DNA from: an uncultured virus (IMG/VR IMGVR_UViG_3300031992_000037) | Lineage: Duplodnaviria; Heunggongvirae; Uroviricota; Caudoviricetes | IMG/VR virus record: IMGVR_UViG_3300031992_000037 | Length of the DNA stretch: 55,361 nucleotides | Strand: one strand, 5' to 3' | Shown: piece by piece, positions 1-55,361 of the stretch | Layout of the letters: each line of letters starts with the position of its first letter | How positions within the stretch are numbered: the stretch's first letter is position 1 | Notes under the pieces: generated by a model | Told to the model about the DNA's origin: nothing | Databases searched by the model: none | Seen by the model: the letters and a program-made list of their open reading frames with translations, nothing else | Translations under genes and position numbers: made by a program

Positions 1-2436
1 TTCCTATCTCTACCAATCAGACGGGCAATAAAGTAAAGCCTCCTCAGGTTCCAATGTTGTAATTGCGACAGGATGATATTCTCCCCACTAATTAAGTGTT
101 ATTGTATAAGTTCCGCCATAAGGAAGTGAGAAATATTGTTTATTAAGATCATTATTAATATCCCACTTTAAATCTGGATAATCTGAATCTACAACTTTAA
201 TTGCATCTGCTGGTATACCTTTATTGCTTTCTTCTGCATCTTTAATTAAGTAAAAAGTTATTTTAATTAACTTCTTATTAAAAATAAGATATATTGTTGG
301 ATTCTTATCATATATTGTGACAGAAGCACCATCACGTATTAAGCCAGTCTAACTTCCATAATTTTCAAACACCCATCCATCACGTCTTGAAATTTTATAA
401 GATGTTAAATCTATAGGTACTCCATATGGTATATCTGGTACAGATATTGAAACTTGATCTGAGCCATATTGTTGATATATAGTTAATGCATATTTTATAG
501 TTTCAAAATATATATTAACAGTAGTGTCTCCAAGCAATTCCACTGAGTCTAAAACGGATTTATCAGTAGACCTTGGACCATCATTAATCTATACGGAATC
601 GAATCTTAATTTTAAACCACCTGCGTGATCATCCCAAGTAATGCTACCAATGCCACCCTAAACCATACGTCCATTATAGGTAGCACTAACATCATTATTT
701 GAGTCTTCTTTGTTATCAATATAGCATTTTATAGTAAGTGTTACGGAGTTTTGGTCAGATTCTACTACAATTGTATGATCTTCTTCAATTTTAAAGGTGT
801 ATAAATAAGTAGAGCTATCAACCATAGTATAATTATTTTCATTTACAGAATCCTAATTATCCACAAAACTAGAAATGCCGTATCCAGAGCGTGGTCTAAA
901 GTAACATTTAACTTCCTCTAAGTACTAATAAGTAGACCCTAAAGCTAGATCTGTGATTATAAAATCCTCACCAGAAAATGACAGCTCAGTATTTATTCCA
1001 GAGAATGTTACCTAATATTCCTCAGGTGTTACAATGGCATATACAGTTATATCAGAATTTATATTAGAAATTGTAAAAGAATCATATGTACTTCCTCCAT
1101 ATCCCCACTTTTTAAAATTAAAATGAGGATCTATATTTAAATTCTATATAAAAGATGAATCTATAGTAATTTCATTCTTTGATATACCTGTAGTATAAGG
1201 TTCGCCATAGAGAACCGCGCCTTTATATTTAGATTCATAATCTTCACCAACAACTTCTACTGTAAGAGTGTATGTTTTTGGTTTTTCTTCTTGTGGTATT
1301 CTTACAACCAACCGCCCATCTTTAGTAATCTCTACTCCATAATATTCACCAGAAGCAGATTTGATATAAGATTTATCTGTCTCCCCACAAACTTTTGCAA
1401 GCCCAAGATTATTAGAATTGGCTTTTGGAACTGTAACACTATCTACGGTACTACTTTTATTGGATTGCAGATTTATTTTAAATCCATCATTTAAAGACTC
1501 TTCTGATAAATCATATGTTGGGGCTTCTTTCTACTCGGGAATTGTTATAAATGCACCTTTTCGAATACCGCCCAGAGATAAGTAATACTATCTAGTATCT
1601 TTTTTTTGTTCTATGGTATAATCCTAATCCGAACCTGAATTACCTATATAAAATGATTTTGAATATTTGTCTTTAGTAATGGTTAATCTTTTAAGTGTAC
1701 TTCCATCCTCTAAAGATTCGGCATCAACATCTAAAGGCCAAGCAATTGCATCTACTACTGTATCACCTCTTTTAAGAACTATCCCATTTTTAATACCAAC
1801 ACTCTTATCAAGGTCTGCTGTATAATTACCGTCCGCATCAACTGAAAAAGGTTGCTCTTTTAAATGATACTCTGGTATATAAAACTCCCCAACATTAACT
1901 TCATCTTTGAGTAATGTTACATGGGTGTTATTTTCATCTGATGTTACGTCTAAAGTGTAATTTGGAATATTCTATACCTCAGGTAATGGGATTTCAACTT
2001 GGTGGGCAAAATCATCGGTTGTAAAAATAGTTAAGATTCCCTGGTCAAATTCCAGACGTTTGATCTTAGTATCTTTAAAAAATGCCTCACCAGCTGGGGA
2101 CTCGTTTCCATCTAAATCTCTTCTGACTAATCTAACCCCATTATCACCGGATTTTATAGCTGGTTCTAATTTATACTAACTGCTATTTATAACGAGGGTT
2201 GTTTCTCCAGTAGCTGCGCATATTACTTTTCTAAGTGCTTCAATAAGGACCCTGAAATCTTCTTTCTAATAATATTTAGGATCAGAATCGAATCTAATAA
2301 GAAGTTCTTCAAGTAATTCGCCCAACTCCTATTGTGAAGGATTGATAAGATGCTCATTTCTCGGTTCACATATGTCTAATCCCCTAACAACCGAGCAATC
2401 ATTTATAGCAACCGATTTGTCTATATTAGTATTCAT
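1..2436 (-). CDS. Large putative structural/tail protein with Ig-like (InlB B-repeat-like) segments; 3' end outside window; TAG=Gln
   Basis: ATG at 2436. In the stretches read by hand the frame is interrupted only by TAG, and it includes track ORF 349..543. Beta-rich segments such as 'FRPRSGYGISSF' and 'HFNFKKWGY...DITVYA'. Confidence 0.7.
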
Positions 2437-2446
2437 TTTAAAAATC

Positions 2447-3112
2447 TTAAACGTTTTTATAATCAAGTATTGTTGAAATCTTTTGAGTCTTTCTAATCAA
2501 CTCCTTAAGTATCTTTCGCTCAGGAAGATCAACCGACCCCTTAAAAGCAAGCATTAAAAATCCGATCTAATCATTAACCCCTTCCAGACTACAAAAAACA
2601 ACCTAAGTCATTCCATCTCCAGCCAATTCTCTATATAATCCCGGGAAAGTTGTCTATAATTCAGATATATCTTTTATTATATATATGACTTGTTTATCCA
2701 ACTCATTTATAAAATCTGGAATAGATGAAACCATAATATTATCCAAATCCTTACTAAGTTCATCAACTCCTAATTTATTTCTCTATATAACCAGTGAAAT
2801 ATGTAAGAATGGGAGTCCAGTTAAATTATAACCTCCATTATGATATTCAAAGATGGCTATACGATCCCCATCGAATTTATTCATAATCTCAGTAAGAAGT
2901 CTATTTATTTTAAATATTGAATCTTTTCTAAGTTTGCGAGCTCCTCGCTTATGTGTCTCAAACTTACCATCTAAAAGAGTTTGAGTTAGAGATTCTACTA
3001 GTTTATCTCCAAATTTAAATAATAATAATAAAAAAATAATTAGAATAGCCCCAGCTATTCCAAATTGTTCTAAAGCCTAAATAATAAAACCACCTATCTA
3101 ACTTATATCCAT
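2447..3112 (-). CDS. Putative holin, T4 T-like (N-terminal TM plus soluble domain with FEYHNG motif), 221 aa with TAG=Gln
   Basis: Starts MDISQIGGFIIQALEQFGIAGAILIIFLLLF, contains DRIAIFEYHNGGYNLTGLPF, ends ISTILDYKNV then TAA; next to the endolysin. Confidence 0.65.
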
Positions 3113-3253
3113 ATCTAAAAATTAATAGTTAAATTACTAAACCATTAATCCATATTAATCATGGTACAAATATAATAGATTTTCGATATATAAAAAACAA
3201 ACAGACGAAATTCAGTAATTCTGAATATCATCTGCTTGCCATTGTTTAAACCA

Positions 3254-3400
3254 TTAAATTTCAACCGAAAGTAAGTTAATTTCATCAATTAAGTCGAGTA
3301 TGTTCGTGTTAATTAATGTTTGATTAGATTTAAGTTGATTTATTACACACTCAAAATTGTTTTTTATTAACTCTAATTTTCCAATAATATTGTCAGACAT
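3254..3400 (-). CDS. Small hypothetical protein (48 aa)
   Basis: ATG overlaps the endolysin stop region; MSDNIIGKLELIKNNFECVINQ... Confidence 0.35.
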   Translation of the reverse strand: MSDNIIGKLELIKNNFECVINQLKSNQTLINTNILDLIDEINLLSVEI

Positions 3401-3875
3401 TTCCAGTAATTTTTAGAATAATTTGTTCACCTCTATTTTTTGCCGGTATTAAGTAATTATCCATTAAATCATAAAATGTTTTAACACTTTCCAAAACCTT
3501 TCCAACTGCTGTATTTTTCCCAACTATAATACAACCTAAAGAATCCGATGCAGAATTTCCAGTATGTATTAAAACACCTTCAAAACCAGGAACTCCTAAA
3601 AGTCTTGGGATTTTAGAATCATATTTCTTTGCCCATTTATATTTAAATGGATTACTATACTTTTTACTAACAGTGTTCATATCTAATACATAAGTTCCAT
3701 ATGGAATAGCTGTCTCTCCATAAACCTTTCTCTTTTTTACTTCCTATAAAGGCATAGACTAGACCAATCCTCTATCTGTATCTTCAACCGTATCACAAAC
3801 GTATTTTCCATTAATAAATAATTTACCAATAGTATAGGTCGGTTTCTTAAACAGTCTTTTTAACTCCGCTATCAT
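3393..3875 (-). CDS. DUF5675-family putative endolysin, 160 aa with two TAG=Gln
   Basis: Extends track ORF 3393..3680 upstream through TAGs: MIAELKRLFKKPTYTIGKLFINGKYVCDTVEDTDRGLV(Q)SMPL(Q)EVKKRKVYGETAIPYG...GFEGVLIHTGN...DSLGCIIVG. Confidence 0.85.
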
Positions 3876-4146
3876 CTTTTTTAGTTTTTCTTCCAACTTT
3901 TTTTAAAGGCTTTGGGGAAAGTTGTTTAGCTGCTGCAATAACCTCTTCTAGGCTAGTATAAACATATGGAGATGCCTGTGTAGTATCATGCAATACAACG
4001 ACCCCATTTTTTACTGTGTATACTTTATTTAATGTCTCCTTAAAAAATCTAATTGGAGATTCTTTAATATTATCCGAAACTGCGGATCTAAAAGTTGGAC
4101 TTTCCCAACATTTTCTAACAATAAAATCAATAAATTTCTTTTTCAT
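3847..4146 (-). CDS. Hypothetical basic protein
   Basis: Track ORF, overlapping both neighbours. Confidence 0.65.
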   Translation of the reverse strand: MKKKFIDFIVRKCWESPTFRSAVSDNIKESPIRFFKETLNKVYTVKNGVVVLHDTTQASPYVYTSLEEVIAAAKQLSPKPLKKVGRKTKKDDSGVKKTV

Positions 4147-4436
4147 TTTTCCTTATTTACATTATAAAATTTTTTTAATTTTTCTAAATCTTCTTGATTA
4201 TATGCACATAATACAGTATTAACATTAAGCCTATATGTGTGTGTATATGGCATCTAATCATAATAATTTGGTTTCTCCTTAATAGGAATTCCTAAGTATT
4301 TATTTAATTCCAAATCCAAATTACTTATATCCTCAACTTCTTTAATTATTTTTGCATCAGGATATTTATTTTTAAGATTTTTAATATTTGGATAAGCTCT
4401 AACACAGCCATTTAATTCATATAAACATCCAACCAT
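4143..4436 (-). CDS. Hypothetical protein, 97 aa with TAG=Gln
   Basis: Reading through TAG at 4254 extends the ORF to a TGA that forms an ATGA overlap with the next start (4143-4146). Confidence 0.7.
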
Positions 4437-4455
4437 CTGATAATCAATTAATTAG

Positions 4456-4528
4456 TTGCCCTGAATGGATTCGAACCATTTCCCCAGCTTTTAGAGAGCC
4501 ATCAACTAACCATTATTATGACAGGGCA
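4456..4528 (-). tRNA. Amber suppressor tRNA (anticodon CUA), Gln-like acceptor stem
   Basis: TGCCCTG-TC-ATAATAATGGTTAGTTGA-TGGCT-CT[CTA]AA-AGCTG-GGGA-AATGG-TTCGAAT-CCATT-CAGGGCA-A. Anticodon at 4492-4494; U1-A72 pair as in tRNA-Gln. Confidence 0.9.
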
Positions 4529-4551
4529 ATAAACCGCCTAAGCGGTTTATA

Positions 4552-5139
4552 TTAAAATTTAGCTTTCAAGATATTATCATGAAGTTCAAACTCAACATTG
4601 TGCATTTTAAGCAGTTCTAGTATAACTGCTGAGAGAAGCTCAGAATCAGAGATTTCTACTGGTTTATTGAGTTCCAACTCCTTTAAAACATCTTCCACTG
4701 AACGCCCCTCCTTAGGAGATTCCTTCTGAGGACAGTATTCTTTTGGGCATTCTTTAACCTCTTCAGTATCTAGAGCATCAAGAAATGCGTATATAAGTTT
4801 CTCAATATCTTTTGCTTCCTTATCTACCTTATTAGGATATTCTTCCGTCTGGTGTTCTGTACAAGTAATTTCTTTAAGAGTTTTTGTTAAAAACTCCTTT
4901 GCCGGTTCGACATCATTCCAAATAGGATCAACCTTATCATCTAAAAAATAACAGGTTAATAACTGCACTGCAGCTTTAAAGTTTTCCAAATCTTTCTCAG
5001 TTTTTCCGATAGCTTGTAAGAAGGCCCCAACACCATGATTGAAAATAAATTCCTTCTCCTCATCTGAGAACTCGCACATTAGTTCATTTTCAAGAGTTTC
5101 AATTTGATTTAATTTAGCAACTGCTTCACAAAATTCCAT
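4552..5139 (-). CDS. Acidic hypothetical protein (TAG-free)
   Basis: 195-aa track ORF downstream of a TAnnTTTG promoter motif. Confidence 0.8.
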   Translation of the reverse strand: MEFCEAVAKLNQIETLENELMCEFSDEEKEFIFNHGVGAFLQAIGKTEKDLENFKAAVQLLTCYFLDDKVDPIWNDVEPAKEFLTKTLKEITCTEHQTEEYPNKVDKEAKDIEKLIYAFLDALDTEEVKECPKEYCPQKESPKEGRSVEDVLKELELNKPVEISDSELLSAVILELLKMHNVEFELHDNILKAKF

Positions 5140-5249
5140 AAATTTTTAAAATTTTTAATTATTGATTCTTTTAAAACATTAACATTTAACACTAACCACA
5201 TCCATATGGCAATTATACATTTTTTCATATCACTTCATCTTTTGTAATA

Positions 5250-5257
5250 CAAAGTTA
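5250..5257 (-). promoter_or_regulatory. Bacteroidota housekeeping-type -7 promoter element TAnnTTTG (representative copy)
   Basis: TAACTTTG. The same motif lies in intergenic gaps upstream of minus-strand genes at 3167, 8205, 17499, 20119, 25206, 26285 and 34834. Confidence 0.65.
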
Positions 5258-5351
5258 CTACTTTTTTTATAAAATAAATTATCTTTTTTAAAATTTTTCC
5301 ACTAAAATATATAACAACAGGAGAGAATTATATAATCCCCTCCTGTAACAA

Positions 5352-5813
5352 TTAATCTTTAAATTTCATCTTCATCTTACTGTAGTTATTAAAATTAATA
5401 ATAAGATTAGCCCTACAATGTTCGCACATAAACTATTTAGCAACTGAAAACATTTCTTTGCCTATCTCTCCCTATAAATATTGAAAATCTTCACTATACG
5501 GATCAATTTTATAATACTCTGCAATATGTATTGCAGCATGTCCTTTTTCATGATCATAAGTATTGACAAACTCCTAGGTAGAATCTGTTAATCCAATCAC
5601 TATAAATGTAACATGCTTTTCTGCATCTGTATAAGTAAATCCAGTATTTAACTCGTAATTTCTAAGCATACTCTCTACCCGATTAAATGTTTTTTCCGGG
5701 CAATCGATACTACTTAATTCATCTAATATCTCATCTGTATAATAAGTAGTTACAGCATAGAAAATTTTAATAAGCCAATCATATTCTTCTAAATATATAA
5801 CCTAAACTATCAT
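5352..5813 (-). CDS. HExxH zincin-like protein of a conserved Bacteroidota phage cassette, 153 aa with TAG=Gln
   Basis: MIV(Q)VIYLEEYDWLIKIFYAV...NTGFTY...NTYDHEKGHAA...IDPYSE...MCEHCR; ATGA overlap with the upstream gene. Confidence 0.8.
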
Positions 5814-6217
5814 AACATATCTGACCATATTATTGGAGTTCCAGACGCTATACAATCAGCATAATACCTTGTAAAAGGCATCCCATCAGGAGCATCTGGA
5901 TCATCACAATAATCTTTTATAAATTTTGCTAAATGGACATCATCAGAGATAGATGATCCAAGAAAATCTGCTTTAGCCATATTTGCTACATAGATATAAT
6001 CATAACCCTGTGAATTAGTTAACTTTATATTATACCTCTCCAGAAGCTAATCTACATCTTCTTTTGTATATGGCTTAATAAATTCCTTCCTACCATTTAT
6101 ATCTTTATACATTTTGGAGCAGGCCCATTCGCACATCTTTTTACTAAAATGCCACCCATAGAATTCCAGATACTGCTCCATATCCTATGGGAAGGCATTT
6201 CTTATATCTAACCTCAT
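5810..6217 (-). CDS. Conserved Bacteroidota phage hypothetical protein, 135 aa with TAG=Gln
   Basis: MRLDIRNAFP(Q)DMEQYLEFYGWHFSKKMCEWA...PIIWSDML; ATGA overlaps at both ends. Confidence 0.8.
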
Positions 6218-6393
6218 AATCTACTACCCATTCTACGAGACATTCGACTACGCTCTCCATAATCAAATTCTTTCATAGCATCTTCATAGCCGTCTTCATA
6301 ACCACACTCATAGGCCTCAGAATCTTGTTTATAATTCATTCTACGGCCATAACGCTGTCCATCAAGCTCTCTAAATTCCCATATTTTATTCAT
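6214..6393 (-). CDS. Small Arg/Gly/Tyr-rich hypothetical protein (59 aa)
   Basis: MNKIWEFRE...EAYECGYEDGYEDAM...; overlaps both neighbours. Confidence 0.7.
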   Translation of the reverse strand: MNKIWEFRELDGQRYGRRMNYKQDSEAYECGYEDGYEDAMKEFDYGERSRMSRRMGSRL

Positions 6394-6925
6394 TATTTTG
6401 TCCCTTTCTATTTAATTGTTCCATCAACTATCGATTCATTTCCATTAGATCTGATACATTTTTAGTAACATTAGAAAGCTAAGACTTCAATTCATCCATT
6501 TCAAGTTGATGTTGCTGTTTATCTGCATACTCAGGATTTAGGTTCTTAAGAACATTATCACACCCCGCAATAATATTCTTATGCATATCAACGCTATTTA
6601 TTGCATCTATACTTATCTATTTATAAGCATAAACTTCAGCGTTCATTGCATCTCTATTATCAGATATTACAACATTTTCACCATTGCAGAATGTGTCCGC
6701 AGTGTCCAGGTTTACTGGGATGCTGTTAAAATTTAATATCCGATCATTTACTTTGACAACTAAATCAATTACCATTTCCTAAGGCTGCAGATATGGAGGC
6801 ATCTACTAATTATATGGTTTTGGTTTAGCTATAGGTGCATTTGTAACTATACCACGTTCTAATGTTGGGTTTGCACCCTTTTTAAATATATAAATCTAAC
6901 TATTTTGTCTAAGTGATTGAAACAT
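6386..6925 (-). CDS. Conserved hypothetical protein with C-terminal coiled coil, 179 aa with TAG=Gln
   Basis: MFQSLRQNS(Q)IYIFKKG...YLQP(Q)EMVIDLVVKVN...; TAA at 6386. Confidence 0.8.
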
Positions 6926-6936
6926 AATTAATAAAT

Positions 6937-7272
6937 TTAAACTGTTCCTGTTAATACTTGAAGTATATTATTTAAACGGTTATAATATAATAGATATATT
7001 CCGCTACCTGCCACATCGGCAACCGTCCAATTAGATCCACCATAAGTTGTAACATTCTATTCATATCCATTCATAGAAAATACAATTGGTAAGGTAGTTG
7101 TGGTGCCCTCAGGTATAGTTTCATTTAAACGAACTAAAATCAATCCTCTATATGGAACATTTGGATTAAACGAAGTTCTTAAATTAACTACAACTGAAGA
7201 AGCACCAACACTTATACCTGTGGAGTCTAATGTAGCGATACCATTCCTATTTACAGAATTATCAAACCACAT
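6937..7272 (-). CDS. Conserved hypothetical beta-rich protein, 111 aa with TAG=Gln
   Basis: Track ORF 7057..7272 continues through TAG to ...GSGIYLLYYNRLNNILQVLTGTV then TAA. Confidence 0.8.
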
Positions 7273-7287
7273 AATCCCACTCCTTTC

Positions 7288-8148
7288 TTAATACCAATAA
7301 CCGTTGCCGAAGTATGGATTATATCCATTCCCATAAACTGAAGATGCGGGCATAGCCACAAGGTTTGGATATTGTACCGTTACTGTAGCGGGCTGAGCTG
7401 CTTTAATAGAATTAACCTCTGAAGCAATTGGATTAACCAAATTAGATACAAACGCTTCAATCTGTGCAGTTTGACTTGCATTATCTATCTAACTACGAAG
7501 AGATGTGTTTGCAGCTGTAAGAGCATCAATCTTATTCTACAACTCACGTTCCTTCAAATCACAGAACTCTTTGGTAATTAAGGTAGTCTATGCGGCTATT
7601 GCATCAGTAATACTTCTGGTGTTTCTATCTGCCTGTGAGCCCAATTGATTGGTTTGTTCTATTGTAGCTATTCTAGACTCATAACCCTATTGAGTAGTTA
7701 AAAGTCTATTTTCGCAGCAACATTCACACAACTGACGCTCCAGTGAAGCATTACCAGACTGTATTGAATTAATTACCTATAAACCACTCATACCAACCTA
7801 AGAACCAACAGTAGCTAAGCCTGTACTCAAAGTACTCAAAGCCGATTGGATTGAGTTAATATCAGTATGTAAAGTAGATGAAAGGGTTGATATGGCTTTA
7901 TCATTTCCATTAATACCCTAAATTATCAAATCTCTAGTGGCATCTCCATTAGCCCAAGTAGCAGCACCATTACCGCCACCAAAACCTCCGAAGCCATTAC
8001 CTCCCCAGAGTCCACCAAATAAAATACCTGCAAGGAAACCAAGTATACCGCCTCCCCAGCCATTACCACCAAATCCATTATTTGCAAATGCATACGGTAA
8101 CATAGAGTTGGCGTCTTGTCCAAATACATAAGTTTTTTCTTCTGCCAT
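7288..8148 (-). CDS. Gly-rich TM plus Gln-rich coiled-coil protein with CECCC motif, 286 aa with TAG=Gln
   Basis: Track ORF 7918..8148 continues as ...VGS(Q)VGMSGL(Q)VINSIQSGNASLERQLCECCCENRL...GNGYWY. This is the first gene of the 5352-8148 cassette. Confidence 0.85.
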
Positions 8149-8327
8149 TGTAATAAAATAAAAAAAAGTTAAACATATGAGACGTCTCGATTGTAATTAC
8201 AATGCAAAAGTACTATATATTCCATCAATTTAAGAACTGTTCTAAAGATATTAATATATAAAAAAATAAGAGAACCACCTTACGATGATTCTCTTATTTC
8301 GGAAAAATTCAACACGTTATGCTTCTA

Positions 8328-8675
8328 TTATATTGGTCTAAGATCCTAATAGGTCAGTTCCCAGGCATCTTTACCATTAAGTATCTGCCAATCAAATACT
8401 TGCTGCGGTAAATTTACATTGGTATATAAATCAGACTCTTTATGTTTTTCAACATAGAATTCACAATTATCTAAAATATAATTTTCTGCTAATTGTTTTA
8501 ATGTTGATAGAGTATCTTCATCTTTCTATAAATACTAGGCCCAATCAAGCATATCTTTTATAATAGCTAAATATAAAGCCTTTTTAAAGATCGATTTATC
8601 ACCCTAAGCAAATAAACACATCTGCTGCATATTTGCCTATACCGTTTTATATATTGATTTATTAATGTTTATCAT
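8328..8675 (-). CDS. Hypothetical protein, 115 aa with TAG=Gln
   Basis: MININKSIYKTV(Q)ANMQQM...YTNVNLPQQVFDW...; ATGA overlap with the upstream gene. Confidence 0.7.
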
Positions 8676-9319
8676 TTGTTACAACCACATAAATTAGGTT
8701 TTGGTTTTGGTTCTTCCGGCTATTTACAACCACAATTATCGGGCGGAGTTCCTTTGGCGCATGAACATCTAGACGGTTTTTGACAACAATTTGCAAATTG
8801 TTTAGCTATATATTTAAAAAAGTATTTAGCAGAATCAATATCACGCTCATACATAGCCGCAGTGTGCCCATATAAAAGCATATAATTTCTTATAGCATCA
8901 TCAGATATGGGATCACATTTTCCTGGTTTTGTTATTGCATCAAATAATAAATCATAAACTCCATTTATATCTGAAACTAATGCAGTATCCTCAATATCTG
9001 GAGAATATCCTTCATCTGGACTATCTGAGTGCGCATATAAGGTTATTGTGTACATAGCTGGAATATGGTTGCCTAAACACTCAACTGGAATCTTTAAAGT
9101 CCATTCAGACTATTCCTATCCATCAAATTTAGTAAACTCATATCTATCATCTCTATTTTTGAAATTTTTACAATCCTCAAGATATGAGACATTTATTTGA
9201 ATTGAAGTCATGTGATAGCCGTTAGGAACATCAAAAATCAATTCGATATATTTACTATCATTAGAAACTCTTAAAAGTTCTATGTCTATATGTTTATTTT
9301 TAATACAAGGATCAGTCAT
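8672..9319 (-). CDS. Putative virion protein with Cys-rich C-terminus, 215 aa with TAG=Gln
   Basis: Track ORFs 9116..9325 and 8720..9055 share a frame and join through TAG; ends NLCGCNK then TGA. Confidence 0.75.
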
Positions 9320-9587
9320 TGTCAAACTCCTCCGGATGTTTTACAGTTATTTTACTAGCAAGACCCAAACCAAAACAAAATACTATAATATATCCACATA
9401 CTGTAAATAACGCCGGACTTACAGAATAAGTATTTTGAAGGTCGAACATTTTATCAGCACCAATTACTGCTACTGCTGAAGTTCCCACCCATACACATAA
9501 GTGTAAAAGTTGACTCCAAAACTTAGACAGAGGCTCTTTCCACCTCTATCTAAGTTCTTTCCAAAATGAATATTTTTTCTTTTTCAT
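9312..9587 (-). CDS. Two-TM membrane protein, holin-like (91 aa, TAG=Gln)
   Basis: MKKKKYSFWKELR(Q)RWKEPLSKFWSQLL followed by two hydrophobic helices. Confidence 0.6.
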
Positions 9588-9588
9588 A

Positions 9589-11808
9589 TTAGTATTTTTT
9601 ATCGAGAACTTCATCATTCTATTTACCATCATCTAAATAAACCTAAGCAAGTTCTATTTTATTCCGGTTTTTGATTAGTTCCAACTCCTATTCCTTTAAC
9701 TCTTTCTTAGCTTTGACCTCGTACCATTTGATATTCTGGTTCATCTAATTATCTTGCTATTCAATATTCAACTTACGCTCATTTAGCTGTGCAAGTTTCT
9801 TTGTAGATTGCTCTAATCTTGATTGCATCTACTACATATTTTGTTGTGCCTCCTATAATTGTTGAGCAAGTTGTTGTATCTAATCGTGTTCAAGTTTTTT
9901 CTCTTTTATAGATTTTCTAAGAGCATCGTACATTTCCGTAAGAGATTTAGATTGCATTACTAAAGCTACTATTTCAACATCTACCTAATCACTCTATGCT
10001 AATTGAATAGCCAATTGCCTGATTGACTCCTATTCTTTTATTAAATCAGCACTACCAGAAACATGAACATCATAATCAGTTTGGGAGTAATGTTCCGGTA
10101 AAAGTGTAAAAATCTGTTTTCTATTACCTAGAATAATCTAACCTGAAAGTCCATTTTTAAAAACTCTTCTGGCAACGTCTAAACTATCTGTTAACATTTC
10201 GGATACTAATGTATCCATAGCTTGATAATACTATTTGGTTATAATAAAAGATTGCTACATACCAACCTCAACATTAGCTACAGCATCTCTAGCTTGAATA
10301 CCTCCTAATCGCTCTCTAAATACTCCGGTAATAGAACTAGCAATCTCTTCAGTCATCTATATAGCCAATTGAATGGCCTATAGACTACCTAACTAAACAG
10401 TATCATCGTATCCATTAAAATAAGTATTTGCCATCTAGCCTTCCTAAGAAGAATCGAATATAGATAATCCAGATTTTCTATAGGCCAAATATTTAGCAAG
10501 TCTCTCCTCAACATCGTCACCTAAAACTGTCGGTAAAAATGATAGATCAACATGAGCTCCACGAGGTCCGGATAGTGCAATAGTGTTATCTTTATAGAAA
10601 AGAAGTAAATCGTAAGAATCTTGTAAATAAGCGGTTGCAAGCATTAAGGAGTATGGGGACCCATGCCCATCAGTATAATATATACCATTTATATTTAATC
10701 TAACCTCATTTGGTGCATCCATATCTCTGACGACATGTTTATCCTCTCCCCGTAATATATACATATCAGAGCCTATTCTTACAACCTCATATCTATTACC
10801 TTTAATTTTGCCGGACTTATCTTTAACCCAATCAATCCACTCCACTTCATATACTGGAATTAAATCCCACTTCTAATTATAATCACCACCTTCAGGATGC
10901 ACCCCAACACCATCAACTACACCAGGATTATGATAATCACCACATCTAGCACCTAAAGATTTAACCAAAATAAAGTTGCTATGATAGTCTCCTCTATCAA
11001 TGTATTGATCATCAATTCTATCTATATCGTCCTGGGACATTTCCTCACCATATTTAATAAGGATCTCTTCTTTAGTCATCCATTTACGAACAACGGCACG
11101 ATATCCATTTTTTATATATTTACTTTTTGGATCTTTATCAACAAAAACATTAATTGGATCCTCAATTTCTATTTTAAAATTGGTTCCTGCAGAAGTTGGA
11201 ATAACTTTATAATAGGCCTCCCCAGAAATGAACAAATCTAATAAAATTTGTTGAAGTTTATTTTTAAAATCTATCTTTCTGGACTACATTATGTATTGAA
11301 CAATATCCTATCCAGCTATTTCATAATTAGATATAAAGTTTAAATCCACAGATTCCTTTATATCATCTAATTGCTGTTGAATAGTTTGATCAACTATTTT
11401 CTGATCCTGCTGTTTGGGTCCAGATAATGCCTAATATATAGAATTTTCTAAAAATTTAGAAAGCCAGTCATGAATCTCTTTAGATAACATTAACTATTTC
11501 TCTCTAAAAATTTTAGACAAAGTCCCCTAATCTTTACAAGATATTTTAGGTCTAATTTCTGTTGTCAAGTATTCACCTACAAGTGCATCTATATGTTTTC
11601 TAATTAGCGGAGTGAATGACATTGAAGTAGGATTTCCAACTCCCTCATTTTTTTCGAGGTTTTCGTATTGGTAATGATCTCGTTTTCCCTAATAATAATT
11701 ATAAGCTTTATATAGATGTTCTTTCTCCTTAACAAGATCCCCAATACAATAATCGGCCCACTCTATTAAATAATCATCAGATCCTTTCTTAAACTAAGAC
11801 TTCCACAT
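9589..11808 (-). CDS. Portal protein (crAss-like), about 739 aa with TAG=Gln
   Basis: Joins track ORFs 10873..11235 and 10444..10845. Motifs KAYNYY(Q)GKRD, FTPLIRKHIDALVGEY and SITGVFRERLGGIQARDAVANV, plus a Gln-rich C-terminal coil; downstream of terminase. Confidence 0.85.
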
Positions 11809-11810
11809 AA

Positions 11811-12080
11811 TTATAAATTACTATCATTTGCATGTAGAATAATCTACATATGTTGAGTTAAGTCTAATCGACTTTTTTTTAGTTGTTTTCTTATAAACTG
11901 CAAAAACTCTTCTTCGGTTTTACATTGTGTTGCATATATAATCCCACCATATTGTGGTCCATGAACATACAAAGTAGCCTGATACCAATCACCATCATGA
12001 GTTGCTTTTATCGGAACTTCACTTATACAATTATAAACCTCTTCAATTATGTCAGTTATTTTTTTCTCAAGTCCATCCAT
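11811..12080 (-). CDS. Hypothetical protein between terminase and portal (89 aa)
   Basis: Likely start MDGLEKK overlapping the TerL end; read through TAG at 11844 to TAA at 11811. Confidence 0.65.
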
Positions 12081-14322
12081 TTTTTCTAACATTTTGCTCT
12101 TGTGTTGAAATAACTCCAAACACCTTCTAACCATATTCATTCTTATAATACCCAATAGTTCTGAGAATTTTTTGAGTAACTTCCTATTTAGGCCTCTTAC
12201 CTAACATATCTTCATCGGCTAATAAAGCCATAGCAAATGCAGCGGTAAGGTCAAATTTACCTTTATTTTCTGGGGTATATCTAATTAATTCATCTATAAC
12301 TTCTAGAAAATCTATCTAGTCACAATAATCATAAACATATTGTTGGATTAACTCTATTTGGTGTTCAATAATTCCAGCTGTAGCTGGACATCCATATTGA
12401 TTTGCATTCTATGTTTTAGAAGTAAGGGTTGCTCTAGGTCTTTTTAAGAAATATCCAGTCTATCCATACCTTCTAAAGTGTGTGAATATACTCATACGGG
12501 TTGCCTCAAATAATACTTTAGCATTATAAAACTCAGCTAATTTTAAAGCTGTATCATGGGCCATACTTGGATCATCAGGTCGTTCTTTATATATAGCAAC
12601 AATTTTTGGTGGTTTAAGTCCATACTATCGCCTGAAAACAATTAAGCCATATTTTGATAAGTCAGTTTGACCTGTACTAGTTTCTTTACCACTATCAAAG
12701 CAGTCTGCCCCTATTACATATAAATTAATAGGAACTGAACCGTCTTCTAATTTTATTGGTGGCTCAATCATATATATTGGCCCGTTATTAGACAATTCCA
12801 TTTTAGGAACTGCACTTCTATCAACTCCGCCCAACTCTTTACTATATGGCCAAATAAGTTTAATGCCTTTTGGTTTTTCAACCATACCCTATTCAATATA
12901 GGTTTTCTATTCTGCCAGCTTTTCAGTATTGAAAATATTAGAACCCTCTAATATAAAGGCATCTTCTGGAGTAAAACAATACTCTGCCTTATCTTTTAAT
13001 AAAGCCTCAGGATCTTCGATAGTACTCCACTGCTATTCATAATATCTTTTAGCCGCCTCCTCGTCAACAACTCCTCGGTCATCAAATTTACCAAACCATA
13101 AAGTATAAGCAGGGATAAAAAATCCTGTGAATGCTTCCTAACCGTCTCTTGAATAGAAATGTCTGTAAGGCAATACTTGGTAAGCTTCTGGATTATAAAA
13201 AATACTTTTTAATCCTGAAAGGGCAGGGCCCGAATCACCACCAGTTCCACCGGTACTTCTCTAACCAACTCTGTATCCTAAAATATCGACAAGAGGCCTT
13301 GATTGAATATAAGTATCTAAAAGCATGGGATCGGATCCACACTCCTCAAAAATTAAATTATATACACGAGCTCCACGAAGTTTTCTTGGCTTATCGTGTA
13401 CACGTCCCTCAATTACGGACATCCAACCAGTCTCATTCTTATCTTTATCTACTTTAGATGCTCGTTTATAAAACTAAGTATCAGCCTTCATTCTAACCCT
13501 TTTAAAAGCACCTTCTGTGCAGGTGTTTAAAAAGTCTAATTCCTGCCAAACCTTATCTAAGGTATTTGTTACATAATCGACATTAAAAGCAGTAACCATA
13601 TTATGGGAAGCCCTATGAAAGGAATAACCACAACATACATCTGATGCAGACATCTAAGAAAATCCAACACCACGAGATTTAAAGACATTTACATCCTTTC
13701 CCAATTTTCTGGCCAATGCTTTATAGTGAAAATACTCATACTATTTAGCAAAGAATCTTGGAAAATCCTCTTCCTGAGATTCTTGTTTATTTTCGGCCAA
13801 TACTGACGGCAGTCTGAAATAATTTATAAAGAAATAATTTTCACCTGTTAAAGTATATCTACCTATAGTAATCCCATCTTTACATCTATTAAATTCTTCT
13901 ATCCAATGTTCTCTGTGGGCAAAAGTTCCGGGGATTAATTGTGTATATCTACCAGTTCTCCTATAAGTATCGGCAGCAACTGTAAATAGTTTTGGATCAA
14001 AATCTAAACCTCTATTTGCAGTAATTGGTCTATATCCAGTTAATTCGTATGATAATTCAGGATCGAAATATTCAATCGGATCTCCAATTTTAACATCCCA
14101 CCCATCCTCATCATAAGATTTCTCTTCAACAACTGGTTTTGGTTCAGGTTCCTTATAATTAAGCATAGCTTGATACTCCTAATCATTTTTCTCTTTTTTA
14201 GTTGGAGTTTTTCTTTTCTTACTATACTTTTCATCAAGTTCCTATGCTTTAGCTATTAATTCCTCTCGTTTTTTCTCTCTCCAATATTTTTTTGATAGTT
14301 TTTCTAATTCCTTTTCATCCAT
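12067..14322 (-). CDS. terL: Terminase large subunit, about 751 aa with TAG=Gln
   Basis: One frame joins track ORFs 13741..14166 and 12625..12885. Motifs TGENYFFINY, LKSRGVGFS (Walker A-like), LIFEECGS (Walker B), GGTGGD, YVIGADCFD (RNase H-like) and KFDLTAAF. Confidence 0.92.
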
Positions 14323-14324
14323 AA

Positions 14325-14903
14325 TCAATCAAATAATCCTGGAGTTGTATCACCACGCAAACCAGTAGCTTCGTCAAGTTCTTCTTTATATTGGACCTCT
14401 AAATCTTTTAAGGCAGCTAATGCTTTAGAAAGATTTTGCATTTCTGTGAGAGTATCTTTAATTTTATATAAAGGCCTACCTTCACTATCAGTTAAAGAAT
14501 AATCAATATTATCTATGAAGACCTTCATCTTATGAATATTATTATTATAAGATTCAATCATTTGTCCTATAATAGATGAACTATTTTGAAGTTCTTGATA
14601 CTTTCTACAAGCGGCTCTAAATACTTCATCATTATATTCGTCTTCAGTTAATCCAGAAGCTTCCATAGCATATTTATGGCGGTTTGCCGGGGTGTCCTTA
14701 CTTCCAGGAGCACCCCAGTCTATTGCCATATAAATATATACTAATTCTCTAAAACCTCTCAGTTTCTTTTCGCCTGTAGGGTCTTCCTCACAGATATTTC
14801 TTTCATTAGTCCATAAATCAGCAAATTCCTTAACAAGGAATATTTCTGGTTCGTTTACGATGATTTTATTTTTAGTATTATCGTAAGCAAAAAATTTTAT
14901 CAT
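14325..14903 (-). CDS. Conserved protein immediately upstream of TerL (possible terminase small subunit)
   Basis: 192-aa TAG-free track ORF abutting terL; function inferred from position only. Confidence 0.6.
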   Translation of the reverse strand: MIKFFAYDNTKNKIIVNEPEIFLVKEFADLWTNERNICEEDPTGEKKLRGFRELVYIYMAIDWGAPGSKDTPANRHKYAMEASGLTEDEYNDEVFRAACRKYQELQNSSSIIGQMIESYNNNIHKMKVFIDNIDYSLTDSEGRPLYKIKDTLTEMQNLSKALAALKDLEVQYKEELDEATGLRGDTTPGLFD

Positions 14904-15027
14904 GACAAATTTTATCCAAGTCTAATATTATATTTACGTTTAACCTAAACGTCAGGACATAGATTATTCACCTACTACCCATGGGGTCAGTCGTAAATTA
15001 ATGTCTTTATAGTCGTGGATGACTTTT

Positions 15028-15435
15028 TTACCGTTCTGGAGAGATTACATTACTCCCCCCGTTTCTATACACAGGTTTACCAGTACAATCAACTTCAATC
15101 AATTTTCCACCGATCTTATGTAGTGTACAACTACAAGGTTTTTCGCCTTTAGATTTTTTTTCTACTTTATCTCCCAACCAATTACGTTTTACTTTAGTTC
15201 CACATTTGGCCATTTGGGTCTGGCCCCGCATTTGTTCAAGCAACTTTCCTATCTAGGGATCAGCCTAAGCTAACTCTTCAACAGCCTAACCTAGGCCCTG
15301 TTGAATTGCGGAAGCTAATACTTGGGCAGCCTACTATGGATTTTTCTAAATAACCTATAAAATCTCCTACGCTTCAGGAGATAAAGTCACACCTCCCTAT
15401 TGGAATTTTCTGTAATACTTTTGTGTGTTAATCAT
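15028..15435 (-). CDS. Gln-rich small protein with KFQQGG-type motif (135 aa, 9 TAG codons)
   Basis: MINTQKYYRKFQ(Q)GGVTLSPEA(Q)EIL(Q)VI(Q)KNP(QQ)AAQ... joins track ORF 15028..15243. Confidence 0.75.
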
Positions 15436-15446
15436 AATTATAATAT

Positions 15447-15668
15447 TTAAATTTTTTCAAGATCTTTAGTAGAGAATGTTTCTTCTCTAAATATACCCTA
15501 TTTGTCCAAATATCTACAAACTATTCCCTATAAGGTTTTGACAGAATCATTTCCATCTTTTATTGTAAGCTCCTTCTTTCTAACAACATACATAATCGGA
15601 GGATTTTCCAATTTATTACAAACAACTCTATCTCCAGGAATGTAAAACTTCTTTAATGTATCTTCCAT
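15447..15668 (-). CDS. Small SH3-like (YodC/DUF2158-like) protein, 73 aa
   Basis: FYIPGDRVVCNKLENPPIMYV...GIVCRYLDK(Q)GIFREETFSTKDL. Confidence 0.7.
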
Positions 15669-15669
15669 A

Positions 15670-16014
15670 TTAATCTTTTTTAAATCTTTCTGATAGGCCT
15701 TCTGCAATTATCGCTTTAACAGAAACCTCATTTAATACCCATAGGTCATGCCCAAAGAACGGTGCTGGGAATACAGCTCGATGATCAAATAAAACATCAT
15801 CTCCAGCTTTTACAAACTCACATTCAGGACCTGCCTCAATAACTTTACCAAAAAATGCAGTATTTTCTAATTTTTCAACTAAACCTGAATCGGGATTAAC
15901 AAAATCCTCTGTCATTTCTACCTCATTTTCTTTTACAATCTTTTTATAAGGATTGTCAAAATAAATCTCAATCAAGAGATTATTCATAATTGGATAAATT
16001 TCTTTCTCTTCCAT
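15670..16014 (-). CDS. groES: GroES-like co-chaperonin
   Basis: IYPIMNNLLI...GKVIEAGPECEFVKAGDDVLF...VLNEVSVKAII. Confidence 0.8.
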   Translation of the reverse strand: MEEKEIYPIMNNLLIEIYFDNPYKKIVKENEVEMTEDFVNPDSGLVEKLENTAFFGKVIEAGPECEFVKAGDDVLFDHRAVFPAPFFGHDLWVLNEVSVKAIIAEGLSERFKKD

Positions 16015-17474
16015 TATTCATTAACAATTAAACAATTTGCACTAATTATATTAGTTGCAGCACTAACTGCATTTTCTAAAGTTTCTTTTACTACTAAGTA
16101 TGGCTCAATAATCCCATTCTCAAAAGCATCTCCAGAAACTCCAGTCCTAATATTTAAAACATCCCAATAATCTTCTACACTTCCACTTGAACTCGTTGCC
16201 TGATCCAATAGGATTTGTGTTGGGGCATATAAAGCCTTCTTTAAAAGTGGAACATTTAAATTCTTAGCAGCTTCTCTTAAAGCTTTACCACATCCAGGAA
16301 GTACCCCTCCTTTTAAAGCACAAGCTGTAGCTGAAATTGCATCTTCATATAAGTCACATCTAGTCTTAGCTTCTGTCTCACTATATCCACCTACGAATAT
16401 TTTAGCAAGCCCACCAGAAAACATTGCAAGACGTCTTCTATGAAATTCATACTCAATCTCAGGGAGTGGATTCTCAAGGATCTGTTTTACCATATACTTA
16501 CGTTCCTCAACGGCCTCTGTATTAGAATTATAGCCTATAAAGGTTGTATCATCTTTTGTAATGATAACTTTATCACAACACATTGAATCACCTAAAACTG
16601 CTTTAATATCTTCTAAAATAGTTTCTCTCATGACTCCAAATTCAGGACTTTGGATTAATCCTGCCTGCATTCGCCCACCTTTGTTTGGATCAAACATATT
16701 GTGATATATCAACATTGTAATAGAAGAATCGAAATCTGGGGCAATTAATAAAAGTGATTTTCCTTGATCAATCGCCTTTTGCCAGATCTCTTTAACTTTT
16801 CTAGTTTCTTCCATTTTAGTTTGGGAGATATATACCTGAACATTATTCAATTCTATATTTCCTTCACTAGTATTGATAAGATATGGGGAAAAGAATCCTG
16901 AATTAATTCGAAAGCCTCTGCTGTACTCTATCCTATCAGTCACGCTCTCACCCTTCTCATATAATACAAGTCCATCTTTTCCAACCTTATCATAAGCTTC
17001 GGCAATTGTTTCACCAATCAACTCATCCCCATTGGCTGACAATGTTGCAACTTTTTTAATATCTTCTTTATTAGAGATCTGCTTTGTATGTGATTTCAAA
17101 TCTTCTAAAACCAAATCCCTCTCTTTAAATAATTTTCTAGAAATTTCTATTGGATTGCCAAAGTTTATATAATCATTTACAATAGCCCTTGTAAGTATTG
17201 CGACGGTACTAGAACCATCTCCGACTTCTTTTGCAGTTTTTACTGAAACTTCTTTAATAAGATCTACACCAGCTTGTATATATGGATCTAGTACTCTAAC
17301 TGCTTCAGAGACGGTCTTTCCATCTTTTGTTATTTTTATCCCAGCAGGATTTTTAATAGCTACTGTTGCTGCATTTGGACCATAAGTACACTGAATTGCA
17401 TCTGTAATTAAATTAACACCCTCTAATAGTTTTTCTCTGGCAATCTCACCAATTAATACACAATCATTATTCAT
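16014..17474 (-). CDS. groEL: GroEL-like chaperonin (486 aa, divergent)
   Basis: TYGPNA, ITKDGKTV, VGDGSST, VATLSANGD, YDKVGKDG, GGVLPGCG, GIIEPYLV. Confidence 0.92.
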   Translation of the reverse strand: MNNDCVLIGEIAREKLLEGVNLITDAIQCTYGPNAATVAIKNPAGIKITKDGKTVSEAVRVLDPYIQAGVDLIKEVSVKTAKEVGDGSSTVAILTRAIVNDYINFGNPIEISRKLFKERDLVLEDLKSHTKQISNKEDIKKVATLSANGDELIGETIAEAYDKVGKDGLVLYEKGESVTDRIEYSRGFRINSGFFSPYLINTSEGNIELNNVQVYISQTKMEETRKVKEIWQKAIDQGKSLLLIAPDFDSSITMLIYHNMFDPNKGGRMQAGLIQSPEFGVMRETILEDIKAVLGDSMCCDKVIITKDDTTFIGYNSNTEAVEERKYMVKQILENPLPEIEYEFHRRRLAMFSGGLAKIFVGGYSETEAKTRCDLYEDAISATACALKGGVLPGCGKALREAAKNLNVPLLKKALYAPTQILLDQATSSSGSVEDYWDVLNIRTGVSGDAFENGIIEPYLVVKETLENAVSAATNIISANCLIVNE

Positions 17475-17588
17475 AATACATATTTTTCATTAAACATACA
17501 AAAATAATATTTTTTATATATAAAAAAAATAATCATCTATTGATTATCGGTAAAATGAATCAATAGAAGATTATTTTATTCTTTAATA

Positions 17589-17885
17589 TTAAACTGGCCA
17601 TTTATTTAAAACACATCTAGCAGATGGGACTCGACTCTTTTTCTCCATAAAACAATTACATCCGCATATAAATCCTTTTCCTGGGACCTGGCTGATTTCC
17701 TCAGTTTCTGGATTATAACATTTCTTTGCATCACATCGTTTAGAATTTGGATCATAAAGAACACACTCTTTACAAACCGCCATCCTAAGATCATGAAGTT
17801 CTTGTTCACGGCCTAATAAATCATTAGTCCAACCTTTAGCTATATCACCAACTTGTTTAAATGAGTTTATTCCAAACATAATCAA
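17589..17885 (-). CDS. Cys-rich putative zinc-binding protein
   Basis: RMAVCKEC...C...CGCNC...K...CVLNKW. Confidence 0.75.
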   Translation of the reverse strand: MIMFGINSFKQVGDIAKGWTNDLLGREQELHDLRMAVCKECVLYDPNSKRCDAKKCYNPETEEISQVPGKGFICGCNCFMEKKSRVPSARCVLNKWPV

Positions 17886-18283
17886 TCTTCTTTAGATTTT
17901 AAATAAGCATATGCGCCACCAAAAAGAATCAAACAAGTTCCAGCTCCTATAGGTACAGCTTGATATGGAACAGCATCTTTACTATTTGGGCCACCATTAA
18001 ACCAATCAACTCTATTGTTATACCAACCATCGCTGGGAGGAATAAATGGAAATATATCTCCCTTATAATGCCATTGATACCAAATCCCATTCTTCTAGTA
18101 CCACCAAGTCTATGTTTTTTCATTATATCTATATTCAACATTAGGATCATCATTATCTCCTCCCGGAGTTTCTCTAGATTCCCCATATTCATTATATACA
18201 GTAATTCTTCTAGGTTCCTAAGTAACTCCTCTGTATACTGGTGGTTGATATAATAATATAAATAGTATTAGTAATGTTATCAT
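17882..18283 (-). CDS. Secreted/membrane protein with C-terminal PI(D/G)-CTERM-like sorting signal (133 aa, TAG=Gln)
   Basis: N-terminus MITLLILFILLY; C-terminus VPIGAGTCLILFGGAYAYLKSKED; ATGA overlap with the lysozyme stop. Confidence 0.7.
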
Positions 18284-19083
18284 TTATTAAATTTTAATTC
18301 TACAATTTGTTCTCTATTACGAGCTAACATTCCACCTCCCCTAAACTAATAGGGATTTTTATCTCTAACTCTTTTATCCATATCAGACTAAGGCTAATGT
18401 AAATGCTAAACATCAACCAAGCGATTATTCCATGTAGAGCCTTTTGTGAACACACTATCAGAAAAATTCATATAAGGTGATTCATGTGTTGTAGCATAAT
18501 TAATTGAGTTATTATGATTCCAATTATATAATTCACCAATCATCGCCGCAACTCTAGACCGTCTATCGTATAAATTATTTCTATGATTTTCAGAAGGTTT
18601 AAATTCCATTTCATTTATAATCTATTGATATTCATCGGTATCCATCTACCCATCTTCCATAGCTTTATTTATAGCAGCTGTAAATTTTGGACTTTTCAAT
18701 TTAAAATTATCTGGCCCACCTCTATAGGCATTATTTAAGATAGCATACTTCAATTGTGGATAAAAATTATCCCAATTTGGAAAATAAGATTTAATAGTTT
18801 CTTCATGCTAATCCAGATATGCACCAATAGCTTTTTCAGCATCCTCTTTTGAAATCTTATCCCCCTCTTTGACAGGAGTTCCATCTGCATATACAGTAGT
18901 TCCATAACCAATTGTCCATTTCTTACCAACCGAATCCCAATATGCCTCTGGCCTGAAGGTTTCGTATCTCTTTAAAAAATCTATAAATCTGCTATCGTAT
19001 TTTTGTCTTTTAACTTGAAAATTTTCCCAAAATTTCTAGAAGGGATTCTGAGTTGTGAGTAAATACTATTATATTTCTCCCAT
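18280..19083 (-). CDS. GH24 (T4-lysozyme-like) muramidase with C-terminal extension; TAG=Gln; in-frame TAA at codon 5
   Basis: FLKRYETFRPEAYWDSVGKKWTIGYGTTVYADGTPVKEGDKIS carries the E...D...T triad and joins track ORF 18406..18609. Start reads ATG GGA GAA ATA TAA TAG. Confidence 0.8.
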
Positions 19084-19243
19084 AATTTAAAAATTCTATT
19101 TATTTTGGCTATAATTATAAAATCCATTTATATAAGGGTGGTCGCCAATCCCATAAACACCAATAGACATATTCTAACTCTATCCCAAGGTATTCTTATT
19201 AAGATTAATATCAAAACCCCCAATAGGTTTATGTCTGCGTAGT

Positions 19244-19438
19244 TCAATATTTAACCTCGGATTTATATTTATAAATCCATCCATTCAACCGAGCTAAGTT
19301 TTCAAGGTTTCTTGGTGTTATACCAGAGCTTCCCCAACCATAATTGGGTATAGTATCTCCATCGGCCTTATAAATACCATTATTCAGTTCATACACCATT
19401 ATATGCCTTGTATCTTTGGGGCTTGCATAAAACTCCAC
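19244..19438 (-). pseudogene. Gene fragment or small hypothetical protein
   Basis: 64-aa GTG-start track ORF without a clear ATG; possibly a remnant. Confidence 0.3.
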
Positions 19439-19466
19439 TCTATTTCCTAAATTTTGTGTTGGTATA

Positions 19467-20006
19467 TTATTTTATATTAATCATTCTTCCAATTCCAACC
19501 TAAACACCTACACCAAATTCAGGACCGTATCCAAAAGTTCCCTATTGAATATTTCCATGTACCCCGAATCCTCCATAAAATCCGAATGAGACAACCATGC
19601 CCCATTTCTTAGGCTATTGGATTATTGTTTGTATTTCTTTATTATATTTATAATTTAATTTAATAGAATCTATATCAGAAGCAAATCCATGATAGTAAAC
19701 ATCTAATTTTGTTTCTGAAGAATCGGACGTTATAGTATCAGAATATACTTTATAATCTATTGGTAAATCATATAGATATACCGTATCATTATTAGTAACA
19801 TAAAAAGTATCTGTAGTATTTACATATTGAACTTTTGTATGTTCTACTATCCTTTCTTCTACTAATGTTATTGTATCATGTTTCTCTACGTACTCTGTAG
19901 TAATCTATGGTTTCTAAGAACAATTACTCATTAAACAGATACATAGAATAATATTTATAACTATAGAAGTTATAAGATAAGTGTGTTTTTTTAAAAAATT
20001 TATCAT
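19467..20006 (-). CDS. Spanin-like lysis-module protein (DUF6808-like: N-terminal TM, DT-rich repeats, C-terminal Gly/aromatic beta-hairpin), 179 aa
   Basis: ...KHDTITL...DTVYLYDLPIDYKVYSDT...KKWGMVVSFGFYGGFG...YGPEFGVGV(Q)VG. Confidence 0.7.
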
Positions 20007-20249
20007 AGTAATTAAAAAAAACTACTCCGACTTTCCCAAGCAGGAGTAGCAAAAATAATTCTACAAAAATAATTCTAAAATTATGAAAACTTTTTCATTG
20101 TTATTTCTAAAACCAATGCAAAGATAATACTTTTTTCTGAAACTACCAAATTTTAAATCACAATTTTCAACTTTATAAAATCTGATAATTTCTCTTCAGT
20201 TTACTACCAAATAAATCAAAAGTTCTATTCTTCATGTTCATTAATCAAA

Positions 20250-20990
20250 TTATTTTTCTGGGGTAAGAACCCCAGCTCCCAATGATACCGGAGGGACAGC
20301 CATAAAGTACTTCATATACTTCTTTAATGATTCAGGAGTAAATATTTCCTATAATTGGCGCATATTTAAGTTCCAAAGTTCTGGCGAATTTAAATATTTT
20401 TCCATAGGTACTCTCTTCTTTGCTGCATCTATTTCTGCCGTAAGAGCACGTTGTCTAATCTCCTAATCAGAAGCAACGTTTCTATAATGTTTTTCCGCCT
20501 CAACATCATTTAGGATTTCATCCAGAGCGTCTTCTCGTTCAATTGGGCGAATTTCATGATTATAATCCATGGCCTTTTTAACTTCAGGATTCTCCTTACC
20601 AATTTTCAAAAAATAAGTATCATATTCTGGAGAAGCCTCTCTAAATATTGAACCCTCGGGTTCATAATTCATTGTTCCGGCATGTCCAAACTCATGTACA
20701 GCAACCTCGTGTGCAGATTGTTTATTTGTGAAGAATCTTGGATCAAAAGTCATACGGGTTCCATGTGGAACTAGCTCTCCGTTTCTAAGATAGCCCACGG
20801 TAACAGCTACATTATCTCCCTCTAAATTTCCTAACATAATCTGGGAGTTCTAGAGGTTTAATAACTATTCATCAGCTAGAGAACGAACCTATGATTCCGG
20901 AATGCCATTAGCCAGCTATCTCTTATACCAAACTCCTCCTGGAGATAGGGCTCGGTGATAGTCCTGGTATCCTGATGCGAGACCCTTCAT
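20250..20990 (-). CDS. HExxH metallopeptidase-like protein; may be the C-terminal part of the 21066-22214 gene
   Basis: VAVHEFGHAG with a downstream E(IRQRA). Same frame as the upstream ORF and separated from it by a single TAA at 21066-21068. Confidence 0.7.
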
Positions 20991-21065
20991 AACATCTTCC
21001 TATGAAGCATCACCAGTTAAAACAGATTTTGCTGTGGTAAAATTATTCGTTGGGGTCGTGCCTTT

Positions 21066-22214
21066 TTACAAACTAAATGTCTTACCACTTTTATCAAATC
21101 TAAAGGGTCTCTATCCAAAATATGGGCCCCTTCTATATAAACTTCCAAAGGGAACTGTTTTTGTTAAGGATTGCCGTTCTAAAAATGGAGACACCTCACT
21201 ATATAAAGCACCCACATCTATCGGATTTGGGTATAATTTAGAGGCTATTACATCGGCCCCAAACTCCATACCAGTTCTAGGACTCGTAAAATCAAAACTT
21301 CCATATTTATACCCCTAGACTGGGGCACGTCTAATAAAATTAGGTCTATTACTGTCCAGAATCCCCTAGGAATCTTCAAACAAATGCCCATATTCATGAG
21401 CTGCGTCCCACATCTTAACTGTTGTTCCATTCTTAGAGTTTCCACCAAGTCCATGTATACTTGGGATAGCTCCCTCACCTCCGAAGTATTCTGGACCACC
21501 ATTAACTTCTCTATTATAATATCTAACTCTCTTAGCAAATGGGGAGAAATTATTTAGCATCACATTAGCCTCTTCAGGACTGTAATTATTTCTTATAGCC
21601 CGCTATAAATTTCTATTTATAGTGGCAAACCTCATAGTTTCTATCGGATGTGCTAATCTATTACCGACGGTCACCCATGAAGTAGTTGGGGCTAAATATT
21701 GATAACCACCTAAAGCAGTTAAACCTCCAACGAGTGCCGTTTTACCATACTCCTTCAAAGCCTAATCAGATCTCCATCCATATTTCTTACCGGTGTCATA
21801 GGCATTTTTTGCATTAATACCAGTATAAATAGTACCTTCCGCCGTAAGTAATGGAAGTGTGATTTCCGGAGCAGCTATAAGTCCTAAAGTGCCAACTCCA
21901 AATTTAACTGGAAAACTTACAACTTCCTCAATAGGTTTACTTTGTTCTATTAATTTATGTTCATTATATATTTTTACATTTTTATTAGTATCCTATTGTT
22001 TCTTTTGCTTCTATTCCGTAGTTAATTTTTCCCCCTAAGATATGACTTGCTATGGTGTAGAGTTCTACTCCAACCACAAGAGATAATCCTAATATGTTGG
22101 TGTCTTATGAGCATTTTTTGAAGCTTCTAGAAATTCATCGGGAAATGTAAACTTTATTGGCTGAATAGGTTCTAGAAAAGAAACCATAGTTGCATCGTTT
22201 GAAAATGTTGGCAT
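21066..22214 (-). CDS. Putative virion cargo protein with hydrophobic segments and HExxH motif (TAG=Gln)
   Basis: ATG at 22214; includes track ORF 21366..21563 (DAAHEYGH) and downstream MEFGAD. Confidence 0.7.
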
Positions 22215-22272
22215 AATTTCATTTATTTAATTTTCCACACTTTTCTATAAAAGTTTAATTATATATTTTTAG

Positions 22273-22343
22273 CAGGTCTACTTCGAATCGAACAAAGGAT
22301 CTCAGTTTTGGAGACTGATGTTTTACCACTAAACTATAGACCT
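22273..22343 (-). tRNA. tRNA-Trp (CCA)
   Basis: AGGTCTA...TCAGT-CT[CCA]AA-ACTGA...TTCGATT...TAGACCT-G. Confidence 0.9.
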
Positions 22344-22363
22344 ATCAGTAGAGTATAAGAGTT

Positions 22364-22437
22364 TGGACACCATAGTAAGAATCGAACTTACGATAACAGT
22401 TTTGCAGACTGTTGCCTTTCCACTTGGCTATATGGTG
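22364..22437 (-). tRNA. tRNA-Cys (GCA), encoded CCA end
   Basis: CACCATA...ACAGT-CT[GCA]AA-ACTGT...GTAAG-TTCGATT-CTTAC-TATGGTG-T-CCA. Confidence 0.9.
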
Positions 22438-22440
22438 TTG

Positions 22441-22590
22441 AAACAGCGTTTTAAGGATTTACGGTACGCTGTTAAGAGAAACCTCTGCCACATGGGCAGG
22501 GTGTTATAATGGAACCTCTCTCACCGATCCCACCAAGGCTCATGCACTACCTGTGGGCTGATACTCTTCTATTGCATTATTCAAGTATCC
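22441..22590 (-). ncRNA. Candidate structured RNA between tRNA-Asn and tRNA-Cys
   Basis: Four hairpins; loops carry complementary ATGCA/TGCAT. Confidence 0.4.
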
Positions 22591-22594
22591 AGTG

Positions 22595-22668
22595 CGGATT
22601 CAGTAGGACTTGAACCTACGACCCTCTGATTAACAGTCAGATGCTCTAACCAACTGAGCTATGAATCC
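22595..22668 (-). tRNA. tRNA-Asn (GTT)
   Basis: GGATTCA-TAGCTCAGTTGGTTAGAGCA-TCTGA-CT[GTT]AA-TCAGA-GGGTC-GTAGG-TTCAAGT-CCTAC-TGAATCC-G. Confidence 0.93.
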
Positions 22669-22686
22669 AAATCCCAGAATCTGGGA

Positions 22687-24399
22687 TTATTTATTATTTA
22701 ATTCACCTCCTGATTTAAATGTAATGGTTGGGCCAAGCTAGAGTTCATCCATAGTTGCCCCGGCTGTAGTTATTCCAGTTTGATTAGGACCTGGATAAGA
22801 ATACTAATCAGATATAAAGGGCTAATTTAACACACTTCTAGCAGAGCCTTGTCCATAAGGATAATATCCTGGAGCGTACTTTCCTCCAACAATATTTTTT
22901 ACATTACCATCACCTAACGTAAGTTTAATTTTTCCCCAGGGTCCTGTGGCGACACCTCCAGGATTTTTATGATATTCTTCTTTAAACCACGACTGAAATT
23001 CTGGAGACCCCCAATTTTTAACAGTCTACCAAGTTGATAATTTGGGAATTGTAACTATAGTAGATGTTGATGGGATAGTTGAAGTAGTCGGATTATCATA
23101 CCTAGGAAAATATGTTGGATAGAAAAACTTATTTGGAAGATTAAAACTATAAGAATATACTCCATAATCAACCGGACTTGGGGTCATTTCTACAGCAAAA
23201 GTCTACTACCCCCTACCATCTACAGCAAAAGTCTACTACCCCCTACCATGAGGTTGCGCATCTCCATGTCCAAATTTATATCTTGAGGTATTATTCCATC
23301 TAAATAAGCCACTGCTTGGTTTTCCAGTATTAAATCCTGGAGTAGAAGTACCTTTTACTACCTGAGGATTTGCCAACACAACTCTCTAGGTGTCTCCAAA
23401 TTCTCCAGCAAGACCTTCTAAAGCATTTCCCCCAACCTATAAAGTTACATCCGGAGTACTTACATTTTTTAAATGCACTGATCCATCTTTATAACGAACC
23501 CACTAATATTGATCCGATATGGGAGTATACGAAAGTTCTGCAGTTGGAAAGACTTTTGCAGCACCAAAACCAACTCCAAGAGCTGCAGGATGTACAACAT
23601 TCCAAAAATGGGAATCATTTTCAGCTGGATCTATAAAAAGATCACTTATAGGTCTTCCAACCTTCTTTTCCATAACATCGGAAAATCCAGAATACTTTCC
23701 ATCAGACGCTTGTCGTATTGTATAATCTGTTGCAGATGCAGCTCCAGCACCAGCTATGGCTGCCAATGGATTTGTAAAACCAATTATTGCTGGGGCAATA
23801 ATAGAGGCAGCTTTATCGGTACTCTATCTTATTCCTCTATTAAAAAGCGCTGATTGCACCTACTCTGGTATATATTTAGAAGTCTCTTTATTCCACCAAT
23901 TTGGATGAGCTTCAATGATTTTAACCCAATCAGGTATAGGTAAGATCTATCTATACTTTGTATAATTTGGGTTGAATAGAACAGATGGATCATTAGCCGC
24001 TTCATTTCTCCAAGCAGTTAATCCCTCAGAACTGGCTTTTTTATCAGCTTTTCCTGTAACTGTAACTTCTGGAAGCTATCCTGCATATGCGTATGCAGTA
24101 TTAGAAGTTGTTAAATCTGCATCCTTCACCTACTTTGGTGTAATGCGAGTAGTATTTCCTTTTGTTTCTACTACATCCTCAAATTGAAATTGATTTCTAT
24201 ATTTAGGGTTAATTACTATTTCTTTATTTCTTTTATCTCCACCACCCATAGTCTATAATGCCTTAGCTAATCTAATATTAGCTTCAGCCTAACCAACTTC
24301 AGAAGGATTAATTCCTAATTCCGGATGATCCTAAACAAACTATTTTCGAGATTCTATACTCGATAAATTATACTTCTAAAAAATCTAATACGGTAACAT
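22687..24399 (-). CDS. Putative virion/cargo protein, 570 aa with TAG=Gln
   Basis: Single frame interrupted only by TAG; includes track ORF 23503..23766; LPEVTVT motif, hydrophobic segment, ends FKSGGELNNK. Confidence 0.8.
23189..23248. repeat. Perfect 30-bp tandem duplication (in-frame GRGQQTFAV x2)
   Basis: tctacagcaaaagtctactaccccctacca occurs twice in tandem. Confidence 0.95.
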
Positions 24400-25199
24400 T
24401 AGTATATAATATATTTACAATTATTAATTTCTTTCTACATCTTTAACTACCTAACCTCCCAATTTATAAGGGTATCAATATCATCCTTTATATAATCTAC
24501 AGTATATTTTCCCCTAACTTTTAAATCAGCTATATGCCAGATTTCTAAGGAATCAATAATAAAATCAGGATTAAGCTTTTGTAATATCCAAGCATATATA
24601 GAAACCTATATTTGATATCTTGTGAGATCTGAATCCATATATTTAGACATAGGATATCTTAAGGTTTTCTTCTTATGTTTAGACATGTCATATTGAGAAT
24701 TCTTTTTAATTTTATCACCGGTTTTAAAGTCTATAATAGTAATATGATTCCCATCTCTAATAAGACAATCAATCACCCCAACCAATAATATATTTTCATC
24801 TAAAGGATATTCAACTCTTAATTCATTAAATACTCCCTTTTCAGTCTTCATAAAATTCTCCTATGCAGATATGGAGTATACTGAAGTGTCTATGCCTAAT
24901 GTTGATATAGCATTAGAATTGAATAGATTTCGGATCTATTCATGAACTTCAGTACCTTGCTTTTTAGCATCATCAGATTTATTCTTCCAATCTTCTTCAA
25001 TCTCTTTATAAGTGTTTATATAATCGATTGGATCTAAATCCTTTATATATTTCTCATCAATTCTCTTACTTTTTAAGAGTGATAATTTAATTTCTTCAAA
25101 ATCTGGATGTAGTTTTTCAAGAGTCTTGTAATACAACCAAAACTCCTTTTCAAAGATCCTCAATTCCGATAATATTCTTGTAGGCGATAGTATTTCCAT
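24399..25199 (-). CDS. PD-(D/E)XK (RecB/Cas4-like) exonuclease, 266 aa with TAG=Gln
   Basis: GTEVHE(Q)I...ELRV...GVIDCL...IIDFKT...RYQI(Q)VSIYAW; TAATG overlap with the next gene. Confidence 0.88.
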
Positions 25200-25474
25200 A
25201 ACGTGCAAAGTTAATTATTATTCAAATAATATAAAATATGGATCGATATTTTTTATAAAAATAAAATTAATAAGAATTCTTTATTATATTATACATAATA
25301 TATAATATATAAGGTATTGATTTGAATTTTATTATGGACTCAGTTAAATATTACTAATAATATCCCAGCTCTGTTTTTACTTTGCTAAATAAGTAGTACT
25401 TTTGTGCATTATAGGTAATGAATAGAAGTTTTACTTAAAGTCCTTCGAGCTTGTCGAAAAATATCCTATAATAG

Positions 25475-25506
25475 AAAACCCGGTTTATGCCGGGTTTTTC
25501 TTTTTA
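25475..25506. terminator. Bidirectional intrinsic terminator
   Basis: aaaacccgg-tttatg-ccgggtttttcttttt. Confidence 0.75.
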
Positions 25507-26268
25507 TACTTTATTACGACGATGCACGTGGAAGTGCGGACCAGTAGTAATTCCAGGAATGGGATTATCTTTCTCATTTTTAATATAAATGCCCTTATCT
25601 CTCATATATTGTTGTATCTCTGGATCATTATCAATAATCTATTGAGCGAGTTCATAATCATTATCGATAGGGGTAAAATCAACGGCATTACCTTGATAGT
25701 GTGTTGAATTTTTTACATGCCCAGACTAAGCAAATCCCTCAGTAACTCTAACTCCAATCCCCTTACTAGTTAATAACTTTAAGAAATCGATAACATCATT
25801 GTGTACATTATCTAATGTTATTCCTTTTTTAAATATTAACTCCCCTGGTTCTATATCCCTGGATTTAATATTTGTAGTCCTAATATAATCTCTTAATTTT
25901 AAATCAGGATTAAATTTAGACTTATTATCAAGATTTTTATCAAGATTGGCTGAAATCTCTTTATATCTTTCAAAAGCTTGAAATCTCTAATTGAACCGAT
26001 CTGGAAAGAGATCAGAGTAATCCTTGTATTCTGGCTGAGATGTATTTGGCAAATATGTAGAGTTATAAAACTCTAAACCTTCTGCTCCTTTTTTAACCCA
26101 TTTACGTGCGTTCTAAGCAAATGTAGCCTTCTTTCTTATAGAGGCTAGTGGAGAATTTTTTCCCTTTCTAATACATTCTTCTGTAACTTTCCCACCACAG
26201 TAATCTGTGAAGGAACCTCGTTTTGAGGGTTTTATATGAATCCCACCTTGTTTAAATATATTGATCAT
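25504..26268 (-). CDS. Peptidase M15-like (LAS) domain fused to conserved N-terminal GGIHIK...FAQNARKW module, 254 aa
   Basis: N-terminus FKQGGIHIKPSKRGSFTDYCGGKVTEECI...KATFA(Q)NARKW; C-terminus VRVTEG...STHYQGNAVDF...GPHFHV. Confidence 0.8.
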
Positions 26269-26947
26269 AACTAAAAATTTTTTACAAAATTAAAAATTTT
26301 TTTAAAAAAATAAAAGTCAAAAATAGGCCCCCCGGGGTTTTTAAATGAGGGGGTGTTTAGGTGCAGAAGTTGGGTGTAGATTGGAAGTTTTTGTGAGTTG
26401 TGGGAGCGGGAGGACACCTAGGCAGCATGGCCCCCCGCAAAGCGTATGGGAAAACAATACCCAGCAGGCCTCAGGCCCTGCCGGGTATAATTTTCCCATA
26501 GACACAATTTCGCGGAGGAGCGTGATCGCCTTTCCTGGAAATGGCTGTGTTGCACCAATAGCAGCATGGCTCCGCGGCCTCACGAAATTGTGTCGACATC
26601 CCGACAGGTGACCTGGCGTGCTAACCGACTGGGATGTAAAACAGCACTGCATCTTCGGATGTACCAGGACGGGGCGGTTGGAGACAACCAGACGAAACCG
26701 TGACGGAAGTAGTCTAGTAGAATCATGCAATCGGAGATGGTATCAAAGATTAAGCACTAATTCACAATAGATGTGGAAAGTCTGAATCCCTCTTTAAAGT
26801 GTAAGGAGATGACCGTTGATAAAATGCTTTCAACAAGGTAAGACAAGTACTGCTATAATGAATTCAAACGGGCAATCTTAACTGCCCCAAAGCTCTCTGA
26901 GTTCTGGAATCTTAGTAGGAGAGTTATAATTAATAAAGATACTTGGT

Positions 26948-27358
26948 ATGAAGACATATCAAGAAAATGTTAAAGCATTAATTAGTAAACTTAATGCCTC
27001 ATTTGGCTTTAAGTTTTACTTAGAAGAGATGGCCAATTTTGGCCGTCCCTTCACAATTCTCCGTGAGGGGACTGGATACTGTTTAGATATACAGTATTCA
27101 GAATCTGGGTTTGGAACAACCGACCTGGGCCTTTTTGGGCCCTCGCCAAAGGTTCCAAAACCAACAGACCAATTGCCGGCCATTGCGATAGTGACCGAAA
27201 CGTGGGACGATTGGTACCCACAAATTAAAGACACCAATGTGGAATTCTGTCAAAGAATTCCAATACCGTTTCCGCAATCCCACACCAAAGAGGTGTGGCA
27301 TACGTGCGGCTGTGCGCATACAATACACACCCACACCAGGGTAATTGTGGAGTGCTAG
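26948..27358 (+). CDS. Hypothetical early protein
   Basis: Track ORF; ends in TAG. Confidence 0.5.
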   Translation: MKTYQENVKALISKLNASFGFKFYLEEMANFGRPFTILREGTGYCLDIQYSESGFGTTDLGLFGPSPKVPKPTDQLPAIAIVTETWDDWYPQIKDTNVEFCQRIPIPFPQSHTKEVWHTCGCAHTIHTHTRVIVEC

Positions 27359-27690
27359 CCCTAAGGCCCATCTATGGAGCAGGACACAGTTCGATTCTGT
27401 GTATGGGCCCTATGCCTATGAAACAAGATGGAGTCCCTGCTGGATGCATGCGATTTAACGTCGCCTTGTATCAAGCAAGACTCGAATCCTTGGAGAGTTT
27501 CTTAGGCTCTAATCCGTATGCCGGGGAATACGAACTGGCCTTATGCTGGGGAGTATCTCTGTCCGCGGCAATAGCCACCATGCATAAAATAATGGTTGGG
27601 ATTAGAGCCGGGATACTTCAATCAAAATTCCCAATAAATGGGAAGAAGATTGGAGTAAAAGGAAACTATTATGTCGTATATAAGGCATAA
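27295..27690 (+). CDS. Hypothetical early protein (start uncertain)
   Basis: Track ORF followed by a hairpin. Confidence 0.45.
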   Translation: MAYVRLCAYNTHPHQGNCGVLALRPIYGAGHSSILCMGPMPMKQDGVPAGCMRFNVALYQARLESLESFLGSNPYAGEYELALCWGVSLSAAIATMHKIMVGIRAGILQSKFPINGKKIGVKGNYYVVYKA

Positions 27691-27809
27691 CTCCTGCAGA
27701 GGGATGCGTATTCTGCATTACTCATAACGCATAACGATAGATCTTAGCTATTACAAAACACCTCCTTGTAATAGCCGGACAAGTATAGGAGGTATAAATT
27801 CGACAGACT

Positions 27810-28070
27810 ATGAATATGTATGTCGACATGGCTGTAGAGCCTCACGGCCCTACGTCTGAGAATGACATCGGGATTGCCATTCTACAGGCGTTAGAATCAA
27901 GATTGGAGAGTCCTAATGCTTTCTAGGCATCTCCAATCAAGTACTGTCTGTACGCAAATTCTGATGAGGACATAGCCTATTTGAGATCTTGGATTTGTAG
28001 TAATCTTAGATCTACAAATGGCAAATCTGTCCTATCAGAATTTGACTACGGTCAGTAGTAGGGCTCCTGA
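27810..28070 (+). CDS. Possible hypothetical protein with internal TAG (27924)
   Basis: MNMYVDMAVEPHGPTSENDIGIAILQALESRLESPNAF*ASPIKYCLYANSDED...; open apart from TAG codons. Confidence 0.35.
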
Positions 28071-28519
28071 GTAAGACTCCGAGTGTAATGAGCTCGGGAA
28101 CAGAAATCATCCCTGTATTGATATTGGTTTATCATACAGGCCTAAAGTTGGCCGTACATGGACACCACTATGTGTAGGGCCTAAATTAAAGAGCATCATC
28201 TCTCTAAACTGTCTAGCGGCTTGACCACATCCTTTCGGTACTGGCGGTGAAAATCCAAACCGGGCTAGCAAGCAGCTCATCTTGTAAAACCGAGCCACCT
28301 AAGCATTCATATATGTGAGCTTTCGGCAGCAGCATGTATGAAAGACGGGCATCCTCAATATGATGTAAAACTATTGACATCAGATAAGATGTAAAAATCC
28401 CCACTACCGGGGTGACATGGTACTCGGATTGTTAATTGTCTGGCCGAGCGGACTAGAGCAGTTCTTGACCCACGGGCTGTCGACGATCCACATTTTATGT
28501 GGATATTTTGGGTATTCAT

Positions 28520-29188
28520 ATGGCAACAAAGAATATTATTGCCGAAGTAATTAATGCGAGCAAAGATGCTCGCCAATTTAGTGAGGAAGAGCTTCAAAAG
28601 AAGCTTGCCTCTCTAAATGGGCGAGATGGCTCGCCCCTCAAAGCCGAAGAGGAGCTTTGGCTCCTCCCGGTGCTCCTTCCAAGCTGGAAGTGGAAGGGCA
28701 TTGAGGGTGAATACCCTGCACTTCCAGCCATCAACCAGAACGGACACCTGGTCGTAATAGGTCTTGGAAGCCTCGCTGGAGGTTCTGGGTACCTAGAGGA
28801 TCCAGGCGAAGGAACCTGGGAAATTTCGGAGACCGGATGGTGGTATCTAAAACCGTCTGAGGTCCCCGAAGGTGGTAGCAGGGCCACCAAAGTCTGGGGG
28901 TTGTCGAGGAGTCTTAAAGACTCATTCAACGACAACCTCGAGCTCAGAGGGGTCGTATCCCTCAAAGTAGAGGAGGACGGCTATTGTTACGGGCCGAGGC
29001 TCGTAAAGGCCGGGAGTCCCGACGAGGGACGAGAGAGGGCAAGCCTGCGCTTTAAGCGCAACACCCATTTCTGGGAAGGCAAGGCCCAGCCAATAACCGC
29101 CATTCCGAGCAAACTTAAAAAGTTTGCAGAGAAGCTGGGTTTACCGATGGAATGGCTAAAACCATTCCCAGCTGACTTCTACTGCTGA
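28520..29188 (+). CDS. Hypothetical protein (MATKN family, 222 aa)
   Basis: Track ORF with ATG at 28520; strong terminator downstream. Confidence 0.8.
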   Translation: MATKNIIAEVINASKDARQFSEEELQKKLASLNGRDGSPLKAEEELWLLPVLLPSWKWKGIEGEYPALPAINQNGHLVVIGLGSLAGGSGYLEDPGEGTWEISETGWWYLKPSEVPEGGSRATKVWGLSRSLKDSFNDNLELRGVVSLKVEEDGYCYGPRLVKAGSPDEGRERASLRFKRNTHFWEGKAQPITAIPSKLKKFAEKLGLPMEWLKPFPADFYC

Positions 29189-29230
29189 AATAAAGGATCC
29201 TAGAGAAATCTAGGATCCTTTATTTTTTTT
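29188..29230 (+). terminator. Intrinsic terminator
   Basis: aaataaaggatcctaga-gaaa-tctaggatcctttattt followed by a T run. Confidence 0.85.
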
Positions 29231-29309
29231 GGCGACTCATCATGGCCCCAGGTACTTTATAGCGCATAAAGCGTATTATTATTTTTTTTTAATTTAATAT
29301 TTTTATTGT

Positions 29310-29978
29310 ATGGCAACGAAAAATTCGTATCTGGGTGAAAAATTCAACCCAGCAGATGAGAGCGATCGTGCTCTCAAAGACATGAAGGCACTCGAATCAG
29401 TTAATTTTGAGCGCCAAGCTCCATTAACTGAAGGTGCAACTTATATCCTCCTACCGCAGGAAAATACAGCGGCTGTATATACTATCCCAGGAGTTGGTGA
29501 TAGAGTTTCTCGCCGATTCTGGGCAGTTGAGCTTAACCGAAAGAATGAGCCTGTATCTATACGTAGTATAGGCTATTCATCGATAGCCAAAATGGGATAT
29601 CAAGAAAAGACTTCAGCTCAACCTGCTGCACCAGAGGTTCCTGCATATCAGGATAAAGAAGGAAAATGGCACCCGAAACGTGGGTTAAGTTATGTGTTCT
29701 CATGCGAGGACCACAACTTCATTAAGGCAAACCCAGAGACAATGCTTATGGAGATAAAGACTCCTACGGCATTGAAAGTGATGCGTAGAGCCGAAGTGTG
29801 GGTTGCATCCTTTAAGGATCAAGCATTAGTAGTAAAGGACGGGATGATTGTTCCTGAAGTAGATGACCGATTCGTGTTCTTCAAAACCCTCGTAGCCCCA
29901 ACTGAAGATATAGTTGAGGCTTGCAAAAAGGTCCTTGAAAATGAAGACTCAATTCAAGACTGCCTTTACCTGTTGTAA
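29310..29978 (+). CDS. Hypothetical protein (MATKN family, 222 aa)
   Basis: Track ORF with an AT-rich initiation region. Confidence 0.85.
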   Translation: MATKNSYLGEKFNPADESDRALKDMKALESVNFERQAPLTEGATYILLPQENTAAVYTIPGVGDRVSRRFWAVELNRKNEPVSIRSIGYSSIAKMGYQEKTSAQPAAPEVPAYQDKEGKWHPKRGLSYVFSCEDHNFIKANPETMLMEIKTPTALKVMRRAEVWVASFKDQALVVKDGMIVPEVDDRFVFFKTLVAPTEDIVEACKKVLENEDSIQDCLYLL

Positions 29979-30149
29979 GGGTAGTCTTGAAGGTAACACT
30001 TTTAAAACCGAAAATATTTCATATAAGTGTTATTTTATAAAGGGCCGACCGAAACCAGCAGACGGTGAAATAGTTTATGCCATGTTTCGCCGTCTGTCTG
30101 ATGATTCGGTATTATTATTAATGTATCTCCCTGAATGGTCAGGAGTATA

Positions 30150-30670
30150 AATATTGTTGACCAGGAATTTGTCAGTAGTATTGAAACTGTCAATATGTAG
30201 TTATATAACATCCGCAGTATTATACATTGAAATATGTATAATTGTCTAACAAGTTATGTATAATAAGTTGAAGGTGAAATCTAAATCCTAATCCTGTATA
30301 GTTAGACTACAGGTAGCATGTGCAATACCTATAGGTCATGCTGTGTGTATATACCCTAAGAGTATCTAGTTCCTATGCTTATAAATGGAAATGGTAGGGG
30401 TATTATACACACAAAAAATTGTATTTTGTTAATCAAAAGTAGTTCAGTATTAAAATGAAGCATAGCGGCTGGTAACCGATTAGAGAGTACCAGACATAGA
30501 GTGAAGTCTGTGTCGAAACACATTGCTATAGGAAGACCTCTATAGATAAAAGGACAATGTGTATGCAATTTCCTTACTGCATAAATCCGAGACTGTTGGT
30601 AACAGTTGAACTTCACAGACAGCTATATAGGTGGACTAACCATCCGCATCTAGACTATATAGCTTTTTTA
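30150..30670 (+). ncRNA. Candidate large structured non-coding RNA
   Basis: About 520 nt with no credible ORF and roughly ten stems, closed by a terminator-like hairpin and T run. Confidence 0.45.
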
Positions 30671-30954
30671 CTCATACCACTGTGATAGGTGGTATGGGTC
30701 CTATCTTGCTTTCTGATATACAATCAGTGGACAACTGCTTACTTTGAAGAATAAAGGTATGGCAAGAGCTGCACTCTTACTAGGTTCTTGAGTGATAACT
30801 TCAAAGCGCTGCGTTTATTAGAGCGTGGAAACAGAAATCTAATACTCTATTTCTTATTCAGAGTATAACTGAATATATCCCATCCGATGGTAGTGAAAAC
30901 GATGTAAAACTAAACCTACCAATTTTTATTAACAATCTAAAAATTATTAGTAAT

Positions 30955-31323
30955 ATGCAAACAATTATGTATCAAGATGAAAAAGGATATAGATATATCC
31001 CAGTTTTCCAACCAGAGTTATCAAACTTGTTTGAATATACTCGAAAAAAAGTATATCACATCTATACAGATAATCCTAAATGGTGTGGAAAAATATTACC
31101 AGAAGTAGTAAATGACACATCTATAGACGTAGGTACAAGAACTTATTGGCTGGAGAGAACTAATAACTCCATAGAGTGGGGACTAAAACCTTATCACAAG
31201 ATATCATTTAAAGACATTGAAGAATTAGATGAAGATATATGTGAAATATATAATTTTGAGTCAATTGGAATTGATTCAAGTGGAGTTTATGAATATGAAA
31301 TTATCTATCCCTATGATGATTAG
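30955..31323 (+). CDS. Hypothetical protein (TAG apparently used as stop)
   Basis: Track ORF. Confidence 0.75.
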   Translation: MQTIMYQDEKGYRYIPVFQPELSNLFEYTRKKVYHIYTDNPKWCGKILPEVVNDTSIDVGTRTYWLERTNNSIEWGLKPYHKISFKDIEELDEDICEIYNFESIGIDSSGVYEYEIIYPYDD

Positions 31324-31363
31324 GGATAGATAATTTTTATTAACAATTTAAAAATTAAAAAAT

Positions 31364-31663
31364 ATGAAAAAAGTATATAACGTTGTTCATCACTATGATG
31401 TTGATGGCGGAATTGGATATGCCATCAGTCAAAAAGAAGTTCTATTTATAACTTCTGTCAAAAAAGTGGCAGAAGAATTTATAGATAAATATTCCCATGA
31501 TCATGTCTATGATGTTCCATATTCAGAACTTCATATGGGATTATTAAAAGTGGAAGAATTCAATGTAATAGAATCTTGGGAGGATATCCCCAAAAATATA
31601 ATTGAATGGGGAGATGAAAACAAAAGTGAGACAGACAACTATAATCCGGATGACTATCATTAA
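31364..31663 (+). CDS. Hypothetical protein
   Basis: Track ORF with A-rich initiation region. Confidence 0.8.
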   Translation: MKKVYNVVHHYDVDGGIGYAISQKEVLFITSVKKVAEEFIDKYSHDHVYDVPYSELHMGLLKVEEFNVIESWEDIPKNIIEWGDENKSETDNYNPDDYH

Positions 31664-31721
31664 GATTATGAGTTTTCTATCTCAGACTGGTTAGATTGGT
31701 AATTATTAAAATATATAAATT

Positions 31722-31940
31722 ATGAAGAAGATATTGAATTATATACTGTTGTACGGCACAATAGTGTACAGCTTGCTATTTTTAATGGCGGCAGAGTCAT
31801 TAATCGAAAGCCTTCCCGCAATAGCCTGTATTATGATTTTAATACAGGCAACATTAATATTCTTATGTATAGGAATATTTGGAGATGGAAAGTGGCGTGA
31901 ATATGTACCTAAATGGATAAGTAGGATGGATGAAGATTAA
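31722..31940 (+). CDS. Small two-TM membrane protein
   Basis: Two hydrophobic helices. Confidence 0.75.
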   Translation: MKKILNYILLYGTIVYSLLFLMAAESLIESLPAIACIMILIQATLIFLCIGIFGDGKWREYVPKWISRMDED

Positions 31941-32142
31941 TTAAATCATGATATATCCTTATATAATGAAACCCTTTTTGACTAACCATTTATGGAGGAA
32001 TAAATGGAAGCAGGTAAGAAGACATAATAGAAATTGACCAATTTTCATTATCCTGAGGATCTGGGTACACACAGTATCCTGAAAGTCTTCAATTTGTTCC
32101 TAAGAGAGTGATATCTGTTAGGGGCACTAACCCTGCAAAGGG

Positions 32143-32216
32143 ATTTGTCGTATTAATTTGTGTTTTTCCTGTCGAGAGAGTCTTAATCCTTATTTGGTTG
32201 GAAGATGGTTTAGAAG
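32143..32216 (-). CRISPR. Solitary CRISPR repeat (32180-32216) with adjacent 37-nt spacer-like unit (32143-32179)
   Basis: GTCTTAATCCTTATTTGGTTGGAAGATGGTTTAGAAG. The reverse complement ends AAGGATTAAGAC, like Bacteroidota type III repeats. Identical copy at 33689. Confidence 0.75.
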
Positions 32217-32440
32217 ACATGCGCGTGCGGTTATATAAGTAGTGTGTCTTCCGAGTAGTGTGTCTTGCGAACGACTCGGATGAACGACTACAAATTAACG
32301 TTTTTTTAGTAACTTGTTTGGGCATGTTAAGTCTTGGTGTTGATTTCATGTTCTCGAAGTGTCCGTTTGAGGTATATTCGGACGATTTTTATATTACTAT
32401 TTCAAAAGTGGAGGCACCACGATAAAAACTGTTTATTGTT

Positions 32441-32722
32441 ATGTATTTATTGAACGCATTTAGTTTGCAGATGGTGGAAACACCTGTATCTGTGAAATTT
32501 TCTGAAATAGAAGTGAACGAATTGCCCAAAGAATTAACATCAGCCATCGGGCATGCGGATACTGCTGCTGTTCTTGGTGTTGAATGCAATCGCATAAATG
32601 TTAAATTAGCAAAAGGCGATACCGCATACGTTGCCCAACTGATGGGCGGACGACTCCCCGAAGGGAGCACAACTCTCCCCGAAGGATTCCACTTCAAGTT
32701 TATTAAGGTGGACGTTGAATAA
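32441..32722 (+). CDS. acrIII-1: AcrIII-1 / DUF1874 (STIV B116-like) cA4 ring nuclease
   Basis: MYLLNAFSLQM...SAIGHADTA...NRINVKL..GD...VAQ..GGRLPEG shows the GH, NR and RxxE motifs of the family. Confidence 0.85.
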   Translation: MYLLNAFSLQMVETPVSVKFSEIEVNELPKELTSAIGHADTAAVLGVECNRINVKLAKGDTAYVAQLMGGRLPEGSTTLPEGFHFKFIKVDVE

Positions 32723-32838
32723 ATCCCTTATTCAAAATAATCAATACGTCAAAGAGCTAATAAATAGGATTTTTGACTAAAATGACAAATCATAAATCCT
32801 TAATTAAAAATTACTTATATTTATAAACCTACAATCAA

Positions 32839-33264
32839 ATGCCATTTAATGAGATGTGGGAAAGTTTAGTGAATATGTATAAGAGTACTGTAATGTTTCT
32901 CCGCTCAAATCGGAGAAATCGTCAAACAAAAATGACGAGGGGCGAATATTGTCCAGGAGAGCTTAAAAGTTCTCAGGCAATTCGCCAAATACTTTTTGAT
33001 TTGAGAGGTAAGTTAATTCACTTTCCCAAGGATTCTTGGGTGTACTACATCTTAAGAGACCTTAAGATGGAAGAGTTCCGAAGAGGTGAAATAACCTACT
33101 GGAGATGTTGCCCGTACTTTGAGAGGGTGTACATTAACTTCAATGATGAAGCTAATTGGAACGAACTCCAAAGTACAGGTAAACTCTCCTGGGCTCGGGA
33201 TGAGTATATATCATGGCTAAAAGCTGTGATGCCGCTCCGTTCTGAGATTATCCAGGTAGAGTGA
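32839..33264 (+). CDS. Orphan protein (141 aa) inside the repeat-flanked cassette
   Basis: Track ORF with A-rich initiation region. Confidence 0.7.
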   Translation: MPFNEMWESLVNMYKSTVMFLRSNRRNRQTKMTRGEYCPGELKSSQAIRQILFDLRGKLIHFPKDSWVYYILRDLKMEEFRRGEITYWRCCPYFERVYINFNDEANWNELQSTGKLSWARDEYISWLKAVMPLRSEIIQVE

Positions 33265-33688
33265 TCTCCATCGGAGTTCCCACTACAGCAATGTGAATGG
33301 CAAGAGAGTGGGTGAAAGAGAGTTGCCCGCTGGTCACGTAAGACCACAGTCGAAGGTTACACGGAATCTTAAAGATGTAACCGAGTATTTAAAGTTGGGG
33401 ACAAGTGATTGGTTTTGCTTGTACTTTCTAAATGGGTGTACGCCATTCCGTCGGGAATAGTATTCTACTACCATTCCTTGTAAACGACCCGACGCTAAAT
33501 AATAAACGTTCGACAACGGAAGGACTTGTGCTATCAGGCTGAACGGGCGGAAATATAGCAATCGCATGGGTTAGGTGCGTCCGTGCGGTTGCTTTTTTGT
33601 TATGCACCAAAACGATTTGAACGGATGAAGAGTCTGAAAATTTGGCTTGTCAATGTATCTAATTGGCAAGTTGTAGAACATTGCGGCG

Positions 33689-33762
33689 GTCTTAATCCTT
33701 ATTTGGTTGGAAGATGGTTTAGAAGATTTGTCGTATTAATTTGTGTTTTACCTGTCGAGAGA
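33689..33762 (-). CRISPR. Second solitary CRISPR repeat (33689-33725) followed by a copy of the 37-nt spacer-like unit (33726-33762)
   Basis: Repeat identical to 32180-32216; unit matches 32143-32179 at 36/37. Confidence 0.75.
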
Positions 33763-34034
33763 CAGTAAGATCCTGTTGTGAAACAGTGTCTCTGGCATTT
33801 TAGATGTTAATAATATACGGGTATAGGAGTTTGAATACTCCCATACCTCCTAAAGTAATAAAGTTGTTAAAACTTTGCTGAGGCCGAATATACTCGCTTA
33901 GGCTTTGTTACTTGGGTATAGAGATTTGGTTATCTCTATACCTTCTAATTTAATTGAAGAATTTATTTGTTGTTTATTGGGTTGTTTTGTTGAAGTTTGT
34001 CATGAGGATTACTTAATTGGGGTTAAGTAATCAG

Positions 34035-34063
34035 AACTCTCCCCTGAAATATGGGGAGAGTTT
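34035..34063. terminator. Terminator hairpin downstream of the rep-like gene
   Basis: aactctcccc-tgaaatat-ggggagagtt. Confidence 0.65.
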
Positions 34064-34815
34064 TATAAAACTATATCTTGAAAATTAACTTTATTTTCTT
34101 GTATATGTTTTACCAGTGCATTAATTGTTTTAGATTGATGTTCTAACTTCTCTTGTAATTGTTTATATTTAAGAGATAAATCATCATGTTCTGATTGTAG
34201 AGATTCAATTTTAGAATCTGTTTCTAAGAATTTAAGAGCAATAGTATTGGCGAATTCATTAAAATTATATATTCGCTGGTAATTACATTCTAAATCAGTA
34301 TGCCCATTATCTGGGATTTTTACCAATATATTTTTATCTTCTAAGGATTTCTCATATTTTTGTAAAGTTCTGGGATCTATATTGAGATAATTTGCTAATT
34401 GTTTATTACTATATGTAATAATTCCATTTTGTGCAACTGGATCTTTAAACATAAATTGTTGACTCATTACAATCATCGACTTATCTCTAGAGGATAAATT
34501 AGAATCATTTAGAAAATCAAAAGAAAATATTTCAAATTTATTATAATCATTAAAGGTATATATAGAAGATGTGCCAGGTCTCTTAGTTATATTAATATAT
34601 CCTGCATTTTCTAACCTTTTAAGTCCATTTAAAATAGTTTTTCTATCTAATTCGGAATCTTTTACAATAGTGGAAATTTGTGGATATGCCTGTTTTGTTT
34701 CTAAATTCATATATTTTTTAATACAGGCATAGATATAGGGATCATTTAGTGTTAATCCTTGCTTTTTTAAATCCATATTTGGGATTTGTACGTGCTGTTT
34801 TGATAATTCATTCAT
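34063..34815 (-). CDS. Replication initiator-like protein (tandem winged-HTH, C-terminal coiled coil)
   Basis: AYPQISTIVKDSELDRKTILNGLKRLENAGYI and YSNKQLANYLNIDPRTLQKYEKSLEDKNIL HTHs; iterons upstream. Confidence 0.75.
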   Translation of the reverse strand: MNELSKQHVQIPNMDLKKQGLTLNDPYIYACIKKYMNLETKQAYPQISTIVKDSELDRKTILNGLKRLENAGYINITKRPGTSSIYTFNDYNKFEIFSFDFLNDSNLSSRDKSMIVMSQQFMFKDPVAQNGIITYSNKQLANYLNIDPRTLQKYEKSLEDKNILVKIPDNGHTDLECNYQRIYNFNEFANTIALKFLETDSKIESLQSEHDDLSLKYKQLQEKLEHQSKTINALVKHIQENKVNFQDIVL

Positions 34816-34983
34816 AATAACTTTTATTTTTTACAAAATTACTAAAATATAAATATATAAAAAAGATAATGTTATTATTTTTAAAATAATCTAAAGAAGT
34901 TATTATTATTGCATAAATGTAATTAGGTAGTGTAATTTTTGTAATTATATTGGGAATTAAATAAACTTATTGGTATTGGTATA

Positions 34984-35062
34984 CAAATTCGATACTACCC
35001 TATGCAAATTCGATACTACCCCCCTATGCAAAATTGGTACTACCCTATGCAAAATTGGTACT
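34984..35062 (+). repeat. Four iteron-like direct repeats (putative replication origin)
   Basis: caaattcgatactaccctatg / caaattcgatactacccccctatg / caaaattggtactaccctatg / caaaattggtact, next to AT-rich DNA. Confidence 0.75.
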
Positions 35063-35185
35063 CTAACTATACTTATATATACTTATATAACTATACTTAA
35101 CCGGCTAAGCCGGAACCTAGCCTCGAAATGTACAATAATTGTACAAAAGAGGGCTACCATATGGTAAAAATAGAGCTGGGTCAAT

Positions 35186-35258
35186 GCCGCAATAGCTCAA
35201 TGGATAGAGCAACTGACTTCTAATCAGTAGGTTGTAAGTTCGATTCTTACTTGCGGTA
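35186..35258 (+). tRNA. tRNA-Arg (TCT)
   Basis: GCCGCAA-TAGCTCAATGGATAGAGCA-ACTGA-CT[TCT]AA-TCAGT-AGGTT-GTAAG-TTCGATT-CTTAC-TTGCGGT-A. Confidence 0.93.
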
Positions 35259-35598
35259 CTAGGGAGAGAGGAGTATCTCCACCCTCAAACACTCCCAACT
35301 GCTTACTAATCAGTTAAATATATTTTTTTATGAGGTGAACATTAGTATAACGTGTGTGCTTTTTTTGTTTTCATGTTTTTAGCTATCTATACTAATGTCA
35401 CCTCATTTCTTTTTTATGAACAGACTTAATATTAATATATAAAATCATGAAACCTATAATGATTCTTTTGCTTGTTTTATTTATTTTAACAAGTACATTT
35501 GGATTAGTTAATTTCAACTTTAATCCTAAACAAGAATTTCTTATACTCTTAATTATAGGATTATTTGGAACATTATTATCAATATTTTATTTTATGTT

Positions 35599-35931
35599 AT
35601 GACAAACCAACAACTAGCCCGGAGAGAGAAACTTCGTAAAGTTATGAATTGTTACATTCTAACTGAAAACCAAACTCTGAGTACTCTTACTCAGTTTGTA
35701 GATTATGCTTTTATCTATAAATTAAAGCAATTAGGCTATTTAATGAATAATGGCCGACTTCTTCGTTGGGTTAATAGAGAATTTTTATCAAATGTTGAGA
35801 GAAATTCTGAATTTATTATCCTACGTGGATGGGATGGAATCAGCAAATTGCCAAAACTCGGAGAACCTAAATTACTCCAAGAATTTACTAATCAAGAATT
35901 AATGAATGAACTTTTAAGAAGATTATGCTAA
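35599..35931 (+). CDS. Hypothetical protein
   Basis: Track ORF. Confidence 0.75.
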   Translation: MTNQQLARREKLRKVMNCYILTENQTLSTLTQFVDYAFIYKLKQLGYLMNNGRLLRWVNREFLSNVERNSEFIILRGWDGISKLPKLGEPKLLQEFTNQELMNELLRRLC

Positions 35932-36218
35932 ACACCTACATTAACGAGGGAAAACGCACTATAGTTGTAGTCCTCACAGAAGGTAATTTATCATTTGTTG
36001 GAAAAGCAAAATGCTCTCCAAATGATATTTTTGACGAATCCAAAGGTAAGAAGATTGCTCTTAAAAGAGCACAAATCAAATTCTACAAGCACTTGAAGCA
36101 AATGAATTCTATTCGAATATCTATGCTTAATGGAGCAATTAATCAATTACAAGTCGAAAAAGAAAAGTTTGGCTCCAAAATCCAAAAACTGGAACAACAA
36201 CTTAAAGAATTAAATTAA
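35925..36218 (+). CDS. Conserved phage protein (GxAKCSPNDxFDESKGKKIALxRA motif) with coiled coil
   Basis: Motif recognisable in the translation. Confidence 0.8.
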   Translation: MLNTYINEGKRTIVVVLTEGNLSFVGKAKCSPNDIFDESKGKKIALKRAQIKFYKHLKQMNSIRISMLNGAINQLQVEKEKFGSKIQKLEQQLKELN

Positions 36219-36238
36219 CTTTTTAAATATTTAAAAAC

Positions 36239-36475
36239 ATGGAACAAAACATTATTAATGTCTATGTAACCAAGAGAGGTATACGTAGAGTGTTGTCCTG
36301 CGATTACGACGGACAAAATGAAGTTGATATTATTTTCGAACTATCGAAACCCGATCAACAAGTGTATAACTATATTAATCTTAATAGAAAAGAAGCACTG
36401 TGTCTTCTTTTCGAATTGTTAAGACAATTACTTCCTGGTAGTTTTCTTATTAAAAAGAAAAATCAAACTACTTAA
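36239..36475 (+). CDS. Hypothetical protein
   Basis: Track ORF. Confidence 0.7.
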   Translation: MEQNIINVYVTKRGIRRVLSCDYDGQNEVDIIFELSKPDQQVYNYINLNRKEALCLLFELLRQLLPGSFLIKKKNQTT

Positions 36476-36538
36476 CTATCATAACACACCTGTTCGTGAG
36501 AATGGGTGTGTTTTTTTTAACTAGTAAAAAAATATAAA

Positions 36539-37513
36539 ATGAAAATATTAACAGAAAGAGATGTGAATAAGCATGGCTGGGGTATAGTATCGGTAATTAC
36601 ATCCGACATGCTAGAGAAATATGGGTATACACAAATTGGAGATTATGCTTTTTGGGGCGATGATCTTGAATCAATCATAATACCTAATAGTATAACAAAA
36701 ATTGGAATTGGCGCGTTCAGAAATTGTCCTAAACTGACTTCAGTAACAATCCCCAATAGTGTAACAATTATTGACTCTAGGGCTTTTTTAAATTGTAGTA
36801 ATTTAACCTCAATCAAGATTCCAAATAGTGTAACAGGTATTGGTATACATGCTTTTAATGGTTGTTCTAATTTAACTTCAATAGTAGTAGAAGCAGATAA
36901 TCCAAATTATGATAGTAGAAACAATTGCAATGCTATAATAGAGACTGCTACAAACACTCTTATCGCTGGTTGTAAAAATACAATTATTCCCAATAGTGTA
37001 ACAAATATTGGAAGTTTTGCCTTCTATAGCTGTGATGATTTGACATCTATAATAATTCCCGATAATGTAATTAGCATTGGAGATGATGCTTTCTGCAAAA
37101 CAGGTTTGAAATCCATATCTATTCCAAATAGTGTTACAAGCATTGGATATTGTGCTTTTAAGGATTGTAAAATTAACATACCTAAAAAATATGATAGTCT
37201 GGGTAGACTAATTGCATATAAAGGATTTGATTCTAAGATGCAATGTTATGATCATTTTCAATACATTGAAGGACATACTTATAAAACTTCTGAAGCTATA
37301 TTATGTGAATGCGGATTCCACGCTTGTACTAATCCCTTAGATATATTTTCTTATTATTTCGGAAGAATAAATAAAAATGTATATATACATGAGGTATATC
37401 TTGATGATGTAAGTACTGAAAAGGGTACGGATAGTAAGGTTGTATCTAAGAAAATAACTATTGGTCGAAGATTAACCATTGAAGACATAAACAATATAAT
37501 ACAAGAAAAATAA
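36539..37513 (+). CDS. BspA-type leucine-rich repeat (LRR_5) protein with C-terminal AYKGF...GFHAC domain, copy 1
   Basis: 23-aa IPNSVTxIGxxAFxxCxxLTSI repeats. Confidence 0.92.
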   Translation: MKILTERDVNKHGWGIVSVITSDMLEKYGYTQIGDYAFWGDDLESIIIPNSITKIGIGAFRNCPKLTSVTIPNSVTIIDSRAFLNCSNLTSIKIPNSVTGIGIHAFNGCSNLTSIVVEADNPNYDSRNNCNAIIETATNTLIAGCKNTIIPNSVTNIGSFAFYSCDDLTSIIIPDNVISIGDDAFCKTGLKSISIPNSVTSIGYCAFKDCKINIPKKYDSLGRLIAYKGFDSKMQCYDHFQYIEGHTYKTSEAILCECGFHACTNPLDIFSYYFGRINKNVYIHEVYLDDVSTEKGTDSKVVSKKITIGRRLTIEDINNIIQEK

Positions 37514-37560
37514 AAAAACATTTGTATAATTCAAAAACAAAGTAAAAAAAATAAACAAAC

Positions 37561-38409
37561 ATGAAAACATTAACACAAAATAGTGTAATTGAACACGGAT
37601 GGGATAAATTATCAGTTATAACGGCTGATATGATAGAAAAATATAGGTATACACAAATTGGGAAAAATGCTTTTAATCATTGCCATAGCCTTACCTCAAT
37701 TACTATACCTAATAGTGTAACAACCATTGGACTTTATGCTTTCTATGATTGCACTAATCTTACCTTAATAACCATTCCAAATAGTGTAACAAAAATTGGG
37801 GATTATGCTTTCTATAATTGCCGTAGTCTTACCTCAATAACAATACCAAATAGTGTAATAGCCATTGGGTGTTGGACTTTTTATAGATGTAATAATCTTA
37901 CCTCAATTACTATTCCAAATAGTGTAACATACATTGGAAATGGTGCTTTCTATCATTGCAGTAATCTTACCTCTATAATCATACCTAATAGTGTAACAAC
38001 CATTGAAGATGATGCTTTTGCTGATTGTGGAATAAACCTGCCTAAAAAATACGATAATCAAGGTAGGTTAATTGCATATAAGGGATTTGATAAACACATG
38101 CAATGTCGTGGTTTTCAATACATTGAGGGTGAAACCTACGAAACAGATAAAGCTAAGTTATGTGTATGTGGTTTTCATGCTTGTACAAATCCTCTTGACA
38201 TATTTAACTATTATGCTGGTGAAATAAATAATAAAATGTTTATTCACGAAGTGTATCTTGAAGATGTAAGTGGTGAGGAAAAAAATGATAGTAAAGTAGT
38301 TAGTAAGAAAATAACCATAGGTCGAAGATTAACAATTGAAGATATTAATAATATATTACAAGATGAAAGAGTTAACACGAGACAATGTAACCAAACATGG
38401 ATGGAATGA
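37561..38409 (+). CDS. BspA-type LRR protein, copy 2
   Basis: Same architecture as copy 1. Confidence 0.92.
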
Positions 38410-39184
38410 ACTATCGGTTATTACAGCCGATATGATAAAGGAATATGGCTATACTTCTATTGGAGAATACGCTTTCTATAATTGTAAAAATCTAGTTTCA
38501 ATAACCTTACCAAATAGTATAACGAATATTAGAAGAAGTGCTTTTTTTAATTGTTATAAATTAGCCTTTATAACAATTCCTAATAGTGTAATCAGTATTG
38601 GAAATTATGCTTTCACATTTTGTCACAGCTTGACTTCGGTTATTATTCCTAATAGCGTAATAAATATTGGAAATAATGCATTCACTGGTTGTAATAGTCT
38701 AACCTCAGTCACAATTGGTAATGGTACAACAGGCATTGGAGATTGTACTTTTGCTTTTTGCAATAATCTTATTTCTATTATCATTCCTAATAGTATAAAA
38801 ATTATTGGATTTCGTGCTTTTGGAGGTTGTAAAATAAAGTTGCCTAAAAAATATGATGCCCAAGGTAGATTAATTGCTTACAAAGGATTTAATAAAAACA
38901 TGCAGTGTCGTAATTTTCAATATGCGGAAGGACAAACTTATGAGACATACAAGGCGGAATTGTGTAAATGTGGCTTCCATGCCTGTACTAATCCTCTTGA
39001 TGTATTTACTTATTATGCAGGTGAAATAGGTAAAGATATGTTTATCCATGAAGTATATCTTGAAGAAGTGAATGATGAAGAAGATAGTGATAGCAAGATA
39101 GTTGCTAATAAAATAACTATTGGTAAACGTTTAACAATCAAAGATATTAATAAAATTATACAAAATGAAAATATTAACAGATGA
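38363..39184 (+). CDS. BspA-type LRR protein, copy 3
   Basis: ATG at 38363 (MKELTRD) aligns with the paralog starts. Confidence 0.92.
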
Positions 39185-39910
39185 TGAGGTAATTAAAAAT
39201 GAATGGAATAAAAAGTCCATTATCACCTCCCATATGATAGAAAAATATGGATACACACAAATTGGAGATCATGCTTTTTTATTTGCCACAATCTTACCTC
39301 TATAACTCTTCCAGATAATATAACTAGTATTGAAGCTTATGCTTTCTATGGTTGTAACAGGCTGACTTCGGTCACAATTGGCAATAGAGTAACAAGTATT
39401 GGAAAGTGTGCATTCGGAAATTGTAAAAAGCTTGCATCTATAAATATACCAAATAGTATAATAAGTATTGGAGATTATGCTTTCCATGATTGCTATGGGC
39501 TTACTTCGATTGTTATATCAAATAATGTAACAAATATTGGATGTGGTGCGTTTAGAACAGGTAAATTAATAATTCCTTTAAAAAAATATGATAATCTAGG
39601 CAGGTTAATTGCTTATAAAGGTTTTCGTAGAGATATGACTTGTCTTGGTTTTCAATACGAAGAGGGAAAGACCTTCGAAACAAATAGAGCAAAGTTATGC
39701 GAGTGTGGATTTCATGCTTGTATCAACCCATTGGATGTTTTCAATTACTATTATGGGAAAATAAATGAAGATATAGTTATTCATGAAGTATATCTTGAGG
39801 GCGTATCAGAAGATTTAAGCCCATTTTTATATGATAGTAAGGTCGTTGCAAAGAAAATCACTATTGGCAAAAGATTGTCTATAGAAGACATTAATAAAAT
39901 TATACAATAA
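39165..39910 (+). pseudogene. BspA-type LRR protein, copy 4, frameshifted at a T run (about 39275-39284)
   Basis: MKILTDDEV...GDHAF, then continues one base out of frame as an open LRR plus C-terminal domain (track ORF 39635..39910). Confidence 0.85.
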
Positions 39911-39920
39911 AATAAAAATT

Positions 39921-40319
39921 ATGTGTTTACTAGATACTAAAAGAATAAGATTTACAATCTTCCCAAAAAAAGTATATAAGATCGTATATGTTGAGGATGG
40001 GTGTTATTATTCTCCTTACAGATGTATCGATGTTAAACTAATGCAGGTGCAATATCCATACTTTAAAAATGTAGAACCATCTGTATTACACGGTGAAACA
40101 GAACTTTATGAATTCGGAGATGGATTTGTATTTGGATATACTGATTTAATAGAAGCTATATATGCGAAACACAATCTTGAAAGACAACATCCAAGATTTG
40201 AATATGTAATAATAAAAGGTATAATACCTCCATTTACAAGATATGCTCGTGAAGACCGTTATCCTCTATCCGAAGTATGTGCTAGAAAAATGTTTTGGTA
40301 TAAAGTGTTAGGAAGATAA
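39921..40319 (+). CDS. Conserved phage hypothetical protein (MCL...YKIV...YYSPY...IIP)
   Basis: Track ORF. Confidence 0.8.
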   Translation: MCLLDTKRIRFTIFPKKVYKIVYVEDGCYYSPYRCIDVKLMQVQYPYFKNVEPSVLHGETELYEFGDGFVFGYTDLIEAIYAKHNLERQHPRFEYVIIKGIIPPFTRYAREDRYPLSEVCARKMFWYKVLGR

Positions 40320-40357
40320 ATAACATTTGAAAACTAAATAATAAAAGTAGTACTATA

Positions 40358-40609
40358 ATGAACAGATATATTGAACATAACAGAATAACTGAAAAGTGTC
40401 GAGGTTTTACATTTACATTTTTACAACCACGCCGATCAATTTCTTATGGAGAAAATTATCTGATTAGAAAAGAAAGATTCAGAACAGATAGATCTGCTCT
40501 TATTGAGGTTTGGAGTGTATATAAAAATAATATATCTCTTGAAATATTCAAGACAAAGAAAGCAGCTGAAGAATATGTAAAAAGTAAAAATGAGTATGGA
40601 AATCAATAA
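40358..40609 (+). CDS. Hypothetical protein
   Basis: Track ORF. Confidence 0.7.
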   Translation: MNRYIEHNRITEKCRGFTFTFLQPRRSISYGENYLIRKERFRTDRSALIEVWSVYKNNISLEIFKTKKAAEEYVKSKNEYGNQ

Positions 40610-41309
40610 ACAATTATTTGAAGATGTTCTTTCAGGCAAATTTAAAGGTACATTTGTGTTAAGAAATGAAGCAGTATACTCTTCCAATGATTTGCATAGA
40701 AATTATGGAACACTTAAACTCATGTATCCTTATAAGATAGGTTCTGTATCTTTTACACAAAGAGGATTATTTCTTTTAGGTGGTACATCTGCCTGTGATA
40801 TTATTGATTTTAAACCAGATAAAAATATGAAAGAAAATGAATTGACAATCGAAATCCCAGACAACAAGGCTGTAGACTGGGAGGAATCCAAGAAACAAAA
40901 CAAGATTATTTTAAAAGATAAGCAATTGACTTATGAGGATGTTTGTAAGAAATATTTAAAAAACGACTTTTATTTTATAAGACCTAACGGTAGTATAGGT
41001 TATCTTTCAGATGCTCGTATTACACCCAATTGTTCAAAGACTCAACATCAACTTGAATGCATTCTTGCAAAAAACAAACTTGCTAATATTGCATTATTCC
41101 TTAATGATGGTTGGAAACCATTATTTGATAGTAACATTTTTTTATTGAGACAAACATCAACAGGGGTTTCGGTATTTGAAGCTATGAATGGTAGCTGTGC
41201 ATCTGATTGTGGTAGTATTTGGTTCAAATCTGAAGAACTTGCTAAACAAGCAATAGAAATTCTTGGAGAGAAAACTGTTAAACTTGCATTAAAACCTTTA
41301 GGAATATGA
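40590..41309 (+). CDS. Hypothetical fusion protein; C-terminal part related to the 'ELKIEIP' family
   Basis: Internal MKENELTIEIP...GWKP...FKSEELAKQAI. Confidence 0.75.
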   Translation: MSMEINKQLFEDVLSGKFKGTFVLRNEAVYSSNDLHRNYGTLKLMYPYKIGSVSFTQRGLFLLGGTSACDIIDFKPDKNMKENELTIEIPDNKAVDWEESKKQNKIILKDKQLTYEDVCKKYLKNDFYFIRPNGSIGYLSDARITPNCSKTQHQLECILAKNKLANIALFLNDGWKPLFDSNIFLLRQTSTGVSVFEAMNGSCASDCGSIWFKSEELAKQAIEILGEKTVKLALKPLGI

Positions 41310-41578
41310 TATTAGTATTAGTAATTGTCTTTATGCTATGGTCTTTTGGATTGTCTTTAATATGGATCTATCTTTTATCTGATGAATTTGAAGACAGCTT
41401 AGGTATATTTGGCGTCTTACTTATAGTAATAAGTGTAATTATAGCTTTTTATCAGTTCTCAACAACACTAAATGAAAAAGATATTCTTACAGGTGAGGCA
41501 ATTTACCAAGAAGATTTACATATTATTGATAATGATACAATAAAAACTTATGAAATTATATGGAAACAAAAGAATTAA
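41306..41578 (+). CDS. Two-TM membrane protein
   Basis: Hydrophobic helices; paralog at 46566. Confidence 0.75.
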   Translation: MILVLVIVFMLWSFGLSLIWIYLLSDEFEDSLGIFGVLLIVISVIIAFYQFSTTLNEKDILTGEAIYQEDLHIIDNDTIKTYEIIWKQKN

Positions 41579-42072
41579 AAATTGAAATTCCCACTGGATA
41601 TGTTATTGACGAAAGCAAGTCAACTTTCGAAAAAATAGTCTTTAAAAAGAAAGATACTAAACCAAGAAGTTGGGAGGATTATTGTAAACAAGAACATCAT
41701 GATAAACATGATGGTTATTATATAAATAATGGTTCTCGCATATTCTCAGTAAATTGGGGAAACGTACAAGTAAACCGCACAGACTATTTAAATTATTCTA
41801 GAAATATTTTACCTTCTAAAGAATTAGCAGCAGTATTTTTAGCTATGATGCAACTCATGGCATTGAGACAATCGTGGATAGGAGATTGGAAAGCTGATTT
41901 TAGTAATTCTAATCAATGTAAATGGTGTATAGTAATAGATAATAATCGAATAATTGATAGAGAGTCATTTTATGGGCGCTCTCATCCGTTATCTTTTCCA
42001 ACAGAAGAAATGGCTATTGATTTTATTGACACATTTAAAGATTTAATAGAAATCGCTAAACCCCTGATATAA
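41560..42072 (+). CDS. 'METKELKIEIP' family hypothetical protein
   Basis: Paralog of 46832..47323. Confidence 0.85.
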   Translation: METKELKIEIPTGYVIDESKSTFEKIVFKKKDTKPRSWEDYCKQEHHDKHDGYYINNGSRIFSVNWGNVQVNRTDYLNYSRNILPSKELAAVFLAMMQLMALRQSWIGDWKADFSNSNQCKWCIVIDNNRIIDRESFYGRSHPLSFPTEEMAIDFIDTFKDLIEIAKPLI

Positions 42073-42237
42073 TGAAGTATAAAAAGCAAATACAAAACAA
42101 AGAATCAAGAATAAAAAATTGGGAAGTCAATCTTGCCAAAGATTCAGGTTATAGAAAACCAGGTAGTAATAAGAAATAATTCTATTTTTTACAAAAGCTA
42201 ATATGCATATCCATAATTTTTATGGTATGTTAAAACG

Positions 42238-42266
42238 CCCTTAGGATATTGATTTATCCTAAGGGT
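42238..42266 (+). terminator. Hairpin/terminator, duplicated at about 47339-47366
   Basis: cccttaggat-attgattt-atcctaaggg. Confidence 0.6.
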
Positions 42267-42304
42267 TCTAATTAAATATAAATTTTTATAAAAATTTTTA
42301 AATT

Positions 42305-42796
42305 ATGGCAGCAATAGACAAGATTTACATTAAAGATTATTACACCTTTGATAGATTTCGTTTATGGTGTATAGCTCATAAACCAACTCTTTTATATCAT
42401 TTTTATAAATGGAATATGACTGAAAAAGAGTGGGATGAGTTAAAAGAACACTATTATGAAAATAGTAAGAAGAATAGTGATCATGCCTATGATCGTTGTA
42501 GTTGTTTCGAATCATTAAGAAAATACTATGACTCTTTTTTGTTAGAATGTCCAGATAGTAGTAAAGTTTCTGATGAACAGGTTAAAAGAGAAGTATCATA
42601 TTATCTTAGGGATAGAGTACAACTCCAAGATAAAGAAACTTGGACTGAGAATTACCCCATTCCTATAACTAATTTTTCTTGTGAAGAAGATAAATATCTT
42701 TTATGGCATTGTCCTATTAAAGAAATTCGAGAATATTTACATGAACAATGTGGATATAAAGAAAAATGGTATTATAAGTTATTTTTTAAATACTAA
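42305..42796 (+). CDS. Hypothetical protein
   Basis: Track ORF. Confidence 0.8.
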   Translation: MAAIDKIYIKDYYTFDRFRLWCIAHKPTLLYHFYKWNMTEKEWDELKEHYYENSKKNSDHAYDRCSCFESLRKYYDSFLLECPDSSKVSDEQVKREVSYYLRDRVQLQDKETWTENYPIPITNFSCEEDKYLLWHCPIKEIREYLHEQCGYKEKWYYKLFFKY

Positions 42797-42800
42797 TAAT

Positions 42801-43415
42801 ATGGAAGAAAATTACTTACCTAACACTCACAAAACACGTTATGTAAAAGCAACTATTTATCTTGAAGTTCCTGAAGACTTAGATGATGAAGACAAGATAG
42901 AACGTGAGATTGAACGTCTACTTAATTATGGTTCTTTGTATTTTACAGGGCCGGCAGACGTAATGGTTAGTGAATGCGGCGGTGATGAACCAGAAAAATT
43001 CGATAGTCCAGTCGGTTATATTGCTCCTGACGGTAAGTTTTATCTCATGGAATCATCTGAGAATGGCCTTGCACATTTCGAATTAGCTCCTCTTATGCTC
43101 AAGATATATGGAGATAAATTAGATAGGACACTTCTATATGGAGATGGGATGAGTATAGATTATGGTTTAGAAAAAGCAGGATTTGTAAAGGTACATGATT
43201 ATGATATACGTTATCTGGCTCATTTTCAAGTCGGATTTGGCGATAATGAACGATACACACCAGATATTACAGATGCACAATTAGAATCTATAATTCATTA
43301 TTGTGAGTTATGGAAGCATGATGGATATATTAATGTAAACGATAAACTAGTAGAAGTATCTAAAATTAAACAAGCTGATAAGTATGCATTAAGAAAAATA
43401 TTTAGTTTGATTTAA
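42801..43415 (+). CDS. Hypothetical protein (GYIAPDGKF...H motif)
   Basis: ATG at 42801 within track ORF 42681..43415. Confidence 0.8.
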   Translation: MEENYLPNTHKTRYVKATIYLEVPEDLDDEDKIEREIERLLNYGSLYFTGPADVMVSECGGDEPEKFDSPVGYIAPDGKFYLMESSENGLAHFELAPLMLKIYGDKLDRTLLYGDGMSIDYGLEKAGFVKVHDYDIRYLAHFQVGFGDNERYTPDITDAQLESIIHYCELWKHDGYINVNDKLVEVSKIKQADKYALRKIFSLI

Positions 43416-43418
43416 TAT

Positions 43419-43802
43419 ATGAGGGCAAATGAATTAATGATGGAAGATTGGGTTCGATATAAATCATCTAAAAATCCTGTAATTATTAAGGATTACAGAC
43501 AATTAGATGGTATAGAAACAGATTATTATGAACCTATTCCTCTTACAAATGAAATATTAGAGAATAATGAATTTGAATATGTTGAAGATGATACTTATAT
43601 ATATAAATATACTGATCAACAAAAATTAATTCGTATATATTTAGATGATTGGAAAAATAACACATGGGCTATTACTATTAGTGTAATGGACAGAATTACA
43701 AAACAAGAATTTAAATATATGGCAGGAAATATTTCCATAAATGTTCATGAATTACAACATATTCTTAAAATTTGTAAAATAGAAAAAGAAATTGTATTAT
43801 GA
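43419..43802 (+). CDS. YopX-like family protein (ELMxxDWV...PIPLTxEILExN...VHELQH)
   Basis: Paralog of 47966..48361. Confidence 0.8.
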   Translation: MRANELMMEDWVRYKSSKNPVIIKDYRQLDGIETDYYEPIPLTNEILENNEFEYVEDDTYIYKYTDQQKLIRIYLDDWKNNTWAITISVMDRITKQEFKYMAGNISINVHELQHILKICKIEKEIVL

Positions 43803-44203
43803 CAACAATAAATCATGAATATTACGTATCACTTGAAGTGGCAAAATTGTTAAGAGAATCTGGATTTAATTGGGAATGCCGTAAGGTATATAAGACTGTT
43901 ATGACAGAGGATTTAACCCTATTCACGTGTACGAAGGAGGAAGGATACAGAAACACATCTGAATTTATTTGTTCTGCTCCAACTCTAGATGTAGCACAAA
44001 GATGGTTAAGAGAAGTGAAAAATGCCCATATTGAAATCTCTTATGATAAAGAGAGAATGTGGAATGTTACATGTATATTTGATATTGATAAAACCGTAAC
44101 TATTGATAATTATTATTATGAAAAGTATTTTGATTCTTATGAAGACGCTCAAGAGAAGGGTATAAAGAAAGCACTTGAAATGATTTTAGAGGAAGGAGAA
44201 TAA
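43799..44203 (+). CDS. Hypothetical protein (VSLEVAKLL...SAPT...QRWLRE family)
   Basis: Paralog of 48358..48798. Confidence 0.85.
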   Translation: MTTINHEYYVSLEVAKLLRESGFNWECRKVYKTVMTEDLTLFTCTKEEGYRNTSEFICSAPTLDVAQRWLREVKNAHIEISYDKERMWNVTCIFDIDKTVTIDNYYYEKYFDSYEDAQEKGIKKALEMILEEGE

Positions 44204-44335
44204 TATGGAAATTTTTATTATTTTTATTACTTCAGTAATAGCAGGACTTTTGCTTTTTATTGCATTAACTATAAACTCTATCAGTCATGACTTATTTAGT
44301 ATTAAACGATTTTTAAAAAAGAGAGAAGAAGAATT

Positions 44336-44524
44336 ATGACTAAAGAAGAAATTAAACAATTGTTTGAGAATACACTTAATAAAGAAATGCTTAATGAAAT
44401 ATATAAGCATGATTATCAAGACAGTTCTCATCTAATTAATCCGTATTTGATTGATACTCAAAAACTGATAAAATTAATTAATAACATAAGAAAAAGTAAA
44501 AATTATGACAAGTTTATATTATAA
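44336..44524 (+). CDS. Hypothetical protein
   Basis: Track ORF. Confidence 0.6.
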   Translation: MTKEEIKQLFENTLNKEMLNEIYKHDYQDSSHLINPYLIDTQKLIKLINNIRKSKNYDKFIL

Positions 44525-44714
44525 TAATAATAGGACTAATGTTACAATTACTATTGTTTTTAATGTTGCTGATGATTATCATTATCCATACATTACAAAA
44601 ATAGTTGTTGGGGGCACTACTCTTAAAGAGAATAAGTTTGAAACACAAGAAGAAGCATTGCGTGACTTTATGTGGTTAGTATCAAGTAATATTCTGAAGG
44701 AAGAAAATGTGTAA
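44505..44714 (+). CDS. Hypothetical protein
   Basis: Track ORF. Confidence 0.65.
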   Translation: MTSLYYNNNRTNVTITIVFNVADDYHYPYITKIVVGGTTLKENKFETQEEALRDFMWLVSSNILKEENV

Positions 44715-44803
44715 TTATGACCGCGAAAGTAAAAGAAATAGATACTGCCATAGATGTTGGTTAATTAGGCATCATTGTCTGCAAAAAGAAGGAGAATAAG
44801 ATT

Positions 44804-45022
44804 ATGAATAAACAAAAAATTATCGCTTGGATAGCAAGAAATGAAGATACTAGTTTGTACATCTATATAGGAGAATGTCCATATAAAACAGATTGTAATT
44901 GGGATGTCATTTATCGAGATGGAGTAAACATACAGGAACTAAATAGCGATTTGTATCCTCAAGTTAAATGGGAAGACCACGAACCCACTAAAGTTGAATT
45001 AACAATTAATATTTGTGAGTAA
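44804..45022 (+). CDS. Hypothetical protein (AWIARN...PQVKWED.EP family)
   Basis: Track ORF. Confidence 0.75.
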   Translation: MNKQKIIAWIARNEDTSLYIYIGECPYKTDCNWDVIYRDGVNIQELNSDLYPQVKWEDHEPTKVELTINICE

Positions 45023-45024
45023 AT

Positions 45025-45198
45025 ATGAATTTATTACAGGCTTTGACTCTTATTAAAGAGCCTAATTATACTACATTAGAACAATCAAAGCGCCTTACGG
45101 ACTTAGGTTTGCCTAAAGAAAGTGCAGATATGTACTACAAACTACAATATAAAGATGTTTGTGCAGGGGAATCCTTGAAGATATTGACAAACTTGTAA
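45025..45198 (+). pseudogene. Truncated member of the TTxEQSKRLxxLGLPxxSADM family
   Basis: NYTTLEQSKRLTDLGLPKESADMYY followed by an early TAA. Confidence 0.6.
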
Positions 45199-45394
45199 GC
45201 AATTTGTTCAATAAAGATGTGCACCCACAACACACGGGAGATATTTTTCATTATGGCTGGCGTAAAATTGAAATTGCGCAACATAAAGAGAAAGGAAACG
45301 AGAAATGAAAAAGATAATGTATAATGAACAGTTTGGCTTGCAGCAAGCCACGTTTGAACGAAATAACATTATTAACAATTAAAACACAAACATT

Positions 45395-45697
45395 ATGACA
45401 GATTACACAGGAAAGAAAGTAATTGTCCGCTCGCACGGAGCGGGAGTGTTCTTCGGAACGTTGAAAGAATTTGATGCCGCCAACGGTATCGTAGAGTTAA
45501 CAAACTGCCGCCGTGTGTGGTACTGGAGCGGTGCAACCTCGCTGTCCCAACTCGCTTGCGAGGGCGTTAAGAATGCCGGAGGCAGCAAGATAACGCAAGA
45601 GGTTGCGTCTATATGCGTTACACAAGTTTTGGAAATTATTCCATGCACGGAAGAGGCTATTGAAAATCTAAATCGTGTGCCGGTATGGAAGATGTAA
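45395..45697 (+). CDS. Sm-like/DUF6948-like protein
   Basis: GKKVIVRSHGAGVFFG...RRVWYWSGA.SLSQLA.EG. Confidence 0.85.
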   Translation: MTDYTGKKVIVRSHGAGVFFGTLKEFDAANGIVELTNCRRVWYWSGATSLSQLACEGVKNAGGSKITQEVASICVTQVLEIIPCTEEAIENLNRVPVWKM

Positions 45698-46404
45698 TTA
45701 AACGCTTTTTAGCAGTAGAATATGGCTATGGTTATGGTTATGGCTTTGGCTATGGCTATGGCTATGGCGATGGCGATGGCTCTGGCGATGGCTCTGGCTC
45801 TGGCTATAGCGATGGCGATGGCGATGGCTCTGGCGATGGCTCTGGCTTTGGCTATAGCGATGGCTATGGCTATGGTTATGGCTCTGGCTTTGGCTATGGC
45901 TCTGGCGATGGCGATGGCTCTGGCGATGGCGATGGCTCTGGCATAAAATCTTTTTGTGGGCAAAAAGTCTATATCATAGATAGCGTGCAAACTCTTATCG
46001 ATAGTATACATGGCAATTATGCAAGAGGTGCGATACTCAAATCTGATTTGACTACCGAGTCTTGCTACATAGCTAAGGTAGGCAATTTCTTTGCTCACGG
46101 CACTACGCTCAAGCAGGCGTTTGCAGACGCACAAGAAAAGTACGACAGGAACAGATCTATAAAAGAACGCATTGCAGATTTCGTGCAGCAATACCCGACA
46201 CTTGACACAAAGTGCAAGGGCGCAGACCTCTTCCGGTGGCACAATGTCCTAACGGGCTCGTGCCAATTAGGCAGAGAGCAGTTTTGCAACGAGCGTGGCA
46301 TTAACCCCGATACCGTTACGATGACTGTAAGAGAGTTTATAGAACTGACAAAAAACGCCTACGGCAGTAAGGCAATCCTACTACTGCGTGAAGCGTATAA
46401 CTAA
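45685..46404 (+). CDS. Protein with Gly-X dipeptide repeat tract (GYGDGSG) and conserved C-terminal domain
   Basis: 6-nt GGCxxT repeat at 45721-45942; C-terminal FAHG...WHNVLTGSC..GR. Confidence 0.85.
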   Translation: MEDVIKRFLAVEYGYGYGYGFGYGYGYGDGDGSGDGSGSGYSDGDGDGSGDGSGFGYSDGYGYGYGSGFGYGSGDGDGSGDGDGSGIKSFCGQKVYIIDSVQTLIDSIHGNYARGAILKSDLTTESCYIAKVGNFFAHGTTLKQAFADAQEKYDRNRSIKERIADFVQQYPTLDTKCKGADLFRWHNVLTGSCQLGREQFCNERGINPDTVTMTVREFIELTKNAYGSKAILLLREAYN

Positions 46405-46565
46405 CATTAACGGCTGTGCTATCGGCTTGACGGGCATTGATTATGAAGACAAAAATTGTGCCGTTCGACTTGGAGACGGCAAAGGCACATGGGAAAGTAA
46501 CCCGCTTGTCTTTGCTTACGAATACAAGCGAATTGACTAAATTCAGGTACTAAAACGATAAGACA

Positions 46566-46850
46566 ATGATAACATTAGGAATTATTTTATTAGTAGTAGC
46601 ATTTTTATGCGCGAGTACCTATTTTGTATCAATTTTTATTGATTGTTATAATGAATCGGTTTTGAAAATTATTATGATATTGGGGGGCGTAACAGCTTTG
46701 TTAGGTGCAATTATAATAATAGTTTCTATAGCCTAAAAACCGACCGATAAAGATGTATTGGATGGCAAAGCCGAGTATCGAGAAACACAAATAATAACAG
46801 GTACTGATACTGTTAAAACTTATCATATTATATGGAAACAAGAGAATTAA
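46566..46850 (+). pseudogene. Paralog of 41306..41578 with in-frame TAA at 46734
   Basis: ...VSIA*KPTDKDVLDGKAEYRETQIITGTDTVKTYHIIWKQEN aligns with EKDILTGEAIYQE...DTIKTYEIIWKQKN. Confidence 0.75.
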
Positions 46851-47323
46851 AGATTGATGTGCCGGAAGGGTATGAGATAGACAAAGAAAAGTCTACTTTT
46901 GAACACATTGTGCTTAGAAAAATTTCTAATTCATTACCAAGGAGTTGGGATGAATATTGTAGGCAACAAAAAGATATGGGTCTTACTGGGTATTATCTTA
47001 ATAATACTAAAATAAATGAATGTTCATGGAGAGATATGAGCATTCCTTCTAACTGGAGTAGTGTTTTACCTTCCAGAGAATTAGCAGAAGCAGTTTGTGC
47101 TTTGATGCAATTAATGTCCCTTAGACAAGCATGGATTGGTGACTGGGAACCTAATTGGGATGGATATACGTGCCATCATTGTATTGTTACTATTGAAAAC
47201 AAATATTGTGTCCAACAATATTATGACTCTTATCGAGCTTTATCTTTTCCAACATCAGAAAAGGCAGAAGATTTTATGAATACCTTTAAAGATTTATTGG
47301 AAATTGCCAAGTCTTTAATATGA
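46832..47323 (+). CDS. 'METRELKIDVP' family hypothetical protein
   Basis: Paralog of 41560..42072. Confidence 0.85.
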   Translation: METRELKIDVPEGYEIDKEKSTFEHIVLRKISNSLPRSWDEYCRQQKDMGLTGYYLNNTKINECSWRDMSIPSNWSSVLPSRELAEAVCALMQLMSLRQAWIGDWEPNWDGYTCHHCIVTIENKYCVQQYYDSYRALSFPTSEKAEDFMNTFKDLLEIAKSLI

Positions 47324-47538
47324 TGAAGTCTTAATTTATCTTTAGGATATTGATTTATTCTAAAGATACTAATTTTAAAATTTATTTTATTTATGAATCC
47401 AAAATGGTGCAATTACCCGGACAATGAATTAGGAGATGCCACTACTCCAGGCTTAGGTTGTTGGGGATTATTAAATAAATTTGTAAAATCTGAAGAAGAT
47501 TGTAAAGATTGTGAATTATATAAAAAATTAAAACAAGT

Positions 47539-47964
47539 ATGAAACAGTTACAAAGCGATTTTACAACCCCTGAGCAGTCAAAGAGACTGTTAGAATTAGG
47601 GCTTCCCGCTGATAGCGCGAATATGCATTATAAACAATATTCTGAAGCGGTTGTTTATGTAGGTGAAGTCGGAGATGTTCCACAACCGAAAACATATTAC
47701 ATTCATGAGCCTGAATTAAGGCACATTAATCCAGAAGGAACATGGACTTACAAAGATGGAGAAAAGATGAATTTAAGTGGAAAGTATGATGAATTAAGAA
47801 AAACAGACATTCCTTGTTGGTCAGTCGGTAGGCTGATTAAGATATACTTTATTTGCAGTTATCAGTCCGAAATTTTAATAGATTACACAATGGAAGATTT
47901 AGTTGATTATCTTGTATCACTCTTTGAGAGCGTAGCAATGAACTTTTCAAAATTGGAGGAATAA
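47539..47964 (+). CDS. 'LQSDFTTPEQS' family hypothetical protein
   Basis: Paralog of 54988..55347 (PCWSVGRLI, FSKLE). Confidence 0.85.
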   Translation: MKQLQSDFTTPEQSKRLLELGLPADSANMHYKQYSEAVVYVGEVGDVPQPKTYYIHEPELRHINPEGTWTYKDGEKMNLSGKYDELRKTDIPCWSVGRLIKIYFICSYQSEILIDYTMEDLVDYLVSLFESVAMNFSKLEE

Positions 47965-47965
47965 T

Positions 47966-48361
47966 ATGGAAACAACAGATTTAATGATTGGAGATTGGGT
48001 TTTTTATAAAAATTTCAAAGGTAATTTAGTACCTCATAAAATTATATGTATTAGTGAAACCTTTGCGGAATTTGAAGACCCTCCTTATAATTTGTATAAA
48101 TATGAAAGAATGTATCCAATTCCTCTCACACCCGAGATATTGGAGAAGAATGGGTTTGTAATATCAAGTGAACATGCAAATCTTTATTTTTCAGAAGGTG
48201 ATGAAAAAATGAGTTTTTGCTTAAGAAAAATGTATGATAAATTAAACAACTTTGTGTTTTATGGGTCAATATGTTATAATATAGTGAGTCCAATTAAATA
48301 TGTTCACGAACTCCAACACGCACTTAAACTTTGTAAAATTGATAAGGAGATTGTATTATGA
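47966..48361 (+). CDS. YopX-like family protein
   Basis: Paralog of 43419..43802. Confidence 0.8.
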   Translation: METTDLMIGDWVFYKNFKGNLVPHKIICISETFAEFEDPPYNLYKYERMYPIPLTPEILEKNGFVISSEHANLYFSEGDEKMSFCLRKMYDKLNNFVFYGSICYNIVSPIKYVHELQHALKLCKIDKEIVL

Positions 48362-48798
48362 CTCACGAACAATTTATAGAACTTGAAACAGCCAAATTCG
48401 CTAAACAAGCAGGGTTTGATTGGGAAATAAATAGTTATCTATCGTATTATGGTAATTGCCCAGACAATCCACATTGGGCTGTATCTATTCAGCAAGAATA
48501 TAAAGATTGGAATAATTACAAATTTAAACATATTCATGAGGCTTATTCCGCGCCCACTCAATCCGTCTTGCAAAGGTGGTTGAGAGAGATTAAGAATATA
48601 CATATACAAATAATGTTTGATAGTAGTATAACTGTTAATAAATACTATGTTATAATAAAAATAAAAGATGTAACAAAAACAAAAAATATTTATTATAATT
48701 TCTTAATGAGAGATAATCATATTTCTTATTTCGATACTTTCGAAGATGCTCTTGAAGCAGGCTTGAAACAATGTTTAACACTTTTAATTGAGAAATAA
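48358..48798 (+). CDS. Hypothetical protein (SAPT...QRWLRE family)
   Basis: Paralog of 43799..44203. Confidence 0.85.
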   Translation: MTHEQFIELETAKFAKQAGFDWEINSYLSYYGNCPDNPHWAVSIQQEYKDWNNYKFKHIHEAYSAPTQSVLQRWLREIKNIHIQIMFDSSITVNKYYVIIKIKDVTKTKNIYYNFLMRDNHISYFDTFEDALEAGLKQCLTLLIEK

Positions 48799-49016
48799 TG
48801 TTAGTTAGATTTGCAATAATATGGGCATTGCTAAACATAGGTTGCCTGATTCGTGAAATAATGGAATATAGGAAGTCCAGTCGTTGGGGATGGAAATGGT
48901 GGTTAAAATACCACATAAGCGAACTGACAAGATTTGTAATCTCTATAAACAAGGTGCTTATACTCGCTGCTATTGTGTATTGGGTATTAACTGGCTTCAA
49001 ATTAAAGATATTATGA
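48798..49016 (+). CDS. Small membrane protein
   Basis: Two hydrophobic segments; overlaps both neighbours. Confidence 0.6.
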   Translation: MLVRFAIIWALLNIGCLIREIMEYRKSSRWGWKWWLKYHISELTRFVISINKVLILAAIVYWVLTGFKLKIL

Positions 49017-49447
49017 CCGAAGAACAAATCAAACAAAACGCAGATATATATGCCGATAAATTGTATAAAGACGGCAGATGTATAGAAAGTACTGCCCCAA
49101 CAATACAGGAAATATACATCGCAGGTGCTTATAGTCGTGATGAGGAGATTGAACATTACCGCAGAATCGCCACTGCATATAAGATAGATGCACAAGATAC
49201 GGCAGCTGAATGCGAAAGGCTACACGACATTATTGACAAACTCCACAATCCGTGGATTAGCGTGGAGGATAGGTTGCCGGAAAAGATAAACACGTTTATG
49301 TCAGAGCCTGTCTTATGCCGTTATACAAGAGGCAACAAAGAATACTATCACGTTTGTCAATACGACTACGAGTTTGACGAGTGGCAAATAAGCAAAGTCA
49401 CCCACTGGATGCCTATCCCAGAACTGCCGAAAGGAGGTGAGAAATGA
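49013..49447 (+). CDS. DUF551-domain protein
   Basis: ATG at 49013; WISVEDRLP...VTHWMPIPELP. Confidence 0.8.
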   Translation: MTEEQIKQNADIYADKLYKDGRCIESTAPTIQEIYIAGAYSRDEEIEHYRRIATAYKIDAQDTAAECERLHDIIDKLHNPWISVEDRLPEKINTFMSEPVLCRYTRGNKEYYHVCQYDYEFDEWQISKVTHWMPIPELPKGGEK

Positions 49448-49680
49448 AACGTAAAAAGTTTTATATAGTATGTAGAGAATATTTAGATGGAAAGTTTTAT
49501 TTAGGAGTGGATGATGAATTTGATAATTATCATGCTGGGGCTTTTGATAGTCAGAATTGGATATTAAAATTATTTCCAACTAAAGAATCAGCAAAATACT
49601 ATTTACCTCCTTATGTTAAATTAGATGATTGTGATATATATTTAGAAGAGGTTTATATAGAATATTCTAAAAATTTATAA
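49444..49680 (+). CDS. Hypothetical protein
   Basis: Track ORF. Confidence 0.7.
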   Translation: MKRKKFYIVCREYLDGKFYLGVDDEFDNYHAGAFDSQNWILKLFPTKESAKYYLPPYVKLDDCDIYLEEVYIEYSKNL

Positions 49681-50029
49681 GACGATCAAGATATAAAATA
49701 GGTGATGTTGTTTTACTTAAAAGTATTCATGGTTATAAGCATGTCCTTAAAATAGAGGATATGAAATATAATTTTAATGAAGGAGAATATGTTTATTATG
49801 ACAGTGTTTCATTTGTTTATGAATCTAATATATTAGGTCTATTATCAGACTCTGAGGTAAAAGAATATGAACTATATTTAAAATTAAAAGAGAAATATGG
49901 ATAAATATATCAGATTACCATGGCCTGAATATCAATCATATATGGAATATGAGGGTTATGAAGAAAATGCAGTATATGATGTATATAATAATACTGTATT
50001 TATGAGAGAAGATTGGTTTACTAAAATGA

Positions 50030-50464
50030 ATGAAAAATATGGGAACTAATTTTTATTGTGCTTACAGAATAACTCCTGAGAAGCATAAAACTCTACAAGA
50101 GTTATTAGATAAGAACATGTATAAAGAGTTAATTGATACTCTTATGAATTTTACTAAAGAAATTCATATTGGTAAAAGAAGTTGTGGTTGGCAATTTCTT
50201 TTTGAATCAGGTCCTTGGGAATGTAATTTACAATCTATTAAAGATTTCTTGAGTCAACCTGATATAGAAATTTATGATGAATATGGTATTTATTTCACCT
50301 CTGAAGAATTTTGGAAAGAGATTGAAGATTGTTTATATAGAGATGAAAATCATGGTAATGCTAAAGACTATGACAAGAAATATCCATCAGGTTACTGTGT
50401 AGCTCCTTATGAATTTACTTCTGAAGACGGTTTAAGATTTTCTAAAAATATAGATTTTTTCTAA
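50030..50464 (+). CDS. Conserved phage protein (MGTNFY...IHIGKRSCGWQFLF...IYDEYG)
   Basis: Motif recognisable in the translation. Confidence 0.85.
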   Translation: MKNMGTNFYCAYRITPEKHKTLQELLDKNMYKELIDTLMNFTKEIHIGKRSCGWQFLFESGPWECNLQSIKDFLSQPDIEIYDEYGIYFTSEEFWKEIEDCLYRDENHGNAKDYDKKYPSGYCVAPYEFTSEDGLRFSKNIDFF

Positions 50465-50539
50465 TGAATAAAGTATTTTTCTTTTTAGGTATAATTTGTA
50501 TAGTACTAGGTGTAGTATTATATTTTAAATTTTTTAATA

Positions 50540-50761
50540 ATGATTTATTTTGTTAATATAGAAAATAGTGAGCTTATTGCTCAAAGTTTTGAAAATAATA
50601 GTCCAATTATTCCTTAAAAAGGTGATGAAATTTTTTTAAAAAATGATAATTAGCTAGTTGAAGAACGTAATTTTACATATGAAGATACTGAAGGAGCTGA
50701 CGCTCATGTATCTTATAAAACTTTATATGTTTGTTTAAAAAAGATAAAAGAAAATGAATGA
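50540..50761 (+). pseudogene. Small ORF with in-frame TAA (50615) and TAG (50651)
   Basis: MIYFVNIEN...SPIIP*KGDEIFLKNDN*LVEERNFTYE... Confidence 0.5.
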
Positions 50762-50880
50762 AGAATTATTAGCTCAGTCTTATTGTAATAAGATGGGATA
50801 TTATCCAGAAGATGACTGGAGTAATCAATTAATTTCATTAATTAAACTCGCTTTTATAGCAGGTTATAAACTTAAAAGAG

Positions 50881-52968
50881 ATGAAAACATTAGTTCAAGC
50901 AATGAATGAGCATTTTAAACAAATGCTTACAAAATCAGATACCTTATATAAGGTACAAGTTTCTGGTGAAGACCTTTGGGAAACTTATTTAAATGGATTT
51001 AATAAGAAACCAATTTTTAGAGATCCTGCATCTTCTGAATATAATTGTAATAATTGTAAACATTTCATTACGCATTATGGAAATATTGTTATTATAAATA
51101 ATGACAATTCCATTACATCTATCTTTGATTTTAAAGTTCCTGATGAATGTAAAGATGAATATGAAAAAACTATCAAAGATTTAAGTAATCTTATTCATTC
51201 ATCTGTTGTAGGTAATGTTTTTAGTATAACTAAACATACTATTGAAAGATCTAATTATAGTAAATGTTATACTCCTAAATACCGACATATAGGAATTTCT
51301 GAGAATCATAAAATTTATACTCAAGAAGAGGCTGATAAATTTGGAGTAGTTAAGCCAAATCAATTATATACATTTTATCATTTCTATTTAGAAATTCCTG
51401 AACGATATATACTTGATACAGAAGAGTCTTTAGAATCAATAAATGCCAAACATTTATCTGATTTTGAAGCACTTTATAAAGCCTTGAATGAATTTTCTTC
51501 AGATACTATAGAATTGGCTATAGAGTTAATTAAGAATCAAGCACTTTTAAATGCTGAGAAAGATGTTTATAAATTAACTGCTTTATTAAACTTAAAAAAG
51601 GAGTTTGATCTAGTACCTAAATCTCAACGACATAATTGGGTATGGAAACAATGTGTTTCTTTTAAGTATTGTCATATTTATGGGGAACTTATTGGTACAC
51701 TATTAAAAGATTTATCTTCAAAAGATTTGGAAGATGCTTGCAGAGATTGGAATTACAGAGTTGATCCAATAAATTATATGCGGGCTCAGAAACCAATTAC
51801 TAAAAATCAAATAAAATTAGCTCAGCAGTTTGTTGAAGAAAATGGATATTTGGAATCCTTTGATAGAAGATGTGCAACTATCGATGATATTTCAGTATCC
51901 GAGATAATTCATATTAATAATAAATCTAAATCAATATCAATTTTTGATACATTAATATCAAAAACCACTACTAAACCTATTGATTTTGAGAATATTCCAG
52001 AAATTCCAATTCAAGAATTTATGGATAATATTCTGCCAAAATGTACTTCATTAGAAGCTTATTTTGACAATAAACATGTTAATAATTTAGTAACTCTTAT
52101 TACCGCAAAAAATAAAGAGTCTAAACCAATGTTTAAATGGAAAAACAACTTCTCATGGACTTATATAGGAGATTTATCTGGAAAATCTTTGATTACTCAA
52201 GCAGTAAAAAATGCTGGAGGCTTTGTTGATGCACCATTTAGATTTTCTATAATGTGGAATGAAGATGGGCGAAGTATTTGTGATTTAGATGCACATTGTG
52301 TCACACCTCTTTTCAGAGAAATCTTTTTTGCAAATAAATTTGATTCTACAAGTGGTGGTACCTTAGATGTTGATATGATTAGACCTGCTGGAGTGGGTGT
52401 AGAAAATATTTTCTGGAAAGATACTTCTAAAATACCTGATGGTAATTATGAGTTTTTCATAGTTAATTACGATTGTGGAAGAAATTCTGGATGTAAGGCT
52501 GAACTATGTTTCTTAGATCAAGTTTGGACATATCAAATTGATAAAATGATTACCGATAGAATTTATATAGCAACACTTTCTATTAAGGGTGGAAAACTTA
52601 TAGATATTAAACATTCTATAGAACCTATAGAGGTTAATAAGACTGTTTATAATATTTCTACAAACCAATTTTATCCAGTAAAATTAATGTGTTTGTCTCC
52701 AAATTATTGGGGAGATAATGTAGGGAATAAACATTATTTCTTCTTCTTAGAAGGATGTAGAACAGATGAAAAACTAAGGGGATTCCATAATGAATTTCTA
52801 TGTGATGAATTAAAAAATCATCGCAAGGTTTTAGATGTTCTAGCATACTCTATGAAAGTTGAACCTGATAAGAATCAATTATCTGGTTTGGGATTTAATT
52901 CAACGGTTAAAGATGAATTAATTGTTAAAGCACATGGTATTAATAAATTATTTAAAATTATTTTTTAA
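50881..52968 (+). CDS. Large conserved phage protein (CNNCKHF motif; YfaP-like DLDAH...LDVD...VENI domain)
   Basis: 695-aa track ORF. Confidence 0.85.
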   Translation: MKTLVQAMNEHFKQMLTKSDTLYKVQVSGEDLWETYLNGFNKKPIFRDPASSEYNCNNCKHFITHYGNIVIINNDNSITSIFDFKVPDECKDEYEKTIKDLSNLIHSSVVGNVFSITKHTIERSNYSKCYTPKYRHIGISENHKIYTQEEADKFGVVKPNQLYTFYHFYLEIPERYILDTEESLESINAKHLSDFEALYKALNEFSSDTIELAIELIKNQALLNAEKDVYKLTALLNLKKEFDLVPKSQRHNWVWKQCVSFKYCHIYGELIGTLLKDLSSKDLEDACRDWNYRVDPINYMRAQKPITKNQIKLAQQFVEENGYLESFDRRCATIDDISVSEIIHINNKSKSISIFDTLISKTTTKPIDFENIPEIPIQEFMDNILPKCTSLEAYFDNKHVNNLVTLITAKNKESKPMFKWKNNFSWTYIGDLSGKSLITQAVKNAGGFVDAPFRFSIMWNEDGRSICDLDAHCVTPLFREIFFANKFDSTSGGTLDVDMIRPAGVGVENIFWKDTSKIPDGNYEFFIVNYDCGRNSGCKAELCFLDQVWTYQIDKMITDRIYIATLSIKGGKLIDIKHSIEPIEVNKTVYNISTNQFYPVKLMCLSPNYWGDNVGNKHYFFFLEGCRTDEKLRGFHNEFLCDELKNHRKVLDVLAYSMKVEPDKNQLSGLGFNSTVKDELIVKAHGINKLFKIIF

Positions 52969-52970
52969 TT

Positions 52971-53345
52971 ATGTATAAAGAAGCTTCTAAAATGAAATTA
53001 AGATTTTCATCTAAAAAGGGAAATCTTACAGTTGAACAATTATGGGATTTAACTATGTCCGATTTAAAGGATATTATTATAAATCTATATAATTCAAAAC
53101 AAAAACCTAATCTTTCTGAGTTAGATTTCTTGCAAGTAGTATCTGAAGAAGATGAAATATCTAATTTAGCATACAATATTGCTGTTGACGTTTATAAGAC
53201 ACGACAAAAAGAATCTGAAGAGTATAAAAATAAACTTGAGAAAAAGGCTTATAATCAACACCTTGCTGATATTATTGCTGAAAAAGAAGATGCTGAATTG
53301 AGAAACAAATCAATTGAAGAATTAAAGGCAATGCTTAAAGATTAA
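52971..53345 (+). CDS. Conserved helical protein (LRF.S.KGNL.VEQLWDL), adjacent to the upstream gene
   Basis: Track ORF. Confidence 0.85.
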   Translation: MYKEASKMKLRFSSKKGNLTVEQLWDLTMSDLKDIIINLYNSKQKPNLSELDFLQVVSEEDEISNLAYNIAVDVYKTRQKESEEYKNKLEKKAYNQHLADIIAEKEDAELRNKSIEELKAMLKD

Positions 53346-53383
53346 TCTTATTAAGGGAGTGGGAAACCACTCCCTTTTACATT

Positions 53384-53782
53384 ATGAAAAATAAATTACA
53401 TAAAATTCCAATTGATGTATATAATCTTGATTTATTAATATTTTTTGGACATATGTCAGAGTGTTGTAAACTTTTGTCTAAAAGATTAGATCAGAGATAT
53501 ATAGACAAGTTAATGGAAATGGGATCTGATAATAAGGGTTTGTTTTTTCATGTTCAAGATGTATATTTAATTTGGCTTCCAGATATTCCAAATACTTTTA
53601 GAAAATACGCGATATTAGTTCATGAGCTTGAGCATGCTACCTATAGAATACTCACTTATAAAGACTTAATACATACTGCAGAAAGTGATGAAGGATATGC
53701 ATATTTATTAGAGTATTTATATTATAAATCATTAGTACTTATAAATAATTTAAAAAAGAATAGAGATGAAAAAGAAATATAA
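53384..53782 (+). CDS. HExxH metallopeptidase-like protein
   Basis: ILVHELEHA...DEGYAYL. Confidence 0.8.
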   Translation: MKNKLHKIPIDVYNLDLLIFFGHMSECCKLLSKRLDQRYIDKLMEMGSDNKGLFFHVQDVYLIWLPDIPNTFRKYAILVHELEHATYRILTYKDLIHTAESDEGYAYLLEYLYYKSLVLINNLKKNRDEKEI

Positions 53783-54995
53783 TATTATTGGGGATATTCA
53801 TGGAAGATCCTGGTGGAAGAAGTTACTAATTGATGATGGGATAAATGTATTTGTAGGAGATTATTTTTCACCATATGAAGAAATTTCTTGGGAAAATCAA
53901 AAACAGAATTTTCTAAATATTTTGGATCTGAAGAAAGAAAATCCCAATATGTATGTACTATTAATAGGTAATCATGATGAAGATCATTGGCATTGGGGTG
54001 AGGAGTGCTCCAGACATGATTCGGAACATGAACAAGAAATTAGGCAATTATTTGAGGAAAATAAAGAATATTTTCAAATGGCCTATAATATTGAAGAATT
54101 TGGTATTGTAACACATGCTGGAGTATCAGCTTATTGGTATGTCAATAACCTTTATGATAAAAACATAATTCATGCACATTCAGATTTAAAAAGTTGCGTA
54201 GATGGAGATTTAGTTTATTCAAAAGGATTTTTTTATAAAAATGGTGATGAATTAATAAAGTTATCTGAAATTAAACCTTCTGAATTATCTAAAACAATTA
54301 ACGATTTATGGAAACAAAATCCTCAAATCTTTAGTTTTTTTAATTGTGATGTAAATTATTTAGATACTTATGGTGATTTAATAACACAGTCACCTTGTTG
54401 GATACGTCCTAATTCATTATATAAATCTAATATCTATAGAAATTCTGAATTATTTCAAATCGTTGGGCATACTCAATTTTATGAAATTGTTCCATTACAA
54501 AAATTGACAGATTCAAATGATAAACTGTATTTTATTGATTGTCTAGGATTTCAACCTCAATCTTTGGTTATTACTACCGATTCTGAAACTTATGAGGTTA
54601 GTACCAATAAAATACTTATAGCAAATCGATGGAAAACTCCTGATGGAACAATTCTTCATTCTAAGCATGTGCATGATTATGTAAGTCACACTGATAAGAA
54701 TGGTGAACATTATTTTATCGACGGAGGAACTGATTATATCAGAAGGTCGGTAAATAATGAACTTATGGAAAATATGTGCATTTATTCTGATTCTCCATTT
54801 GATGTTATTCGTACTGTATTGTATAGATTTCCAGCTAATAAACCTATTTGTGAATTATCTAATGAACATTTACAAAATATTATTACTTATGAGTTAGATC
54901 ATGGTAAAGATAATTCTCTATATGTCAATTATATTAGAAAAGAAATTGAATATAGAGCAAAGCACCATATTAAAATAGAGGATAATTATGATTAA
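53766..54995 (+). CDS. Calcineurin-like metallophosphoesterase fused to a C-terminal SxHxHDY...IDGG domain
   Basis: GDIHG, GDY, GNHD, THAG and VGHT motifs. Confidence 0.88.
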   Translation: MKKKYNIIGDIHGRSWWKKLLIDDGINVFVGDYFSPYEEISWENQKQNFLNILDLKKENPNMYVLLIGNHDEDHWHWGEECSRHDSEHEQEIRQLFEENKEYFQMAYNIEEFGIVTHAGVSAYWYVNNLYDKNIIHAHSDLKSCVDGDLVYSKGFFYKNGDELIKLSEIKPSELSKTINDLWKQNPQIFSFFNCDVNYLDTYGDLITQSPCWIRPNSLYKSNIYRNSELFQIVGHTQFYEIVPLQKLTDSNDKLYFIDCLGFQPQSLVITTDSETYEVSTNKILIANRWKTPDGTILHSKHVHDYVSHTDKNGEHYFIDGGTDYIRRSVNNELMENMCIYSDSPFDVIRTVLYRFPANKPICELSNEHLQNIITYELDHGKDNSLYVNYIRKEIEYRAKHHIKIEDNYD

Positions 54996-55347
54996 TATGA
55001 GAAAACTGCAAAATAATTTTACTACCTCTGAACAATCAGAACAACTTCTTAAATTAGGAGTGCCTGCTGATAGTGCTGATATGTATTATAAGCGTACGAT
55101 GCTTGATCCTTACATATTTACTCTTGGTGTTCGTTTTTCTGTATATGCAGAAGTAGAAGATATAGTTCCTTGTTGGTCTGTAGGCCGACTGATAGAAATA
55201 TTAAGGATTTGTGTAACTGATGAAGAAGAAATAGTTGAAATAATGGAAAATCTTATATATTGGACACTATTAGACCTTACAGATTTTTTATTACAAACAT
55301 ATCAAGAGTATAAAGAGGTTATTGATTTTTCAAAACTGGAGGATTGA
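54988..55347 (+). CDS. 'LQNNFTTSEQS' family hypothetical protein
   Basis: Paralog of 47539; another copy appears to start at 55350 (MKQL). Confidence 0.85.
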   Translation: MINMRKLQNNFTTSEQSEQLLKLGVPADSADMYYKRTMLDPYIFTLGVRFSVYAEVEDIVPCWSVGRLIEILRICVTDEEEIVEIMENLIYWTLLDLTDFLLQTYQEYKEVIDFSKLED

Positions 55348-55361
55348 GTATGAAACAATTA

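Follow-up and report, generated by a model that had tools for sequence, protein, structure and literature searches.

Does a pair of CRISPR repeats in a phage genome encode small RNAs, or does it mark the place where other DNA came in? The question is raised by a locus in which two repeats enclose a ring nuclease gene. The locus is probably the scar of a spacer-addressed insertion, which delivered the ring nuclease into the early region of a rumen crAss-like phage.

Phage setting and layout of the locus

The window (the whole stretch of 55,361 nucleotides analysed here) consists of two arms. The left arm (positions 1-26268, minus strand) contains long frames only if TAG is read as glutamine. 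It has 25 ORFs of at least 120 aa under table 15, a tRNA with the CTA anticodon (4455-4528), and the portal (9589-11808) and terminase (12067-14328) genes. The right arm mostly needs no recoding. The best annotated relatives of the terminase belong to crAss-like phages (less than 30% identity), and the runs holding most of the stretch come from sheep gut. The locus lies approximately 6 kb into the plus-strand block past the strand switch near 26300, and thus it is likely to belong to the early region. At the strand switch, the block 26340-29978 stands out by its high GC content (0.46 against 0.33), its long non-coding stretches and its orphan ORFs. At 36539-39910 there are tandem paralogues with BspA-type leucine-rich repeats, the first of which also has DUF7666.

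The order of elements, read from the window, is A(32143-32179)-R-X(1,472 bp)-R-A'(33726-33762), with the following features.

32131-32142, plus strand: small hairpin with a GCAA loop; native phage DNA that is not part of the duplication (the empty-site contig of run X5 matches 32128-32148)
32143-32179, plus strand: A, the left one of the two site copies, with T at nt 25; its 5' part is from the phage and its 3' part presumably from the spacer
32180-32216, minus strand: R, left type III-family repeat; the crRNA sense is minus, and the plus strand gives the anti-tag behind A
32143-32187, minus strand: predicted crRNA-like unit, 8-nt tag and 37-nt guide antisense to A (pairing computed)
32217-33688, no strand assigned: X, insert between the repeats, 1,472 bp
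32441-32722, plus strand: gene of an AcrIII-1/Crn2-family ring nuclease (PF08960; alignment to 2x4i and 2j6b)
32875-33264, plus strand: 129-aa ORF of a small family; the longest frame starts at 32839, and the N-terminus given here agrees with the relatives
33557-33600, plus strand: hairpin resembling an intrinsic terminator, 15 pairs and a T run, from a consensus scan only
33689-33725, minus strand: R, right repeat, identical in sequence to the left one
33726-33762, plus strand: A', the right one of the two site copies; nt 25 is A, the letter also present in the empty-site relative
33763-33818, plus strand: native right flank, with the non-pairing CAGTAAGA and hairpins
34063-34815, minus strand: convergent replication-initiator-like HTH gene outside the insert (PF13730, phrog_8102), a possible source of minus-strand read-through

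The two copies of the 37-nt repeat R are exact, and the two 37-nt copies of the site, A and A', differ only at nt 25 (T in the left copy, A in the right). The permuted duplications are 1,583 bp and 1,509 bp long. Approximately 5e-12 exact 37-nt repeats are expected by chance over the window, and elsewhere in the window there is nothing within 13 mismatches of R or A. The minus strand reads as the reverse complement of R, then the reverse complement of A, then CCCTTTGCAGGG (32131-32142). On the plus strand, the left A is followed by GTCTTAAT, identical to the anti-tag in 8/8 positions, and A' is followed by CAGTAAGA, with 2/8 anti-tag bases and one wobble. On recounting the window, the layout, the minus-strand order and the flanking letters were all as described in the initial annotation. 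The same annotation also pointed out the small hairpin. Since the hairpin is native phage sequence outside the duplicated unit and its GCAA loop reads on the plus strand, it is no evidence for a terminator of a crRNA. To the right of the locus, at 33819-33945, there are two related hairpin units 95 bp apart, and the relative from run X5 has just one.

The layout was also found in run X1, an independent assembly (the run may be the source of this DNA). Its contigs cross flank-A-R, R-X-R and R-A'-flank at depths of 20.4, 21.3 and 19.9, respectively. A metagenome contig of 158,651 bp corresponds to the window and is identical to it over the 8,029 bases compared.

The repeat and the guide-like unit

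R is a repeat of the host type, belonging to a type III family. A metagenome scan for R produced five loci. Two belong to the source contig, another two are overlapping arrays whose repeat is the same as R in 32/37 positions, and the fifth is array L044, in which 12 of 14 repeats are identical to R (37/37). The latter array comes after cas1, a gene for a BT4734-like primase-polymerase (which we take to be CAPP), cas2 and a TPR gene. The degenerate repeats of L044 are at its far end, and thus the transcribed strand is likely to be the reverse complement of R, with the 8-nt tag AUUAAGAC. The direction and the AUUAAGAC handle proposed earlier for the unit agree with this array layout, and related loci support both at the sequence level. 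The CAPP-like gene occurs in 14 of 251 genomes; all three genomes fetched from this set contain arrays of R's family, with 9-15 differences from R in 37 positions. Cas10 was observed in two of these three loci (in the L044 stretch it is not visible), Cas6b in one, Card1 CARF in two, and a CARF-deaminase in one. Such effectors use cA4. Cas6 of B. fragilis is reported to make an 8-nt handle as well (PMC10600005).

Exact R and exact A had no matches in IMG/VR. With up to 3 mismatches over 29 bases, R was found in 2 of 401 genomes, each time as a single match. Two Bacteroidales genomes contain repeats resembling R in 32/37 (L037, 10001-10037) and 31/37 (L046, 1501-1537) positions; the former copy is solitary, with no cas gene among the scanned neighbours. 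The 40 host spacers of L040, L041 and L044 are 32-40 nt long, compared to 37 nt of the predicted guide, and do not match the window (12 mismatches in the best case). Judged by open frames, host spacers showed no strand bias in 8 arrays.

The predicted guide pairs with the whole of A and has one mismatch with A', at guide nt 13. It is antisense to the plus strand, that is, the strand of the flanking early genes. Activation of type III systems is described as governed by the tag/anti-tag rule (PMC11127173). The logic suggested in the initial annotation, a protected left copy and an activating right one, fits the flanks: the left A stands before a complete anti-tag, and the flank of A' is mostly non-pairing. 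Plus-strand RNA over the left A could still be cut by Cas7, without switching on Cas10.

A probable spacer-addressed insertion and other explanations

A is the phage's own native site, duplicated at both ends of the insert. One contig of run X5 joins 32148 to 33749 and contains neither R nor X; 13 other letters replace 17. This contig retains 33749-33818 with 2 differences and has the same allele as A', and further contigs of X5 match 34057-34800 closely. The sequence of this relative is different upstream of 32128 and in the middle of A. The empty site is represented by one contig of depth 6.65, with a short side of 21 nt and the likeness set at 85. Other searches for relatives gave little: blastn of 31600-34200 against 50,697 phage records had no match, the hairpin pattern across the A' junction had 0 matches in IMG/VR, none of the 7 candidates found via the HTH gene was confirmed, and the terminase led to one 9-kb fragment that stops short of the site.

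On the plus strand, the joined empty site folds with a z of -3.3 (minus strand, -1.0), and the right allele gives the better fold (-3.3 against -2.3). These values do not demonstrate a long structured RNA at the joined site, as 6 of 40 background windows reach -3.29 or lower; another z value, -5.6, includes hand-chosen terminators. Readings of the flanks as a group I intron, RNase P or tmRNA were dropped after inspection by eye for the characteristic motifs. The four Rfam matches in the region (E from 0.1 to 9.8) are all far under the cut-off, and at the gathering score only five tRNAs were found.

The order A-R-X-R-A' is what one crossover between an R-A-R circle and its own protospacer leaves behind. 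The donor would be a 1,583-bp circle A-R-X-R, equivalent to a mini-array R-A-R once closed, that crossed over with the phage protospacer. From the geometry, a single crossover within nt 1-24 of A would have given the left copy the allele of the spacer and the right copy that of the phage. Less firmly, the circle may have been cut from a CRISPR array by recombination between repeats, so that X was an outsize spacer between two of them. The permuted duplication, the empty site in a relative and the exact repeat in L044 argue for the insertion; against it, a donor circle or array with A and X was not found among the 40 host spacers and the loci compared.

Recombination between spacers and protospacers has been reported (Varble 2019 and Watson 2018, via PMC8616872 and 10.1101/2020.10.09.333658). 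As here, the spacer is the homology joining CRISPR to phage DNA; however, the cases as cited concern transducing particles with host CRISPR loci, whereas the present case is a fixed phage insertion with a duplicated protospacer and an acr cargo. In prophage phiAP1.1 (10.1101/2020.10.09.333658) the repeats likewise serve as recombination sites, and repeat-spacer units leave in circular DNA, but here there is no integrase in X, and the DNA would have entered a phage protospacer instead of a host repeat. The viral mini-arrays of SPV1 and SPV2 are similar in having repeats identical to those of the host, and their spacer matches a related virus (PMC11656645, PMC6858448), whereas in our case the permuted A-R...R-A' is inside its own target and there is no intact R-spacer-R. 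Neither the permuted cargo-bearing layout A-R-X-R-A' nor a circular RNA made by Cas6 was found described in the literature covered, mostly outside subscription journals.

The insertion may have been retained as a defence against type III systems, since AcrIII-1 would destroy cA4. The left target would be masked, the anti-tag behind the left A keeping Cas10 off, and the terminator upstream of the unmasked A' could limit its transcription. Any crRNA from the left junction would then be a by-product or a secondary benefit. This suggests a type III escape in which a target becomes self by capturing a repeat behind it. For type III systems, tolerance of point mismatches is reported, and deletions were found in the escapers that have been described (PMC7515739). 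More generally, recombination at a targeting spacer would be a natural route, readable from sequence, by which phages gain CRISPR repeats, mini-arrays and acr genes. The same event could account for some solitary repeats of phages, and the signature A-R...R-A' is easily searched.

One can go further and consider arrays as address books for gene delivery between phages, although we think this unlikely: a repeat-bounded acr cassette would enter an array, exit with the neighbouring spacer and land in the phage which that spacer targets. The landing would both protect the phage and mask the target, and the cassette might spread by type III attack on siblings with the empty site. Cas6 cuts at both repeats would also free a 1,509-nt RNA, whose ends could be ligated into a circle.

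RNA contigs provide a lead here, not a result. Cas6 cuts at both repeats would release a unit of exactly 1,509 nt. Runs X3 and X4 are from one sample, with unstranded contigs that may hold DNA. One contig of X4 joins 33688 back to 32180 through R, which is a 1,509-nt closure. The X3 contig that spans X has a length of 1,539 nt, as would a closed cycle of 1,509 nt with a 30-nt overlap; this reading of the overlap assumes an assembly word of 31 letters. The closure may equally come from a DNA circle, from DNA in the library or from clipping of tips in the assembly graph. The depth of X in the DNA run X1 (21.3 compared to 20.4 and 19.9) suggests no abundant free DNA circle. The listed contigs of X3 and X4 cover X and the upstream genes and leave A and A' without cover, which carries no evidential weight.

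The initial annotation proposed that the left unit could be a weapon: a minus-strand transcript, processed by Cas6 and taken up by Csm/Cmr, would attack siblings that lack X, with AcrIII-1 as the antidote. Such a cassette would be a selfish homing or drive element. We regard the weapon as possible but doubtful. It is compatible with an origin by insertion, and the perfect repeat in the right direction, the guide of spacer length, the activating flank at A' and at the empty site, the ring nuclease within the insert and the existence of an empty sibling all speak for it. However, there is no downstream repeat to end the guide. The far sides of A and A' contain no repeat-like sequence, and a spacer with two flanking repeats would exist only in the proposed circle. 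Neither TAnnTTTG, which we take as the promoter motif, nor a sigma-70-like site was found on the minus strand of 32217-32445, by scans whose scope excludes phage promoters; read-through from the convergent HTH gene is a possible source of transcription.

The targets are problematic too. Siblings without the ring nuclease had been predicted, and a cassette-free relative does exist. On the other hand, its match is confined to about 13 of the 14 bases nearest the tag, it differs in the middle of A, where 17 letters are replaced by 13 others, and it would be a poor target of the guide; A matches its own genome, and the relative matches both ends of A only. Finally, another phage contig, L080, has the same layout without a leader, which fits a by-product. 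The notion of a purpose-built crRNA or Racr gene is not supported: the R-A unit is one junction of the insertion, and A is the duplicated site.

It is distinctly unlikely that both repeats are Racr RNAs, decoys that would sequester Cas6 and Csm/Cmr alongside a protein Acr. In PMC10651486, Racr candidates cluster within 1 kb of acr genes, and solitary repeats are intergenic, with no partner within 100 bp. The repeats of our locus are similarly intergenic, 1,509 bp apart and 224 bp from acrIII-1, and repeats of R's family are single in 11 of 14 viral loci. For the second small RNA, which the initial annotation considered possible from the right repeat, neither the window nor 83 loci contain a target (the best have 14 and 13 mismatches of 37), as would be the case for a decoy. 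However, here a cassette is enclosed by a pair of identical repeats, both of them adjoining a copy of the same 37-nt sequence, and a duplicated flank is not required for a Racr. Unlike a decoy, the left unit has a target in cis with which it pairs perfectly. Both repeats also run antisense to the AcrIII-1 operon and are not transcribed together with it, in contrast to RacrIC1 and AcrIC5, but this placement does not discriminate, as other solitary copies occur in both orientations.

Concerted integration by Cas1-Cas2 would have the same geometry: a 1,509-bp circle with one repeat is joined to a prespacer still on the phage genome, and R and A are duplicated together. The duplications indeed are of repeat and spacer length, and one RNA contig closes X via a single R at 1,509 nt. 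Such a reaction is nevertheless very improbable, since it predicts identical copies of A, whereas 1 position of 37 differs here and 2 of 36 differ in L080; moreover, three further spacers in L080 imply a pre-existing array, and X has no host-like leader (its leader-side DNA scores 25 against the leader of L044, and shuffled sequences score 28 +/- 5).

An assembly artefact combining a host array with a phage that shares a spacer would yield this layout, but it is hardly conceivable here, because the X1 contigs cross the junctions at even depth and the 158,651-bp contig is identical; all four junctions are inside equal-depth contigs of this independent assembly, no more than 25 contiguous bases are common to A and A', and the array repeat seen in run X1 differs from R.

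Cargo of the insert and repeats in other phages

The GC content of X is 0.41, compared to 0.30 in the neighbouring early genes. Its 93-aa protein matches PF08960 at 34.9 bits (the cut-off is 26) and thus by sequence belongs to AcrIII-1/DUF1874. In the alignment to 2x4i and 2j6b, its H38, R51 and R71 correspond to H47, R66 and R85. In this family His47 is described as catalytic, and R66 and R85 as binding cA4 (10.1101/778746). The protein resembles the AcrIII-1/Crn2 described there (DUF1874, PF08960) also in having equivalents of N8, S11, H47, T50, R66, Q81 and R85. The alignment supports the earlier assignment of the gene to AcrIII-1, its catalytic residues being kept, and X is predicted to carry an intact-looking cA4 ring nuclease. 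The viral AcrIII-1 of SIRV2, gp37, is reported to have no Acr action in native infection, for which late expression is blamed (10.1101/2023.01.10.523387).

The position of this gene between CRISPR repeats is unlike that in the 34 other viral AcrIII-1 loci fetched: none of the 34 has R nearby, and none has the non-coding DNA of X. Among 401 genomes a single one had AcrIII-1, and within the stretch read there were no cas genes next to it. Locus L066 (8498-8746, G218) has an N-terminally truncated AcrIII-1-like frame among housekeeping genes, and this genome also has a CAPP-like gene.

The 129-aa ORF has seven other proteins at E of 0.001 or less among 1.84 billion representatives; the family was aligned without one relative, a repetitive protein of 2,522 aa. 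It has no match in Pfam, PHROG or PDB, and its family has no usable Atlas match and none in the phage records or the 401 genomes. Both the family and the non-coding DNA of X are absent from all loci compared. The terminator-like hairpin of 15 pairs closes the plus-strand operon ahead of the right repeat.

A search with a more permissive form of the repeat gave 14 viral loci. In 11 of them the repeat was present once, one (L078) had unlike copies scattered along it, and two had identical repeats in tandem. One of the latter two, L080, is a 44.8-kb contig with a gene order that we judge to be crAss-like. It is unrelated to the window and has the order A-R-s1-R-s2-R-s3-R-A', where the 36-nt duplication has 2 differences and three ordinary spacers lie inside the permuted layout. 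A of L080 forms the first codons of a phage gene, and the repeat direction makes the crRNA antisense to the mRNA. Masking is not the general benefit, since the unmasked copy of L080 sits in a gene. A homologue of Crn4 lies 350 bp upstream (profile E 1e-4, TM 0.76 to 9r7b); the first single-sequence model of this protein had a pLDDT of 43, and the fold search with it was uninformative. At 2332-2675 (G402) the Crn4 homologue is followed directly by a partial type III repeat in the crRNA sense, which makes it a candidate Racr-plus-Acr pair.

In L070, one end of an array of 9 repeats lies midway in a DUF3127 gene (matching positions 38-85 of the 85 in the profile), and the other end of the array is cut by the contig end. 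Both contigs, L080 and L070, may be chimeric assemblies linked through a spacer common to array and phage. In the flank-duplication control there were 18 rows with at least two repeats, of which 5 ran off the locus. The duplication was observed in 5 rows, corresponding to 2/2 independent phage records in which the repeats are identical and the flanks on both sides can be seen, and in 0/8 cellular rows (15-18 mismatches of 30), where some first matches are not the true end of the array.

Four unlike units resembling type III repeats occur in the crRNA sense among small genes of L085 (7887-9135; G403, L078). Three of them stop just ahead of an ATG, and they may be Racrs or Cas6 processing sites in phage mRNA. 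The orientation of solitary repeats relative to genes is mixed. Single repeats at the 3' end of a gene, with the anti-tag side facing the gene, were observed in L069, L072 and L073/L074/L076/L079; these could be remnants of left junctions that mask a type III target.

Follow-up and report, generated by a model that had tools for sequence, protein, structure and literature searches.

An acrIII-1 gene bracketed by CRISPR repeats and a duplicated phage sequence in a large TAG-recoding phage

We found a putative type III anti-CRISPR gene, acrIII-1, within a cassette of the order A-R-cargo-R-A', in which a 37-nt sequence (A) is followed by a 37-nt CRISPR repeat (R), 1472 bp of cargo, a second, identical R and a second copy of A (A') with one mismatch. 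Circular permutation of cargo-R-A-R, with the opening at A, gives this layout, and we estimate with a probability of roughly 0.55 that it was made by one crossover between protospacer A in the phage and a donor carrying R-A-R. An attack on the phage was most likely turned into protection by recombination with a CRISPR memory unit aimed at A. This mechanism is likely but unproven, and it rests on one phage lineage and one low-depth contig of the empty site. Sequence alone cannot separate the crossover from a target duplication or a cointegration, because all three leave the same string.

The window, that is, the whole stretch of 55,361 nucleotides analyzed here, carries the left copy of A at 32143..32179 (+ strand) and R1, the repeat on the leader side, at 32180..32216 (- strand; assigned to a Bacteroidales type III-associated family with an nhmmer E of 5e-8). 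R2 lies at 33689..33725 (- strand) and A' at 33726..33762 (+ strand). The mismatch between A and A' is at position 25, with T in the left copy and A in the right copy. The period is 1509 from R to R and 1583 from A to A', and the insert between the two copies of A amounts to 1546 bp. Every other site in the window differs from R and from A by at least 14 mismatches. The first-pass annotation had described this layout, a lack of cas genes and a hairpin formed by the 3' end of A' with the right flank. The layout is confirmed at exact coordinates, the hairpin folds at -16.0 kcal/mol, and no cas gene was matched among the 12 window ORFs compared with Pfam or the 12 window proteins compared with PHROGs.

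The cargo has a GC content of 0.406, compared with 0.311 and 0.303 in the flanks. It begins with a non-coding left arm (32217..32440), which contains a small terminator-like hairpin (32364-32384, + strand) and is not leader-like by global alignment. Then follow the acrIII-1 gene (32441..32722, + strand, 93 aa), a motif shared with CRISPR leaders and rRNA spacers that faces R1 (32734..32757, - strand), a gene for an uncharacterized protein (32839..33264, + strand, 141 aa from the first ATG) and an intrinsic-terminator-like hairpin of 15 pairs and a T run (33557..33600, + strand), which would shield A' from read-through. The cargo ends facing R (33678-33688 and 32217-32225) resemble a short imperfect direct repeat, a likeness that was equalled by 0.6% of 2847 random pairs from the cargo; this repeat may be a trace left when R entered the donor. 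An Rfam scan of 31900-34100 gave nothing convincing, with three weak matches, all outside the cassette. Moreover, a promoter scan stayed at chance level (7 found, 7.0 expected), and no Bacteroidetes -7 box was seen inside the cassette.

Depth in sequencing run X1 is the same for the cargo contig (21.3) as for its flanks (20.4 and 19.9), and the flanking contigs continue from A into R on the left and from R into A' on the right. Both observations speak against an assembly artefact, in which the phage would hold only A-R-A' or a single A and a separate R-containing circle would have been wrongly joined to it. In favor of such an artefact, the Logan contigs break at R and none spans the junctions, so that the X1 contigs alone cannot prove them, and the cargo contig from an RNA run is a closed loop. 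However, the full layout is present with 100% identity over 8,020 bp in a 158,651-bp JGI contig (probably the source of the window and so not independent), records of the acr protein come from JGI, Logan and ENA, and a repeat of about 37-38 nt should be shorter than typical reads. We therefore regard an artefact as extremely improbable. Contigs were mapped for four of the six runs (X1, X3, X5 and X6); X2 shares its sample with X1, and X4 with X3.

The origin of A is suggested by a contig from run X5, which belongs to another study (437 nt, depth 6.65). It links 32148 to 33749, skipping 1600 positions. It matches the right flank at about 95% identity and continues through the 3' half of A', after which there are 13 other letters and then 21 matching letters that end inside the left A. 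The site thus holds one shortened, diverged A, with R and cargo absent, and at the variable position it carries the base of A'. In X5 and X6, depth is zero in all nine bins from 32170 to 33672, and the flanks are patchily covered; as X5 contains only 0.07 and X6 only 0.05 of the words sampled, absence was judged from the joining contig and not from missing coverage. The empty site is a single low-depth contig whose left match is only 21 letters long. Together with the pairing of the A' 3' end with the right flank, it indicates that A is native phage DNA and the R-cargo-R block an insertion, as the first-pass annotation had supposed; the single-A site that this predicts in relatives was thus found, in this one contig. 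A second indel occurs nearby (33819-33913): 95 bp are missing from the X5/X6 relatives, eight letters fit either side, and the segment contains a hairpin and an 11-mer recurring at 31033. Database searches returned little for these sequences: exact R and part of A had no matches in IMG/VR; A matched four stretches in JGI metagenomes, two of them the identical contig and two by chance; and A' with its flank gave one IMG/VR match without wider similarity.

The carrier is a phage whose terminase and portal proteins match PHROG families, and the records nearest to the terminase include crAss-like phages at less than 45% identity. A search of IMG/VR found no relatives of the flanking proteins. The runs that best match the window come from sheep gut. 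Coding density in the window from 1 to 26 kb rises sharply when TAG is read through; the minus-strand late region (1-26300) reads through TAG under table 15, a tRNA with a CTA anticodon lies at 4455-4528, and to the right of 26.4 kb coding is good under table 11. The stretch 26300-32000, at the strand switch, is strongly folded, gene-poor and GC-rich (0.458 for 26.3-30 kb); it is possibly a genome end or the region that enters first. In RNA run X3, the contig reaching 30619 has a depth of 471. Elsewhere in the window there are four tandem paralogous genes with 69-nt repeats (36539-39918), the first of which encodes a BspA-type leucine-rich-repeat protein with DUF7666; a 12/18-nt tandem repeat in frame within a 239-aa ORF (45675-45986); and a 486-aa protein that looks by eye like a GroEL-type chaperonin (16014-17474). 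As A lies about 6 kb from the strand switch at 26.3 kb, we place it, and with it the insertion site, in what would be the early region of this large, TAG-recoding phage, probably one of Bacteroidales. Genes lie upstream of A on the + strand, and our scan found no + strand terminator between them and A. According to PMC7515739, effective type III spacers target early-gene transcripts.

We then consider the repeat itself. A relaxed repeat pattern retrieved 50 genome loci, mostly titled as Bacteroidales or other Bacteroidota, and many of them are arrays. Of the 139 ORFs at 14 of these loci, 81 were scanned; cas1 and cas2, primase-polymerase type B, type III RAMPs and TIGR02221 effectors are among the genes beside the repeats. 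In locus L066, TIGR03986, TIGR04423 and TIGR02221 scored above the cut-off and Cas10 below it; in L064, Csm4 scored above it. RAMP genes are present in three of five genomes. The claimed resemblance of R to Bacteroidota type III repeats is thus borne out by the array family and its neighboring cas genes. The search of Bacteroidota genomes succeeded in finding a type III-associated family and failed to find R itself: the closest host repeats have 5-6 mismatches from R, no exact host copy was found, and none of the 401 sampled genomes (family of G001, Bacteroidales) has a repeat within three mismatches. In X1, a contig of depth 14.9 contains R-like repeats, probably not exact R, around a different 36-nt spacer (joint 33728 to 33689), so a host array of the R family is present in that sample; this spacer has no match in the window.

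Orientation could be read from the host arrays. The more degenerate repeat is left-most in 17 of 30 arrays and right-most in 3 (equal in 10), and the conserved leaders lie on the right. It follows that transcription of the arrays reads R as its reverse complement, with ATTAAGAC at the end, and the crRNA would then consist of the tag and the reverse complement of A, matching + strand transcripts. Spacers of the family are mostly 33-39 nt long, a range that includes the 37 nt of A. In length and strand, A therefore agrees with a working type III spacer. A host spacer at L057 matches phage + strand genes at 55322-55353 (29/32) in the same geometry, which hints at the host group of the phage. This locus (7929-8071) is a repeat-spacer-repeat-spacer at a contig end in a Paludibacteraceae MAG in which no RAMP gene was found; the spacer covers the ribosome-binding region of the phage genes at 55322-55353 and also matches 19/19 at 47942-47960.

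The length of A weighs on the other side as well. Off-target insertions by Cas1-Cas2, termed "neo-CRISPR", produce a repeat-length target duplication around the insert. A might be such a duplication, never having been a spacer, around an inserted R-bounded piece; this could have taken a single step, or an A-R-A scar could have formed first and then recombined, R x R, with a circle carrying one repeat. A is exactly as long as R, and this is better predicted by a Cas1 target duplication than by a spacer origin, since only about 23% of the family spacers (146 of 647) are 37 nt long, with 173 of 647 at 36 nt (overlapping loci not de-duplicated). Moreover, target duplication does not require recombination over short homology, whereas the crossover had only 24-37 bp on offer. 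However, the insert would have to start and stop exactly with R, and our 1546-bp insert is bounded by true repeats and is not spacer-sized; no published 1.5-kb insert of this kind was found. Neither the type III-effective orientation of A nor the leader motif facing R1 is predicted by this route. We consider it unlikely.

Another Cas1-Cas2 reaction would be a cointegration, in which the integrase joins the two 3' ends of a nicked, still-attached protospacer to a 1509-bp circle at its one repeat. A and R would then both be copied by a strand-displacing polymerase such as the CRISPR-associated primase-polymerase. The product would correspond to a Tn3-type cointegrate, in which A takes the part of the element and R that of the duplicated target. 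This would give A-R-cargo-R-A in one step with both pairs near-identical, and a primase-polymerase type B gene adjoins cas1 in 4 of the 14 R-family loci (L035, L070, L060 and L037); CRISPR-associated primase-polymerases show strand displacement from a nick (PMC8211822). In addition, a 1539-nt RNA-library contig (1509+30) closes the cargo and one R on itself with A uncovered. The same loop, however, is expected equally from two collapsed repeats in a k=31 graph, and since it shows neither circularity, strand nor Cas6 cutting, we did not count it as support. A literature search on Cas1-Cas2 cointegrates found no such reaction, and the A/A' mismatch would have to be later. The cointegration is quite unlikely in our judgment. 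A broader speculation, which we also hold to be unlikely but a little less so, is that CRISPR adaptation can fuse two replicons, here an acr-carrying, repeat-bearing circle and the phage at a sampled protospacer. If this were true, the fusion would occur via Cas1-Cas2 and primase-polymerase or by spacer uptake with immediate recombination; the circles would be integrase-less mini-elements that use host spacer acquisition to find and enter phages; and their insertion would rewrite the target as "self" for type III immunity.

The first cargo gene was assigned to DUF1874/AcrIII-1 in the first-pass annotation, and this holds: its product matches PF08960 with 34.9 bits against a cut-off of 26, and in the alignment to 2x4i, N8, S11, H47, T50, R66, Q81 and R85 are identical, S49 is replaced by D and N13 by Q. 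Thus, of the nine side chains named for SIRV1 gp29 as catalytic or ligand-binding, seven are kept, including the catalytic histidine (residue list as given in 10.1101/778746, with which the 2x4i numbering of the named residues agrees). The catalytic His (His38 in our protein) is invariant in all 11 sequences. The product is thus probably an AcrIII-1-type ring nuclease with an intact predicted active site. AcrIII-1 homologues of the viral contigs L012, L016, L017 and L024 sit among repeated promoter-like modules.

The genomic setting of the acr gene is that of a mobile element (terminase and portal in the window) and not of a cas locus, and the relatives of the gene bear on where the donor came from. 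One possible donor is a host locus, in which the cargo would have stood between two host arrays as a crn2-type region; recombination of the repeats would loop out an R-A-R-cargo circle, which would recombine with the phage at A as in the preferred crossover, and the gene would have been captured from the host. Array-leader-gene-array layouts of 1-2 kb do occur in hosts (cas2 in L064 and a TIGR02221 gene in L066), Crn2 genes are reported in type III loci (PMC8284326), and the cargo contains a leader motif. On the other hand, the closest acr relatives found are on viral contigs (73-77% identity), among 401 Bacteroidales genomes a single one gave a match, which was partial and lay away from R, the acr gene of a related large phage (L007) is close to the same HTH replication gene but has no R with it, and the RNA of the second ORF is folded as strongly as the phage's own early region. 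A host locus is thus a very unlikely donor, and a mobile element is likelier because the closest acr relatives found are phage genes.

The second cargo gene had been called an orphan ORF, which is not strictly so, as its product belongs to a small unnamed family, with members on contigs of up to 79 kb. Its homologues start at Met14, which would give a protein of 128 aa. The predicted structure is confident (pLDDT 86.5), and the fold matches are weak and winged-helix-like, with a best Z of 4.6; no match exceeded this value or reached the E threshold of 0.001, and this absence is no proof of a new fold. No match was found in INPHARED, Pfam or PHROGs and no usable one among the Atlas features, the protein is absent from all 401 Bacteroidales genomes, and its relative P0015 gave no viral-contig match as a query. 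One viral-contig match of the gene 2 product (32% over 41 aa) was rejected as weak, since the family profile did not recover it. The RNA of gene 2 is strongly folded (z about -8 to -10), but so is the phage's own region at 26.4-32 kb, where 7 of 13 tiles have z values of -5 to -9; a viroid-like replicon was therefore dropped as an explanation.

The leader motif was found in 9 of 15 leaders and scores 26.8 bits in the cargo, compared with 12.7 for the next-best site in the window. In the 50 host loci, 14 of 21 motif sites are 114-127 nt from the repeat, five of these outside the training set. The cargo motif faces R1 as in host leaders, but it is 532 nt away, about 400 nt farther than the host spacing, and acr lies between. 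The DNA that adjoins R1 is itself unlike a leader (score 25.6 by global alignment, against a background mean of 38.5 and 36-73 for true leaders). Four of the 15 other genomic motif sites are in 16S-23S spacers. BoxA antiterminators sit in such spacers, and we take the cargo motif to be boxA-like. An R-like remnant upstream of acr in L008 was not significant (E 0.53).

From these observations the crossover route can be put together as follows. The donor would most likely have been another phage's early region, or a small circle from it, carrying acrIII-1 and a leader-linked CRISPR repeat. Host Cas1-Cas2 would have acquired A from this phage lineage and integrated it as a spacer, so that it stood between two identical repeats (R-A-R), and the crRNA from R-A-R would match the + strand early transcript of the phage. 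A single spacer x protospacer crossover left of position 25 would then open the donor and yield A-R-cargo-R-A'; such a crossover predicts the A' base in an empty-site relative, as seen. The donor could have been a 1583-bp circle beforehand or have been trimmed afterwards. Spacer uptake by viral mini-arrays (PMC6858448) and spacer-protospacer recombination (PMC8616872) are both reported, and uptake into the leader-linked repeat of a mobile element followed by such recombination is the simplest route made of reported steps. The repeat identity, the spacer length, the orientation, the side on which the leader motif lies and the side that carries the phage allele each fit it, if weakly. The first-pass annotation had proposed the R-A-R crossover; the repeat family, the native A and the spacer length and orientation agree with it, but no donor came to light: IMG/VR, JGI metagenomes, phage and plasmid records and the 401 genomes showed neither R-A-R nor a circle nor a source locus, the cargo has no match in phage and plasmid records, and none of 10 long repeat gaps of host loci (some duplicated across overlapping loci) has an X-R...R-X layout.

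The cassette would offer three layers of escape. First, the transcribed left A now precedes the eight bases of the repeat, a "self" anti-tag that should not activate Cas10: crRNA-tag pairing is 8/8 for the left A flank, which is R, and 2/8 for the native flank of A'. According to PMC11127173, tag-anti-tag pairing prevents Cas10 activation and not Cas7 cutting. Second, the copy of A with the native, activating flank would sit behind the terminator. Third, AcrIII-1 would degrade cA4. Here the timing of expression matters, as one AcrIII-1 homologue that is expressed late fails as an anti-CRISPR in native infection (10.1101/2023.01.10.523387).

The known parts of this arrangement are AcrIII-1, mini-arrays, solitary repeats beside acr (PMC10651486) and spacer-protospacer recombination. 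The protein itself is no different from the AcrIII-1/DUF1874 proteins described in 10.1101/778746, and the novelty is its way into the genome. In the literature searched, which included few subscription journals, we found neither the permuted layout, nor an acr gained in this way, nor escape by anti-tag conversion; the solitary-repeat tables of PMC10651486 might list the locus. Spacer-protospacer recombination between phages and CRISPR loci was described by Varble et al. 2019 and Watson et al. 2018, as cited in the review PMC8616872. Like our cassette, it joins phage DNA to repeat-flanked DNA by a spacer x target crossover. According to the review, it yields transducing particles with host CRISPR-cas DNA, whereas here a 1.5-kb acr cargo is fixed in the phage genome with both junctions present.

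Viral mini-arrays (Medvedeva et al. 2019, PMC6858448; PMC11656645), as these papers describe them, resemble the cassette in that a single phage-matching spacer goes with two repeats and cas genes are lacking; their leader element may have a counterpart in the leader motif of the cargo. In contrast, our layout is the circularly permuted A-R...R-A with no intact R-A-R, and the "spacer" is the carrier's native DNA: repeat-spacer-repeat exists only in the inferred circular form, and A is not directed against another virus, as it would be in the inferred donor. Racr are small RNAs from solitary repeats that bind Cas6/Cas7 and inhibit immunity. Racr and solitary repeat units (Camara-Wilpert et al. 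2023, PMC10651486) resemble the cassette in having a host-type repeat less than 1 kb from a viral acr, each R being solitary locally; the main text of that paper does not contain the term "type III". The cassette differs in that two identical repeats bracket the cargo and each abuts the duplicated target.

Acquisition of acr genes by phages has mostly been inferred from gene neighborhoods. In the present case the orientation and both junctions can be read, and so can a probable empty site. The suggested route is that an anti-CRISPR reaches a phage through homology provided by the CRISPR memory of that phage, and the predicted escape trick is that a repeat beside the protospacer makes the viral transcript read as "self" to Cas10.
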